Source: Escherichia coli | Lineage (GTDB): Bacteria > Pseudomonadota > Gammaproteobacteria > Enterobacterales > Enterobacteriaceae | Direction: 5' to 3' (one strand) | Length of the DNA stretch: 64,000 bases | Assembly: GCF_001677475.2 (NCBI RefSeq) | Contig: NZ_CP015229.1 | Shown here: piece after piece, positions 1-64,000 of the stretch | How positions within the stretch are numbered: position 1 is the stretch's first letter | How the letters are laid out: every line of letters begins with the position of its first letter | Notes under the pieces: generated by a model | Seen by the model: the letters and a program-made list of their open reading frames with translations, nothing else | Database searches by the model: none | What the model was told of the DNA's origin: nothing | Translations under genes and position numbers: made by a program

Positions 1-233
<233 letters not shown>

Positions 234-234
234 A

Positions 235-1865
<1,631 letters not shown>

Positions 1866-1874
1866 GGATAAGAT

Positions 1875-3047
1875 ATGTTCGATTTTTCAAAGGTCGTGGA
1901 TCGTCATGGCACATGGTGTACGCAGTGGGATTATGTCGCTGACCGTTTCGGCACTGCTGACCTGTTACCGTTCACGATTTCAGACATGGATTTTGCCACT
2001 GCCCCCTGCATTATCGAGGCGCTGAATCAGCGCCTGATACACGGCGTGTTTGGCTACAGCCGCTGGAAAAACGATGAGTTTCTCGCGGCTATTGCCCACT
2101 GGTTTTCCACCCAGCATTACACCGCCATTGATACGCAGTCGGTGGTGTATGGCCCTTCTGTTATCTACATGGTCTCGGAACTGATTCGTCAGTGGTCTGA
2201 AAAAGGTGAAGGCGTGGTGATCCACACACCCGCCTATGACGCATTTTACAAGGCCATTGAAGGTAACCAGCGCACAGTAATGCCCGTCGCTTTAGAGAAG
2301 CGGGCTGACGGCTGGTTTTGCGATATGGGCAAGCTGGAAGCCGTGTTGGCGAAACCAGAATGTAAAATTATGCTCCTGTGTAGCCCACAGAATCCTACCG
2401 GGAAAGTGTGGACGTGCGATGAACTGGAGATCATGGCTGACCTGTGCGAGCGTCATGGTGTGCGGGTTATTTCCGATGAAATCCATATGGATATGGTTTG
2501 GGGCGAGCAGCCGCATATTCCCTGGAGTAATGTGGCGCGCGGAGACTGGGCATTGCTAACGTCGGGATCGAAAAGTTTCAATATTCCCGCCCTGACCGGT
2601 GCTTACGGGATTATAGAAAATAGCAGCAGCCGTGATGCCTATTTATCGGCACTGAAAGGACGTGATGGCCTTTCTTCCCCTTCAGTACTGGCGTTAACTG
2701 CCCATATCGCCGCCTATCAGCAAGGCGCGCCGTGGCTGGATGCCTTACGCGTCTATCTGAAAGATAACCTGACGTATATCGCAGATAAAATGAACGCCGC
2801 GTTCCCTGAACTCAACTGGCAGATCCCGCAATCCACTTATCTAGCCTGGATTGATCTACGTCCGTTGAATATTGACGACAACGCGTTGCAAAATGCGCTT
2901 ATCGAGCAAGAAAAGGTCGCGATCATGCCGGGATATACCTACGGTGAAGAAGGTCGTGGTTTTGTCCGACTCAATGCCGGCTGCCCACGTTCGAAACTGG
3001 AAAAAGGTGTGGCTGGATTAATTAACGCCATCCGCGCTGTTCGTTAA
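1875..3047 (+). CDS. malY: PLP-dependent cystathionine beta-lyase / MalT-antagonist MalY
   Basis: 390-aa ORF immediately downstream of malX; aminotransferase class I/II fold. Confidence 0.9.
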   Translation: MFDFSKVVDRHGTWCTQWDYVADRFGTADLLPFTISDMDFATAPCIIEALNQRLIHGVFGYSRWKNDEFLAAIAHWFSTQHYTAIDTQSVVYGPSVIYMVSELIRQWSEKGEGVVIHTPAYDAFYKAIEGNQRTVMPVALEKRADGWFCDMGKLEAVLAKPECKIMLLCSPQNPTGKVWTCDELEIMADLCERHGVRVISDEIHMDMVWGEQPHIPWSNVARGDWALLTSGSKSFNIPALTGAYGIIENSSSRDAYLSALKGRDGLSSPSVLALTAHIAAYQQGAPWLDALRVYLKDNLTYIADKMNAAFPELNWQIPQSTYLAWIDLRPLNIDDNALQNALIEQEKVAIMPGYTYGEEGRGFVRLNAGCPRSKLEKGVAGLINAIRAVR

Positions 3048-3053
3048 CCCCAA

Positions 3054-3092
3054 TTGCGCAACGTAAAAAATCGTTGCGCAATCGTGGATTTT
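3054..3092 (+). terminator. Hairpin TTGCGCAACG-N8-CGTTGCGCAA followed by T-run; candidate malXY terminator
   Basis: 10-bp perfect inverted repeat seen directly after the malY stop. Confidence 0.4.
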
Positions 3093-3150
3093 TACCCTGC
3101 TTTGTTTTTATAATGGTGCGCACTTTTATATCCAGAAAAAGAGTGCGACC

Positions 3151-4152
3151 ATGATTGATACCACCCTGCCATTAACTGATATCCATCGCCACCTTGATGG
3201 CAACATTCGTCCCCAGACCATTCTTGAACTTGGCCGCCAGTATAATATCTCGCTTCCTGCACAATCCCTGGAAACACTGATTCCCCACGTTCAGGTCATT
3301 GCCAACGAACCCGATCTTGTGAGCTTTCTGACCAAACTTGACTGGGGCGTTAAAGTTCTCGCCTCTCTTGATGCCTGTCGCCGCGTGGCATTTGAAAACA
3401 TTGAAGATGCAGCCCGTCACGGCCTGCACTATGTCGAGCTGCGTTTTTCACCAGGCTACATGGCAATGGCACATCAGCTGCCTGTAGCGGGTGTTGTCGA
3501 AGCGGTGATCGATGGCGTACGTGAGGGTTGCCGCACCTTTGGTGTGCAGGCGAAGCTTATCGGCATTATGAGCCGGACCTTCGGTGAAGCCGCCTGTCAG
3601 CAAGAGCTGGAGGCCTTTTTAGCCCACCGTGACCAGATTACCGCACTTGATTTAGCCGGTGATGAACTTGGTTTCCCGGGAAGTCTGTTCCTTTCTCACT
3701 TCAACCGCGCGCGTGATGCGGGCTGGCATATTACCGTCCATGCAGGCGAAGCTGCCGGGCCGGAAAGCATCTGGCAGGCGATTCGTGAACTGGGGGCGGA
3801 ACGTATTGGACATGGCGTAAAAGCCATTGAAGATCGGGCGCTGATGGATTTTCTCGCCGAGCAGCAAATTGGTATTGAATCCTGTCTGACCTCCAATATT
3901 CAGACCAGCACCGTGGCAGAGCTGGCGGCACATCCGCTGAAAACGTTCCTTGAGCATGGCATTCGTGCCAGCATTAACACTGACGATCCCGGCGTACAGG
4001 GAGTGGATATCATTCACGAATATACCGTTGCCGCGCCGGCTGCTGGGTTATCCCGCGAGCAAATCCGCCAGGCGCAGATTAATGGTCTGGAAATGGCTTT
4101 CCTCAGCGCAGAGGAAAAACGCGCACTGCGAGAAAAAGTCGCTGCGAAGTAA
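3151..4152 (+). CDS. add: Adenosine deaminase
   Basis: 333-aa ORF; N-terminal HRHLDG metal-binding motif typical of adenosine deaminase. Confidence 0.93.
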
Positions 4153-4187
4153 CAAAAATGGATGGTGCTAATTGCACCATCCTCTTT

Positions 4188-5228
4188 TCACGCAAGGCAC
4201 AGCGTCGCGCGATGTTTGGCGGATTCGATGCCCAGCTCAATCAACTCCATTACCTGGATTGCCTGACTTGCCGGAACCGGATTTTCACCATCGCCATTTA
4301 ACGCATCACGAATAGCCGCATAGTAAGCCGGATAATTCCCTGGTACTGTCAACAGCGTTTCTTCGACACGTTCCTCACCTTCCACGCGGGTAAGTACGCC
4401 ATCACGCATATCGTAGCCCCAGTCTTCCTGCGGCAGACGCTCGCCATTTTTCAGACGTTCTTCCTGTGGATCGAGGCCATATTTCACATAACTGCCTCGG
4501 GATCCATGCACGATATACCGTGCTGACTCAGCGGCTGCCAGCATGGTACCGTGTAAAATGACTCGCCGCTGCGGATAGGACAAGATGGCGTGGAAATAAT
4601 CGGTCGACTGCGCTCCGGGCCGTAACTGTGCCAAGTCCACCGTCATGCTGACCGGTAAACCAAATAGCGTAATGACCTGATCAAGAAGATGCGGTGCTAA
4701 ATCGTACCAGATACCGCTGCCTGGGCCGCCCTGTTCACGCCAACGATCGCGCACCTGCGGACGGAAGCGGTCAAAATGAGACTCAAAGTAAGTAACTTCA
4801 CCCAGCACGCCTTCCGCGAGCAAACCTTTTAGCGTCAAGAAATCGCTATCCCAGCGACGGTTATGGAATACAGACAGCACACGCCCCAGGCTTTTTGCCA
4901 GCGCATCCAGCTCTCGCGCTTGTGACAGTGTCACGGTAAAGGGTTTATCAACGACCACATGTTTACCCGCCTCAAGCGCCGCTTTGGCTAACGGGAAATG
5001 GGTATCGTTGGGTGTAGGGATGACAATCAGGTCTATGTTGGGATCGTTAAACAGATGCTTCGGCTCAGAGACAACCGTAACCGTTGGCCAGTCGGCTTTT
5101 ACTTTTGTTTCATCGCTGCTGGAGATTACCGCCAGTTCCAGCCCGGGCGTGCCCGCAATCAGGGGCGCATGGAAGGTTTTGCTCGCATAACCATACCCAA
5201 TCAACCCAACACGGATGTTGTCGCTCAT
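4188..5228 (-). CDS. ydgJ: Gfo/Idh/MocA-family NAD(P)-dependent oxidoreductase
   Basis: ORF 4188-5267; start taken at internal ATG (complement 5226-5228) with GAGG RBS giving 346 aa; N-terminal Rossmann GxGxxA motif (GLIGYGYA). Confidence 0.85.
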   Translation of the reverse strand: MSDNIRVGLIGYGYASKTFHAPLIAGTPGLELAVISSSDETKVKADWPTVTVVSEPKHLFNDPNIDLIVIPTPNDTHFPLAKAALEAGKHVVVDKPFTVTLSQARELDALAKSLGRVLSVFHNRRWDSDFLTLKGLLAEGVLGEVTYFESHFDRFRPQVRDRWREQGGPGSGIWYDLAPHLLDQVITLFGLPVSMTVDLAQLRPGAQSTDYFHAILSYPQRRVILHGTMLAAAESARYIVHGSRGSYVKYGLDPQEERLKNGERLPQEDWGYDMRDGVLTRVEGEERVEETLLTVPGNYPAYYAAIRDALNGDGENPVPASQAIQVMELIELGIESAKHRATLCLA

Positions 5229-5470
5229 GTCATTGCCTCTCATTGAAGTATGATGGCTATTTGACACTATCCTTTACCCTCGCTCAACAGTTTAATAACC
5301 TGCCAGCAATAAGGGATGTTGTTTAACTTAAGTCAAAAAAATAGCGAATTTTCCAACGACAAAAGCTAAATATCGCAAAAACCTCAGTAAAAATCTTGCT
5401 GGAGCTATTATTGCTAAGTAACATTTACCCCCTGAAGTTAATGGATCAATCAACAGAGATGTGGGCTGTA

Positions 5471-5596
5471 ATGAATCGTCTTATTGAATTAACAGGTTGG
5501 ATCGTTCTTGTCGTTTCAGTCATTCTTCTTGGCGTGGCGAGTCACATTGACAACTATCAGCCACCTGAACAGAGTACTTCGATACAACACAAGTAA
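5471..5596 (+). CDS. blr: Small membrane protein Blr (41 aa)
   Basis: Internal ATG of ORF 5396-5596; product MNRLIELTGWIVLVVSVILLGVASH... is a single transmembrane helix. Confidence 0.7.
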   Translation: MNRLIELTGWIVLVVSVILLGVASHIDNYQPPEQSTSIQHK

Positions 5597-5868
5597 GCTC
5601 TGCGCTTGTAGAGCGACATGCTGCCCGTCAGGGTGCATGTTTTCACTTGTCGGATATTAAACCAGGAATTTATTATCTTGTTCGATGTTGTTGGTGATTG
5701 TCAGGGATAGTAAAGCGCGTTACTCTTTTCAGAGCAGTTTTTCATCCCTGAATATTTGCCATCAGCGCATTCTTATTATTGTAATAACGCAAGCGTTCAC
5801 TTTTGGTGAAATTTTATCATCACTAATAATACCTACCCCTTTGGTATTAATTATTTTATGGACCTTTT

Positions 5869-6084
5869 ATGACTGTTCAGGACTACTTATTAAAATTTCG
5901 CAAAATCAGTTCACTCGAAAGTCTGGAAAAACTCTACGACCATCTTAATTACACCCTGACGGACGATCAGGAACTGATCAATATGTACCGTGCTGCCGAT
6001 CACCGTCGCGCAGAGCTGGTTTCTGGCGGGCGTTTGTTTGACCTCGGCCAGGTACCGAAGTCCGTCTGGCACTATGTTCAATAA
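5869..6084 (+). CDS. cnu: Hha/YmoA-family nucleoid-associated protein Cnu (YdgT)
   Basis: 71-aa ORF; sequence recognised as Hha paralogue. Confidence 0.85.
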
Positions 6085-6169
6085 AGAAAGTAGCGATCGG
6101 TTATAAAAGCCTTATAATAACGCCCCTAAAATTAGATTTGCCTGTTTGCGTCGCTATTCTGGAGAACCT

Positions 6170-6610
6170 ATGACCACCACAACGCCACAACGTATTGGAG
6201 GCTGGTTGCTTGGCCCATTGGCCTGGCTTTTAGTCGCTCTGTTAAGTACGACGCTGGCGTTGTTGCTGTATACCGCTGCGTTATCTTCTCCGCAAACATT
6301 TCAAACGCTCGGCGAACAAGCACTGACGACACAAATCTTATGGGGCGTTTCTTTTATTACCGCTATCGCCATGTGGTATTACACACTGTGGTTGACCATC
6401 GCTTTCTTTAAACGTCGGCGTTGTGTTCCTAAACACTATATTATCTGGCTGCTTATTTCCGTATTGCTGGCAGTAAAAGCGTTCGCTTTTTCACCCGTGG
6501 AAGATGGCATAGCCGTTCGCCAGTTGCTGTTTACTTTGTTGGCAACCGCATTGATCGTCCCCTATTTCAAACGCTCGTCGCGGGTGAAAGCGACGTTTGT
6601 GAATCCGTAA
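6170..6610 (+). CDS. ydgK: Inner membrane protein YdgK
   Basis: ORF 6146-6610; ATG at 6170 preceded by GGAG; hydrophobic product with several predicted transmembrane helices. Confidence 0.8.
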   Translation: MTTTTPQRIGGWLLGPLAWLLVALLSTTLALLLYTAALSSPQTFQTLGEQALTTQILWGVSFITAIAMWYYTLWLTIAFFKRRRCVPKHYIIWLLISVLLAVKAFAFSPVEDGIAVRQLLFTLLATALIVPYFKRSSRVKATFVNP

Positions 6611-6686
6611 TAACCTTACAGTTAACCTGTTGTCGCCTGCTCTGGATTAACGGATAATAGGCGGCTTTTTTATTTCAGGCCGAAAA

Positions 6687-7267
6687 ATGACTGACTACCT
6701 GTTACTGTTTGTCGGAACTGTACTGGTCAATAACTTTGTACTGGTCAAGTTTCTCGGTCTCTGTCCGTTTATGGGGGTTTCCAAAAAGCTGGAAACCGCG
6801 ATGGGCATGGGGCTGGCAACAACGTTTGTGATGACGCTGGCGTCTATTTGCGCCTGGCTTATCGATACGTGGATTTTGATCCCACTTAATCTGATTTACC
6901 TGCGTACCCTGGCGTTTATTCTGGTGATTGCTGTGGTTGTGCAGTTCACCGAGATGGTGGTGCGCAAAACCAGCCCGGTGCTTTACCGTCTGCTGGGGAT
7001 TTTTTTGCCGCTTATCACCACCAACTGTGCAGTGCTCGGCGTGGCGTTGCTGAATATCAATCTCGGGCACAATTTCTTGCAGTCGGCGCTGTACGGTTTT
7101 TCCGCCGCTGTCGGTTTCTCGCTGGTGATGGTGCTCTTCGCCGCCATCCGCGAACGCCTTGCTGTGGCTGATGTCCCGGCACCTTTTCGCGGTAATGCCA
7201 TTGCGTTAATTACCGCAGGTCTTATGTCTCTGGCCTTTATGGGCTTTAGTGGTTTGGTGAAGTTGTA

Positions 7268-7268
<1 letters not shown>
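6687..7268 (+). CDS. rsxA: Rnf/Rsx electron transport complex subunit A
   Basis: 193-aa polytopic membrane protein; first gene of rsxABCDGE-nth cluster. Confidence 0.92.
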
Positions 7269-10061
<2,793 letters not shown>

Positions 10062-11120
10062 ATGGTATTCAGAATAGCTAGCTCCCCTTATACCCATAAC
10101 CAGCGCCAGACATCGCGCATTATGCTGTTGGTGTTGCTCGCAGCCGTGCCAGGAATCGCAGCGCAACTGTGGTTTTTTGGTTGGGGTACTCTCGTTCAGA
10201 TCCTGTTGGCGTCGGTCAGTGCTCTGTTAGCCGAAGCTCTCGTACTCAAACTACGCAAGCAGTCGGTAGCCGCAACGTTGAAAGATAACTCAGCATTGCT
10301 GACAGGCTTATTGCTGGCGGTAAGTATTCCCCCCCTCGCGCCATGGTGGATGGTCGTACTGGGTACGGTGTTTGCGGTGATCATCGCTAAACAGTTGTAT
10401 GGCGGTCTGGGGCAAAACCCGTTTAATCCGGCAATGATTGGTTATGTGGTCTTACTGATCTCCTTCCCGGTGCAGATGACCAGCTGGTTACCGCCACATG
10501 AAATTGCGGTCAACATCCCTGGTTTTATCGACGCCATACAGGTTATTTTCAGCGGACATACCACCAGTGGTGGTGATATGAACACGCTACGCTTAGGTAT
10601 TGATGGCATTAGTCAGGCGACACCGCTGGATACATTTAAAACCTCTGTCCGTGCCGGTCATTCGGTTGAACAGATTATGCAATATCCGATCTACAGCGGT
10701 ATGCTGGCGGGCGTTGGTTGGCAATGGGTAAATCTCGCCTGGCTGGCTGGCGGCGTATGGTTGCTGTGGCAGAAAGCGATTCGCTGGCATATTCCCCTCA
10801 GCTTCTTAGTAACGCTGGCGTTATGCGCAACGTTGGGCTGGTTGTTCTCACCAGAAACACTGGCAGCACCGCAAATTCATCTGCTGTCTGGAGCGACCAT
10901 GCTCGGGGCATTCTTTATTTTGACTGACCCGGTTACCGCTTCTACGACCAATCGTGGTCGTCTTATTTTCGGCGCGCTGGCGGGCTTATTAGTCTGGTTG
11001 ATCCGCAGTTTCGGCGGCTATCCTGACGGCGTGGCTTTTGCCGTCCTGCTGGCGAACATCACGGTTCCTCTGATCGATTACTACACGCGTCCGCGCGTCT
11101 ACGGCCATCGCAAAGGGTAA
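10062..11120 (+). CDS. rsxD: Rnf/Rsx complex subunit D
   Basis: 352-aa membrane protein directly following rsxC. Confidence 0.9.
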
Positions 11121-11123
11121 ACC

Positions 11124-11744
11124 ATGCTGAAAACTATCCGAAAACACGGCATTACGTTGGCGCTATTTGCAGCGGGTTCAACAGGGTTAACTGCGGCCAT
11201 CAACCAGATGACCAAAACGACGATTGCTGAACAGGCCAGTCTGCAACAAAAGGCGTTATTTGATCAGGTGCTGCCAGCCGAACGCTATAACAATGCGCTG
11301 GCACAGAGTTGCTATCTGGTCACTGCGCCAGAGTTAGGTAAAGGTGAGCATCGGGTTTACATCGCCAAACAGGATGACAAACCGGTAGCCGCCGTTCTGG
11401 AAACAACCGCGCCAGATGGCTATTCCGGAGCGATTCAGCTGCTGGTGGGAGCCGATTTTAACGGCACGGTACTTGGCACACGCGTGACAGAGCACCACGA
11501 AACGCCAGGGCTTGGCGATAAAATCGAACTGCGCCTTTCTGACTGGATCACCCATTTTGCGGGTAAAAAAATCAGTGGTGCGGATGATGCGCACTGGGCG
11601 GTGAAGAAAGATGGTGGTGATTTCGACCAGTTCACCGGCGCGACGATTACTCCCCGCGCGGTGGTTAATGCGGTAAAACGCGCCGGATTGTACGCTCAGA
11701 CGTTACCGTCACAACTTTCTCAACTTCCTGCCTGTGGAGAATAA
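11124..11744 (+). CDS. rsxG: Rnf/Rsx complex subunit G (FMN-binding)
   Basis: 206 aa with N-terminal membrane anchor. Confidence 0.9.
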
Positions 11745-11747
11745 AGC

Positions 11748-12443
11748 GTGAGCGAAATTAAAGACGTTATTGTTCAGGGGTTGTGGAAAAACAACTCTGC
11801 GCTGGTCCAGCTGCTCGGCCTCTGTCCGCTATTGGCGGTCACGTCCACTGCCACTAACGCTCTGGGTTTAGGACTTGCGACTACGCTGGTACTGACGCTG
11901 ACCAACTTGACCATTTCGACGCTGCGTCACTGGACGCCAGCCGAGATCCGCATTCCCATTTACGTGATGATCATCGCCTCGGTGGTCAGCGCTGTACAGA
12001 TGCTGATCAACGCCTACGCCTTTGGCCTGTATCAATCATTAGGGATTTTTATTCCGCTGATTGTCACTAACTGTATCGTTGTGGGCCGCGCTGAAGCCTT
12101 CGCCGCCAAAAAAGGTCCGGCGCTTTCGGCACTGGACGGCTTTTCAATTGGTATGGGCGCAACCTGCGCCATGTTCGTGCTGGGTTCACTACGCGAAATA
12201 ATCGGCAATGGCACGTTGTTTGACGGTGCAGATGCGCTGTTAGGTAGCTGGGCAAAAGTATTACGCGTGGAGATTTTCCACACCGACTCCCCTTTCCTGC
12301 TGGCGATGCTGCCACCAGGTGCATTTATTGGCCTGGGACTGATGCTGGCAGGGAAATACCTGATTGATGAAAGAATGAAAAAGCGCCGTACTGAAGCAGC
12401 TGCCGAACGTGCATTGCCAAACGGTGAAACAAGGAATGTCTGA
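11748..12443 (+). CDS. rsxE: Rnf/Rsx complex subunit E
   Basis: 231 aa; GTG start at 11748; paralogous to rsxA (shared LLGLCP motif). Confidence 0.9.
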
Positions 12444-13078
12444 TGAACAAAGCAAAACGCCTGGAGATCCTCACTCGCCTGCGTGAGAACAATCCTCATC
12501 CCACCACCGAGCTTAATTTCAGTTCGCCTTTTGAATTGCTGATTGCCGTACTGCTTTCCGCTCAGGCGACCGATGTCAGTGTTAATAAGGCGACGGCGAA
12601 ACTCTACCCGGTGGCTAATACACCTGCAGCGATGCTTGAACTGGGCGTCGAAGGGGTGAAAACCTATATCAAAACCATTGGGCTTTATAACAGCAAAGCA
12701 GAAAATATCATCAAAACCTGCCGTATCTTACTGGAACAGCATAATGGCGAGGTTCCGGAAGATCGTGCTGCGCTTGAAGCCCTGCCTGGTGTAGGTCGTA
12801 AAACAGCCAACGTCGTATTAAACACTGCATTCGGCTGGCCGACTATTGCTGTCGACACGCACATTTTCCGCGTTTGTAATCGTACTCAATTTGCGCCGGG
12901 GAAAAACGTCGAACAGGTAGAGGAAAAGCTACTGAAAGTGGTTCCGGCAGAGTTTAAAGTCGACTGCCACCATTGGTTGATCCTGCACGGGCGTTATACC
13001 TGTATTGCCCGCAAGCCTCGTTGTGGCTCTTGTATTATTGAAGATCTTTGTGAATACAAAGAGAAAGTTGACATCTGA
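12443..13078 (+). CDS. nth: Endonuclease III (DNA glycosylase/AP lyase)
   Basis: 211 aa; HhH-GPD motif and C-terminal 4Cys Fe-S cluster (CIARKPRCGSC); start overlaps rsxE stop. Confidence 0.93.
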   Translation: MNKAKRLEILTRLRENNPHPTTELNFSSPFELLIAVLLSAQATDVSVNKATAKLYPVANTPAAMLELGVEGVKTYIKTIGLYNSKAENIIKTCRILLEQHNGEVPEDRAALEALPGVGRKTANVVLNTAFGWPTIAVDTHIFRVCNRTQFAPGKNVEQVEEKLLKVVPAEFKVDCHHWLILHGRYTCIARKPRCGSCIIEDLCEYKEKVDI

Positions 13079-13688
13079 AGAAAAGGGGTAACACCGATTA
13101 CCCCATTGATAACCTTTCTTTATCCTCTTTTAAAACATCTTTTTAACGTCAATGATGCCATTGCTTAGCGTTATCATCAGGTAATCCGTTTGCGGATAAC
13201 CAAAAATGCAGGTTAATTGTTTTTTTAATAGCGAAATTTTCTATTCATTCGTGATCAAGATCACGATGCTGTGGCAATGTAAAAACATTGCAAGAACTAG
13301 GTTAAAATCATTTAAATTTACACACGCAACAAATATTGACCTACAAAACATTACACTGGCTATTTTTCAGAAACTGGACTATCTCACTAGGAAAAACGCT
13401 AAATAGCAGAATATATCGCCGTTAAGCCATCATCCCCCTCTCAGGGTAGTGAAAAAATCTGCCGTTACGTTTTTTGAAAAATTTAACGCTGGATAACATT
13501 TCCCGGAATGGTTGAATTCCCCGCCTCAGTTATATGTAACAGATTATTACAAAGGACTTGTCTGAAAGTGCAAGATAGTGAACATTACCTGCCGTTTCCC
13601 CTCCCACTATAACAATTGCGCGTATGTTTTTTAGGCATAACGCGAGAAAGCACCCCCGTTAATATGGGATGTAAAAAAAGAGGTAAAA

Positions 13689-15191
13689 GTGTCCACTGCA
13701 AACCAAAAACCAACTGAAAGCGTCAGTTTGAACGCTTTCAAACAACCGAAGGCGTTCTATCTCATCTTCTCGATTGAGTTATGGGAACGTTTTGGTTATT
13801 ACGGCCTACAAGGAATTATGGCTGTTTACCTGGTTAAACAACTGGGTATGTCTGAAGCGGATTCAATCACCCTTTTCTCTTCCTTTAGTGCCCTGGTTTA
13901 TGGTCTGGTCGCTATCGGCGGCTGGTTAGGTGACAAGGTACTGGGTACTAAACGCGTAATTATGCTTGGCGCTATTGTGCTGGCGATTGGTTATGCTCTG
14001 GTTGCCTGGTCTGGTCACGACGCCGGTATCGTTTATATGGGTATGGCGGCTATTGCGGTCGGTAACGGCCTGTTTAAAGCTAACCCGTCTTCTCTGCTTT
14101 CTACATGCTATGAGAAAAACGACCCGCGTCTGGACGGTGCATTCACCATGTACTACATGTCCGTCAACATCGGCTCTTTCTTCTCTATGATCGCCACCCC
14201 GTGGCTGGCCGCGAAATACGGCTGGAGTGTTGCGTTTGCGTTGAGCGTTGTAGGCCTGCTGATCACTATCGTTAACTTCGCCTTCTGCCAACGCTGGGTT
14301 AAACAGTACGGTTCAAAACCAGACTTCGAGCCTATCAACTACCGTAACCTGCTGCTGACCATTATTGGTGTTGTGGCACTGATCGCTATCGCCACCTGGC
14401 TGCTGCACAATCAGGAAGTTGCGCGTATGGCGCTGGGCGTTGTTGCCTTTGGTATCGTGGTTATCTTCGGTAAAGAAGCCTTCGCGATGAAAGGTGCTGC
14501 GCGTCGTAAAATGATCGTTGCCTTCATCCTGATGCTCGAAGCCATTATCTTCTTCGTGCTGTACAGCCAGATGCCAACGTCACTGAACTTCTTTGCGATT
14601 CGTAACGTTGAACACACCATTCTGGGCCTGGCCGTAGAACCTGAGCAGTATCAGGCACTGAATCCGTTCTGGATCATCATTGGTAGCCCGATTCTGGCCG
14701 CTATCTATAACAAGATGGGCGATACCCTGCCGATGCCAACTAAGTTTGCAATCGGTATGGTGATGTGTTCTGGTGCGTTCCTGATTCTGCCGCTGGGTGC
14801 GAAATTCGCGTCTGACGCAGGTATCGTGTCTGTAAGCTGGCTGGTCGCGAGCTATGGCCTGCAGAGTATCGGGGAACTGATGATCTCTGGTCTGGGTCTG
14901 GCAATGGTTGCACAACTCGTTCCGCAGCGTCTGATGGGCTTCATTATGGGTAGCTGGTTCCTGACCACTGCCGGTGCAAACCTGATTGGTGGTTATGTTG
15001 CGGGTATGATGGCTGTGCCGGATAACGTTACCGATCCGCTGATGTCACTGGAAGTCTATGGTCGCGTATTCTTGCAGATTGGTGTCGCTACTGCCGTTAT
15101 TGCAGTACTGATGCTGCTCACCGCGCCGAAACTGCACCGCATGACGCAGGATGACGCTGCAGACAAAGCGGCGAAAGCTGCTGTAGCGTAA
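13689..15191 (+). CDS. dtpA: Proton-dependent di/tripeptide permease (POT family)
   Basis: 500 aa; GTG start; POT/PTR2 signature; preceded by 610-bp AT-rich upstream region. Confidence 0.9.
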
Positions 15192-15213
15192 AATTCAGGG
15201 AAACTCTTTTACA

Positions 15214-15247
15214 AGCCGCTAACTTTTCGTTAGCGGCTTTTTTTTTG
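15214..15247 (+). terminator. Rho-independent terminator of dtpA
   Basis: GCCGCTAAC-TTTTC-GTTAGCGGC hairpin followed by T10. Confidence 0.75.
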
Positions 15248-15296
15248 TTCAGCAACGCACTACCATACTTTAAACCACAGACAAAAGGAGTTACCG

Positions 15297-15902
15297 ATGA
15301 AATTGTTCTACAAACCGGGTGCCTGCTCTCTCGCTTCCCATATCACCCTGCGTGAGAGCGGAAAGGATTTTACGCTCGTCAGTGTGGATTTAATGAAAAA
15401 ACGTCTCGAAAACGGTGACGATTACTTTGCCGTTAACCCTAAGGGACAGGTGCCTGCATTGCTGCTGGACGATGGTACTTTGCTGACGGAAGGCGTAGCA
15501 ATTATGCAGTATCTTGCCGACAGCGTCCCCGACCGCCAGTTGCTGGCACCGGTAAACAGTATTTCCCGCTATAAAACCATCGAATGGCTGAATTACATCG
15601 CCACCGAGCTGCATAAAGGCTTCACACCTCTGTTTCGCCCTGATACACCGGAAGAGTACAAATCAACAGTTCGCGCGCAGCTGGAGAAAAAGCTGCAATA
15701 TGTGAACGATGCTCTGAAGGATGAGCACTGGATCTGCGGGCAACGATTTACAATTGCTGATGCCTATCTGTTTACGGTTCTGCGCTGGGCATACGCGGTG
15801 AAACTGAATCTGGAAGGGTTAGAGCACATTGCGGCATTTATGCAACGTATGGCTGAACGTCCGGAAGTACAAGACGCGCTGTCAGCGGAAGGCTTAAAGT
15901 AA
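15297..15902 (+). CDS. gstA: Glutathione S-transferase
   Basis: 201-aa ORF with GST N- and C-terminal domains. Confidence 0.9.
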
Positions 15903-15910
15903 TAGCCATC

Positions 15911-15932
15911 GGCCCACAGGTCGTTGTGGGCC
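15911..15932. terminator. Hairpin between convergent gstA and pdxY (candidate bidirectional terminator)
   Basis: GGCCCACA-N6-TGTGGGCC inverted repeat; no strong T-run. Confidence 0.35.
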
Positions 15933-15945
15933 GAAATGAGATATT

Positions 15946-16809
15946 TCAGAGCTTTGTTGCGCTGAAGTAATGTTCTGGTTTGGCAATACGATCCTGAGCA
16001 GCCACCACTTGCAGCTCATATTCCTGCATTGCTTTGGTGGTCACCATGATTTCGTAGACTGCAGCGGTCACATGTTCCAGGGCCTCCTGCAGCGTTGCCC
16101 CCTGAAGCAGTTTCACCAGCAGTAAACCGCTCGTCACATCACCAACACCTACCGGCTGGCGCATACCAAAATCCACCAGCGGACGGCTGATATGCCAGGC
16201 TTCATCGGCGGTGACCAGCAACATTTCAAAACGGTCACGGCTGTAGCCAGCTCGCGCCAGGTGTTTAACCAACACAATTTGCGGCCCTTGCGCAATGAGT
16301 TCGCGCGCTGCCAGAACCGCTTCTTCGACATTATTTACCGGATGCTCACAGAGTATTTCCAGCTCAACCAGATTCGGCGCAATGATATCGCTGGCAGGCA
16401 AACCGTGCCGTACATGAAACTCTGCGACGCCCGGTGCCACGATACAGCCTTTTTCCGGATGACCCATTACCGGATCGCAAAAATATTTCGCCTGCGGATT
16501 CGCTGCTTTCACCTGACGGACGATACCGAGGATATGTTCACCCTGCTCCGCCGATCCCAGATAGCCACTTAATACGGCATCACAGGTGTGTAATTTATCA
16601 ATGGCGGCAATGCCTTGCACAATTTCGGTTAAATGGCTGGGCGGCATCACGCAGCCAGTCCATTTGCCGTATTGGGTGTGATTAGAAAATTGAACGGTGT
16701 TCAGCGGCCAGACGTTCGCGCCCAGGCGGCGCATCGGAAACTCTGCCGCACTGTTACCCGCATGACCATAAACAACGTGAGACTGGATAGCGAGAATATT
16801 TTTCATCAT
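15946..16809 (-). CDS. pdxY: Pyridoxal kinase 2
   Basis: 287 aa; PfkB/ribokinase-family fold. Confidence 0.92.
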
Positions 16810-16868
16810 GTTCCCTGTATAAAAACCAGGGGGAGTGATTTCTCACTCCCCCCTTTCCACTTAATGCA

Positions 16869-18143
16869 TTATTTCCAGCAAATCAGACAGTAATTCTTTT
16901 TGCCGCGACGCAGTAAGGTAAAACGACCAAACAGACGATCTTCTTCTTTAAAGAAGTATTCAGGATCGGACTGTTTTTCACCGTTAATGGTGATGGCATT
17001 GGAGGCGATAGTTTTACGCGCCTGACCACGGGAAGGTTGCAGTTCAGAATCGACCAGCGCCTGCATCAGGTCTGCGCCTTTTTCCATCTCAACCATCGGT
17101 ACGCCGTCCTGCGCCAGCTGTTCGAAGTCCGCTTCACTCAGCGCACTCAAGGAACCGCTGAACAGGCATTCGGTAATACGTTTTGCCGCCTGCAAACCTT
17201 CTTCACCATGCACCAGACGTGTCACCTGTTCCGCCAGTACATACTGGGCGCGCGGTGCTTTACCACTGTTTTTATCTTCTTCTTCCAGGGCGTTGATCTC
17301 TTCAATGCTCATGAAGGTGAAGAACTTCAGGAAGCGGTAAACGTCGGCATCCGCAGTGTTAATCCAGAACTGGTAGAATTTGTACGGGCTGGTTTTCTTC
17401 GGATCCAACCAGACTGCGCCGCCTTCAGTTTTACCAAATTTGGTGCCGTCTGCTTTGGTGATCAGCGGAACGGTCAGGCCAAACACCTGATTCTGATGCA
17501 GACGACGGGTCAGGTCGATACCAGAAGTGATGTTACCCCACTGGTCAGAACCACCAATTTGCAGCACCACACCGTACTGTTTGTTCAGACAGGCGAAGTC
17601 ATAACCCTGCAACAGGTTGTAGGAAAACTCAGTGAACGAAATCCCCTGATCTTCACGGTTGAGACGCTGCTTAACCGCTTCTTTGTTGATCATCTGGTTA
17701 ACGGAGAAGTGTTTGCCAATATCGCGCAGGAAGGTCAGCACATTCATATTGCCGAACCAGTCATAGTTGTTCGCCGCGATAGCAGAGTTTTCTCCACAGT
17801 CGAAATCGAGGAACGGGGCAACCTGCTTGCGGATTTTGTCCACCCATTCCTGAACAGTTTCTTCGGTGTTCAGCTTACGCTCAGCAGCTTTGAAGCTCGG
17901 GTCGCCAATCAGACCCGTCGCGCCGCCTACCAGCGCAACCGGCTTGTGGCCCGCCTGCTGGAAGCGTTTCAGGCATAACAATGGAACAAGATGCCCCAAA
18001 TGCAAGCTGTCAGCGGTAGGATCGAAGCCGCAATAGAGCGCGATCGGGCCTTGCGCCAGTCGCTCTGCTAACGCTTCCTCGTCCGTCACCTGGGCTACCA
18101 GCCCCCGCTCTTGCAATTGTTTAATCAAGTTACTGCTTGCCAT
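16869..18143 (-). CDS. tyrS: Tyrosyl-tRNA synthetase
   Basis: ORF 16869-18155; start at second ATG giving 424 aa; HIGH (HLGH) and KMSKS-like (KFGKT) class I motifs. Confidence 0.93.
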
Positions 18144-18271
18144 CAAAATCTCCATGTATATAACGACTGCACCTTTGCCGGTACACGACTTTTCGCCAGA
18201 TGCGAAAGAGACATAGAATAAAGTGCCAGAATCAGGAGTACCAGCGATTAAAGCAAGATTTTTGCATCTTT

Positions 18272-18928
18272 TCAGGGGGCAAGACGATCAATCTTCCACG
18301 CATCATTTTCACGCTGGTACAAAAAGCGGTCATGCAGGCGATGCTCACCGCCCTGCCAGAACTCAATCTGTTCAAGGCTGACGCGAAAACCGCCCCAAAA
18401 ACTCGGCAATGGCACTTCGCCCTGTTGAAACTTCTGCTTCAGCTCCAGGAATTTACTTTCAAGGATACCGCGGGCAGAAATGCGACTGGACTGCTTCGAA
18501 ACCCATGCACCAATCTGGCTATCACGTGGGCGACTATGAAAATATTTCATCACTTCGAGAGTCGAAAGTCGTTCCGCTTTACCGATCACCATCACCTGGC
18601 GCTCAAGGGTATGCCACGGGAACAGCAGGCTAACGCGCGGATTATTTTCGATTTGATGTGCTTTACGGCTGCCGAGGTTGGTGTAAAACACCATGCCTTT
18701 TTCGTCGTAATGTTTGAGTAAAACGATGCGCTGATAAGGCTGACCATGTTCATCCACGGTAGCGACCACCATCGCGGTAGGGTCCGCCAGTTTGGCTTCA
18801 CAAGCCTGAGAGAGCCAGCGTTCAAAAAGGGTTAATGGCTCGGCAGGAAGATCGCGGCGGCGTAACCCGCCTTTGGTGTATTCACGGCGCAGATGCGCGA
18901 TTTGCTGCAATTCGTCGTTATCAGACAT
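18272..18928 (-). CDS. pdxH: Pyridoxine/pyridoxamine 5'-phosphate oxidase
   Basis: 218 aa; upstream member of pdxH-tyrS-pdxY gene string. Confidence 0.93.
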
Positions 18929-18986
18929 GGTTTTCTTTACGGATTGTCAGTGGGTGACGCTATTGTGCGCCGCCCCTGGAAAAATC

Positions 18987-19316
18987 TCAACGCTGTGGAT
19001 TTTGTAACTGACAGTTATTCAAGACGATGCGGTCACGTTTATAGACAGTCGCTTCCTCGCCTTTCGACCAGAAAACATAGATTCCGTCAGTGTAACGCGC
19101 GCCAGAGGCTGAAATGCCCTGTTTGAGATGCAGTAGTTGATTATCGTATACAAAACTGACCTCCTGGCGCGGATTATTCAGTTTGACCGTCAACGGTTTT
19201 TCATCACACTGGTATTCCAGCGTATCGGTTTGCATGCGCTCAACCAGCTGATTGAACGCGCTACAGCCGGTGAGAAGCACCGGCAAACAGATCAGTAACA
19301 GTTTTTTCATAGACAT
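18987..19316 (-). CDS. mliC: Membrane-bound lysozyme inhibitor of C-type lysozyme (lipoprotein)
   Basis: 109 aa; lipoprotein signal peptide with lipobox LLTGC. Confidence 0.85.
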
Positions 19317-19413
19317 ATCCCGAAGACTTTCCTGGTCTGGAGGGCAATACGCCCTCCCTAACGTTCCAAGTGTAACGGCAGACGCGGTAAGAAAAATTCA
19401 GTTAACTCTGATA

Positions 19414-20517
19414 TCACGGGTTAGCGGGGAAAATAGCCCCGAGTACCGTCTCCTGGCTTGCGCCAGTGACGGAAGGCAGATTTCCTGGTAATCCCGCAAG
19501 CGTCCGCCAGGCAAGCCAGGCGAAAGCCAATGCTTCCATGTCATCGCCACTAATGCCAACGGCATCGGTGGTGGTGACTTCTGTGCCTGGCAGTAATGCC
19601 GCCAGACGCGCCATGAGTAGCGGATTACGACTTCCTCCACCACATACCATCAATCGTTCGCAGCCACCGCTCAACAAAACTTGTTCAGAAATGGTCACGG
19701 CGGTGAGTTCTGCCAGTGTCGCCTGTACATCTCGGGGATCAACACCCGGAAAATGGCGCAAATGGCGCTCCAGCCAACCGTAGTTAAAGTATTCGCGTCC
19801 GGTGCTTTTCGGTGCAGGTTGCGAGAAATACGGGTCGCTAAGCATATTTTGCAGCAGTGGGAGAATGACTTTACCCGCCCGTGCCCACTCGGCATCTTTA
19901 TCGTAAGGTTTACCGGCCTGACGCCAGATCCAGGCATCCATCAGCATGTTACCAGGGCCGGTATCGTAGCCCCCTACCGGCTGCCCAGGAATGAGCAGTG
20001 ACAGATTGGCGATGCCGCCAATATTGAGCACCATTCGTCGCTCGGTTGGGTGAGCCAGCAGCGCATGATGGAACGCAGGTACCAGCGGTGCGCCTTGTCC
20101 TCCCAAGGCAATATCGCGACGGCGAAAATCACCGACAACCGTAATTCCGGTGCGTGCCACAATTTGATTGTTATCGCCAATCTGTAAAGTGTGTGGTGCC
20201 ACGCCCGTCGGTTCATGCCAGACGGTTTGACCGTGACAGCCGATCGCAACGATATCTCTCGCCTGCAGGTTTTGTTCCTTAAGCAAGGCATTGACCGCAT
20301 CAGCAAAAAGTCGCCCGAGTTGAGTATCAAGCTGTCCAAACTGCGTAAGCTGCTGGCCCTGGCAAATATCCAGTACAGCCTGTTTCAGAGACACCGGGAT
20401 CGGCCAGCTCAAACTTGCCAGCTGTGCGACCCGGTGTTCATCAATTGTCGCCAACACAACATCAACACCATCAAGGCTGGTGCCTGACATAACGCCAATA
20501 AAGCGGCCCGATTTCAT
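19414..20517 (-). CDS. anmK: Anhydro-N-acetylmuramic acid kinase
   Basis: 367-aa ORF; N-terminal [10 protein letters not shown] sugar-kinase motif. Confidence 0.9.
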
Positions 20518-20650
20518 AGTTCATCCTTTTTCAATCTGACGTTTGCGCACCACTCAAACATAAACTTTTCGTGAATACCATGCGGAATGACCGATTTTTA
20601 CCGTTGGTAGTAAAACATTATCTTCAAATCAATAATCATCATGAATGTTT

Positions 20651-20667
20651 TGTTTATAATTGGTTGA
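20651..20667 (+). promoter_or_regulatory. Putative PhoP box (TGTTTA-N5-GGTTGA direct repeat) upstream of slyB
   Basis: Hexamer direct repeat with 5-bp spacer in AT-rich slyB upstream region; slyB is a known PhoPQ-regulated gene. Confidence 0.4.
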
Positions 20668-20790
20668 TCCTACTTTCATTATGATTTGCTCATATTTGGT
20701 AGAACATGTAACCATGGATTCACATATGCCATATACTTTGACCATGAGGGATGCTTGCGTGGCGTTTCATGGTGAACAGGAGATTTTTCA

Positions 20791-21258
20791 ATGATTAAAC
20801 GCGTATTGGTTGTTTCAATGGTAGGTCTGTCTCTTGTCGGTTGTGTTAATAACGACACCCTGTCAGGGGATGTTTATACCGCTTCTGAAGCGAAACAAGT
20901 ACAGAATGTCAGCTATGGCACCATCGTTAACGTACGTCCGGTACAGATTCAGGGCGGTGATGATTCCAACGTTATCGGCGCAATTGGCGGTGCTGTTCTT
21001 GGTGGTTTCCTGGGGAATACTGTTGGTGGCGGAACCGGGCGTTCTCTGGCTACTGCAGCAGGCGCTGTTGCAGGTGGCGTAGCCGGTCAGGGCGTACAGA
21101 GTGCAATGAACAAAACGCAGGGTGTCGAGCTGGAAATTCGTAAAGACGATGGTAATACCATCATGGTGGTACAGAAACAAGGCAACACTCGTTTCTCTCC
21201 GGGCCAACGTGTCGTACTGGCCAGCAATGGCAGTCAGGTGACCGTTTCTCCGCGCTAA
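20791..21258 (+). CDS. slyB: Outer membrane lipoprotein SlyB (glycine zipper)
   Basis: 155 aa; lipobox LVGC; Gly-rich segment GAIGGAVLGGFLGNTVGGG. Confidence 0.88.
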   Translation: MIKRVLVVSMVGLSLVGCVNNDTLSGDVYTASEAKQVQNVSYGTIVNVRPVQIQGGDDSNVIGAIGGAVLGGFLGNTVGGGTGRSLATAAGAVAGGVAGQGVQSAMNKTQGVELEIRKDDGNTIMVVQKQGNTRFSPGQRVVLASNGSQVTVSPR

Positions 21259-21266
21259 ATAAGTTT

Positions 21267-21294
21267 GCGTGTGGTCAGGTTACTGACCACACGC
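21267..21294. terminator. Hairpin between convergent slyB and slyA
   Basis: GCGTGTGGTCAG-GTTA-CTGACCACACGC 12-bp perfect stem. Confidence 0.45.
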
Positions 21295-21304
21295 CCCCTT
21301 CATT

Positions 21305-21745
21305 TCACCCTTTGGCCTGTAACTCAATGATATTATGCTCAAGTTTTGCGATGAGCGTAATCAGTTGTTCCAGTTCCTCTGCGGAGATGCCATGTAAGAT
21401 TTCCGCGCGGGTTTTGTTAATAACAGCTTCCATTTCGCTGATCAGTGGCTCTGCCTTTTCCGTCAGTTTAATACGTTTAGCCCGACGATCGCTGGCACAA
21501 GTTTGACGCGAAATTAACCCTTTTTCTTCCAGTTGGTCCAGAGTACGGACCAGTGATGGCTGCTCGATGCCAATCGCTTTTGCCAGTTGAATTTGCGACT
21601 GGTCTGGAGGTAACTGATGGATATTGTGTAACGTAACCCAATGGGTTTGTGTTAACTCCAGCGGTTTCAGGCGATGGTCTATCAGAGCACGCCATATGCG
21701 CACCAACCGTGCCAGATCAGAACCTAGTGGCGATTCCAATTTCAT
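21305..21745 (-). CDS. slyA: MarR-family transcriptional regulator SlyA
   Basis: 146-aa ORF (true start may lie 2 codons downstream); winged-helix MarR family. Confidence 0.88.
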
Positions 21746-21755
21746 CTCCTTATAA

Positions 21756-21767
21756 TTAGCTTGCTAA
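21756..21767 (-). promoter_or_regulatory. SlyA-type operator palindrome TTAGCAAGCTAA (read on minus strand)
   Basis: 12-bp sequence seen 11 bp upstream of slyA start codon; matches the published SlyA consensus as I recall it. Confidence 0.55.
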
Positions 21768-21939
21768 GATATTATGCGGCTTTTAGAATAGTGTGCAGCA
21801 ATTGTATTGCTAAAACAAATGTATTGCTGCATTTGGTTACCGTCAGACATATTTTTCAGAAATTGCGCGTAAATTTTTCGCACTTAAAGAATATTTATTA
21901 ATCTAACGCAATATATTCGGTCGTAAAGGAATCTACTTT

Positions 21940-22176
21940 GTGAAGTTTATGCTCAATGCAACAGGATTGCCCTTACAAGATCTGGTGTTCGGTGCGTCCG
22001 TCTATTTTCCTCCGTTTTTCAAAGCCTTCGCGTTTGGATTCGTCATCTGGCTTGTCGTACACCGCCTGCTTCGTGGCTGGATCTACGCCGGTGACATCTG
22101 GCATCCCTTGTTAATGGATTTATCGCTGTTTGCGATTTGCGTTTGCCTTGCTCTGGCAATACTGATTGCGTGGTAA
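21940..22176 (+). CDS. ydhI: Small membrane protein (DUF1656), AaeX-like
   Basis: 78 aa, two predicted transmembrane helices; first gene of ydhIJK. Confidence 0.75.
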
Positions 22177-22178
22177 CT

Positions 22179-23036
22179 ATGTCAATTAAAACAATTAAGT
22201 ATTTCTCAACAATTATTGTAGCGGTAGTTGCGGTTCTTGCCGGATGGTGGCTGTGGAATTATTACATGCAATCTCCGTGGACACGCGACGGGAAAATACG
22301 CGCAGAACAGGTTTCTATCACCCCACAGGTGTCGGGACGTATTGTTGAGCTGAATATAAAAGACAACCAACTGGTTAACGCGGGGGATCTTCTGCTCACG
22401 ATCGATAAAACGCCCTTTCAGATCACCGAGCTGAATGCACAGGCTCAGCTGGCGAAAGCGCAATCTGACCTCGCAAAAGCCAATAACGAAGCGAATCGTC
22501 GTCGTCATCTCTCACAAAATTTTATTTCTGCCGAAGAACTCGATACCGCTAACCTCAATGTTAAAGCGATGCAGGCCAGTGTTGATGCCGCACAGGCGAC
22601 GCTGAAACAGGCACAATGGCAACTGGCGCAAACGGAAATTCGCGCCCCGGTGAGCGGATGGGTGACTAATCTTACTACCCGCATCGGCGATTACGCTGAC
22701 ACCGGGAAACCGCTGTTTGCTCTTGTCGATAGCCACTCGTTTTACGTCATTGGTTATTTTGAAGAAACCAAGTTGCGCCATATCCGCGAAGGTGCACCAG
22801 CACAAATAACCCTCTATAGTGATAACAAAACGTTACAGGGTCACGTTTCCAGTATCGGTCGGGCGATTTATGATCAGAGCGTTGAAAGTGACTCAAGCCT
22901 TATTCCGGATGTGAAACCTAACGTCCCCTGGGTTCGCCTCGCCCAACGCGTTCCGGTCCGCTTTGCGCTGGATAAAGTCCCAGGCGATGTCACGCTGGTG
23001 TCGGGCACCACCTGTAGCATTGCCGTAGGTCAATAA
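22179..23036 (+). CDS. ydhJ: HlyD-family membrane fusion protein (AaeA-like)
   Basis: ORF 22137-23036; ATG at 22179 three nt after ydhI stop; N-terminal TM anchor followed by coiled-coil. Confidence 0.8.
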
Positions 23037-25048
23037 TGAACGCATCGTCATGGTCCTTGCGCAATTTGCCCTGGTTCAGGGCCACGCTGGCGCAATGGCG
23101 TTATGCGTTACGCAATACCATTGCCATGTGTCTGGCGCTGACGGTTGCCTATTATTTGAATCTGGATGAGCCCTATTGGGCGATGACCTCGGCTGCAGTG
23201 GTTAGCTTTCCCACCGTTGGCGGTGTCATCAGCAAAAGCCTCGGACGCATCGCTGGCAGTTTACTGGGAGCCATAGCAGCACTGATTCTTGCCGGGCATA
23301 CGCTCAATGAGCCATGGTTTTTTCTATTGAGCATGTCGGCGTGGCTTGGCTTTTGTACCTGGGCCTGTGCGCACTTCACGAATAACGTCGCGTATGCATT
23401 TCAACTGGCGGGCTACACGGCTGCCATCATCGCCTTTCCGATGGTTAATATTACTGAGGCCAGCCAGCTGTGGGATATCGCTCAGGCGCGCGTTTGCGAG
23501 GTGATAGTCGGTATTTTGTGCGGCGGCATGATGATGATGATCCTGCCGAGCAGTTCCGATGCTACAGCCCTTTTAACCGCATTGAAAAACATGCACGCCC
23601 GATTACTGGAACATGCCAGTTTACTCTGGCAGCCTGAAACAACCGATGCCATTCGTGCAGCACATGAGGGGGTGATTGGGCAGATACTGACCATGAATTT
23701 GCTGCGTATCCAGGCTTTCTGGAGCCACTATCGTTTTCGCCAGCAAAACGCGCGCCTTAATGCGCTACTCCACCAGCAATTACGTATGACCAGTGTCATC
23801 TCCAGCCTGCGACGTATGTTGCTCAACTGGCCCTCACCGCCAGGTGCAACACGAGAAATTCTCGAACAGTTGCTGACGGCGCTCGCCAGTTCGCAAACAG
23901 ATGTTTACACCGTCGCACGTATTATCGCCCCGCTACGCCCGACCAACGTCGCCGACTACCGGCACGTCGCCTTCTGGCAGCGACTACGTTATTTTTGCCG
24001 CCTTTATCTGCAAAGTAGTCAGGAATTACATCGTCTGCAAAGCGGTGTGGATGATCATACCAGACTCCCACGGACATCCGGCCTGGCTCGTCATACCGAT
24101 AACGCCGAAGCTATGTGGAGCGGACTGCGTACATTTTGTACGTTGATGATGATTGGCACATGGAGTATTGCTTCGCAATGGGATGCCGGTGCCAATGCAT
24201 TAACGCTGGCAGCAATTAGCTGCGTACTCTACTCCGCCGTCGCAGCTCCATTTAAGTCGTTGTCACTGCTGATGCGCACGCTGGTGTTACTTTCGCTATT
24301 CAGCTTTGTGGTCAAATTTGGCCTGATGGTCCAGATTACCGATCTGTGGCAATTTTTACTGTTTCTCTTTCCACTGCTTGCGACAATGCAGCTTCTTAAA
24401 TTGCAGATGCCCAAATTTGCCGCATTGTGGGGGCAACTGATTGTTTTTATGGGTTCGTTTATCGCTGTCACTAATCCCCCGATGTATGATTTTGCTGATT
24501 TTCTTAACGATAATCTGGCAAAAATCGTTGGCGTTGCGCTGGCGTGGTTAGCGTTCGCCATTCTGCGTCCAGGATCGGATGCTCGTAAAAGTCGCCGTCA
24601 TATTCGCGCGCTGCGCCGGGATTTTGTCGATCAACTAAGCCGCCATCCATCACTGAGTGAAAGCGAATTTGAATCACTCACTTATCATCACGTCAGTCAG
24701 TTGAGTAACAGCCAGGATGCGCTGGCTCGCCGTTGGTTATTACGCTGGGGTGTAGTGCTGCTGAACTGTTCTCATGTTGTCTGGCAATTGCGCGACTGGG
24801 AATCGCGTTCCGATCCGTTATCGCGAGTACGGGATAACTGTATTTCACTGTTGCGCGGAGTGATGAGTGAGCGTGGCGTTCAGCAAAAATCACTGGCGGC
24901 CACACTTGAAGAATTACAGCGAATTTGCGACAGCCTTGCCCGTCATCATCAACCTGCCGCCCGTGAGCTGGCGGCAATTGTCTGGCGGCTGTACTGCTCG
25001 CTTTCGCAACTTGAGCAAGCACAACCGCAAGGTACGCTGGCCTCTTAA
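23036..25048 (+). CDS. ydhK: FUSC-family (AaeB-like) efflux transporter
   Basis: 670 aa; two hydrophobic domains separated by a cytoplasmic domain; start overlaps ydhJ stop. Confidence 0.8.
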
Positions 25049-25570
25049 TTACTTAATTACACCACAGGCATAGCGTTCACCGCCACCGCCCAGCGGTTTA
25101 GGTTGATCGGACATATTATCGCCGCCAACGTGGACCATCAGCGCTTTGTCTTTGATTTCATCCAGTGATTTCAGACGAGGCGCGATGACGGCATCGGTAG
25201 CTTTGCCGTCATTATTGACGACCAGTGCAGGCAGATCGCCTAAATGCCCGGCACCTTCTGGCCCTTCATGTTTACCGGTATTTTGTGGATCAAGATGCCC
25301 GCCTGCGGATTCCGCGGCGCTGGCTTTGCCATCTTTGGTGGCTGGCTGGCAGCTTCCTTTGGCATGAATATGGAAGCCATGTTCACCGGGGGGTAATGCT
25401 TTCAGATCGGGCGAAAACTCCAGACCTTTATCGGTTTCAGTAATGGTGACGCTACCAATTGACTGCCCAACCCCTTGCGACGTGACGAGGTTCATCTCGA
25501 CTTTTTCACTGGCAGCTTGTGCGCCGGTCGCAACAACCAGCGCCAGAATGGCCAGACTAAAACGTTTCAT
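25049..25570 (-). CDS. sodC: Periplasmic Cu,Zn superoxide dismutase
   Basis: ORF 25049-25621; start at internal ATG 25570 with GGAGG RBS giving 173 aa; signal peptide; His-rich Cu/Zn ligand region. Confidence 0.9.
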   Translation of the reverse strand: MKRFSLAILALVVATGAQAASEKVEMNLVTSQGVGQSIGSVTITETDKGLEFSPDLKALPPGEHGFHIHAKGSCQPATKDGKASAAESAGGHLDPQNTGKHEGPEGAGHLGDLPALVVNNDGKATDAVIAPRLKSLDEIKDKALMVHVGGDNMSDQPKPLGGGGERYACGVIK

Positions 25571-25650
25571 AGGACCTCCGTTCATTGTGCATTCCTGAAT
25601 AAGTGTAAACCAGTGACACATTTTTGAACGGCGGCTATTCCTAAAAGTGC

Positions 25651-26547
25651 TTACGGTACGTCGTAACCCAGTGCCGCTTTACGGATACGGAACCATTGTT
25701 GACGGGTCATTTTCAGTGTTTCAGCTTCGACAGCTGCCCGTACGCGCTCAATTTTACCTGAGCCGATAATTGGCAGCGGCTGCGACGGTAAACGTAATAC
25801 CCAGGCGTAAACCACCTGTTCAATCGAGCCCGCGTTTAACTCCTCCGCCACCACAGCCAGTTCATCACGCAGCGGCTGGAAATAATCATCATTAAACAGA
25901 CGACCACCACCAAGGCAGGACCACGCCATCGGACGAACACGCAGTTGTTGCAGTTGGTCGAGCGTGCCATCCAGCAGTAACGGCTGATGCACCGGGGATA
26001 TTTCCACCTGATTAGTGGCAAGGGTAAACGGCAGGCGTGATTGCAACAGGGCAAATTGCGCGGGCGTGAAGTTGGATACGCCAAAATGGCGCACTTTGCC
26101 GCTCTGATGCAGATGTTTAAACGCGTCCGCCACTTCATCGGCATCCATTAACGGGTCTGGTCGGTGGATTAACAGCAGATCGAGATGATCGGTCGCGAGA
26201 TTAATTAGCGACTGTTCGGCGCTCTTAATGATGTGATCGCGGTCAGTGATGTAATGACCAATGACGTTTTCTTCACGCGCGGTCGTCGCGATACCGCATT
26301 TACTGACGATTTCCATCCGTTCACGCAGGTGAGGAGCCAGTTTCAGCGCCTCGCCAAACGCCGCTTCGCACTGATAGCCACCATAAATATCAGCATGGTC
26401 CACGGTGGTCACGCCGAGATCCAGATGCTCTTCAATAAAACTGACCAGCTGGCGGGCGGACATATTCCAGTCCATCAATCGCCAGTAGCCCATCACAAAA
26501 CGGGAAAACTCCGGGCCTTGCGGCGCAATAGTAATACGCTGAACCAT
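25651..26547 (-). CDS. ydhF: Aldo-keto reductase family oxidoreductase
   Basis: 298-aa ORF. Confidence 0.85.
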   Translation of the reverse strand: MVQRITIAPQGPEFSRFVMGYWRLMDWNMSARQLVSFIEEHLDLGVTTVDHADIYGGYQCEAAFGEALKLAPHLRERMEIVSKCGIATTAREENVIGHYITDRDHIIKSAEQSLINLATDHLDLLLIHRPDPLMDADEVADAFKHLHQSGKVRHFGVSNFTPAQFALLQSRLPFTLATNQVEISPVHQPLLLDGTLDQLQQLRVRPMAWSCLGGGRLFNDDYFQPLRDELAVVAEELNAGSIEQVVYAWVLRLPSQPLPIIGSGKIERVRAAVEAETLKMTRQQWFRIRKAALGYDVP

Positions 26548-26595
26548 AATCGCTTCCTCTTATCAGATATGAGAGGAGTATACGCAAGATTAGGC

Positions 26596-26835
26596 TCAAA
26601 AGAGTGATGGTTGCTCCGGTTCGTCTGATGACGCTGGCTTATTTGCGCGTAATTTGCGCATTAATCGCTGCCGACAAAGGCGCAGCACCTCTTGTTTTTC
26701 GCCATCGCTCATTTTATTCCAGTTAAAACGCTCATCCCGACTACGAAAACAGCCGCGACAAAACCCGCGTTCGTCAGACTGGCAAATTCCCCGGCACGGG
26801 CTCTGGACGGGAAAGAACTCTAATTGCTCCGCCAC
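26596..26835 (-). CDS. ydhL: DUF1289 cysteine-rich small protein
   Basis: 79 aa; CxxxC...CxxC cysteine pattern. Confidence 0.75.
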   Translation of the reverse strand: MAEQLEFFPVQSPCRGICQSDERGFCRGCFRSRDERFNWNKMSDGEKQEVLRLCRQRLMRKLRANKPASSDEPEQPSLF

Positions 26836-27031
26836 TTCGCCCTCCTCAGATAAGTTTTACTCTAAATAATTCGAGTTGCAGGAAGGCGACGAGTGAATGA
26901 ATCCCCTGGAGCTTACTAAAGTAAGTGACTGGGGTGAGTGAACGTGGTCGCAGCACATGCAACTTGAAGTATGACGAGTGTATTACCACTATTGAAGCTC
27001 TTAATACCCAAAGTAGCAACTTTGCTTGCAC

Positions 27032-27047
27032 TAGACCGACTGGTCTA
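27032..27047. promoter_or_regulatory. Putative NemR operator TAGACC-N4-GGTCTA
   Basis: 6-bp perfect inverted arms seen 15 bp upstream of nemR start; TetR-type operator architecture. Confidence 0.5.
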
Positions 27048-27061
27048 CTACACTCCAACGC

Positions 27062-27661
27062 ATGAACAAACACACCGAACATGATACTCGCGAACATCTC
27101 CTGGCGACGGGCGAGCAACTTTGCCTGCAACGTGGATTCACCGGGATGGGGCTAAGCGAATTACTAAAAACCGCTGAAGTGCCGAAAGGTTCCTTCTATC
27201 ACTACTTTCGCTCTAAAGAAGCGTTTGGCGTTGCTATGCTTGAGCGCCATTACGCCGCATATCACCAGCGACTGACTGAGTTGCTGCAATCCGGTGAAGG
27301 TAACTACCGCGACCGCATACTGGCTTATTACCAGCAAACACTGAACCAGTTTTGCCAACATGGAACCATCAGTGGTTGCCTGACAGTAAAACTCTCTGCC
27401 GAAGTGTGCGATCTGTCAGAAGATATGCGTAGCGCGATGGATAAAGGCGCTCGCGGCGTGATCGCCCTGCTCTCGCAGGCGCTGGAAAATGGCCGTGATA
27501 GCCATTGTTTAACCTTTTGTGGCGAACCGCTGCAACAGGCACAAGTGCTTTACGCACTATGGCTGGGTGCGAATCTGCAGGCCAAAATTTCGCGCAATTC
27601 CGAGCCACTGGAAAACGCGCTGGCACATGTAAAAACCATTATTGCGACGCCTGCCGTTTAG
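27062..27661 (+). CDS. nemR: TetR-family repressor NemR (electrophile-sensing)
   Basis: 199 aa; N-terminal TetR HTH. Confidence 0.88.
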   Translation: MNKHTEHDTREHLLATGEQLCLQRGFTGMGLSELLKTAEVPKGSFYHYFRSKEAFGVAMLERHYAAYHQRLTELLQSGEGNYRDRILAYYQQTLNQFCQHGTISGCLTVKLSAEVCDLSEDMRSAMDKGARGVIALLSQALENGRDSHCLTFCGEPLQQAQVLYALWLGANLQAKISRNSEPLENALAHVKTIIATPAV

Positions 27662-27697
27662 CAGGCATTTTTTATCACCAGACGACCGGGAGCCTTT

Positions 27698-28795
27698 ATG
27701 TCATCTGAAAAACTGTATTCCCCACTGAAAGTGGGCGCAATAACTGCGGCAAACCGTATTTTTATGGCACCGCTGACGCGTCTGCGCAGTATTGAACCGG
27801 GTGACATCCCTACCCCGTTGATGGCGGAATACTATCGCCAACGTGCCAGTGCCGGTTTGATTATTAGCGAAGCCACGCAAATTTCTGCCCAGGCAAAAGG
27901 GTATGCTGGTGCACCTGGCATCCATAGTCCGGAACAAATTGCCGCATGGAAAAAAATTACCGCTGGCGTTCATGCTGAAAATGGTCATATGGCCGTACAG
28001 CTGTGGCACACTGGACGAATTTCTCACGCCAGCCTGCAACCTGGCGGTCAGGCACCGGTAGCGCCTTCAGCACTTAGCGCGGGAACTCGTACTTCTCTGC
28101 GCGATGAAAATGGTCAGGCGATCCGTGTTGAAACATCCATGCCGCGTGCGCTTGAACTGGAAGAGATTCCGGGTATCGTCAATGATTTCCGTCAGGCCAT
28201 TGCTAACGCGCGTGAAGCCGGTTTTGATCTGGTAGAGCTCCACTCTGCTCATGGTTATTTGCTGCATCAGTTCCTTTCTCCTTCTTCAAACCATCGTACC
28301 GATCAGTACGGCGGCAGCGTGGAAAATCGCGCACGTCTGGTGCTGGAAGTGGTCGATGCAGGGATTGAAGAATGGGGTGCCGATCGCATTGGCATTCGCG
28401 TTTCGCCAATCGGTACTTTCCAGAACACAGATAACGGCCCGAATGAAGAAGCCGATGCACTGTATCTGATTGAACAACTGGGTAAACGCGGCATTGCTTA
28501 TCTGCATATGTCAGAACCAGATTGGGCGGGGGGTGAACCGTATACTGATGCGTTCCGCGAAAAAGTACGCGCCCGTTTCCACGGTCCGATTATCGGCGCA
28601 GGTGCATACACGGTAGAAAAAGCCGAAACGCTGATCGGCAAAGGGTTAATTGATGCGGTGGCATTTGGTCGTGACTGGATTGCGAACCCGGATCTGGTCG
28701 CCCGCTTGCAACGCAAAGCTGAGCTTAACCCACAGCGTGCCGAAAGTTTTTACGGTGGCGGCGCGGAAGGCTACACTGATTACCCGACGCTGTAA
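27698..28795 (+). CDS. nemA: N-ethylmaleimide reductase (Old Yellow Enzyme family, FMN)
   Basis: 365 aa; OYE TIM-barrel family. Confidence 0.92.
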
Positions 28796-28875
28796 TCCAA
28801 CATTGCGAGCGGCGCAAAGCCGCCGCTATACTAAAACAACATTTTGAATCTGTTAGCCATTTTGAGGATATAAAG

Positions 28876-29283
28876 ATGCGTCTTCTTCATACCATGCTGC
28901 GCGTTGGCGATCTGCAACGCTCCATCGATTTTTATACCAAAGTACTGGGCATGAAACTGCTGCGTACCAGCGAAAACCCGGAATACAAATACTCACTGGC
29001 GTTTGTTGGCTACGGCCCGGAAACCGAAGAAGCGGTGATTGAACTGACCTACAACTGGGGCGTGGATAAATACGAACTCGGCACTGCTTATGGTCACATC
29101 GCGCTTAGCGTTGATAACGCCGCTGAAGCGTGCGAAAAAATCCGTCAAAACGGGGGTAACGTGACCCGTGAAGCGGGTCCGGTAAAAGGCGGTACTACGA
29201 TTATCGCGTTTGTGGAAGATCCGGACGGTTACAAAATTGAGTTAATCGAAGAGAAAGACGCCGGTCGCGGTCTGGGCAACTAA
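28876..29283 (+). CDS. gloA: Glyoxalase I (lactoylglutathione lyase)
   Basis: 135 aa; VOC fold ([14 protein letters not shown]-terminus). Confidence 0.93.
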
Positions 29284-29385
29284 TCTCCTGCCGGGCGTGA
29301 ACTCCTCGCGCCCGCATCTTTACTGCATCGACAAGTAATATTTGTCATAATGCGCGCTGCAATTTATCCGTATTAAGAGAATCAG

Positions 29386-30033
29386 ATGTCCGATAACGCT
29401 CAACTTACCGGTCTGTGCGACCGTTTTCGTGGTTTTTATCCTGTTGTGATCGATGTTGAAACAGCCGGATTTAACGCCAAAACCGATGCGCTGCTTGAGA
29501 TTGCCACCATCACCCTGAAAATGGATGAACAAGGCTGGCTGATGCCGGACACCACATTACATTTCCACGTCGAACCATTTGTCGACGCAAATTTGCAGCC
29601 AGAGGCCCTCGCCTTCAACGGCATTGACCCGAACGATCCCGATCGCGGCGCGGTCAGCGAATACGAGGCGCTACACGAAATTTTTAAAGTTGTGCGTAAA
29701 GGTATTAAAGCGAGCGGTTGTAACCGCGCCATTATGGTGGCGCACAACGCCAATTTCGATCACAGCTTTATGATGGCCGCCGCAGAACGCGCCTCACTGA
29801 AACGTAACCCGTTCCACCCTTTCGCCACTTTTGACACTGCTGCACTGGCCGGGCTGGCACTCGGACAAACCGTATTGTCAAAGGCTTGCCAGACCGCTGG
29901 CATGGACTTCGACAGCACCCAGGCGCACTCCGCGCTGTACGACACCGAACGCACTGCTGTGCTGTTTTGTGAAATCGTCAACCGCTGGAAACGTCTGGGA
30001 GGCTGGCCGCTACCTGCCGCCGAAGAGGTGTAA
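29386..30033 (+). CDS. rnt: Ribonuclease T (DEDDh exonuclease)
   Basis: 215 aa; DVETAG exonuclease motif. Confidence 0.93.
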
Positions 30034-30125
30034 TCGAGTCGATGCCTGATGACATGCAATGATTCAGGCATCTATAGTGAGGCTATTCCACGCATCATGC
30101 ATGATATTCACGGGGAATAGCGTTA

Positions 30126-33100
30126 ATGGCAGATAATCCAAACCTTTCATCGCCCCTGCCGGACGTGTTTTCACCGGCAACCCGCGACTGGTTTCTTCGC
30201 GCCTTTAAACAGCCGACCGCTGTCCAGTCGCAAACCTGGCATGTGGCGGCGCGAGGCGAACATGCGCTGGTGATTGCACCGACTGGCTCCGGGAAAACGC
30301 TGGCAGCATTTCTCTACGCCCTCGATCAGCTCTTCCGCGAAGGCGGCGAAGATACCCGCGAGGCGCATAAACGTAAAACCTCACGCATCCTCTATATTTC
30401 ACCGATAAAAGCCCTTGGCACCGACGTTCAGCGCAACTTGCAGATCCCGTTACAGGGGATTGCCGATGAACGGCGGCGGCGCGGCGAAACGGAAGTCAAT
30501 CTTCGCGTGGGGATCCGTACTGGCGATACGCCTGCACAGGAACGCAGCAAACTCACCCGTAATCCGCCGGATATTCTGATCACCACACCCGAATCACTCT
30601 ATCTGATGCTGACCTCCCGCGCGCGCGAAACGCTACGCGGCGTCGAAACGGTAATTATTGATGAAGTCCACGCGGTAGCAGGCAGTAAACGTGGTGCGCA
30701 TCTGGCGTTAAGTCTGGAGCGGCTCGATGCGCTGCTCCACACCTCAGCACAGCGAATTGGCCTTTCTGCCACTGTGCGTTCAGCCAGCGATGTGGCAGCA
30801 TTTCTTGGTGGCGATCGCCCGGTTACGGTAGTCAACCCGCCCGCAATGCGCCATCCGCAGATACGGATTGTCGTACCGGTCGCCAATATGGATGATGTCT
30901 CATCGGTCGCCAGCGGCACCGGCGAAGACAGCCATGCCGGCCGAGAAGGCTCCATCTGGCCATATATTGAAACGGGTATCCTTGATGAAGTGTTGCGCCA
31001 TCGCTCGACCATTGTCTTTACTAATTCGCGGGGGCTGGCGGAAAAACTGACGGCACGATTAAATGAGCTTTACGCCGCACGCTTACAGCGTTCCCCGTCT
31101 ATCGCCGTTGATGCGGCCCATTTCGAGTCGACCTCTGGCGCAACCTCTAACCGTGTACAAAGTAGCGACGTTTTTATTGCCCGCTCACACCACGGCTCCG
31201 TCTCTAAAGAACAACGAGCAATCACCGAACAGGCGCTGAAATCGGGTGAATTACGCTGCGTGGTCGCAACCTCCAGTCTCGAACTGGGGATTGATATGGG
31301 CGCAGTGGATCTGGTGATTCAGGTGGCAACGCCGCTTTCTGTTGCCAGTGGGTTACAACGCATTGGACGTGCCGGACACCAGGTAGGTGGTATCTCCAAA
31401 GGGCTTTTTTTTCCCCGAACCCGGCGTGACTTAGTCGATTCCGCAGTCATTGTAGAGTGTATGTTTGCAGGCAGGCTGGAAAACCTGACACCGCCGCATA
31501 ATCCACTCGACGTCCTTGCGCAGCAAACCGTTGCCGCCGCGGCCATGGATGCATTACAGGTAGACGAATGGTACTCCCGCGTACGCCGTGCCGCACCGTG
31601 GAAAGATCTGCCAAGACGTGTTTTTGACGCCACGCTGGATATGCTTTCCGGGCGCTATCCCTCTGGCGATTTTTCTGCTTTTCGCCCCAAACTGGTCTGG
31701 AACAGGGAGACCGGGATATTGACCGCCCGACCCGGCGCTCAGCTGTTGGCGGTTACCAGCGGTGGCACCATTCCGGATCGTGGCATGTATAGCGTGTTAT
31801 TACCCGAAGGTGAAGAACAGGCCGGTTCGCGGCGGGTGGGTGAACTGGATGAGGAGATGGTATATGAGTCGCGGGTGAACGACATTATCACTCTCGGCGC
31901 TACCTCATGGCGGATCCAGCAAATCACCCGCGATCAGGTGATTGTGACTCCTGCTCCGGGTCGTTCTGCCCGGCTCCCCTTCTGGCGTGGTGAAGGTAAC
32001 GGACGTCCGGCTGAATTAGGCGAGATGATCGGCGATTTTCTTCATTTGCTGGCGGATGGCGCGTTCTTTTCCGGGACTATTCCCCCGTGGCTGGCAGAAG
32101 AAAATACGATCGCCAATATTCAGGGATTGATTGAGGAGCAGCGCAACGCGACGGGCATCGTGCCGGGGAGTCGCCATCTGGTCCTCGAGCGGTGCCGTGA
32201 TGAAATTGGCGACTGGCGTATTATTTTGCACTCTCCCTATGGAAGACGGGTGCATGAACCCTGGGCGCTGGCGATTGCCGGGCGAATACATGCCCTATGG
32301 GGCGCTGACGCGTCTGTGGTCGCCAGTGATGACGGCATTGTTGCGCGCATTCCTGACACTGATGGTAAATTGCCCGACGCCGCGATTTTTTTGTTTGAAC
32401 CAGAAAAGTTGCTGCAAATTGTCCGCGAGGCGGTAGGCAGTTCGGCACTTTTCGCCGCCCGTTTTCGCGAATGCGCCGCGCGGGCATTATTAATGCCGGG
32501 GCGCACGCCGGGCCATCGCACCCCGCTTTGGCAACAACGGCTGCGCGCCAGTCAGTTGCTGGAAATCGCTCAGGGATATCCGGATTTTCCGGTCATTCTC
32601 GAAACCCTACGCGAATGTCTGCAAGATGTTTATGATCTTCCCGCACTGGAACGTTTGATGCGTCGCCTGAACGGTGGCGAAATTCAAATATCCGATGTAA
32701 CGACTACTACGCCCTCGCCTTTCGCCACAAGTTTATTGTTCGGCTATGTCGCGGAATTTATGTACCAGAGCGACGCCCCGCTGGCAGAGCGCCGGGCATC
32801 CGTACTGTCGCTGGACAGCGAGTTACTGCGCAATCTACTCGGACAGGTCGATCCGGGGGAATTACTCGACCCGCAGGTCATTCGCCAGGTGGAAGAAGAG
32901 TTGCAACGACTGGCTCCTGGCAGAAGAGCGAAAGGTGAAGAAGGATTGTTCGACCTGCTGCGCGAACTGGGGCCAATGACCGTTGAAGACCTGGCGCAAC
33001 GGCATACAGGCAGCAGTGAAGAGATTACGTCGTATCTGGAAAATCTTCTTGCAGTAAAACGAATCTTCCCGACGATGATTAGCGGGCAGGAGCGTCTTGC

Positions 33101-33257
33101 CTGTATGGATGATGCCGCCAGGCTGCGCGATGCCCTCGGCGTACGACTACCAGAGTCACTGCCAGAGATTTATTTGCACCGAGTCAGTTACCCGCTTCGC
33201 GACCTCTTTCTGCGCTATCTCCGGGCTCATGCTCTGGTCACGTCTGAACAACTGGCT
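30126..33257 (+). pseudogene. lhr: lhr 5' fragment (codons 1-1044 of ATP-dependent helicase Lhr), truncated by IS insertion
   Basis: Helicase Walker A APTGSGKT and DEVH box present; the reading frame continues 58 codons into the IS before a stop at 33431. Confidence 0.85.
33250..33257. repeat. Target-site duplication AACTGGCT (left copy)
   Basis: Identical 8-mer at 35667-35674; removing the IS plus one copy restores an uninterrupted lhr frame. Confidence 0.8.
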
Positions 33258-33321
33258 ATTAGACGTCAACTAGTTTTGCCGACTCGCGCCAACTATACTG
33301 GCCGCACCCTTCAGGGCGACA

Positions 33322-34077
33322 TCAAGTCGCGCTTGTTACTGCCTTCGCTGTCTTTTTCCTGTAGCTTTCCCCTTTCAGTTCGAACATATATCCGTGATGG
33401 ATCAGCCTGTCTGCCGCAGCCACCGCCATAGTCTCATCCACGAAGATGCTGCCCCACATGCTGAACGGATGGTTACTGGTTATCACCAGGCTCCCACGTT
33501 CATAGCGATGCGCTATTAACTCGAACAGCACACCCGTTTCGGCACTATCGCGTTTGACATAGCCAAGATCATCCACCACTATCACCCGGTAGCGATCCAG
33601 TTTCAGTAGCAGCTCATTCAGTTTCAACTGAGCTCTGGCTTTACGTAGTTCCTGCAACAGCTCTCCTGCGCTGTAGAACCGGGCCCGGTAGCCCTGACCT
33701 ACTACGCCATCCACGATCGCTGCCGCCAGATGGCTTTTCCCCAACCCGCTGGCTCCGAACAGCAGAACGTTTTCTCCTGCATCAACCCAGTCTGTCGTTT
33801 CACAGAGTTGCCGGAACTGAGCTCCATTCAGTTCCGGCACCTGACTGAAGTCGTATTCGCTCAGCGTTTTGGCAACTGGCAACCGGGCCTCCTTTTTATA
33901 ACGACGCAGTTTTTCACTCTCGCGCCACAGGAGTTCTTCATTGCATAGCGTCAGAAGATAGCGCGATGGTGTCCAGCCTTCTGCCAGCGCTCGTTTTTCC
34001 AGAGCGTGCCATTCAGCTCCAACTCGTGTCAGGCGTAGTTTACGCAGGCTATGTTCAAGGTGATGGATATTGCTCAC
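33322..34077 (-). CDS. istB: IS21-family helper ATPase IstB
   Basis: 251 aa; Walker A GASGLGKSHLA and Walker B VIVVDDLGY; overlaps istA by 4 nt. Confidence 0.88.
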   Translation of the reverse strand: MSNIHHLEHSLRKLRLTRVGAEWHALEKRALAEGWTPSRYLLTLCNEELLWRESEKLRRYKKEARLPVAKTLSEYDFSQVPELNGAQFRQLCETTDWVDAGENVLLFGASGLGKSHLAAAIVDGVVGQGYRARFYSAGELLQELRKARAQLKLNELLLKLDRYRVIVVDDLGYVKRDSAETGVLFELIAHRYERGSLVITSNHPFSMWGSIFVDETMAVAAADRLIHHGYMFELKGESYRKKTAKAVTSAT

Positions 34078-35573
34078 TGCGAACCTCCCTTGCCACGCAG
34101 TAGTTGCTCATAACTGCTCAGGTTATGCTGTATCACATTGACTACCGGCAACGCCTTTTCTTTTATACCCAGGAAGCGCATCAGCCGGTGCAGATCCACG
34201 TTTCCCGGGGTATTCAGCATCTGCTCCATACCTTTTGCCACGACTGAGATATCGTCGTATCCTGCAGCCAGTTTCAGGGCATGTACCATCAGCCTTCCTG
34301 CCATATCGGGCTCCAGATGATTACATAAGCGACGCCACAGCCTCCGCCATTCATCGTCCGGCAGGATGTCATTTCTCAGCGTTGCATGGCAGAACGCACC
34401 GGGCTTTTTTGCCAGACTGTCGATCACATGTCGGAAGTCGATACGACGGGCCCGCGTCTTCCCTTTTTCTGGTCTGACGCGAGGGCAGCTCATGACCTCG
34501 CTGCTGCCAACGTAACAGCTCAGACGATCGTCCCATAACCTGACCCGTAACAGTTGACCTACAAGCCGGGAAGGTACGCTGTAGACGACGTGCTTCACAT
34601 TGATGGTACTGCTGCGACTAACCCTCACAGTCAGCTCATCATAGTCAGCACTGCGACGAAGCGGCAGCGGTTTCAGATGAAGACGTTCTTCCTTGACCAG
34701 ATCCTGATTGTTACGGTTGTGCCGCATAACCTGCTGAGTGATGAAGGCCTGATATTCTTCTATGGTGCTGAAGTCGTTACTGCCCCGCAGTATCAGCGCC
34801 TGACAGATACGCCTTTTCAGATGTCCGTGGGCACTTTCAACCGAGCCATTTTCGTGGCCCCGACCGGCATTATTGTGTACGCCCTGCATTCCGTAGTGCT
34901 GACAGAGAGTAGCATAACGCTCAGTCAGCTCGCGGCGTCCATCTTCGCCCTGTTGTTTCCATGCTGCCCTCAGGCTGTCCGTTTTATGTTCTACCGGCAC
35001 TCCGCCCAGTTGTCCGAGGGCTTCCTGCAGGCCTTCAGCCAGAGCAGAGAAGCTCTCACCACCCAGAACAACCCGCATCCAGCTCCAGTGGCTCCATTCC
35101 AGACGGAAGTGATACAACTTATGCGCCAACAACTTACCGGCGATGGTGACAACTACACCTTTCAGTTCAGTAAAGTCCGACAGGCCTCGCAGGCCGGGCT
35201 GATGTTGCTGGCGGAACATGACCTCCTGCTCTGTACCATACTGTAGTTTCCATTCGCGAACCCGCCGTTGCATTGTTCTTCGAAGGCTGTTGGGGTACTG
35301 GCCGGGATATTTATCCTGTAGCATCTCCAGTAGAGTTGTTGGTGTCAGAGCCGGCCTCTCTTTCAACAGAGGAACAAGCATGCTGTCCCACACAGCTTCC
35401 AGAGGATCTTTGCGTGTGCGCCAGTGCCGAACACTGTTTTTTGCCCACTCTCCTTTTTCGATCCGACGACCAGAACGGACTGAGATACCAGCCTTCATGG
35501 CCGAGATATGCTGAGTTATACCTTTCTTACGCTGAGTCATATAGTAACTGACCTGAGAAGTATTGAGCGTCAC
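34074..35573 (-). CDS. istA: IS21-family transposase IstA
   Basis: 499 aa; N-terminal HTH region and central DDE integrase-like domain; gene order istA then istB typical of IS21 family. Confidence 0.85.
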   Translation of the reverse strand: MTLNTSQVSYYMTQRKKGITQHISAMKAGISVRSGRRIEKGEWAKNSVRHWRTRKDPLEAVWDSMLVPLLKERPALTPTTLLEMLQDKYPGQYPNSLRRTMQRRVREWKLQYGTEQEVMFRQQHQPGLRGLSDFTELKGVVVTIAGKLLAHKLYHFRLEWSHWSWMRVVLGGESFSALAEGLQEALGQLGGVPVEHKTDSLRAAWKQQGEDGRRELTERYATLCQHYGMQGVHNNAGRGHENGSVESAHGHLKRRICQALILRGSNDFSTIEEYQAFITQQVMRHNRNNQDLVKEERLHLKPLPLRRSADYDELTVRVSRSSTINVKHVVYSVPSRLVGQLLRVRLWDDRLSCYVGSSEVMSCPRVRPEKGKTRARRIDFRHVIDSLAKKPGAFCHATLRNDILPDDEWRRLWRRLCNHLEPDMAGRLMVHALKLAAGYDDISVVAKGMEQMLNTPGNVDLHRLMRFLGIKEKALPVVNVIQHNLSSYEQLLRGKGGSQ

Positions 35574-35666
35574 GCCATTTCCTGTTGGATCATGTAAATG
35601 ACACTCAGGTTACAAAACCGGCCAGAATAATCGGCGCCAGGCGGACTGAGTTATTGTCGTCTCATA

Positions 35667-35674
35667 AACTGGCT
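35667..35674. repeat. Target-site duplication AACTGGCT (right copy)
   Basis: Identical to 33250-33257. Confidence 0.8.
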
Positions 35675-37159
35675 CATGAGTTTAGTCTCGGTATTGCCAT
35701 TGTCGAAGAGCAACTTCAGCAACTGCGCGAACAAGGGCTGGTGATGAATCTGCAACAAGACATCTGGGTGAGCGATGAAGTATTTCGTCGTCTGCGTTTG
35801 CGCTCGCTGCATGCCGCCAGAGAAGCGACGCGTCCCGTTGCGGCCACGACCTATGCGCGATTGCTGCTGGAACGTCAGGGCGTATTACCCGCCACCGATG
35901 GTAGCCCGGCACTCTTTGCCTCAACATCGCCAGGCGTTTATGAGGGCGTGGATGGCGTGATGCGGGTGATCGAACAGCTTGCTGGCGTTGGTTTACCCGC
36001 CTCACTCTGGGAAAGCCAGATCCTGCCTGCCCGCGTACGCGACTATTCGCCAGAAATGCTCGATGAATTACTGGCAACCGGTGCGGTTATCTGGTCGGGG
36101 CAAAAAAAGCTGGGTGAAGATGACGGTCTGGTGGCACTGCATCTACAGGAATATGCCGCAGAATCGTTCACTCCCGCCGAAGCAGATCAGGCGAATCGTT
36201 CGGCGCTGCAGCAAGCGATAATCGCTGTTCTGGCTGACGGAGGAGCCTGGTTTGCACAACAAATCAGCCAACGGATACGCGATAAAATCGGCGAATCGGT
36301 TGATCCCTCGGCTCTGCAAGAGGCGTTATGGGCGCTGGTCTGGCAAGGCGTCATTACCAGCGACATTTGGGCACCGTTACGCGCCCTCACCCGTAGCAGT
36401 TTCAACGCACGCACCTCAACTCGCCGCAGTCACCGGACTCGTCGTGGGCGTCCTGTCTATGCACAACCCGTCTCGCCGCGGGTATTTTACAACACACCAA
36501 ATCTGGCTGGACGCTGGTCGTTATTGCAGGTGGAGCCACTAAACGATACCGAAAGGATGCTGGCGCTGGCGGAAAATATGCTCGACCGCTACGGCATCAT
36601 CAGTCGTCAGGCGGTGATAGCCGAAAATATCCCTGGTGGGTTTCCATCGATGCAAACGCTTTGTCGAAGTATGGAAGACTCCGGGCGAATTATGCGAGGT
36701 CGTTTTGTAGAAGGTCTGGGTGGCGCGCAATTCGCTGAACGTCTGACTATTGACCGATTGCGCGATCTGGCGACACAAGCCACGCAAACGCGCCACTATA
36801 CACCAGTGGCGCTCTCTGCCAACGATCCGGCTAATGCATGGGGAAATCTTCTGCCCTGGCCTGCACATCCGGCAACGCTGATACCAACGCGTCGGGCGGG
36901 TGCGCTGGTGGTCGTTTCTGGCGGCAAATTGTTACTCTATCTGGCGCAAGGTGGCAAAAAAATGCTGGTCTGGCAGGAAAAAGAGGAATTACTCGCTCCA
37001 GAGATTTTCCACGCGCTGACTACCGCACTGCGTCGCGAACCACGGCTGCGCTTTACGCTAACAGAAGTGAATGACCTACCGGTCCGGCAAACGCCGATGT
37101 TTACGCTGCTGCGTGAGGCGGGATTTTCAAGTTCGCCACAAGGGCTGGATTGGGGATAG
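35675..37159 (+). pseudogene. lhr: lhr 3' fragment (codons 1045-1538)
   Basis: Frame resumes with HEFSLGIAIVEE; the two fragments sum to 1538 codons, the length I recall for intact Lhr. Confidence 0.85.
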
Positions 37160-37209
37160 AGAAAGGACTGACGGATGCCCGTTCGCATCCGTCAGTATTG
37201 CAGGACGGA

Positions 37210-37557
37210 TTATTCAGCGTCCGGCTCTTCAGACTTGTATTTAGCGGCAGTTTCTTTGATCAGCTGCTGCAGTTCGCCACGCTGATACATTTCGATCACG
37301 ATATCACAACCGCCGACCAGCTCGCCGTCAACCCACAGTTGCGGGAAGGTCGGCCAGTTAGCATATTTCGGCAGTTCCGCACGAATGTCCGGATTCTGCA
37401 GGATATCAACATAGGCAAAACGTTCGCCACATGCGGCAAGCGCCTGGACTGCCTGGGCAGAGAAACCGCAGCTCGGCAGTTTCGGTGAACCTTTCATGTA
37501 CAGCAGGATCGGGTTTTCAGCAATCTGGCGTTGGATTTTTTCGATAGTGGTGCTCAT
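37210..37557 (-). CDS. grxD: Monothiol glutaredoxin Grx4
   Basis: 115 aa; CGFS active site. Confidence 0.92.
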   Translation of the reverse strand: MSTTIEKIQRQIAENPILLYMKGSPKLPSCGFSAQAVQALAACGERFAYVDILQNPDIRAELPKYANWPTFPQLWVDGELVGGCDIVIEMYQRGELQQLIKETAAKYKSEEPDAE

Positions 37558-37891
37558 TGTCTTGCTTCCTCAAACTTCTTTACGGCAGTAATCTGACATT
37601 GTAGCGGGTCAGTGCGGCATCGGGAAATAACATTTTCATCACGCTTTTGCTATTTTATCCCTTTGCTCTAATTGTTGCATTTCAAATATTCGTTTCTTCC
37701 CTGACGCAAGGCAAACTGGCGTATTTATGACCATTTTTAGCTTTCACTGCTGCATTTTTTTGCGCTCGCCGACGAAACGTATTTTTTAACAATAAAAGCT
37801 ATTAACTTTCTCTTCTTCTATGCATTAGAATTATCAAGTTTTGTAAATCAGACGCAGGCATGATAGACCTGCCTTAACAGAGGGACGCTCA

Positions 37892-38719
37892 GTGGCGCGG
37901 ATAAACCGTATTTCGATCACGCTCTGTGCTTTACTTTTTACCACCCTGCCTTTAACGCCTATGGCCCATGCTTCAAAGCAAGCCAGGGAGAGTTCTGCTA
38001 CTACTCATATCACCAAAAAAGCAGATAAAAAGAAAAGCACGGCAACCACCAAAAAGACCCAGAAAGCCAGCCAGAAAACAGCGAAAAAAGCCGCCAGTAA
38101 AAGTACGATCAAAAGCAAAACCGCTTCTTCCGTTAAAAAATCTTCCATTACCGCTTCTAAAAACGCCAAAACTCGCAGCAAACACGCCGTCAATAAAACG
38201 GCCTCAGCCAACTTTACCGAAAAGTGTACCAAACGTAAGGGCTATAAATCGCATTGTGTGAAAGTCAAAAATGCCGCGTCAGGAACCCTTGCCGACGCGC
38301 ACAAAGCGAAGGTGCAAAAAGCCACGAAAGTGGCAATGAATAAACTGATGCAGCAAATTGGTAAGCCATATCGTTGGGGCGGCAGCTCACCGCGTACCGG
38401 TTTTGATTGCAGCGGCCTGGTTTATTACGCTTATAAAGATTTGGTGAAAATTCGTATTCCGCGTACGGCGAATGAAATGTATCACCTGCGAGATGCAGCG
38501 CCAATCGAACGTAGTGAACTGAAAAACGGCGACCTGGTCTTTTTCCGTACTCAGGGACGCGGTACAGCCGATCATGTCGGCGTATATGTCGGCAACGGCA
38601 AATTTATTCAGTCACCGCGTACGGGTCAGGAAATTCAAATCACTTCTCTCAGTGAAGACTACTGGCAGCGCCACTATGTTGGCGCTCGCCGGGTAATGAC
38701 CCCAAAAACACTTCGCTAA
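37892..38719 (+). CDS. mepH: NlpC/P60-family peptidoglycan endopeptidase
   Basis: 275-aa ORF from GTG; signal peptide, Lys/Ser/Thr/Ala-rich low-complexity linker, C-terminal NlpC/P60 Cys-His domain (DCSGLV). Confidence 0.85.
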   Translation: MARINRISITLCALLFTTLPLTPMAHASKQARESSATTHITKKADKKKSTATTKKTQKASQKTAKKAASKSTIKSKTASSVKKSSITASKNAKTRSKHAVNKTASANFTEKCTKRKGYKSHCVKVKNAASGTLADAHKAKVQKATKVAMNKLMQQIGKPYRWGGSSPRTGFDCSGLVYYAYKDLVKIRIPRTANEMYHLRDAAPIERSELKNGDLVFFRTQGRGTADHVGVYVGNGKFIQSPRTGQEIQITSLSEDYWQRHYVGARRVMTPKTLR

Positions 38720-38846
38720 AACTTTACCCTGTTGTTACGGCAACAGGGTAAGTTCATCTTTTGTCTCACCTTTTAATTTGCTACCCTATCCATACGCACA
38801 ATAAGGCTATTGTACGTATGCAAATTAATAATAAAGGAGAGTAGCA

Positions 38847-39428
38847 ATGTCATTCGAATTACCTGCACTACCATATGCTAAAGATGCTCTGGCACCGCAC
38901 ATTTCTGCAGAAACCATCGAGTATCACTACGGCAAGCATCATCAGACTTATGTCACTAACCTGAACAACCTGATCAAAGGTACCGCGTTTGAAGGTAAAT
39001 CACTGGAAGAGATTATTCGCAGCTCTGAAGGTGGCGTATTCAACAACGCAGCTCAGGTCTGGAACCATACTTTCTACTGGAACTGCCTGGCACCGAACGC
39101 CGGTGGCGAACCGACTGGAAAAGTCGCTGAAGCTATCGCCGCATCTTTTGGCAGCTTTGCCGATTTCAAAGCTCAGTTTACTGATGCAGCGATCAAAAAC
39201 TTTGGTTCTGGCTGGACCTGGCTGGTGAAAAACAGCGATGGCAAACTGGCTATCGTTTCAACCTCTAACGCGGGTACTCCACTGACCACCGATGCGACTC
39301 CGCTGCTGACCGTTGATGTCTGGGAACACGCTTATTACATCGACTATCGCAATGCACGTCCTGGCTATCTGGAGCACTTCTGGGCTCTGGTGAACTGGGA
39401 GTTCGTAGCGAAAAATCTCGCTGCATAA
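38847..39428 (+). CDS. sodB: Iron superoxide dismutase
   Basis: 193 aa; Fe/Mn SOD signature. Confidence 0.95.
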
Positions 39429-39537
39429 TAACTGATGGCAAATGCAACATTGCCTGATGCGCTTTGCTCCATGCCAACACGGATGAGTCGTTAACACCGC
39501 ATCCGGCAAGATAAATCGCACGTTGTCAGCAACTGTA

Positions 39538-39566
39538 ACGCAGAAGGTTATCCTTCTGCGTTTTTG
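39538..39566 (+). terminator. Rho-independent terminator of sodB
   Basis: ACGCAGAAGG-TTAT-CCTTCTGCGT hairpin followed by T5. Confidence 0.7.
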
Positions 39567-39571
39567 TTTAA

Positions 39572-40741
39572 TTAGCTGTTGGCAACGCAAACTGTTTCAG
39601 GTTGTTTTCTGGCTGACATAAACACCAGCAATAATGCCAGTCCCGCGACAATCGCCCCCATCACCGGCACAAAGCTGTATCCCAGCCCAGCGGAAATTAC
39701 CGCACCACCAGCAGCTGCTCCCAGCGCATTTCCAAGATTAAAGGCACCAATATTGACTGATGAAGACAGACCTGGCGCTTCACTGGCGACACGCATCACG
39801 CGCATCTGTAACGGCGGTACGACCGCAAAGGTTGCAGCGCCCCACACCACCATGCTAATAGCTGCGCCGAACTCATTGCGGGCCAGGAACGGGATTGCCA
39901 GCATAATCACCATCAGCAGCAACAAAAAGCCTTTCAACGTGCCGTTAACTGAACGATCTGCCAGTTTGCCGCCGAGATAGTTACCGATAGAGAATCCGAC
40001 ACCAATCAGCACCAGCATTGCCGTGACGAACACCGGCGTTGCGTGGGTAATGCTTTGCAGTACCGGAGAGATATAGGTGTAGAGGGTAAACATTGCACCA
40101 GCTCCCAGTACCGTCGTCAGCAATGCAGACAGCACCTGCGGACGCATTAATACCGCCAGCTCTTTTTTCACTTCAGGTCGCGCCCCTGCTCCACCTTTAG
40201 GTAATGAGAAGAACAGACTTACCATTGAAATCACGCCCAGCCCCGCCGTTGCCAGAAATGACATCCGCCAGCCGATGGTTTCGCCCAACCAGGTCGCTGC
40301 CGGAACGCCACCGATATTTGCCAGGGTTAACCCCATAAACATAGTGGCAACTGCGCTGGCCTGTTTATGTTTTGGCACCACGCTTGCGGCCACAACTGAA
40401 CCCAAACCAAAAAATGCTCCGTGATTCAGGCTGGTCAAAATGCGTGAAAGCATGAGAGTCATATAATCCGGCGCGATGGCGGAAAGTACGTTGCCGAGCG
40501 TGAAAATCGCCATCAGGAAAATCAACGCACTGCGGCGAGCACGATGAGAAAGTAGAAGCGTCATCAGCGGCGCGCCAACCATTACGCCAACTGCATAGGC
40601 ACTGATTAACATTCCGGCAGCGGGAATCGAGACATCCACACCGCGCGCAATGACGGGCAATAAGCCCATTGGCGAGAACTCCGTTGTCCCGATACCAAAC
40701 GCGCCAATCGCCAGCGCCAGCAACGGATAGTTAATTTTCAT
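39572..40741 (-). CDS. ydhP: MFS transporter
   Basis: 389 aa; 12 predicted transmembrane helices. Confidence 0.85.
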   Translation of the reverse strand: MKINYPLLALAIGAFGIGTTEFSPMGLLPVIARGVDVSIPAAGMLISAYAVGVMVGAPLMTLLLSHRARRSALIFLMAIFTLGNVLSAIAPDYMTLMLSRILTSLNHGAFFGLGSVVAASVVPKHKQASAVATMFMGLTLANIGGVPAATWLGETIGWRMSFLATAGLGVISMVSLFFSLPKGGAGARPEVKKELAVLMRPQVLSALLTTVLGAGAMFTLYTYISPVLQSITHATPVFVTAMLVLIGVGFSIGNYLGGKLADRSVNGTLKGFLLLLMVIMLAIPFLARNEFGAAISMVVWGAATFAVVPPLQMRVMRVASEAPGLSSSVNIGAFNLGNALGAAAGGAVISAGLGYSFVPVMGAIVAGLALLLVFMSARKQPETVCVANS

Positions 40742-40906
40742 GCCTTATCTCCACCTCTTCGCGTCATTACGCGATATTCATTAAAGTGGCGAAAGCATGA
40801 CAGCAATCACAAAAAAATGAAAATAACAAAAAGAGAAAACACTTTTGCCATTTTGCTAACAAACAGGAAAGAGAGGCGAGGGAGAACGCGCTCCCTCGAG
40901 AGGAAA

Positions 40907-40996
40907 TCAGTGCAGCGCGGCAGTCAAACCCACGGCCACGATCAAACCGAGGACGATAATCGTTGTTACCAGTGAAAATTTAAGGTCGGTGCTCAT
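40907..40996 (-). CDS. ynhF: Small hydrophobic protein (29 aa)
   Basis: Reverse complement encodes MSTDLKFSLVTTIIVLGLIVAVGLTAALH; followed on minus strand by hairpin CGAGGGAG-N6-CTCCCTCG (40877-40898). Confidence 0.6.
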   Translation of the reverse strand: MSTDLKFSLVTTIIVLGLIVAVGLTAALH

Positions 40997-41234
40997 CAAG
41001 TTTTCTCCTTTTTTATTACCACACAAAAAGTGATATTACGCATTTTTACACACTGTGATGAAAAAATCTCCCGTCATTTATAATGATAAGTGTTTTTACC
41101 ACTTCCCCTTTTCGTCAAGATCGGCCAAAATTCCACGCTTACACTATTTGCGTACTGGCCATTGACCCCTTCCTGACGCTCCGTGTCGTTTTTCCGGCGT
41201 ACCGCAACACTTTTGTTGTGCGTAAGGTGTGTAA

Positions 41235-41250
41235 AGGCAAACGTTTACCT
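41235..41250. promoter_or_regulatory. Putative PurR box (AGGCAAACGTTTACCT) in purR leader
   Basis: Core GCAAACGTTTAC resembles the PurR operator consensus ACGCAAACGTTTGCGT. Confidence 0.45.
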
Positions 41251-41294
41251 TGCGATTTTGCAGGAGCTGAAGTTAGGGTCTGGAGTGAAATGGA

Positions 41295-42320
41295 ATGGCA
41301 ACAATAAAAGATGTAGCGAAACGAGCAAACGTTTCCACTACAACTGTGTCACACGTGATCAACAAAACACGTTTCGTCGCTGAAGAAACGCGCAACGCCG
41401 TGTGGGCAGCGATTAAAGAATTACACTACTCCCCTAGCGCGGTGGCGCGTAGCCTGAAGGTTAACCACACTAAGTCTATCGGTTTGCTGGCGACCAGCAG
41501 CGAAGCGGCCTATTTTGCCGAGATCATTGAAGCGGTTGAAAAAAATTGCTTCCAGAAAGGTTACACCCTGATTCTGGGCAATGCGTGGAACAATCTTGAG
41601 AAACAGCGGGCTTATCTCTCGATGATGGCGCAAAAACGCGTCGATGGTCTGCTGGTGATGTGTTCTGAGTACCCAGAGCCGTTGCTGGCGATGCTGGAAG
41701 AGTATCGCCATATCCCAATGGTGGTGATGGACTGGGGTGAAGCAAAAGCTGACTTCACCGATGCGGTCATTGATAACGCGTTCGAAGGCGGCTACATGGC
41801 CGGGCGTTATCTGATTGAACGCGGTCACCGCGAAATCGGCGTTATCCCTGGCCCGCTGGAACGTAACACCGGCGCAGGCCGCCTTGCCGGTTTTATGAAG
41901 GCGATGGAAGAAGCGATGATCAAGGTGCCGGAAAGCTGGATTGTACAGGGTGATTTTGAACCTGAATCCGGTTATCGCGCCATGCAGCAAATACTGTCGC
42001 AGCCGCATCGCCCTACTGCCGTCTTCTGTGGTGGCGATATCATGGCAATGGGCGCACTTTGTGCTGCTGATGAAATGGGTCTGCGCGTGCCGCAGGATGT
42101 TTCGCTGATCGGTTATGATAACGTGCGCAACGCCCGCTATTTTACGCCGGCGCTGACCACGATCCATCAGCCAAAAGATTCGCTGGGTGAAACAGCGTTC
42201 AACATGCTGTTGGATCGTATCGTCAACAAACGTGAAGAACCGCAATCCATTGAAGTGCATCCGCGGTTGATTGAACGCCGCTCCGTGGCTGACGGCCCGT
42301 TCCGCGACTATCGCCGTTAA
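41295..42320 (+). CDS. purR: Purine repressor (LacI family)
   Basis: 341 aa; N-terminal [24 protein letters not shown]. Confidence 0.95.
41323..41338. promoter_or_regulatory. Putative second PurR box within purR coding sequence (GAGCAAACGTTTCCAC)
   Basis: Core GCAAACGTTTCC inside codons 10-15 of purR; consistent with purR autoregulation. Confidence 0.4.
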
Positions 42321-43249
42321 TCACCTGTTGCGGGAGTCTCTTCCGGCTCCCGCAGCCACTCCTTATTCAGCGTCTCACTATCGCCGAGATACTCAAGCAA
42401 CCAGGTTAACGCAGGCGACATATCATTTTGCTGCCATGTCAGACAACATGCCGAATCCGGGAAGGGGTTTTCCAGTTCTAGTGCTACCCACTTACCCTCA
42501 TTAAGCCACGGTTTGGCGAAATGTGTTGGCACCATCCCTATGCATAATCCTGCCGAGATACAGGTTGCCGATGATTCCCAGTCAGGCACGACAAGTCTTT
42601 TTTGGTTATCCAGCAACCAGGTAATACGTTTAGGTAGCGTTCGCGAGGTGTCTTCGCGCACCAACGACGGCCAGTTGCGCAACGTATCATCGCTGAACGG
42701 GCCATCCATCAACGCCAGCGGGTGGTGACTGGCAACAACGCAACTCCAGCTTAGCATCCCCATATCCCGGAAGGCATAACGACCGCCTACCGGAATCGCG
42801 CGTGTTGCGCCAATCGCCAGTTCCACGCGCCCGTCGGAAAGCGCATCCCAGACACCGTTGAACACTTCCTGAAAGACAAGAAGTTCGACATCATCAAAAT
42901 GGCGATAAAAATCAACGATCATCTGCCGTGTACGTTCTGGCCTGACAATATTATCCACTGCGATAGCTAACTGACCGCGCCAGCCGTTCGCTATCTGCTG
43001 ACATTGCTGGCGGGTGATCTGCATTTTTTTGACAACAGAGCGCCCTTCTTTGAGAAACCACGCCCCGGCAGCGGTCAGTTCCACATCACGGTGACGTCGT
43101 TCAAACAGCGGCACCGCCAGCCACTCTTCCAGCTGACGCACGGTATAGCTGACCGCAGAAGGAACGCGATGCAACTCCTGTGCCGCAGCGCTAAAACTAC
43201 CATTACGCGCTACCGCATCAACAACTTCGAGTGAATATTCTGACCACAT
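42317..43249 (-). CDS. punR: LysR-family transcriptional regulator (YdhB/PunR)
   Basis: 310 aa; N-terminal LysR HTH; 3' end overlaps purR 3' end by 4 bp; divergent from punC. Confidence 0.85.
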
Positions 43250-43361
43250 AGTCTGCCTGCAAAATTTTTGAAACCAGTCATCAAATATTACCGTTTCACA
43301 ACACTAATTTCACTCCCTACACTTTGCGGCGGTGTTTAATTGAGAGATTTAGAGAATATAC

Positions 43362-44573
43362 ATGCAACCTGGGAAAAGATTTTTAGTCTGGCTGGCGGGT
43401 TTGAGCGTACTCGGTTTTCTGGCAACCGATATGTATCTGCCTGCTTTCGCCGCCATACAGGCCGACCTGCAAACGCCTGCGTCTGCTGTCAGTGCCAGCC
43501 TTAGTCTGTTCCTTGCCGGTTTTGCCGCAGCCCAGCTTCTGTGGGGGCCGCTCTCCGACCGTTATGGTCGTAAACCGGTATTATTAATCGGCCTGACAAT
43601 TTTTGCGTTAGGTAGTCTGGGGATGCTGTGGGTAGAAAACGCCGCCACGCTGCTGGTATTGCGTTTTGTACAGGCTGTGGGTGTCTGCGCCGCGGCGGTT
43701 ATCTGGCAAGCGTTAGTGACGGATTATTATCCTTCACAGAAAGTTAACCGTATTTTTGCGACCATCATGCCGCTGGTGGGTCTATCTCCGGCACTGGCTC
43801 CTCTGTTAGGAAGCTGGCTGCTGGTCCATTTTTCCTGGCAGGCGATTTTCGCCACCCTGTTTGCCATTACCGTGGTGCTGATTCTGCCTATTTTCTGGCT
43901 CAAACCCACGACGAAGGCCCGTAACAATAGTCAGGATGGTCTGACCTTTACCGACCTGCTACGTTCTAAAACCTATCGCGGCAACGTGCTGATATACGCA
44001 GCCTGTTCAGCCAGTTTTTTTGCATGGTTGACCGGTTCACCGTTCATCCTTAGTGAAATGGGCTACAGCCCGGCAGTTATTGGTTTAAGTTATGTCCCGC
44101 AAACTATCGCGTTTCTGATTGGTGGTTATGGCTGTCGCGCCGCACTGCAGAAATGGCAAGGCAAGCAGTTATTACCGTGGTTGCTGGTGCTGTTTGCTGT
44201 CAGCGTCATTGCGACCTGGGCTGCGGGCTTCATTAGCCATGTGTCGCTAGTCGAAATCCTGATCCCATTCTGTGTGATGGCGATTGCCAATGGCGCGATC
44301 TACCCGATTGTTGTCGCCCAGGCGCTGCGTCCCTTCCCACATGCAACTGGTCGCGCCGCAGCGTTGCAGAACACTCTACAACTGGGTCTGTGCTTCCTCG
44401 CAAGTCTGGTAGTTTCCTGGCTTATCAGTATCAGCACGCCATTGCTCACCACCACCAGCGTGATGTTATCAACAGTAGTGCTGGTTGCTCTGGGTTACAT
44501 GATGCAACGTTGTGAAGAAGTTGACTGCCAGAATCATGGCAATGCCGAAGTCGCTCATAGCGAATCACACTGA
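43362..44573 (+). CDS. punC: MFS efflux transporter (YdhC/PunC)
   Basis: 403 aa; Bcr/CflA-type MFS. Confidence 0.85.
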
Positions 44574-44863
44574 TCTATATCGATATACTTATACTTAGGC
44601 TGCTAACAAAATTTTGTTGTATGATTGAAATTAGCGGCCTATACTAATTTCGAGTTGTTAAAGCTACGATAAATATTATGTTTTTACGGGGACAGGATCG
44701 TTCCCGACTCACTATGGATGGTCATTTCGGCAAGGGTTCCTCCTTTCCCTCTGTTCTACGTCGGATTATAGACTCGCGGTTTTTTCTGCGAGATTTCTCA
44801 CAAAGCCCAAAAAGCGTCTACGCTGTTTTAAGGTTCTGATCACCGACCAGTGATGGAGAAACT

Positions 44864-46012
44864 ATGAGTTCATCGTGTATAGAAGAAGTCAGTGTACCGG
44901 ATGACAACTGGTACCGTATCGCCAACGAATTACTTAGCCGTGCCGGTATAGCCATTAACGGTTCTGCCCCGGCGGATATTCGTGTGAAAAACCCCGATTT
45001 TTTTAAACGCGTTCTGCAAGAAGGATCGTTGGGGTTAGGCGAAAGTTATATGGATGGCTGGTGGGAATGTGACCGACTGGATATGTTTTTTAGCAAAGTC
45101 TTACGCGCAGGTCTCGAGAACCAACTCCCCCATCATTTCAAAGACACGCTGCGTATTGCCGGCGCTCGTCTCTTCAATCTGCAGAGTAAAAAACGTGCCT
45201 GGATAGTCGGCAAAGAGCATTACGATTTGGGTAATGACTTGTTCAGCCGCATGCTTGATCCCTTCATGCAATATTCCTGCGCTTACTGGAAAGATGCCGA
45301 TAATCTGGAATCTGCCCAGCAGGCGAAGCTCAAAATGATTTGTGAAAAATTGCAGTTAAAACCAGGGATGCGCGTACTGGATATTGGCTGCGGCTGGGGC
45401 GGACTGGCGCACTACATGGCATCTAATTATGACGTAAGCGTGGTTGGCGTCACCATTTCTGCCGAACAGCAAAAAATGGCTCAGGAACGCTGTGAAGGCC
45501 TGGATGTCACCATTTTGCTGCAAGATTATCGTGACCTGAACGACCAGTTTGATCGTATTGTTTCTGTGGGGATGTTCGAGCACGTCGGACCGAAAAATTA
45601 CGATACCTATTTTGCGGTGGTGGATCGTAATTTGAAACCGGAAGGCATATTCCTGCTCCATACTATCGGTTCGAAAAAAACCGATCTGAATGTTGATCCC
45701 TGGATTAATAAATATATTTTTCCGAACGGTTGCCTGCCCTCTGTACGCCAGATTGCTCAGTCCAGCGAACCCCACTTTGTGATGGAAGACTGGCATAACT
45801 TCGGTGCTGATTACGATACTACGTTGATGGCGTGGTATGAACGATTCCTCGCCGCATGGCCAGAAATTGCGGATAACTACAGTGAACGCTTTAAACGGAT
45901 GTTTACCTATTATCTGAATGCCTGTGCAGGTGCTTTCCGCGCCCGTGATATTCAGCTCTGGCAGGTCGTGTTCTCACGCGGTGTTGAAAACGGCCTTCGA
46001 GTGGCTCGCTAA
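44864..46012 (+). CDS. cfa: Cyclopropane-fatty-acyl-phospholipid synthase
   Basis: 382 aa; SAM-binding motif VLDIGCGWGG. Confidence 0.93.
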   Translation: MSSSCIEEVSVPDDNWYRIANELLSRAGIAINGSAPADIRVKNPDFFKRVLQEGSLGLGESYMDGWWECDRLDMFFSKVLRAGLENQLPHHFKDTLRIAGARLFNLQSKKRAWIVGKEHYDLGNDLFSRMLDPFMQYSCAYWKDADNLESAQQAKLKMICEKLQLKPGMRVLDIGCGWGGLAHYMASNYDVSVVGVTISAEQQKMAQERCEGLDVTILLQDYRDLNDQFDRIVSVGMFEHVGPKNYDTYFAVVDRNLKPEGIFLLHTIGSKKTDLNVDPWINKYIFPNGCLPSVRQIAQSSEPHFVMEDWHNFGADYDTTLMAWYERFLAAWPEIADNYSERFKRMFTYYLNACAGAFRARDIQLWQVVFSRGVENGLRVAR

Positions 46013-46023
46013 AGGCTATTCTA

Positions 46024-46046
46024 TCGCCCCCTCTCCGGGGGCGATT
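46024..46046. terminator. Hairpin between convergent cfa and ribC
   Basis: ATCGCCCCC-TCTCC-GGGGGCGAT 9-bp GC-rich stem. Confidence 0.4.
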
Positions 46047-46051
46047 TCAGA

Positions 46052-46693
46052 TCAGGCTTCTGTACCTGGTTGATTCATGGCATTTTCTCGTGCCGCCAGC
46101 ACTCGTTCTACCGTATCTACCACTGCCTGAGTTTGTGGATCGATTTCAATGTTGACGCGTGCGCCAAGTTTTTTCTTCCCAAGAGTCGTGCGTTCCAGTG
46201 TTTCCGGAATTAAATGGACGCAAAAACGCGTTGGCGTGACTTCGCCGACGGTCAGGCTAATACCGTCGATGCCAATAAATCCTTTGTACAGAATATATTT
46301 CATCAACTGACTATCCTGGACTTTAAACCAGATCTGGCGATTATTTTCCGAGGTTAATATTTTCGCGACTTCAGCGGTGGTCATAATATGACCTGACATT
46401 AAGTGTCCGCCAATTTCATCGCTGAATTTCGCCGCACGCTCAACGTTTACCCAATCCCCCACTTTTAAATCGCCAAGATTGGTAATGCGTAACGTTTCTT
46501 TCATGAGGTCAAAACTGACATGGTTGCCGTTAATTTCCGTTACGGTCAGGCAGCAACCGTTATGCGCCACGGACGCACCGGTTTCCAGGCCGTCCAGCAT
46601 GTGGTCGGGTAACTCCACCACATGCGTGCGAAAATTTGGTTTCTCGTCAATCGACACCAGTTTTGCGGTGCCCTGTACAATCCCCGTAAACAT
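46052..46693 (-). CDS. ribC: Riboflavin synthase (alpha subunit)
   Basis: 213 aa; MFTGIV N-terminus and internal duplication typical of riboflavin synthase. Confidence 0.92.
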
Positions 46694-46886
46694 ACTTACA
46701 ACTCCTGAAATCAGTTAAGACATTCTGTTCAGCACAATAGCAGGTGGAAAACGCCCTTACCAGTGAAGGGGTAAGAATGGCTATTTTTTCACTGGAGAAT
46801 TAATAAATCCTCGCTACAATAGACTGAATTTCCCCTGCTTCTTCTTTTTGCTGCCCATTCAGGCGGCTTTTTAGTCTCTCATATAA

Positions 46887-48281
<1,395 letters not shown>

Positions 48282-48289
48282 TAAAGACA

Positions 48290-48324
48290 AGGCGCAACCT
48301 TCACGGGTTGCGCCTGTATTTTTA
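48290..48324. terminator. Terminator hairpin between convergent mdtK and ydhQ
   Basis: AGGCGCAACC-TTCACG-GGTTGCGCCT followed by T-run. Confidence 0.6.
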
Positions 48325-49578
48325 CGCAGGCTGGAGCGTTGCGCCAATCCCGTCTTCGTCTGGCTGTAGTTTCAGTGCGTTACACAGAGTTTGCCGACTG
48401 GCATCTGTTATCTCAACGTGTATATCACCGGTAACTTCCCCTTTCACATTGATGAAGTCAGGTGAGATTTCTTTCGCACTGGTTTGCAGGCAAATCGCTC
48501 CCTCTCCGCGCAGGCGTTTCACTTTCAGTTGCACATGCGTTGCCGCACCAGTGATCAGCCACAGTTTTCCGCCATTCAGATTGATGTTACCAACAATGAA
48601 AGTGACGCTGTCACCTTTTACCGTACTGCCGTCGAGAATCAACACACCGCCCTGCTGTACAGTAATCGTTGATTGTTGCAGCTCTGCGCCATAACCAATA
48701 ATCATTGAAGCGCCGTCCAGTAATGCAACACTCCCGGTCAGTTCAACCGGTGCGCGATCTTCCTCTACGACAAAATTTTCGTCCGCGCTGGTGGGTGACA
48801 ACAGGAGCACTGTTCCACCTTGTATTACCGCATTTTCCAGCGTACCGGCATGCACTTCAGCCCGACCACCCACATTCACGGACAGGTTTTGCGTCTTACC
48901 GGAACTGTAGAGCTGAAGGCCATCCGTCCCCAGACGATAAATGGATCCATTCTCAACAATAGTGTCAGAGTCTTCACCACCGAGATTATTCATGGTGCCA
49001 CCAGCAAGCAACGTATCACTGGCTTTCCCGGCCAGCATAAAAACGCCGCCCTGATTAATCTCACAATTGCTGGCTTCCCCACCTGGATACACCAACAATT
49101 CACCTCCTTCATCTACCACGACCGCTGAGGTTGTCCCATTGACCAACAGGCCGCCCTCTTGATCGAGAATAATTTTTTCCGCGCGATGGCCTTCCAGTAC
49201 ACGCAGGTTACCGCCATTTTCCAGTAACAAACCGCAGGCATAACCTTTATCAACGCTGAATTCACCTTCGGGATGGCGGCCATTAACCGTAGCGAGCGTA
49301 GAGAGACTAATTGCGCCTCCCTCAGACTGAACAATATCTGTGGCAATGGCACCGTCACTGACCGATAGCGTGCCATTGTTGCCGTACTGTGTGCATTTGG
49401 CGATCCCACCGGTTGCAACTTTCAACCAACCGGCCCCCGTGACCACGGTATTTTCGGCTCTTGCGCCAGCTTCAACAATTAACTCACCTTCAGTAAGTTG
49501 CGTCGCGCCAATGACCTCGCCGGTCTTAACAATTTGCACATTCCCGTCGCTCATCAAGTTTTTCGCATCAGATCCCAT
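48322..49578 (-). CDS. ydhQ: Autotransporter-adhesin-related beta-helix protein
   Basis: 418 aa; Gly/Thr/Val-rich repetitive beta-helix-like sequence; no obvious C-terminal beta-barrel translocator. Confidence 0.8.
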   Translation of the reverse strand: MGSDAKNLMSDGNVQIVKTGEVIGATQLTEGELIVEAGARAENTVVTGAGWLKVATGGIAKCTQYGNNGTLSVSDGAIATDIVQSEGGAISLSTLATVNGRHPEGEFSVDKGYACGLLLENGGNLRVLEGHRAEKIILDQEGGLLVNGTTSAVVVDEGGELLVYPGGEASNCEINQGGVFMLAGKASDTLLAGGTMNNLGGEDSDTIVENGSIYRLGTDGLQLYSSGKTQNLSVNVGGRAEVHAGTLENAVIQGGTVLLLSPTSADENFVVEEDRAPVELTGSVALLDGASMIIGYGAELQQSTITVQQGGVLILDGSTVKGDSVTFIVGNINLNGGKLWLITGAATHVQLKVKRLRGEGAICLQTSAKEISPDFINVKGEVTGDIHVEITDASRQTLCNALKLQPDEDGIGATLQPA

Positions 49579-49886
49579 GATTTATTCCTTTGCTGCATCT
49601 GTGTGCCTTTATTGCTACCTAAGTGTAAAGGCTACGGAGGATTTATCCACGACAGATTTTGAGATGGTGGCAAACAACTCTGTTTAAACTCTGATACACA
49701 GATTATTGGGTTGTGTCAGATGTAAATGCGATCCTGAATAAAAATCGCCCTTGCAAATCAACAAAATATAGCCAATTTGCTTAAAAGCTCTGCAAACGGT
49801 CGAAATACCGCAGAAAAATACGTTTTGCCTCTTGCCACCTTCCCACTCTGCCGCTAATATTCGTCCCCGTTGTCACCTACAACGTT

Positions 49887-49963
49887 GCGTTCATAGCTCA
49901 GTTGGTTAGAGCACCACCTTGACATGGTGGGGGTCGTTGGTTCGAGTCCAATTGAACGCACCA
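49887..49963 (+). tRNA. valV: tRNA-Val (anticodon GAC)
   Basis: 77-nt cloverleaf with anticodon loop CTTGACATG, T-loop GGTTCGAGTCC, encoded CCA end. Confidence 0.9.
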
Positions 49964-49967
49964 TCCT

Positions 49968-50044
49968 GCGTCCGTAGCTCAGTTGGTTAGAGCACCACCT
50001 TGACATGGTGGGGGTCGGTGGTTCGAGTCCACTCGGACGCACCA
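49968..50044 (+). tRNA. valW: tRNA-Val (anticodon GAC), tandem second copy
   Basis: 77 nt, 4-nt spacer after valV; differs from valV at a few acceptor and T-stem positions; CCA encoded. Confidence 0.9.
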
Positions 50045-50151
50045 GATTTTCTTAATCTGGTCTTCTCCTTTTTCCCTCTGTTTCTTCTCTGTATCCAATA
50101 CGTTAAAAGATTTACACTGTCTTCGTATGCGTTATCAGAAGGAGAATCGCT

Positions 50152-50457
50152 ATGGCAACTTTGTTACAACTTCATTTTGCTTTTAATGGCCCATTTGGCG
50201 ACGCAATGGCTGAGCAGCTTAAACCACTTGCTGAGTCGATTAATCAGGAACCTGGTTTTCTGTGGAAGGTATGGACAGAAAGTGAAAAGAACCACGAAGC
50301 CGGTGGGATCTACCTTTTTACTGATGAAAAAAGCGCCCTTGCCTATCTGGAAAAACATACTGCCCGACTGAAAAATCTCGGCGTTGAGGAAGTTGTCGCC
50401 AAAGTTTTCGATGTCAATGAGCCACTTAGTCAAATCAATCAGGCAAAACTCGCCTGA
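50152..50457 (+). CDS. ydhR: Small dimeric alpha/beta-barrel (monooxygenase-like) protein
   Basis: 101-aa ORF. Confidence 0.8.
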
Positions 50458-50582
50458 CAGAATTTAATCAAGGGCGGTTAGCGCCCTTTTTATCCCTGTC
50501 TGAAATTTCTCAAATTCTAAAAATCTCAACCAAACTTATCTGATAACACTAAATTCGAAAGAATGCGTACAGGTAAGTAACA

Positions 50583-52193
50583 ATGAAAAAAATTGCTATT
50601 GTGGGTGCCGGGCCTACGGGGATCTACACCTTATTCTCGCTTCTAGAGCAACAAACTCCACTTTCTATTTCTATCTTCGAGCAGGCTGACGAGGCCGGTG
50701 TCGGGATGCCATACAGTGATGAGGAAAACTCAAAAATGATGCTGGCAAATATTGCCAGTATTGAAATACCGCCGATTTATTGTTCGTATCTCGAATGGCT
50801 ACAAAAGCAAGAAGCCAGCCATCTCCAGCGTTATGGCGTTAAAAAAGAAACCTTGCACGATCGTCAGTTTTTACCGCGAATTCTGCTGGGCGAATATTTC
50901 CGCGATCAATTTTTACGATTAGTAGACCAGGCACGACAGCAAAAATTTGCAGTGGCTGTTTATGAATCATGTCAGGTTACCGATCTGCAAATTACAAATG
51001 CTGGCGTCATGCTCGCTACAAATCAGGATTTACCCAGCGAGACGTTTGATTTAGCGGTGATTGCCACGGGTCACGTCTGGCCTGATGAAGAAGAAGCAAC
51101 CAGAACGTATTTTCCCAGCCCGTGGTCAGGCCTGATGGAAGCAAAGGTCGATGCGTGTAACGTGGGTATTATGGGAACATCCTTGAGCGGACTGGATGCG
51201 GCAATGGCAGTGGCTATTCAGCATGGTTCGTTCATTGAAGATGATAAACAACACGTCGTTTTTCACCGCGATAACGCAAGTGAAAAGCTAAATATTACGT
51301 TAATGTCGCGCACGGGTATTTTACCCGAAGCCGATTTCTATTGCCCTATTCCCTACGAGCCCTTACACATCGTCACTGATCAGGCATTAAATGCTGAGAT
51401 TCAAAAAGGCGAATATGGCCTTTTGGATCGGGTATTTAGATTGATAGTAGAGGAAATCAAATTTGCTGATCCAGACTGGAGCCAACGCATAGCCTTAGAA
51501 AGCCTGAATGTCGATTCCTTTGCTCAAGCCTGGTTTGCCGAGCGCAAACAACGCGACCCATTCGACTGGGCAGAAAAAAATCTCCAGGAAGTCGAACGCA
51601 ATAAACGAGAAAAACATACTGTTCCCTGGCGTTATGTCATTCTGCGCCTGCATGAAGCCGTACAGGAAATTGTTCCTCATCTGAATGAACACGACCATAA
51701 ACGGTTCAGTAAAGGCCTTGCCCGGGTTTTCATCGATAATTATGCGGCAATCCCTTCAGAGTCTATTCGTCGACTACTGGCCTTACGTGAAGCGGGAATC
51801 ATTCATATTCTCGCCCTCGGTGAAGACTACGAAATGGAAATTAATGAGTCGCGCACCGTCCTGAAAACGGAAGACAATAGCTACTCGTTTGACGTTTTTA
51901 TTGATGCCCGCGGGCAGCGTCCGCTTAAAGTGAAAGATATTCCTTTCCCTGGACTACGCGAACAATTACAGAAAACAGGGGATGAAATCCCTGATGTTGG
52001 CGAAGATTATACGTTACAGCAACCCGAAGAAATTCGTGGGCGCGTAGCGTTCGGCGCGTTGCCCTGGTTGATGCACGACCAGCCATTTGTACAGGGACTT
52101 ACGGCATGTGCAGAAATTGGTGAGGCGATGGCTCAGGCGGTCGTAAAGCCTGCATCCCGTGCTCGTCGGCGTCTTTCGTTTAATCAAATGTAA
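50583..52193 (+). CDS. ydhS: FAD/NAD(P)-binding protein of unknown function
   Basis: 536-aa ORF; N-terminal dinucleotide-binding motif IAIVGAGPTG. Confidence 0.8.
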   Translation: MKKIAIVGAGPTGIYTLFSLLEQQTPLSISIFEQADEAGVGMPYSDEENSKMMLANIASIEIPPIYCSYLEWLQKQEASHLQRYGVKKETLHDRQFLPRILLGEYFRDQFLRLVDQARQQKFAVAVYESCQVTDLQITNAGVMLATNQDLPSETFDLAVIATGHVWPDEEEATRTYFPSPWSGLMEAKVDACNVGIMGTSLSGLDAAMAVAIQHGSFIEDDKQHVVFHRDNASEKLNITLMSRTGILPEADFYCPIPYEPLHIVTDQALNAEIQKGEYGLLDRVFRLIVEEIKFADPDWSQRIALESLNVDSFAQAWFAERKQRDPFDWAEKNLQEVERNKREKHTVPWRYVILRLHEAVQEIVPHLNEHDHKRFSKGLARVFIDNYAAIPSESIRRLLALREAGIIHILALGEDYEMEINESRTVLKTEDNSYSFDVFIDARGQRPLKVKDIPFPGLREQLQKTGDEIPDVGEDYTLQQPEEIRGRVAFGALPWLMHDQPFVQGLTACAEIGEAMAQAVVKPASRARRRLSFNQM

Positions 52194-52198
52194 AGCTA

Positions 52199-53011
52199 TC
52201 AGCACTCAACAAACTGATGCTGTTCATTAAGGCGATAGCGGACTCCGGCTCGAATATTGTTTTCACCTTCAATGGCGACGGCGAAGCGAACTCTTTCGCC
52301 GTCATGATATGCCAGTGCGGCGCTTCCCCCTGGCCCGAGAATAATTGAGTCGACCACGCCCGTGCTCACTATTGTTGAATCTTCACCGCTGGCAATGATG
52401 TGTACATTGTCGCCGCTGTTGGCAATTCTGGCGTTTGCGCCAAAGCTGGCGATTTGCACCAGGTCACCATTACTGGCGACATGACACCGTTCACCCAATG
52501 TACAAACGCGTACTCGCATTCCGGTATTCGCAATCCGACTACTATCTCCAGCGCTGCTTATCCGCGAAGAATTACCGGTTACAGCAACCCGTGCGCGTTC
52601 ACCGGAGCTGCCAATGTGACTGTTAAAGCCGACACTTCCAATCCGCACGCTATAACCCATACTGGCAATTTGCGCGGCATACCCAGCGGTTGCGATTCTG
52701 GCATTATCCTCACAACAGCCGATGCGAGCATGATCGTCGCTGCGGGCAAACTGACTGCAAAATGGTCTCTCTCCGGGATCTGTGGCCAGTTTTTGCATAG
52801 AAGAAACTTCCTGATGCGCGAAGTTTTCATCCGCCAGCCATTTTTTCCACGCATACTCAACCAGACTCTCCGCCCAGTCCGTATATCCTTCCTCAATCAG
52901 TGCATGATGAATATCGGCATAACTACCGCCGCGTGGGAAATGGCGCAGGAACCAGCGATACATCACCGCTCCGATACGCCATTCTCGCAGGTCTGCTCGT
53001 GTAATGATCAT
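52199..53011 (-). CDS. ydhT: Last gene of ydhYVWXUT operon, unknown function
   Basis: 270 aa; Gly/Ser/Ala-rich repetitive central region. Confidence 0.8.
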   Translation of the reverse strand: MIITRADLREWRIGAVMYRWFLRHFPRGGSYADIHHALIEEGYTDWAESLVEYAWKKWLADENFAHQEVSSMQKLATDPGERPFCSQFARSDDHARIGCCEDNARIATAGYAAQIASMGYSVRIGSVGFNSHIGSSGERARVAVTGNSSRISSAGDSSRIANTGMRVRVCTLGERCHVASNGDLVQIASFGANARIANSGDNVHIIASGEDSTIVSTGVVDSIILGPGGSAALAYHDGERVRFAVAIEGENNIRAGVRYRLNEQHQFVEC

Positions 53012-53014
53012 TCG

Positions 53015-53800
53015 TTAGTGCCGGTGATAGCCATCGACCATGCTTTTAAAGGTTTCGTGTGGCGTACGCCCCGTGGTGCAAAGATAAAGATGACCGAAGA
53101 TAAAAAAGAGGCTTATAAATGCCAGAGCAAAATGCGCCTGCAATAACCAGTATCTTACGCCAGGAAACACATCTCCCACGGCTTGCGGATAGAGACACAG
53201 CAGCCCCGTCAATAGTAACAACGGCAGCAATCCATACATGACACCAACATAGGCGACCTGCTGTAAGGGATTAAATTTAGACTGTGTTGTTGCCGGGAAA
53301 GGATGTTCTTCCCCCTGCATAATACCAAACAAATAAAATCGCGTTTGTTTTGCCGCTCGCTCCAGCCAACCCTGACGACGAATGCGATAGTGGTGACCAT
53401 TACCCCCAACGGCATTGATCAGAACAAAGCCGAGCCAGCATGCGAGTAACAAAAATCCGCAAACTTCATGCACCGCAACCAGACTTTTAACCGCAGTTGC
53501 GCCCACCAGCGCAAAGTGATTTATCAGCCCACTTGCCAGCAACAATACAAAGAGTAACGCATTCGACCAGTGCCATAATCTGACCGCTTTGCTGTAAAGA
53601 TAAATCTTCTCACCATAATCGGTGACTGATTTCTTCACGCCACGAGCACGAAGCAAGGCATGCAGCCCCAGCACCAACCACATCCCAACCAGCAATACTC
53701 CGGCAATGATCAACCACACCGACCAAAATTCCGGAGTGAACTGTGGCACATAGTTCGTCAACTGGCTCTGAAACTGTTCAGCATGTTGCGACGGGTTCAT
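53015..53800 (-). CDS. ydhU: PhsC/NrfD-like membrane subunit
   Basis: 261 aa; polytopic membrane protein; overlaps ydhX stop by 4 nt. Confidence 0.8.
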   Translation of the reverse strand: MNPSQHAEQFQSQLTNYVPQFTPEFWSVWLIIAGVLLVGMWLVLGLHALLRARGVKKSVTDYGEKIYLYSKAVRLWHWSNALLFVLLLASGLINHFALVGATAVKSLVAVHEVCGFLLLACWLGFVLINAVGGNGHHYRIRRQGWLERAAKQTRFYLFGIMQGEEHPFPATTQSKFNPLQQVAYVGVMYGLLPLLLLTGLLCLYPQAVGDVFPGVRYWLLQAHFALAFISLFFIFGHLYLCTTGRTPHETFKSMVDGYHRH

Positions 53801-54465
53801 ACATTTTCCTTTTTAATCAAATGTTGACCGAACCGGCGATACAGATGCGGTTTCCCGGCACCTGGTAGCTGATATTGATAGTATTTATTTTCCTGCAACC
53901 ACGCCTGAATTTCTGGACTATCTTCGCGACCAAAGATCAATGCGTGCTCCGGGCAGGCGCTGACGCAAATGGGCGGAAAGCCTTTTGCCAGTCGGGACTC
54001 AGCGCATAAATCACATTTATCTGCCACTTTAGTGACAGGGTTAAGGTAGCGAACCTGGTACGGACAAGCGCCAATGCAATAACTGCAGCCAATGCACTGC
54101 GATTTTTCTACCCGCACGATCCCCTGCTCATCACGCCACGATGCCCCCGTCGGGCAAACGTCGATGCACGGAGCATCTTCGCAGTGCTGACATGACTGGC
54201 GAAAAAAGTGATACTGCGTTTCGTTGTCGTTATCGGTGACTGGAATATGTGCTATCGATAAACGGCTTCCCTGAGCGGGGACGTGGTTAGTTTTACGGCA
54301 TGCGCGGGCGCAAATATTACAGCCATTGCACCGTGACTCGTCATGAATCATGGCATACCGAACTTCCTTTTCTTGCCTCGTGTTCGCTAACAGAGAAGAC
54401 GCAGAACCAGTAAAAAAGATTACTGTTCCCATCCCCAGAACAAATTTGCGTCGAGTAAAGGACAT
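53797..54465 (-). CDS. ydhX: Tat-exported 4Fe-4S ferredoxin-like subunit
   Basis: ORF 53797-54516; start at internal ATG 54465 giving twin-arginine signal MSFTRRKFVLGMG; four Cys clusters. Confidence 0.8.
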   Translation of the reverse strand: MSFTRRKFVLGMGTVIFFTGSASSLLANTRQEKEVRYAMIHDESRCNGCNICARACRKTNHVPAQGSRLSIAHIPVTDNDNETQYHFFRQSCQHCEDAPCIDVCPTGASWRDEQGIVRVEKSQCIGCSYCIGACPYQVRYLNPVTKVADKCDLCAESRLAKGFPPICVSACPEHALIFGREDSPEIQAWLQENKYYQYQLPGAGKPHLYRRFGQHLIKKENV

Positions 54466-54528
54466 CTGATTATCCCCTAATGCAGTGGCTGCAACTGTCC
54501 ACCCTATCCATGACATCTCCCTGAAATT

Positions 54529-55179
54529 TCAGGGGTTCTGAAACTGCTCTACCTCGAACCATTCGCATAAGCCATACGCCTTGCCATAGGTCATAAATCG
54601 CTCGCTAAACAAGTACAACACCGCCGTCGATGACTCCACCTGCCGTATATCAGCATATTCAGGTGCAATATCCATCGCGGCGATCGCGGCTTCGATCTGC
54701 GCTTCCTGGAAGTAATATGGCGCTTGCAACAGCATGGCGACTTTGTAAGGACGAGGATACGTCTGGCACTCAAAACGAACGGCGTGTGCAATGGCGCGAC
54801 AAATGTCCTGCTCCACAACTTGCAAAGACATCGCCGCGTAGTTTTCACTCATGGCCTGCGTTGAGTAATAGTAATCATCCTGGCTTCCCGTCATACACGC
54901 GATATCCGCGTAGTCTCCGTTCTGCTTAATGTTTTCCAGCAAAACTGACAGTTCCTCTTCTGCAACCGAATAGGGCGGCGAGAGAAACACGGCGCGCGCC
55001 ACCAGCTGCCCAGCCGCAGAATGCTGGCGAATGAACTCTGCTAGGATTTCAGCAGGTTCTTGTTCTGTGATGTCTTCACTTACCGTATCAACGGGGTGAC
55101 GCATCCCCTGCAACCATTGCCGCTTCGCCTCGTCAATTTCGCTGACTTCCGCTAACGGCAAGACATCCTGATGGTTCAT
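54529..55179 (-). CDS. ydhW: Protein of unknown function in ydhYVWXUT operon
   Basis: ORF 54529-55188; ATG at 55179; acidic soluble protein. Confidence 0.75.
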   Translation of the reverse strand: MNHQDVLPLAEVSEIDEAKRQWLQGMRHPVDTVSEDITEQEPAEILAEFIRQHSAAGQLVARAVFLSPPYSVAEEELSVLLENIKQNGDYADIACMTGSQDDYYYSTQAMSENYAAMSLQVVEQDICRAIAHAVRFECQTYPRPYKVAMLLQAPYYFQEAQIEAAIAAMDIAPEYADIRQVESSTAVLYLFSERFMTYGKAYGLCEWFEVEQFQNP

Positions 55180-55191
55180 CTCACCCATTCC

Positions 55192-57941
<2,750 letters not shown>

Positions 57942-58142
57942 TTATTTCGCATCCTCTTCGCAAACACAGTGCTGACAATTCAGCAGCCTGATATTAAGCA
58001 TTCAACTAATACGCTGCTGACTCTGTCCCCAACACCAGATATTTTCCCTAACCCGATAGTGTATGAGAAAAGATTTAACGCTGATAAACTAATCCTTTAT
58101 GGTTAGGAGAAAAAATAATGTGATTATTCTGAGCTCTTAACA

Positions 58143-58156
58143 TTGATCGTTATCAA
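58143..58156. promoter_or_regulatory. FNR-type box TTGAT-N4-ATCAA upstream of ydhY
   Basis: Perfect match to the FNR/CRP-family half-site spacing in AT-rich region about 200 bp upstream of ydhY start. Confidence 0.5.
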
Positions 58157-58396
58157 TTAAAATCACAAAGCAAGAAATTATAAGTGAACTGATATTTATT
58201 ATCATTTGAAATAAATTTAACTTAAGCAACAATTATTTGTGACGTTCATTGCAGAAAATAAAAATAACATTATCGCTATAAATTAAAATACATACCGAAA
58301 TTCGTATAATTTCAGCAGTTGTTATTTAGAATGATTAACTGGACTGCAACTGAACTAAGAATATCAGGATGAAGCTTACCGCCTCATCCTGAATGG

Positions 58397-58606
58397 TCAT
58401 TTTACCAGTGCGTTAATGACGGTTTCCATCGCCTGCTTTTCCAGCTCACTGCGCTGAATGCGTTTATTGGCTAATGCTGTACGTAACACGCCTGCGATAA
58501 CAATATGCTTTGGTTCCTGCCCCAGATCGCGCATTTCCAGCACAACTTTACCGACAACTCTGCACATTTCTCGGTACAGTTCATCCTCTTTTGTCCGGTT
58601 TCCCAT
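58397..58606 (-). CDS. fumD: Small protein YdhZ (fumarase D)
   Basis: 69-aa ORF. Confidence 0.75.
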   Translation of the reverse strand: MGNRTKEDELYREMCRVVGKVVLEMRDLGQEPKHIVIAGVLRTALANKRIQRSELEKQAMETVINALVK

Positions 58607-58942
58607 TCTTTATACCTATTTATCATGCCAACTATCAGCATATATCAATCTAACCAATTAAACAAAAACCAAACAAAATCAGACAAATAACGCGATAAAT
58701 TATTTTCACTGTAGCAATTGAGCGATGATGTATTTTATACGCCGGATGAACTCTCACTTATCCTCACACTGACAACCCCGGCACCAGACGTTGCGCAAAC
58801 AACGAAGTTTTTGCGTAACCTTTTCCCTGTAACGTTAAATCTTTGATAACAATTTATTGTCTTACAAGTTGTATATTTTTTGAAACGCTGTTTTTGTTTT
58901 CCTTTTAGATTAATTTCAGCGTATAATGCGCGCCAATTGACT

Positions 58943-58958
58943 CTTGAATGGTTTCAGC
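58943..58958. promoter_or_regulatory. Putative Cra (FruR) site TGAATGGTTTCA near a TATAAT element upstream of pykF
   Basis: TGAA-N4-TTCA palindromic arms seen; TATAAT at 58922-58927; pykF is a classical Cra-repressed gene. Confidence 0.4.
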
Positions 58959-59163
58959 ACTTTGGACTGTAGAACTCAACGACTCAAAAACAGGCACTCA
59001 CGTTGGGCTGAGACACAAGCACACATTCCTCTGCACGCTTTTTCGATGTCACCTATCCTTAGAGCGAGGCACCACCACTTTCGTAATACCGGATTCGCTT
59101 TCCGGCAGTGCGCCCAGAAAGCAAGTTTCTCCCATCCTTCTCAACTTAAAGACTAAGACTGTC

Positions 59164-60576
59164 ATGAAAAAGACCAAAATTGTTTGCACCATCGGACCGA
59201 AAACCGAATCTGAAGAGATGTTAGCTAAAATGCTGGACGCTGGCATGAACGTTATGCGTCTGAACTTCTCTCATGGTGACTATGCAGAACACGGTCAGCG
59301 CATTCAGAATCTGCGCAACGTGATGAGCAAAACTGGTAAAACCGCCGCGATCCTGCTTGATACCAAAGGTCCGGAAATCCGCACCATGAAACTGGAAGGC
59401 GGTAACGACGTTTCTCTGAAAGCGGGTCAGACCTTTACTTTCACCACTGATAAATCTGTTATCGGCAACAGCGAAATGGTTGCGGTAACGTATGAAGGTT
59501 TCACTGCTGACCTGTCTGTTGGCAACACCGTACTGGTTGACGATGGTCTGATCGGTATGGAAGTTACCGCCATTGAAGGTAACAAAGTTATCTGTAAAGT
59601 GCTGAACAACGGCGACCTGGGCGAAAACAAAGGTGTGAACCTGCCTGGCGTTTCCATTGCCCTGCCAGCACTGGCTGAAAAAGACAAACAGGACCTGATC
59701 TTTGGTTGCGAACAAGGCGTAGACTTTGTTGCTGCTTCCTTTATTCGTAAGCGTTCTGACGTTATCGAAATCCGTGAGCACCTGAAAGCGCACGGCGGCG
59801 AAAATATCCACATCATCTCCAAAATCGAAAACCAGGAAGGCCTCAACAACTTCGACGAAATCCTCGAAGCCTCTGACGGCATCATGGTTGCGCGTGGCGA
59901 CCTGGGTGTAGAAATCCCGGTAGAAGAAGTTATCTTCGCCCAGAAGATGATGATCGAAAAATGTATCCGTGCACGTAAAGTCGTTATCACTGCGACCCAG
60001 ATGCTGGATTCCATGATCAAAAACCCACGCCCGACTCGCGCAGAAGCCGGTGACGTTGCAAACGCCATCCTCGACGGTACTGACGCAGTGATGCTGTCTG
60101 GTGAGTCCGCAAAAGGTAAATACCCGCTGGAAGCGGTTTCTATCATGGCGACCATCTGCGAACGTACCGACCGCGTGATGAACAGCCGCCTCGAGTTCAA
60201 CAATGACAACCGTAAACTGCGCATTACCGAAGCGGTATGCCGTGGTGCCGTTGAAACTGCTGAAAAACTGGATGCTCCGCTGATCGTGGTTGCTACCCAG
60301 GGCGGTAAATCTGCTCGCGCAGTACGTAAATACTTCCCGGATGCCACCATCCTGGCACTGACCACCAACGAAAAAACGGCTCATCAGTTGGTACTGAGCA
60401 AAGGCGTTGTGCCGCAGCTGGTTAAAGAGATCACTTCTACTGATGATTTCTACCGTCTGGGTAAAGAACTGGCTCTGCAGAGCGGTCTGGCACACAAAGG
60501 TGACGTTGTAGTTATGGTTTCTGGTGCACTGGTACCGAGCGGCACTACTAACACCGCATCTGTTCACGTCCTGTAA
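59164..60576 (+). CDS. pykF: Pyruvate kinase I (FBP-activated)
   Basis: ORF 58948-60576; start at ATG 59164 ([14 protein letters not shown]) giving 470 aa. Confidence 0.95.
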
Positions 60577-60605
60577 TATTGCTTTTGTGAATTAATTTGT
60601 ATATC

Positions 60606-60632
60606 GAAGCGCCCTGATGGGCGCTTTTTTTA
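60606..60632 (+). terminator. Rho-independent terminator of pykF
   Basis: AAGCGCCC-TGAT-GGGCGCTT hairpin followed by T7. Confidence 0.75.
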
Positions 60633-60874
60633 TTTAATCGATAACCAGAAGCAATAAAAAATCAAATCGGATTTCACTATATAATCTCACTTTATCTAAG
60701 ATGAATCCGATGGAAGCATCCTGTTTTCTCTCAATTTTTTTATCTAAAACCCAGCGTTCGATGCTTCTTTGAGCGAACGATCAAAAATAAGTGCCTTCCC
60801 ATCAAAAAAATATTCTCAACATAAAAAACTTTGTGTAATACTTGTAACGCTACATGGAGATTAACTCAATCTAG

Positions 60875-61123
<249 letters not shown>

Positions 61124-61140
61124 TAGTACCTGTGAAGTGA

Positions 61141-61172
61141 AAAATGGCGCACATTGTGCGCCATTTTTTTTG
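61141..61172 (+). terminator. Rho-independent terminator of lpp
   Basis: AAAATGGCGCACA-TTG-TGCGCCATTTT hairpin followed by T-run. Confidence 0.8.
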
Positions 61173-61186
61173 CCTGCTATTTACCG

Positions 61187-62191
61187 CTACTGCGTCGCGC
61201 GTAACATATTCCCTTGCTCTGTTTCCCCATTCTGCGCTGACTCTACTGAAGGCGCATTGCTGGCTGCGGGAGTTGCTCCACTGCTCACCGCAACCGGATA
61301 CCCTGCCCGACGATACAACGCTTTATCGACTAATTTCTGATCTACACCCTTATTGTCTTTAAATTGCGTAAAGCCTGCTGGCAGTGTGTATGGCATTGTC
61401 TGAACGTTCTGCTGTTCTTCTGCCGATAGTGGTCGATGTACTTCAACATAACGCATCCCGTTAGGCTCCACGGAATATTTCACCGGTTCGTTGATCACTT
61501 TCACCGGCGTTCCCGTCCGCACGCTGGAGAATAAGGCTTTAATATCCGGTGCATTCATGCGAATACACCCTGAACTGACGCGCAAACCGACGCTGTCCGG
61601 CGCACTGGTGCCGTGAATGAGGTATTCGCCATTACCATGCGCGAGGCGCAGTGCGTAACGTCCTAGTGGGTTATTTGGCCCGGCAGGAACGACTGGCGGT
61701 AATTTAATGCCACGCTCAAGCGAACGCTGACGAATGCCTGCCGTAGGCGTCCAGGTTGGGTTAGGGATTTTCTGCCCCACACGCGTTTCCATCACTGGCG
61801 TTTCCAGCCCCTGCAAACCAATACCTATCGGATAGACCTGCACGATATTTTCTCCCGGCGGATAATAATAAAGGCGCAGCTCTGCCAGGTTAACGATAAT
61901 CCCCTGACGCGGCGCATCAGGTAATAACAGTTGCGAAGGAATAGTTATCGTCGTACCAGGTTTTGGCACCGGGGCGATAGTGTTATTGGCTTCAAGGATC
62001 AACATTGCCGCAGTATCAAAACGTCGGGCGATGGCCTGAAGGTTTTTATCCCCTTCCTGCACCATATACGTTTGATTTTGCCCAACCAGTCGGCTTCCGG
62101 TTGGTGGTAGCGGATAATCAACCGCCCAGGCAGCCTGGATGGCGCTAAAAGCGCCGATAAGCGTGAGTGTAAGCAAAGACGCGCGTTTCAT
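61187..62191 (-). CDS. ldtE: L,D-transpeptidase (YkuD domain) with LysM
   Basis: 334 aa; signal peptide; catalytic motif SSGCIRM. Confidence 0.88.
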
Positions 62192-62339
62192 TGTAAACCT
62201 CCTGTATTTGCCGGAGACTCACGCTGAAACGTCGGATGGCGCTTATGTTCACCTGAAACCGAAACACTCCTGTGCAGGTCAGTGTAAACATTGACCATCC
62301 GGCAATGTGAGCCAACCGGATGAAAGCTGTCCCTTTAGT

Positions 62340-62756
62340 TTAGCTAAGTGCAGCGGCTTTGGCGCGAATTGCGCGAATCATCGCTTCCAGACCTTGTGAA
62401 CGAGATGGGGTGAGATGTTGGGTGAGCGCCATTTTTTCAAACCACGGACGCACATCGAAATTGACAATATCCTGCGGCGTCATCTGATCGTAGAGAATAA
62501 AGACGACCGCAATAAGCCCTTTCACAATCGCCGCATCGCTGTCGCCCTGCAATTCAATAATTCCCTGCGCATTCTGGCGCATGACAATCCACACCTGACT
62601 CTGGCAGCCCTGAATGCTATTTTGTGGGCTTCGGTCTTCGTCGCGTAATTCTGGCAGACGCTGGCCCAGCTCAATAATGTAGAGATATTTCTCTTCCCAG
62701 TTGGCACAGCGTAAAAAATTACGCAGCAATTTTTCTTTATCCGGCAATAAAGCCAT
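62340..62756 (-). CDS. sufE: Cysteine desulfuration protein SufE
   Basis: 138-aa ORF directly downstream of sufS. Confidence 0.92.
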
Positions 62757-62768
62757 AGTGCCTCCCTG

Positions 62769-63989
62769 TTATCCCAGCAGACGGTGAATACGTTGCAATC
62801 CGGTCACCAGACGATCCACTTCTTCATGGGTGTTATACATGGCCAGCGACGCCCGACACATCGCAGGGACGTTGTAATAGGCCATTAATGGCATAGCGCA
62901 GTGATGTCCGGTACGCACAGCAATGCCGTAATTATCGAGAAAACTGCCAACATCATAGGCGTGGTGTTTACCGAGATTAAAAGCAATAACGCCAAGCCTG
63001 TTTTGTGGGCCATAGAGAGTGAGATCCGGTACAGATTCCAGCTGTGATAGCGCGTAGTGCATCAGATTCTGTTCATACTCGGATATGTTATTAAGCCCCA
63101 GCGCCGAAACATACTCCAGCGCCGCGCCAAGACCAATGATGCCCCCGGTATTGGGTGTACCGGCTTCAAACCGCCATGGTGCTTTGGTCCAGGTAGTGCC
63201 TTCACTCAGGCTGACGGTGGCGATCATAGAACCGCCCCCTTCCCACGGCGGCATCTCCTGCAACAAGGCTTCTTTCACATAAAGAATGCCAATTCCGGTG
63301 GGGCCATACAGTTTATGCCCGGAAAACACGTAAAAATCGCAATCCAGCGCCTGAACATCCACCGGATGATGCATCACCGCCTGAGCGCCATCCACCATCA
63401 CTTTTGCGCCATGCTGGTGCGCAAGCGTGATCATTTCCGCCAGCGGATTTTCTGTTCCCAGCACGTTGGAGACATGAGTAATTGCCAGCAGGCGAGTTTT
63501 CTCATCAAACAGCGTAGGCAGCGTCTCCAGTTGCAGCGTACCGTCGGGGTTGAGAGGGATCACACGCAGCTCTGCGCCAACGCGTGCGCAAAGCATCTGC
63601 CAGGGAACAATGTTAGCGTGGTGCTCCATCTGACTTATGATGATGTTATCGCCCGCCCGCACGTTGCTGTTGCCCCAGCTATTGGCGACCAGATTGATCC
63701 CTTCCGTCGTGCCGCGGACGAACACCAGCTCTTCCGCCGAACGGGCATTAATAAACAGCGATGCCCGCTTGCGCACGTTCTCCATTTTCTCGGTCGCCTG
63801 GGCGCTTAAGGTATGAATACCGCGATGCACCGCCGCGTAGCCATGACGATAAAACTCGGCCTCGGCGTCAATCACCTGGCTCGGTTTCTGCGCACTGGCG
63901 GCGCTATCGAGATAAGCCAGCGGCAAACCGTTTACCTCACGCGAAAGCACCGGAAAGTCGGCCCGCACTTTGTCGACGGAAAAAGTCAT
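62769..63989 (-). CDS. sufS: Cysteine desulfurase SufS (PLP-dependent, class V aminotransferase)
   Basis: 406 aa; GGAGGTG RBS (rc of 63991-64000) just before the window end. Confidence 0.93.
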
Positions 63990-64000
63990 CTTGCACCTCC

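Follow-up and report, generated by a model that had tools for sequence, protein, structure and literature searches.

The junction between the convergent genes purR and punR (ydhB) of Escherichia coli is best explained by a conserved RNA stem-loop just behind the purR stop codon, which is probably the functional element of the junction, the overlap of the two stop codons being incidental. The overlap is labile, whereas the hairpin is universal, so that the hairpin, rather than the overlap, appears to be under selection. The window in which the junction was analyzed is a 64,000-nt stretch of the E. coli contig NZ_CP015229.1, and the two genes are arranged in it as follows.

41295 to 42320, plus strand: purR coding sequence, 341 amino acids, with the TAA stop at 42318-42320 (list of open reading frames and homologous RefSeq regions).
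42317 to 43249, minus strand: punR (ydhB) coding sequence, 310 amino acids, its TAA stop being the complement of 42317-42319 (list of open reading frames and RefSeq).
42317 to 42320, without strand: stop-to-stop overlap of 4 nt, TTAA (direct reading of the sequence).

The letters around the junction, read at about 42300-42330, are ...GAC TAT CGC CGT TAA TCA CCT GTT..., and the codon that precedes the punR stop is GAT (Asp) at 42322-42320 on the minus strand. There is no spacer at all between the two coding regions. The two genes are genuine and convergent and the shared tetramer contains both stops, which places the junction in the class of 4-nt convergent stop-stop overlaps. A preliminary description of this DNA had reported the overlap of the stops, and the report is borne out by the sequence itself, by the list of open reading frames and by the RefSeq annotation. 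An identical 4-nt overlap is annotated in RefSeq for E. coli 042 and for K-12 MG1655 (in the latter, purR occupies 1737844..1738869 and punR 1738866..1739798), and the overlap is thus already part of the public annotation. The same description took the neighboring transporter PunC for an efflux pump, which is wrong: PunC is described as a transporter for the uptake of purine nucleosides, with PunR as its activator (PMC8376909).

The encoded PurR protein is 100% identical to that of E. coli 042. The locus is the purR-punR-punC region of Escherichia, and the 2.2-kb stretch around the junction is shared, at an identity of 95-99.3%, by all but two of the 5426 complete E. coli genomes (5424). An identity of at least 99% to positions 41200-43400 of the window is reached in just 498 of the 5424 E. 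coli records, and the best match is at 99.3% (A10, 042, ST2747). The lineage of the window therefore stands slightly apart from every complete E. coli genome in the collection.

The hairpin and the parts of PunR that are encoded by its opposite strand are positioned as follows.

42327 to 42356, plus strand: GC-rich hairpin with the 5' arm at 42327-42338, a 6-nt loop at 42339-42344 and the 3' arm at 42345-42356.
42329-42336 and 42347-42354: perfect 8-bp inverted repeat that forms the core of the hairpin (inverted-repeat search).
42320 to 42340, minus strand: lineage-specific PunR tail ...ETPATGD, 7 codons, which probably came into being when a stop codon in the loop was lost, and which encodes the hairpin's 5' arm.
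42344 to 42361, minus strand: conserved PunR codons E-W-L-R-E-P; their complement makes up the 3' arm together with the first bases that follow the hairpin (alignment of PunR C-termini).

The stem consists of 12 pairs and starts 7 nt 3' of the purR stop, and the whole hairpin is contained in the final 13 codons of punR. The plus strand folds with a free energy of -22.9 kcal/mol (z -5.9), and none of 200 shuffled sequences was equally stable. The fold of the minus strand is weaker (-15.9 kcal/mol, z -3.2) because the G.U pairs of the plus strand turn into A.C mismatches. The hairpin has the GC-rich stem-loop of a canonical intrinsic terminator, but not its U-tract of about 7-8 nt. The sequence that follows the stem is poor in U on both strands (CACUCCUUAUUC on the plus strand and AACAGGUGAUUA on the minus strand), and the species average is 2.6 T in the 10 nt after the stem and 2.5 A in the 10 nt before it. 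A consensus scan found no canonical terminator, consisting of a hairpin and a U-tract, at the junction on either strand. The earlier statement that there is no terminator between purR and punR is correct for terminators of this canonical type, but it passes over the conserved hairpin just after the purR stop. No Rfam family matches the junction hairpin. The sole terminator candidate nearby on the minus strand, at 42197-42181 inside purR, was rejected, its 5 pairs being kept in only 3 of 72 distinct orthologous sequences.

All of the 81 junctions that were scored have the hairpin; the median number of pairs is 11, and the median start is 7 nt after the purR stop. The arms of the stem vary between genera, for example GGGAGCC/GGCTCCC, GGACGCC/GGCGTCC, GGGTGCCGG/CCGGCACCC and GCGAACGC/GCGTTCGC. 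In some cases the substitution in the 3' arm also replaces a residue of PunR (E becomes T, V, A or G), and the other arm has changed to match. A covariance model was built with Infernal from 15 in-register sequences; plain MAFFT alignment was unsuitable because the loops differ in length. The model matches the junction site alone, both in the 64-kb window and in the 78 loci, a single site in each, so the hairpin is not a REP element or another repeated palindrome. The hairpins of Pseudocitrobacter, Kluyvera ascorbata and Klebsiella pneumoniae are too divergent for the model, yet they fold perfectly.

Pairs were counted in the plus-strand rows of the structural alignment, which holds 68 distinct sequences. 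Standard pairs occupy 98.2% of the alignment cells, a fraction that is somewhat inflated, as the alignment was fitted to the model structure. Shuffling of columns gave a paired fraction of 0.891 +/- 0.005 with a maximum of 0.909, and sliding the partners by 1-3 columns gave 0.37-0.53. Double-sided, compensatory changes occur at 9 of the 10 pairs. Within the stem, G.T combinations outnumber A.C combinations by 48 to 7 (18:2 and 26:5 when divided by junction class), and this asymmetry does not differ between species that have a punR stop in the loop and species in which punR reads through the hairpin (Fisher p = 0.69). The excess of G.T over A.C favors the purR-sense RNA as the strand under selection. 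The mean stability over the species is nearly equal on the two strands, -20.6 kcal/mol for the purR-sense RNA and -19.8 kcal/mol for the minus strand, and the hairpin may also have a role on punR RNA or in both directions.

The state of the junction was compared across the family. A PurR scan of species-representative genomes gave 80 Enterobacteriaceae loci, and wherever the sequence continues downstream of purR, a convergent punR homolog adjoins it. The position of the punR stop was assigned with the help of the conserved PunR motif GDSETLNxEWL in 78 species of Enterobacteriaceae, which are related to each other, so that the counts below are not counts of independent events.

punR stop in the hairpin loop: 44 of 78 species, with 14-33 nt (mostly 16-19) between the two stops.
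punR stop overlapping an arm of the hairpin: 1 of 78 species (locus L060).
punR reading through both arms: 33 of 78 species, of which 30 end at -4, one at 0, one at +5 and K. pneumoniae at -74.

The 4-nt overlap is consequently found in 30 of the 78 species and is missing from 48; the shared tetramer is either TTAA or CTAA. The genus Citrobacter contains both of the main states, the loop stop and the read-through. The conserved core of PunR ends with ...EWLREP and one more residue. The tails of PunR in the read-through species are highly variable, and the 'PA' that recurs in them is there because it is encoded by the complement of the stem. On the plus strand the loop stop is TTA, CTA or TCA; E. 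coli has GAA/GAG, one base from TAA. The punR reading frame of the read-through species extends for 7-8 codons to the complement of the purR sequence CG[T/C]-TAA. That 30 of the 33 species without a loop stop end at -4 means that the overlap is no chance event in this lineage, and it is consistent with common descent together with selection against longer extensions.

Two loci differ from all others. In K. pneumoniae ATCC 13883 (locus L072, junction at about 3453-3526 of that locus) there is no loop stop and punR ends in a different frame. Its punR reading frame runs 74 nt antisense into purR and encodes a tail of 31 residues, ...RSALARCLNDDNRQTGHPLPSGAQPDEGALR. This is the sole truly long overlap among the 78 species. 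In Trabulsiella odontotermitis strain 01 (locus L065) the purR stop is followed by an N and by unrelated sequence, and the punR match is partial (159 residues). This junction is probably an assembly problem, and the locus was left out of the counts.

The comparison of the species suggests that the E. coli overlap arose as a by-product when the loop stop was lost. Most genera have the punR stop inside the hairpin loop. Its loss would have occurred in Escherichia, Salmonella and most Citrobacter, where punR would have continued through the other arm of the hairpin. The resulting tail of 7-8 poorly constrained codons would end at the complement of the purR YTAA, which would act as a back-stop. 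The direction of this change, from an ancestral loop stop to a derived read-through, is the likely one as far as the sequences can tell. Four nucleotides is the modal length of convergent overlaps, of which there are 58 in E. coli, and the tetramers are CTAA, TTAA, CTAG and TTAG (PMC2174442). The accepted origin of such overlaps is a mutation of a stop codon followed by read-through to the next stop (PMC2174442, Lillo and Krakauer 2007).

The 3' end of purR mRNA has been mapped by Term-seq and can be placed relative to the hairpin.

42358 to 42359, plus strand: steady-state 3' end of purR mRNA, transferred from K-12 positions 1738907/1738908.

In the data of Adams et al. 2021 this 3' end is classified as 'primary' for purR and 'antisense' to ydhB (PMC7815308, supplementary file 1). 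It is listed at K-12 position 1738907 on the plus strand with 1561 reads (LB, OD 0.4), and at 1738908 with 890 reads in a later sheet of the same supplementary file (PMC7815308). The transfer of the coordinates is valid because the window is identical to the K-12 sequence from the hairpin onward. Each row of the Term-seq table gives 50 nt upstream, the base at the 3' end and 10 nt downstream, a layout that was verified on the SgrS row. The sequence across the purR end is ...CUCCCGCAGCCA/CUCCUUAUUC, where the slash marks the end. The end is situated 2-3 nt beyond the last pair of the stem (...GCAGCCA) without a U-tract and 38-39 nt downstream of the purR stop, which is inside punR. The 3' end of a canonical intrinsic terminator is located within the U-tract, as in the SgrS row of the same table, where the end is the last U of the tract; this is not so at purR. 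The purR read counts are close to the low end of the table. No 3' end on the minus strand, which would belong to punR, is listed by Adams et al. at K-12 1738-1739 kb, and the TERMITe supplements have no match there either. Supplementary file 2 of Adams et al. lists no bicyclomycin-sensitive (Rho) region at 1738-1739 kb, where expression is low, and low expression may explain the missing Rho call at purR.

Taken with the mapped end, the hairpin probably sets the 3' end of purR mRNA and shields it, termination taking place further inside the antisense strand of punR, although considerable room is left for other readings. RNA polymerase leaving purR would transcribe the hairpin and go on, untranslated and antisense to punR. 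It would terminate further downstream, most likely through Rho, since the RNA there is rich in C and poor in G; the bias is mild, with C/G counts of 29/16 for the first 80 nt behind the purR stop and 24/15 for the next 80. The RNA would then be trimmed by 3'-5' exonucleases to the base of the stem, giving a sharp end 2-3 nt after it. Polymerases probably travel past the mapped purR end before they terminate. The participation of Rho and of exonucleases is suggested by analogy with the ends described by Dar and Sorek 2018, who found that Rho-dependent transcripts end right after stable stem-loops that lack U-tracts (PMC6061677). Some of those ends are inside downstream coding regions and the RNA downstream of them has a mild excess of C over G; they are made by PNPase and RNase II, which trim the RNA back to the stem (PMC6061677).

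The main rival to a protected 3' end is an overlapping bidirectional terminator of the collision type. The hairpin would pause polymerases arriving from either gene, and collisions at the junction, head-on ones as well as those with trailing co-directional polymerases, would release both transcripts without Rho or a U-tract. Such a terminator is unlikely here but has to be taken seriously. The genes are convergent, the hairpin is positioned exactly at their junction, its stability is nearly equal on the two strands, and Adams et al. list no Rho region at the purR-punR locus. Furthermore, 44 species have the punR stop within the loop, so the hairpin could serve the 3' ends of both mRNAs. Terminators of this kind form a published class: a preprint describes them as widespread between convergent gene pairs of E. 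coli, unlike intrinsic terminators and independent of Rho, and as requiring a hairpin to position the collisions (bioRxiv 10.1101/2022.10.23.513370). However, of the two 3' ends that of purR alone is mapped, and the datasets searched contain no minus-strand end. Expression seems modest (baseMean 521 for purR and 38 for its PunR-activated neighbor punC) and punR is missing from the adenosine differential-expression table, which gives no ground for assuming that collisions are frequent. One strand is favored by the wobble asymmetry, and an E. coli punR transcript that ended at the hairpin would have no stop codon. Direct release of some polymerases by the hairpin and its U-poor tail, in the manner of a weak non-canonical intrinsic terminator, is most unlikely, in spite of a stem as strong as those of intrinsic terminators and of possible transitional cases with reduced U content in the data of Dar and Sorek (PMC6061677). 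The 10 nt after the stem contain about 2.6 T on average across the species, the 3' end is 2-3 nt after the stem and not within a U-tract, unlike that of SgrS, and the site is not called by the consensus scan.

It is hardly credible that the palindrome is not an RNA element but a DNA site for a dimeric protein, a REP-like repeat or a side effect of PunR coding. Between genera the arms change but remain paired, in part through G.U, as is characteristic of RNA structure, and in 44 species the 5' arm lies outside coding sequence. The palindrome is present in a single copy per locus and per 64-kb window, and it has no Rfam match. These observations outweigh the perfect 8-bp inverted repeat in the DNA and a PunR ChIP-exo peak that is given, without coordinates, with purR as its nearest gene. 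Transcription without any effective terminator, reaching deep into both genes and coupling the expression of PurR and PunR through antisense RNA or interference, is quite unlikely. The coding sequences do overlap, there is no canonical terminator near the junction on either strand, and purR mRNA ends inside punR; if the mapped end is a processed one, as may be inferred from PMC6061677, polymerases go further into punR. Against this stand a defined and conserved 3'-end structure, a steady-state overlap of sense and antisense RNA of at most about 42 nt, a punR deletion that changed punC mRNA only, and 48 of 78 species that lack the overlap though the gene pairing is kept. Moreover, no PurR box was found near punR or punC: at up to 3 mismatches the sole box in the window is the operator in the purR leader at 41235-41250. 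A literature search found no publication on antisense coupling at purR-punR.

The preliminary description had argued that the transcript of each gene must extend into the other gene and that this could couple the purine repressor to PunR. Mutual entry holds in a narrow sense, since purR mRNA ends 38-39 nt downstream of its stop, inside punR, and punR mRNA needs at least the 4 shared bases if it is to include its stop codon. The Term-seq end of purR being inside punR, the two transcripts do not both stop short of the partner's coding sequence. Mutual entry does not hold as deep read-through, as the conserved hairpin limits the steady-state overlap of the purR and punR RNAs to about 42 nt. For the proposed antisense or interference coupling nothing was found in support. 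The labile overlap (30 of 78 species) and the universal hairpin suggest that it is insulation, and not coupling, that is conserved. Autorepression by PurR predicts that purR mRNA drops with adenosine, and in the adenosine differential-expression table it falls with a log2FC of -1.37.

The purR leader and its surroundings have several features of their own. The Rfam sRNA family STnc550 has a full-length match of 396 bits at 40904-41294 on the minus strand, which abuts the purR start codon and is the sole Rfam match nearby. The match spans the small gene cydH (ynhF), which is annotated in K-12 and 042, and a terminator-like hairpin at 40898-40877 on the minus strand fits the 3' end of STnc550/cydH. 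A Term-seq 3' end at K-12 1737422 with about 655,000 reads, 'primary' for ynhF, also fits the STnc550 3' end. The STnc550 'sRNA' looks like the cydH mRNA, divergent from purR and antisense to its leader. Adams et al. list two further plus-strand ends, both marked as not Rho-dependent: an 'orphan' end at about 41284 (K-12 1737833), 11 nt upstream of the purR ATG, and an 'internal' end at about 41403 (K-12 1737952), 108 nt into purR. The operator in the leader, AGGCAAACGTTTACCT, is about 35 nt upstream of the former, and a box-like sequence noticed by eye, AACAAAACACGTTTCGT, is found upstream of the latter at about 41361-41377. These two ends could come from transcripts that are terminated early or processed in the purR leader.

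In a more far-reaching proposal, the position of the punR stop is an evolutionary switch on PunR output and the hairpin is a shared two-way insulator within coding sequence that operates without U-tracts. This is very improbable. If it were true, punR transcripts that end at the hairpin would be complete in the 44 species with a loop stop, but would be non-stop messages in E. coli and the 32 other species with the stop beyond the hairpin. Such messages would be subject to tmRNA rescue, and the level of PunR would be lowered and tied to the progress of polymerase or exonuclease at the purR boundary.

The arrangement of the junction has practical consequences for work on punR. A C-terminal tag, a deletion or a scar in E. 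coli punR touches the purR stop and removes or splits the 3' hairpin of purR. The Keio-type deletion design of Baba et al. in 2006 reportedly keeps just the last few codons of a gene, and punR deletions of this type would likewise affect the purR stop and hairpin. Phenotypes of punR constructs, or ChIP signals obtained with them, could therefore carry a purR component. The PunR ChIP-exo peaks of Rodionova et al. 2021 (Supplementary Table S1) include entries with purR and ydhB (K-12 b1658 and b1659) as the nearest genes, and no coordinates are given. PunR may truly bind near purR, or this entry may be an artefact produced by a C-terminal epitope tag inserted at the shared stops, provided that the experiment relied on such a tag.

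The biological importance of the purR-punR overlap itself is little. It is an ordinary stop-loss overlap accompanied by a 3'-end stem-loop, and both are of known kinds. The interest of the junction is that an mRNA 3'-end stem-loop, supported by covariation, is formed in part by the codons of the convergent gene, and that it provides a natural example of how 4-nt overlaps arise and toggle.

The purR end resembles the class of Dar and Sorek most closely. Both have a GC-rich stem-loop without a U-tract, a steady-state 3' end just past it, an excess of C over G downstream and a location inside a downstream coding sequence. No Rho region is listed at purR by Adams et al., however, and dependence on Rho and exonucleases is carried over from that class; the purR stem also differs in being partly built of the conserved codons of a convergent gene. 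The bidirectional terminators of Ju et al. 2019, as presented in the preprint (bioRxiv 10.1101/2022.10.23.513370), likewise involve a convergent pair and a boundary hairpin that is not intrinsic-like, but just one of the two 3' ends is mapped at purR-punR. Furthermore, the E. coli hairpin is wholly within punR, before its stop, so a complete punR mRNA cannot have it as its last 3' structure. Canonical bidirectional intrinsic terminators, flanked by an A-tract and a U-tract, also have a GC-rich hairpin common to two convergent genes, whereas the purR-punR hairpin has no U-tract on either strand. The overlap agrees with the class of Lillo and Krakauer in its convergent genes, in its TTAA containing both stops, in its modal length, and in the presumed loss of an upstream stop followed by use of the next in-frame one. 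Here, in contrast to that general class, a conserved hairpin would have carried the lost stop in its loop, and it is the stop codon of the partner gene that provides the new one. Thus the PunR tail appears to have been shaped by RNA pairing, and not by protein function.

Follow-up and report, generated by a model that had tools for sequence, protein, structure and literature searches.

Two tRNA genes with the same anticodon stand side by side in a 64-kb window of Escherichia coli DNA (by the window we mean the whole stretch that was analysed), similar to one another without being identical. What is this pair, and why do its two members differ where they do? The first part of the question has a straightforward answer. 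ARAGORN finds two tRNA genes in the entire window, both of them tRNA-Val(GAC), each 77 nt long, with a spacer of 4 nt between them (Table 1). Both give full-length matches to the Rfam model RF00005 (model positions 1-71 of 71), scoring 70.1 bits for valV and 69.6 bits for valW at a gathering score of 29. ARAGORN places the anticodon gac at position 35, GAC occupying positions 34-36, and in both copies the sequence itself displays the D-loop GG, the T loop GTTCGAGTC and a genome-encoded 3' CCA directly preceded by the discriminator A73. The bases A35, C36 and A73 are the main determinants for ValRS.

Comparison with K-12 MG1655 settles the names. The two genes are base-for-base its valV and valW, and the match takes in the spacer (TCCT), the core promoter, leader and trailer as well as the beginning of ydhR, with 0 differences over positions 49819-50318 and with the K-12 gene order (ydhQ / valV valW / ydhR ydhS). 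Seventeen positions do differ from MG1655 within the 1.3 kb surrounding the pair, none of them in the operon core, and because of these flanking differences we assign the window to another E. coli lineage than K-12; among complete E. coli genomes, the best match of the 1.3-kb region reaches 99.2%. Overall, we conclude, with a probability of about 0.97, that the pair is the valV-valW operon of E. coli, that is, two head-to-tail Val2 (GAC) tRNA genes reading GUC and GUU. No evidence speaks against this identification, and the gene names, coordinates, lengths and spacer given in a preliminary description of the locus stand, with ARAGORN, Rfam and the K-12 identity in agreement. The pair is already known in all essentials, its sequence, promoter and processing pathway having been published; as a locus it is of small discovery value and serves as a positive control for reading the sequence alone.

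Table 1. Features of the valV-valW locus, in coordinates of the 64-kb window.
Feature	Position	Strand	Basis
ydhQ, divergent upstream neighbour, AIDA-repeat/pertactin-domain protein	48322..49578	-	ORF; Pfam AIDA, Pertactin; K-12 annotation
A/T-rich tract AGAAAAATACGTTTT, putatively UP-element-like	49812..49826	+	sequence, just upstream of -35
sigma-70 promoter: -35 TTGCCA (49832-49837), 17-nt spacer, -10 TAATAT (49855-49860)	49832..49860	+	promoter scan
GC-rich discriminator TCGTCCC	49861..49867	+	sequence; invariant in 18 loci
5' leader of the primary transcript, with 6-bp hairpin CGTTGT/ACAACG (49868-49884)	49868..49886	+	fold, published starts
valV, tRNA-Val(GAC) isodecoder U5-A68, A7-U66, U50-A64	49887..49963	+	ARAGORN, Rfam, K-12 identity
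spacer TCCT	49964..49967	+	sequence; published as UCCU
valW, tRNA-Val(GAC) isodecoder C5-G68, G7-C66, G50-C64	49968..50044	+	ARAGORN, Rfam, K-12 identity
8-bp hairpin ACCAGATT-TTCTT-AATCTGGT, 5' arm opening with A73-C74-C75-A76 of valW	50041..50061	+	scan, fold
trailer, candidate Rho-loading region (18 C, 6 G, 73% pyrimidine)	50062..50125	+	composition
ydhR, downstream neighbour, putative mono-oxygenase	50152..50457	+	Pfam ydhR family; K-12 annotation

The second part of the question concerns the divergence between the copies. The two genes differ at six positions only (linear 5, 7, 51, 65, 67 and 69), four of them in the acceptor stem and two in the T stem, and these six bases make up three pairs, each of which is Watson-Crick in both copies: 5:68 and 7:66 in the acceptor stem (U-A and A-U in valV, C-G and G-C in valW) and 50:64 in the T stem (U-A in valV, G-C in valW). 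The loops, the D arm, the anticodon arm, the variable loop, the discriminator A73 and the CCA are unchanged. When the sequences are laid out as a cloverleaf with an acceptor stem of 7 bp, a D stem of 4 bp, a D loop of 9 nt, an anticodon stem of 5 bp, a variable loop of 5 nt and a T stem of 5 bp, all 21 pairs are standard in valV and likewise in valW. The chance that six random positions of 77 would fall on three complete pairs of 21 equals 1330/237,093,780, or approximately 6e-6, and this figure does not yet require the bases to be complementary. Such a pattern is not chance. Thus, the earlier claim that the divergence is confined to the stems and looks compensatory is exact, the changes forming three fully compensated pairs of the acceptor and T stems.

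One might suppose from the 8% difference between the copies, which is the only support for such a view, that one of them is a decaying duplicate or pseudogene. We regard this as next to impossible: both genes score about 70 bits with every stem pair standard, each is nearly invariant in 5425 complete E. coli genomes and recurs across several genera, and both RNA species have been reported in the literature, where Val2A and Val2B count as distinct tRNAs, each with acp3U47 (PMC6895100), and were resolved on 2-D gels (PMC7568582). Pseudogene status is thus refuted for either copy by the scores, the intact stems, the conservation and the reported RNAs.

A survey of relatives bears on the same point from another side. 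Loci were retrieved from one genome per species by an exact match to the invariant 35-mer of linear positions 11-45, which brought together at least 120 loci of Gamma- and Betaproteobacteria, Salmonella and Klebsiella being absent from them, and at least 164 Val(GAC) genes from the listed loci, falling into 48 distinct 77-nt sequences. Over these 48 relatives, 99.4% of the cells of the cloverleaf were paired, and this value fell to 30-50% when the 3' partners were slid along the sequence. Changes on both sides were recorded for 12 of the 21 pairs, including all 7 of the acceptor stem and 4 of the 5 of the T stem, while the D and anticodon arms do not vary among the relatives, which is at least partly a matter of construction, the retrieval 35-mer spanning linear 11-45. 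The folding of both copies by ARAGORN and RF00005, which the preliminary description had proposed to check together with covariation, is hence joined by covariation among relatives in support of the cloverleaf.

The distribution of the two sequence types among these relatives is uneven. The exact valW sequence occurs in most Enterobacterales genera among the matches listed, and it is the sole type listed for Photorhabdus, Rahnella, Serratia and Rosenbergiella; close variants of it are found in Arsenophonus, Moellerella and Yersinia. Judging by the matches listed, the valW type is the general Enterobacterales form. The exact valV type, among the same matches, is limited to E. coli, two species of Citrobacter, four Enterobacter loci and Superficieibacter, where it always occupies the first position of the array, followed by spacers of 4-17 nt. 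E. albertii keeps the order of V then W, its valV being of the valV type with one change in the D loop. A related second class of copies, characterized by U5-A68 together with U7-A66 and A50-U64 or with other T-stem variants, is present in Acerihabitans, Pantoea and Yersinia aldovae. Overall, the distribution suggests that the heterogeneous pair is old and stable in Enterobacteriaceae sensu stricto. Arrays of several other families are internally identical.

Within E. coli, the pair hardly varies. Single-gene queries returned an identical valV in 5407 and an identical valW in 5348 of the 5425 complete genomes. An apparent class of 2043 genomes with 97.5% identity proved to be an artefact, in which, for a self-similar query, matches on and off the diagonal had been joined from two pieces; SE15, which belongs to this apparent class, carries a pair identical to that of the window. 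Exceptions are few. The strain Q65 has a single hybrid gene made of the 5' part of valV and the 3' part of valW, with a deletion of 81 nt, and this gene combines U5.G68 with the mismatch A7.C66; it reflects a genuine unequal crossover or else a collapse of the assembly. In CEC96047, the end of an IS3-family element abuts the sequence "CCA TCCT", so that valV is lost and valW alone is left. Two single changes in valW were each met in one genome, C2T giving U2.G71 and A70T giving a U.U mismatch. These sequences show what a loss of compensation leads to, and such forms are rare. The hybrid gene of E. coli Q65, with U5.G68 and A7.C66 in one molecule, would also illustrate a possible incompatibility of valV and valW in recombination.

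Taken together, these observations induce us to propose that the divergence represents compensated stem evolution following an old tandem duplication. Any partial gene conversion or unequal crossing-over between the copies would produce mismatched stems, and this may slow their homogenisation, while both copies, whose equivalence we assume, would do the same job. If so, the pair offers a natural and clean case of compensated stem evolution in adjacent paralogues, stable over several genera.

It is tempting to go further and to suppose that valV and valW are not equivalent and are kept apart by selection, for instance for stability, modification, processing kinetics, sensitivity to toxins or phage factors, or some extra-translational role. 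Several facts would fit: identical V-then-W pairs persist in Citrobacter, Enterobacter and Superficieibacter despite spacers of 4-17 nt and a 43-nt identical core; E. albertii has also kept the pair, with a valV differing at one D-loop base; the tandem copies within each array of Photorhabdus, Rahnella, Serratia and Moellerella are mutually identical, and the two copies of Arsenophonus differ by one loop base each; and a second class of U5-A68 copies has its place in Pantoea, Acerihabitans and Yersinia aldovae. However, the differences are all pair-for-pair swaps within helices, leaving the loops, the anticodon, A73 and the CCA the same, and both forms would also be maintained, with no functional difference between them, if purifying selection removed mismatched partial converts. 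In published work, moreover, valV and valW are treated as one isotype, valine isotype 2 or Val2, for which an aminoacylation of 38-47% was reported in control strains (PMC4176162). We consider selection for non-equivalence unlikely.

A broader formulation is that the compensated pairs are non-neutral, with recombination incompatibility, functional distinctness or both leading to the retention of two Val(GAC) isodecoders in Escherichia, Citrobacter, Enterobacter and Superficieibacter. This, too, seems improbable, and a functional difference, if one existed, could lie in stability, in the order of RNase P processing or in evading a toxin that targets tRNA. Were it true, the distinctness of the isodecoders or the incompatibility in recombination would be of moderate interest. 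Our preferred reading remains that of two presumably equivalent genes separated by compensated stem changes.

We now turn to the expression of the pair. The preliminary description had noted a promoter-like region with a GC-rich discriminator, and the promoter scan bears this out, TTGCCA, 17 nt and TAATAT being followed by TCGTCCC. Among 18 Enterobacterales loci, the arrangement is kept as CTTGCCA, CTTGCAA, CTTGCAT or CTTGCCT, then 17 nt, then TAATATTCGTCCC, the length of the promoter spacer being fixed and its sequence free. The tract AGAAAAATACGTTTT presumably resembles the UP element of rrnB P1, and a similar tract of A-runs and T-runs is present at the same place, just upstream of the -35 hexamer, in other genera. 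By analogy with other stable-RNA promoters, the discriminator may have a role in stringent or growth-rate control, and together with the upstream A/T tract it would probably tie expression to growth rate. The hexamers of the window agree with the scores published for the sigma-70 promoter of valV valW, in which the -35 matches the consensus at 5/6 positions and the -10 at 4/6 (PMC2190699).

By primer extension, transcription starts at two positions, 18 and 19 nt upstream of mature valV (PMC2190699); the place where they must fall contains a run of C at 49865-49868. The leader that follows begins with CGYTGTC, and the 3' arm of its hairpin changes to match the 5' arm across genera, as in E. cloacae (GTTGTC/GACAAC) and Pantoea (GCTGTC/GACAGC). 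We take the leader hairpin to be a conserved feature of the precursor.

The fate of the transcript was established by Mohanty and Kushner, who demonstrated that RNase P alone separates the two tRNAs of the dicistronic precursor, RNase E taking no part in this and having no site in the UCCU spacer, and that ydhR is not co-transcribed with valV valW; they proposed that PNPase and RNase II remove the 3' trailer, although most transcripts lose it even in the pnp rnb mutant (PMC2190699). Later papers of the same laboratory confirmed the dependence on RNase P (PMC4176162; PMC7049720). According to these experiments, one sigma-70 promoter gives a single dicistronic precursor, starting about 18-19 nt upstream of valV, in which RNase P cuts the 5' end of each tRNA as the sole endonuclease needed across UCCU. 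The trimming of the trailer by the exonucleases PNPase and RNase II and the stop of transcription before ydhR would complete the process, these last steps following a published proposal from indirect evidence.

How transcription stops is a less settled matter. The authors who studied the transcript saw no predicted structure downstream of valW and inferred Rho-dependent termination (PMC2190699). The preliminary description had put a hairpin at 50045-50075; a hairpin does exist, but the real stem-loop occupies 50041-50061 and makes use of the ACCA of the tRNA. Its stability is modest, with a folding energy of -9.4 kcal/mol and, for the 70-nt region, a z-score of -2.8, and in a fold of the whole precursor the hairpin stacks on the acceptor stem of valW, which is left undisturbed. 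The published statement that there is no structure is thus not quite right, while the Rho dependence concluded from it may still hold. The hairpin covaries in four related species: its counterparts, made of other sequence, follow the pair in E. albertii (with one G.U pair), in C. werkmanii (GCACCATATCA/TGATGTGGTGC, -18.1 kcal/mol, then CUUUUCU), in Citrobacter sp. FP75 and in E. cloacae (GCACCATTTCAG/CTGAAATGGTGC, -16.9 kcal/mol). The architecture of the hairpin is kept although the downstream genes differ among those species.

Such evidence makes it possible to think of the hairpin as a weak intrinsic terminator, or as an element for processing or protection of the 3' end, in which case termination would not be due solely to Rho. 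Its stability for its size, its direct stacking on the acceptor stem in the precursor fold and its reconstruction from other sequence in four further species argue for this. On the other side, the 8-bp stem has just 3 G-C pairs, the tail, CUUCUCCUUU, offers no clean U-run (CUUCUCCUUUUU), the site passes a loose terminator scan only, and the count of terminator-like sites (2, against 1.1 +/- 1.0 in shuffled sequences) is no higher than in shuffles. Among 19 Enterobacterales loci, 14 other genera have no hairpin after the last Val(GAC) gene and keep the pyrimidine-rich trailer, which, being also poor in G, was found in 19/19 of these loci; the downstream gene ydhR was of no use for collecting the trailers of other genera, since it follows the pair only in Escherichia. 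The composition of the trailer is as would be expected of a Rho-loading site, and the inference of Rho dependence made by those who worked with the transcript itself (PMC2190699) counts in the same direction. We hold an intrinsic or processing role of the hairpin only tentatively, as somewhat the weaker of the possibilities, and Rho may still be the agent. All the same, a conserved hairpin that uses the CCA end of the tRNA was not considered in the papers that assigned Rho-dependent termination.

The same part of the locus carries a match that could easily mislead. On the minus strand, positions 50006-50168 match the Rfam family HPnc0260 (RF02194) over its full length with 112.1 bits, well beyond the gathering score of 59, and the span overlaps the 3' half of valW and the start of ydhR; E. 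albertii yields 103.5 bits. Taken at face value, these scores would mean that an antisense small RNA is encoded here opposite the tRNA. We find this very unlikely. A partial match on valV reaches 36.6 bits in the 3' third of the model from the complement of the T arm and acceptor of the tRNA, so that some 37 bits are earned from tRNA complement alone, and matches of 61-69 bits, barely over the threshold, follow the final Val(GAC) gene of the array in five genera whose downstream DNA is unrelated, namely Citrobacter, Enterobacter, Superficieibacter, Moellerella and Rahnella. The promoter scan found no minus-strand promoter-like site in 49500-50600, and the RNA on which HPnc0260 was founded is, in H. 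pylori, repressed by NikR and transcribed divergently from ureA (PMC5385501), a context that is absent here. Most likely, the match is a model artefact and an annotation trap, even if the higher scores of Escherichia (112 and 103 bits versus 61-69) are not fully explained. What the model picks up is evidently the complement of Val(GAC) genes together with their pyrimidine-rich trailers, and annotation can be misled by it. Plastid-ycf2 and YrlA gave matches at the tRNAs that stayed below threshold and correspond to tRNA-like or tRNA-complement sequence. An ORF of 123 aa at 50000-50371, out of frame over valW and ydhR, is presumably mechanical.

Genes for tRNAs can be integration sites, and the question arises whether this pair is one, with ydhR, ydhQ or both as the remains of a tRNA-targeted island. 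The start of ydhR lies 107 nt past valW, and ydhS and ydhT come next. That ydhR follows directly, as first described, is true of the window; among the loci sampled, however, ydhR and ydhQ occur in Escherichia only, and it is this absence of both genes from the syntenic loci of other genera that lends the idea of an island some colour. E. cloacae has the order mdtK-valV-valW-ydhS, the flanks of Citrobacter differ again, without integrases, and two E. coli strains carry IS3-family insertions, next to the pair or within it. Yet besides valV and valW themselves, the 64-kb window holds no second copy of the 3' end of valW (25 nt, up to three mismatches allowed), Pfam found no integrase-like domain in the scanned flanking ORFs, and around the locus there is no informative repeat beyond the tRNA pair, no compositional step and an unremarkable GC content. 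Over 1.3 kb, 5388 of the 5425 complete E. coli genomes are colinear and 37 are not; in the one non-colinear genome that was looked at, the cause is an IS, an IS3-family element lying 40 nt past valW. The earlier statement that no island is integrated here, with its suggestion to compare other strains, is borne out by both the window and these genomes, and we judge an island origin of the flanking genes extremely unlikely.

The succession of ribE, mdtK and the Val(GAC) array is kept in Escherichia, Serratia, Yersinia, Photorhabdus and Moellerella, and even in Shewanella and Pseudoalteromonas, and this appears to be the ancestral context. Since ydhQ and ydhR are confined to Escherichia among the loci sampled and neither an integrase nor an att-type repeat accompanies them, small genes have been gained beside the pair by some way other than a recognisable tRNA-targeted island.

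Finally, we would like to compare valV-valW with systems of the same kind. By published annotation, the genes repeated within operons of the valU, lysT, leuQ and secG type do not differ from one another; valV and valW do, by three pairs. In other respects these operons are similar: valU-valX-valY-lysV, lysT, leuQ-leuP-leuV as well as secG-leuU likewise have very short pyrimidine spacers (CUUC, CC and CUC, against UCCU in valV-valW), which are not cut by RNase E, and rely on RNase P for separation (PMC4176162). They part company at the 3' end, as the valU and lysT operons possess clear Rho-independent terminators, removed first by RNase P (PMC4176162), while the authors found none for valV valW (PMC2190699). 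Related, too, are the Val(GAC) arrays that follow mdtK in other Enterobacterales, which share with the E. coli pair the chromosomal position (ribE-mdtK-tRNA array), the promoter core TAATATTCGTCCC, the leader hairpin and the valW-type sequence. They differ from it in having one to three copies with spacers of 3-104 nt, the copies being identical in several genera. Where a second class of copy is present, it is not that of E. coli: Acerihabitans, the third gene of Yersinia aldovae and Pantoea stewartii carry U7-A66 and A50-U64 where valV has A7-U66 and U50-A64, and the second-class copy of Pantoea sp. IMH has other T-stem variants, again unlike valV.

The tRNA pair is flanked by ydhQ and ydhR in Escherichia only. 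The gene order in E. cloacae is mdtK-valV-valW-ydhS, while in Citrobacter the flanks are instead a GGDEF protein, a class-I aaRS-like gene, a glycosyltransferase and an ABC transporter. The synteny ribE-mdtK-Val(GAC) reaches as far as Shewanella and Pseudoalteromonas.

Features of the window; L-numbers denote loci from other genomes used for comparison
Feature	Position	Strand	Remarks
ydhQ	48322-49578		flank of the tRNA pair; compared with L056, L030, L090
ydhR	50152-50457		flank of the tRNA pair; compared with L056, L030, L090
Leader hairpin	49868-49884	+	6 bp, CGTTGT/ACAACG; very start of the valV-valW leader
Hairpin 3' of valW	50041-50061	+	counterparts in L030, L037, L056, L090
HPnc0260 (RF02194) match	50006-50168	-	Rfam, full-length, 112 bits
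STnc550 'sRNA' match	40904-41294	-	Rfam, whole model, 396 bits

Across 18 Enterobacterales loci, the 5' arm of the leader hairpin (CGYTGTC) is kept, with the 3' arm covarying. The 5' arm of the hairpin following valW is the tRNA's own ACCA (or GCACCA), and the hairpin recurs, rebuilt from other sequence, in E. albertii, two Citrobacter species and E. cloacae. The region 3' of valW was published as being without structure (PMC2190699).

Rare variants of the locus occur within E. coli itself. Strain Q65 (locus L004, 1502-1578) has one hybrid gene, valV in its 5' part and valW in its 3' part, which carries U5.G68 and the mismatch A7.C66 and is the sole Val(GAC) gene of that genome; it arose by unequal crossing-over or else reflects a collapsed assembly. 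Two independent IS3-family insertions were also found at the locus (L002 12726-13939 and L126 1-300). The insertion in WCHEC050613 lies 40 nt 3' of valW, and that in CEC96047 has its end at the final bases of valV, so that valW is left alone and without its native promoter.

In many species of Pseudomonas, the Val(GAC) genes contain an acceptor-stem mismatch, A5.C68, which is conserved between species (loci L016, L032, L046, L051, L054, L058, L059, L075, L080, L094, L095, L105, L114, L117 and L124); the 18 copies that have it share one identical sequence. In Rahnella bruchi (locus L068, 4053-4339), there are three valW-type copies, all identical, separated by two likewise identical spacers of 28 nt, and such identity of genes and spacers suggests a recent tandem amplification.

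Finally, we would like to comment on the two Rfam matches. The HPnc0260 match in the window is antisense to the 3' half of valW, to the trailer and to the start codon of ydhR, and the complement of the tRNA supplies about one third of its score. In other genera, matches near threshold again lie 3' of Val(GAC) genes, where the trailers are unrelated. The match is probably a model artefact, which accounts only partly for the high score in Escherichia. The STnc550 match, situated between ydhP and purR, spans cydH (ynhF), which encodes a small protein, together with the region upstream of that gene (coordinates carried over from the annotated locus L002); therefore, this 'sRNA' looks like a small-ORF mRNA.
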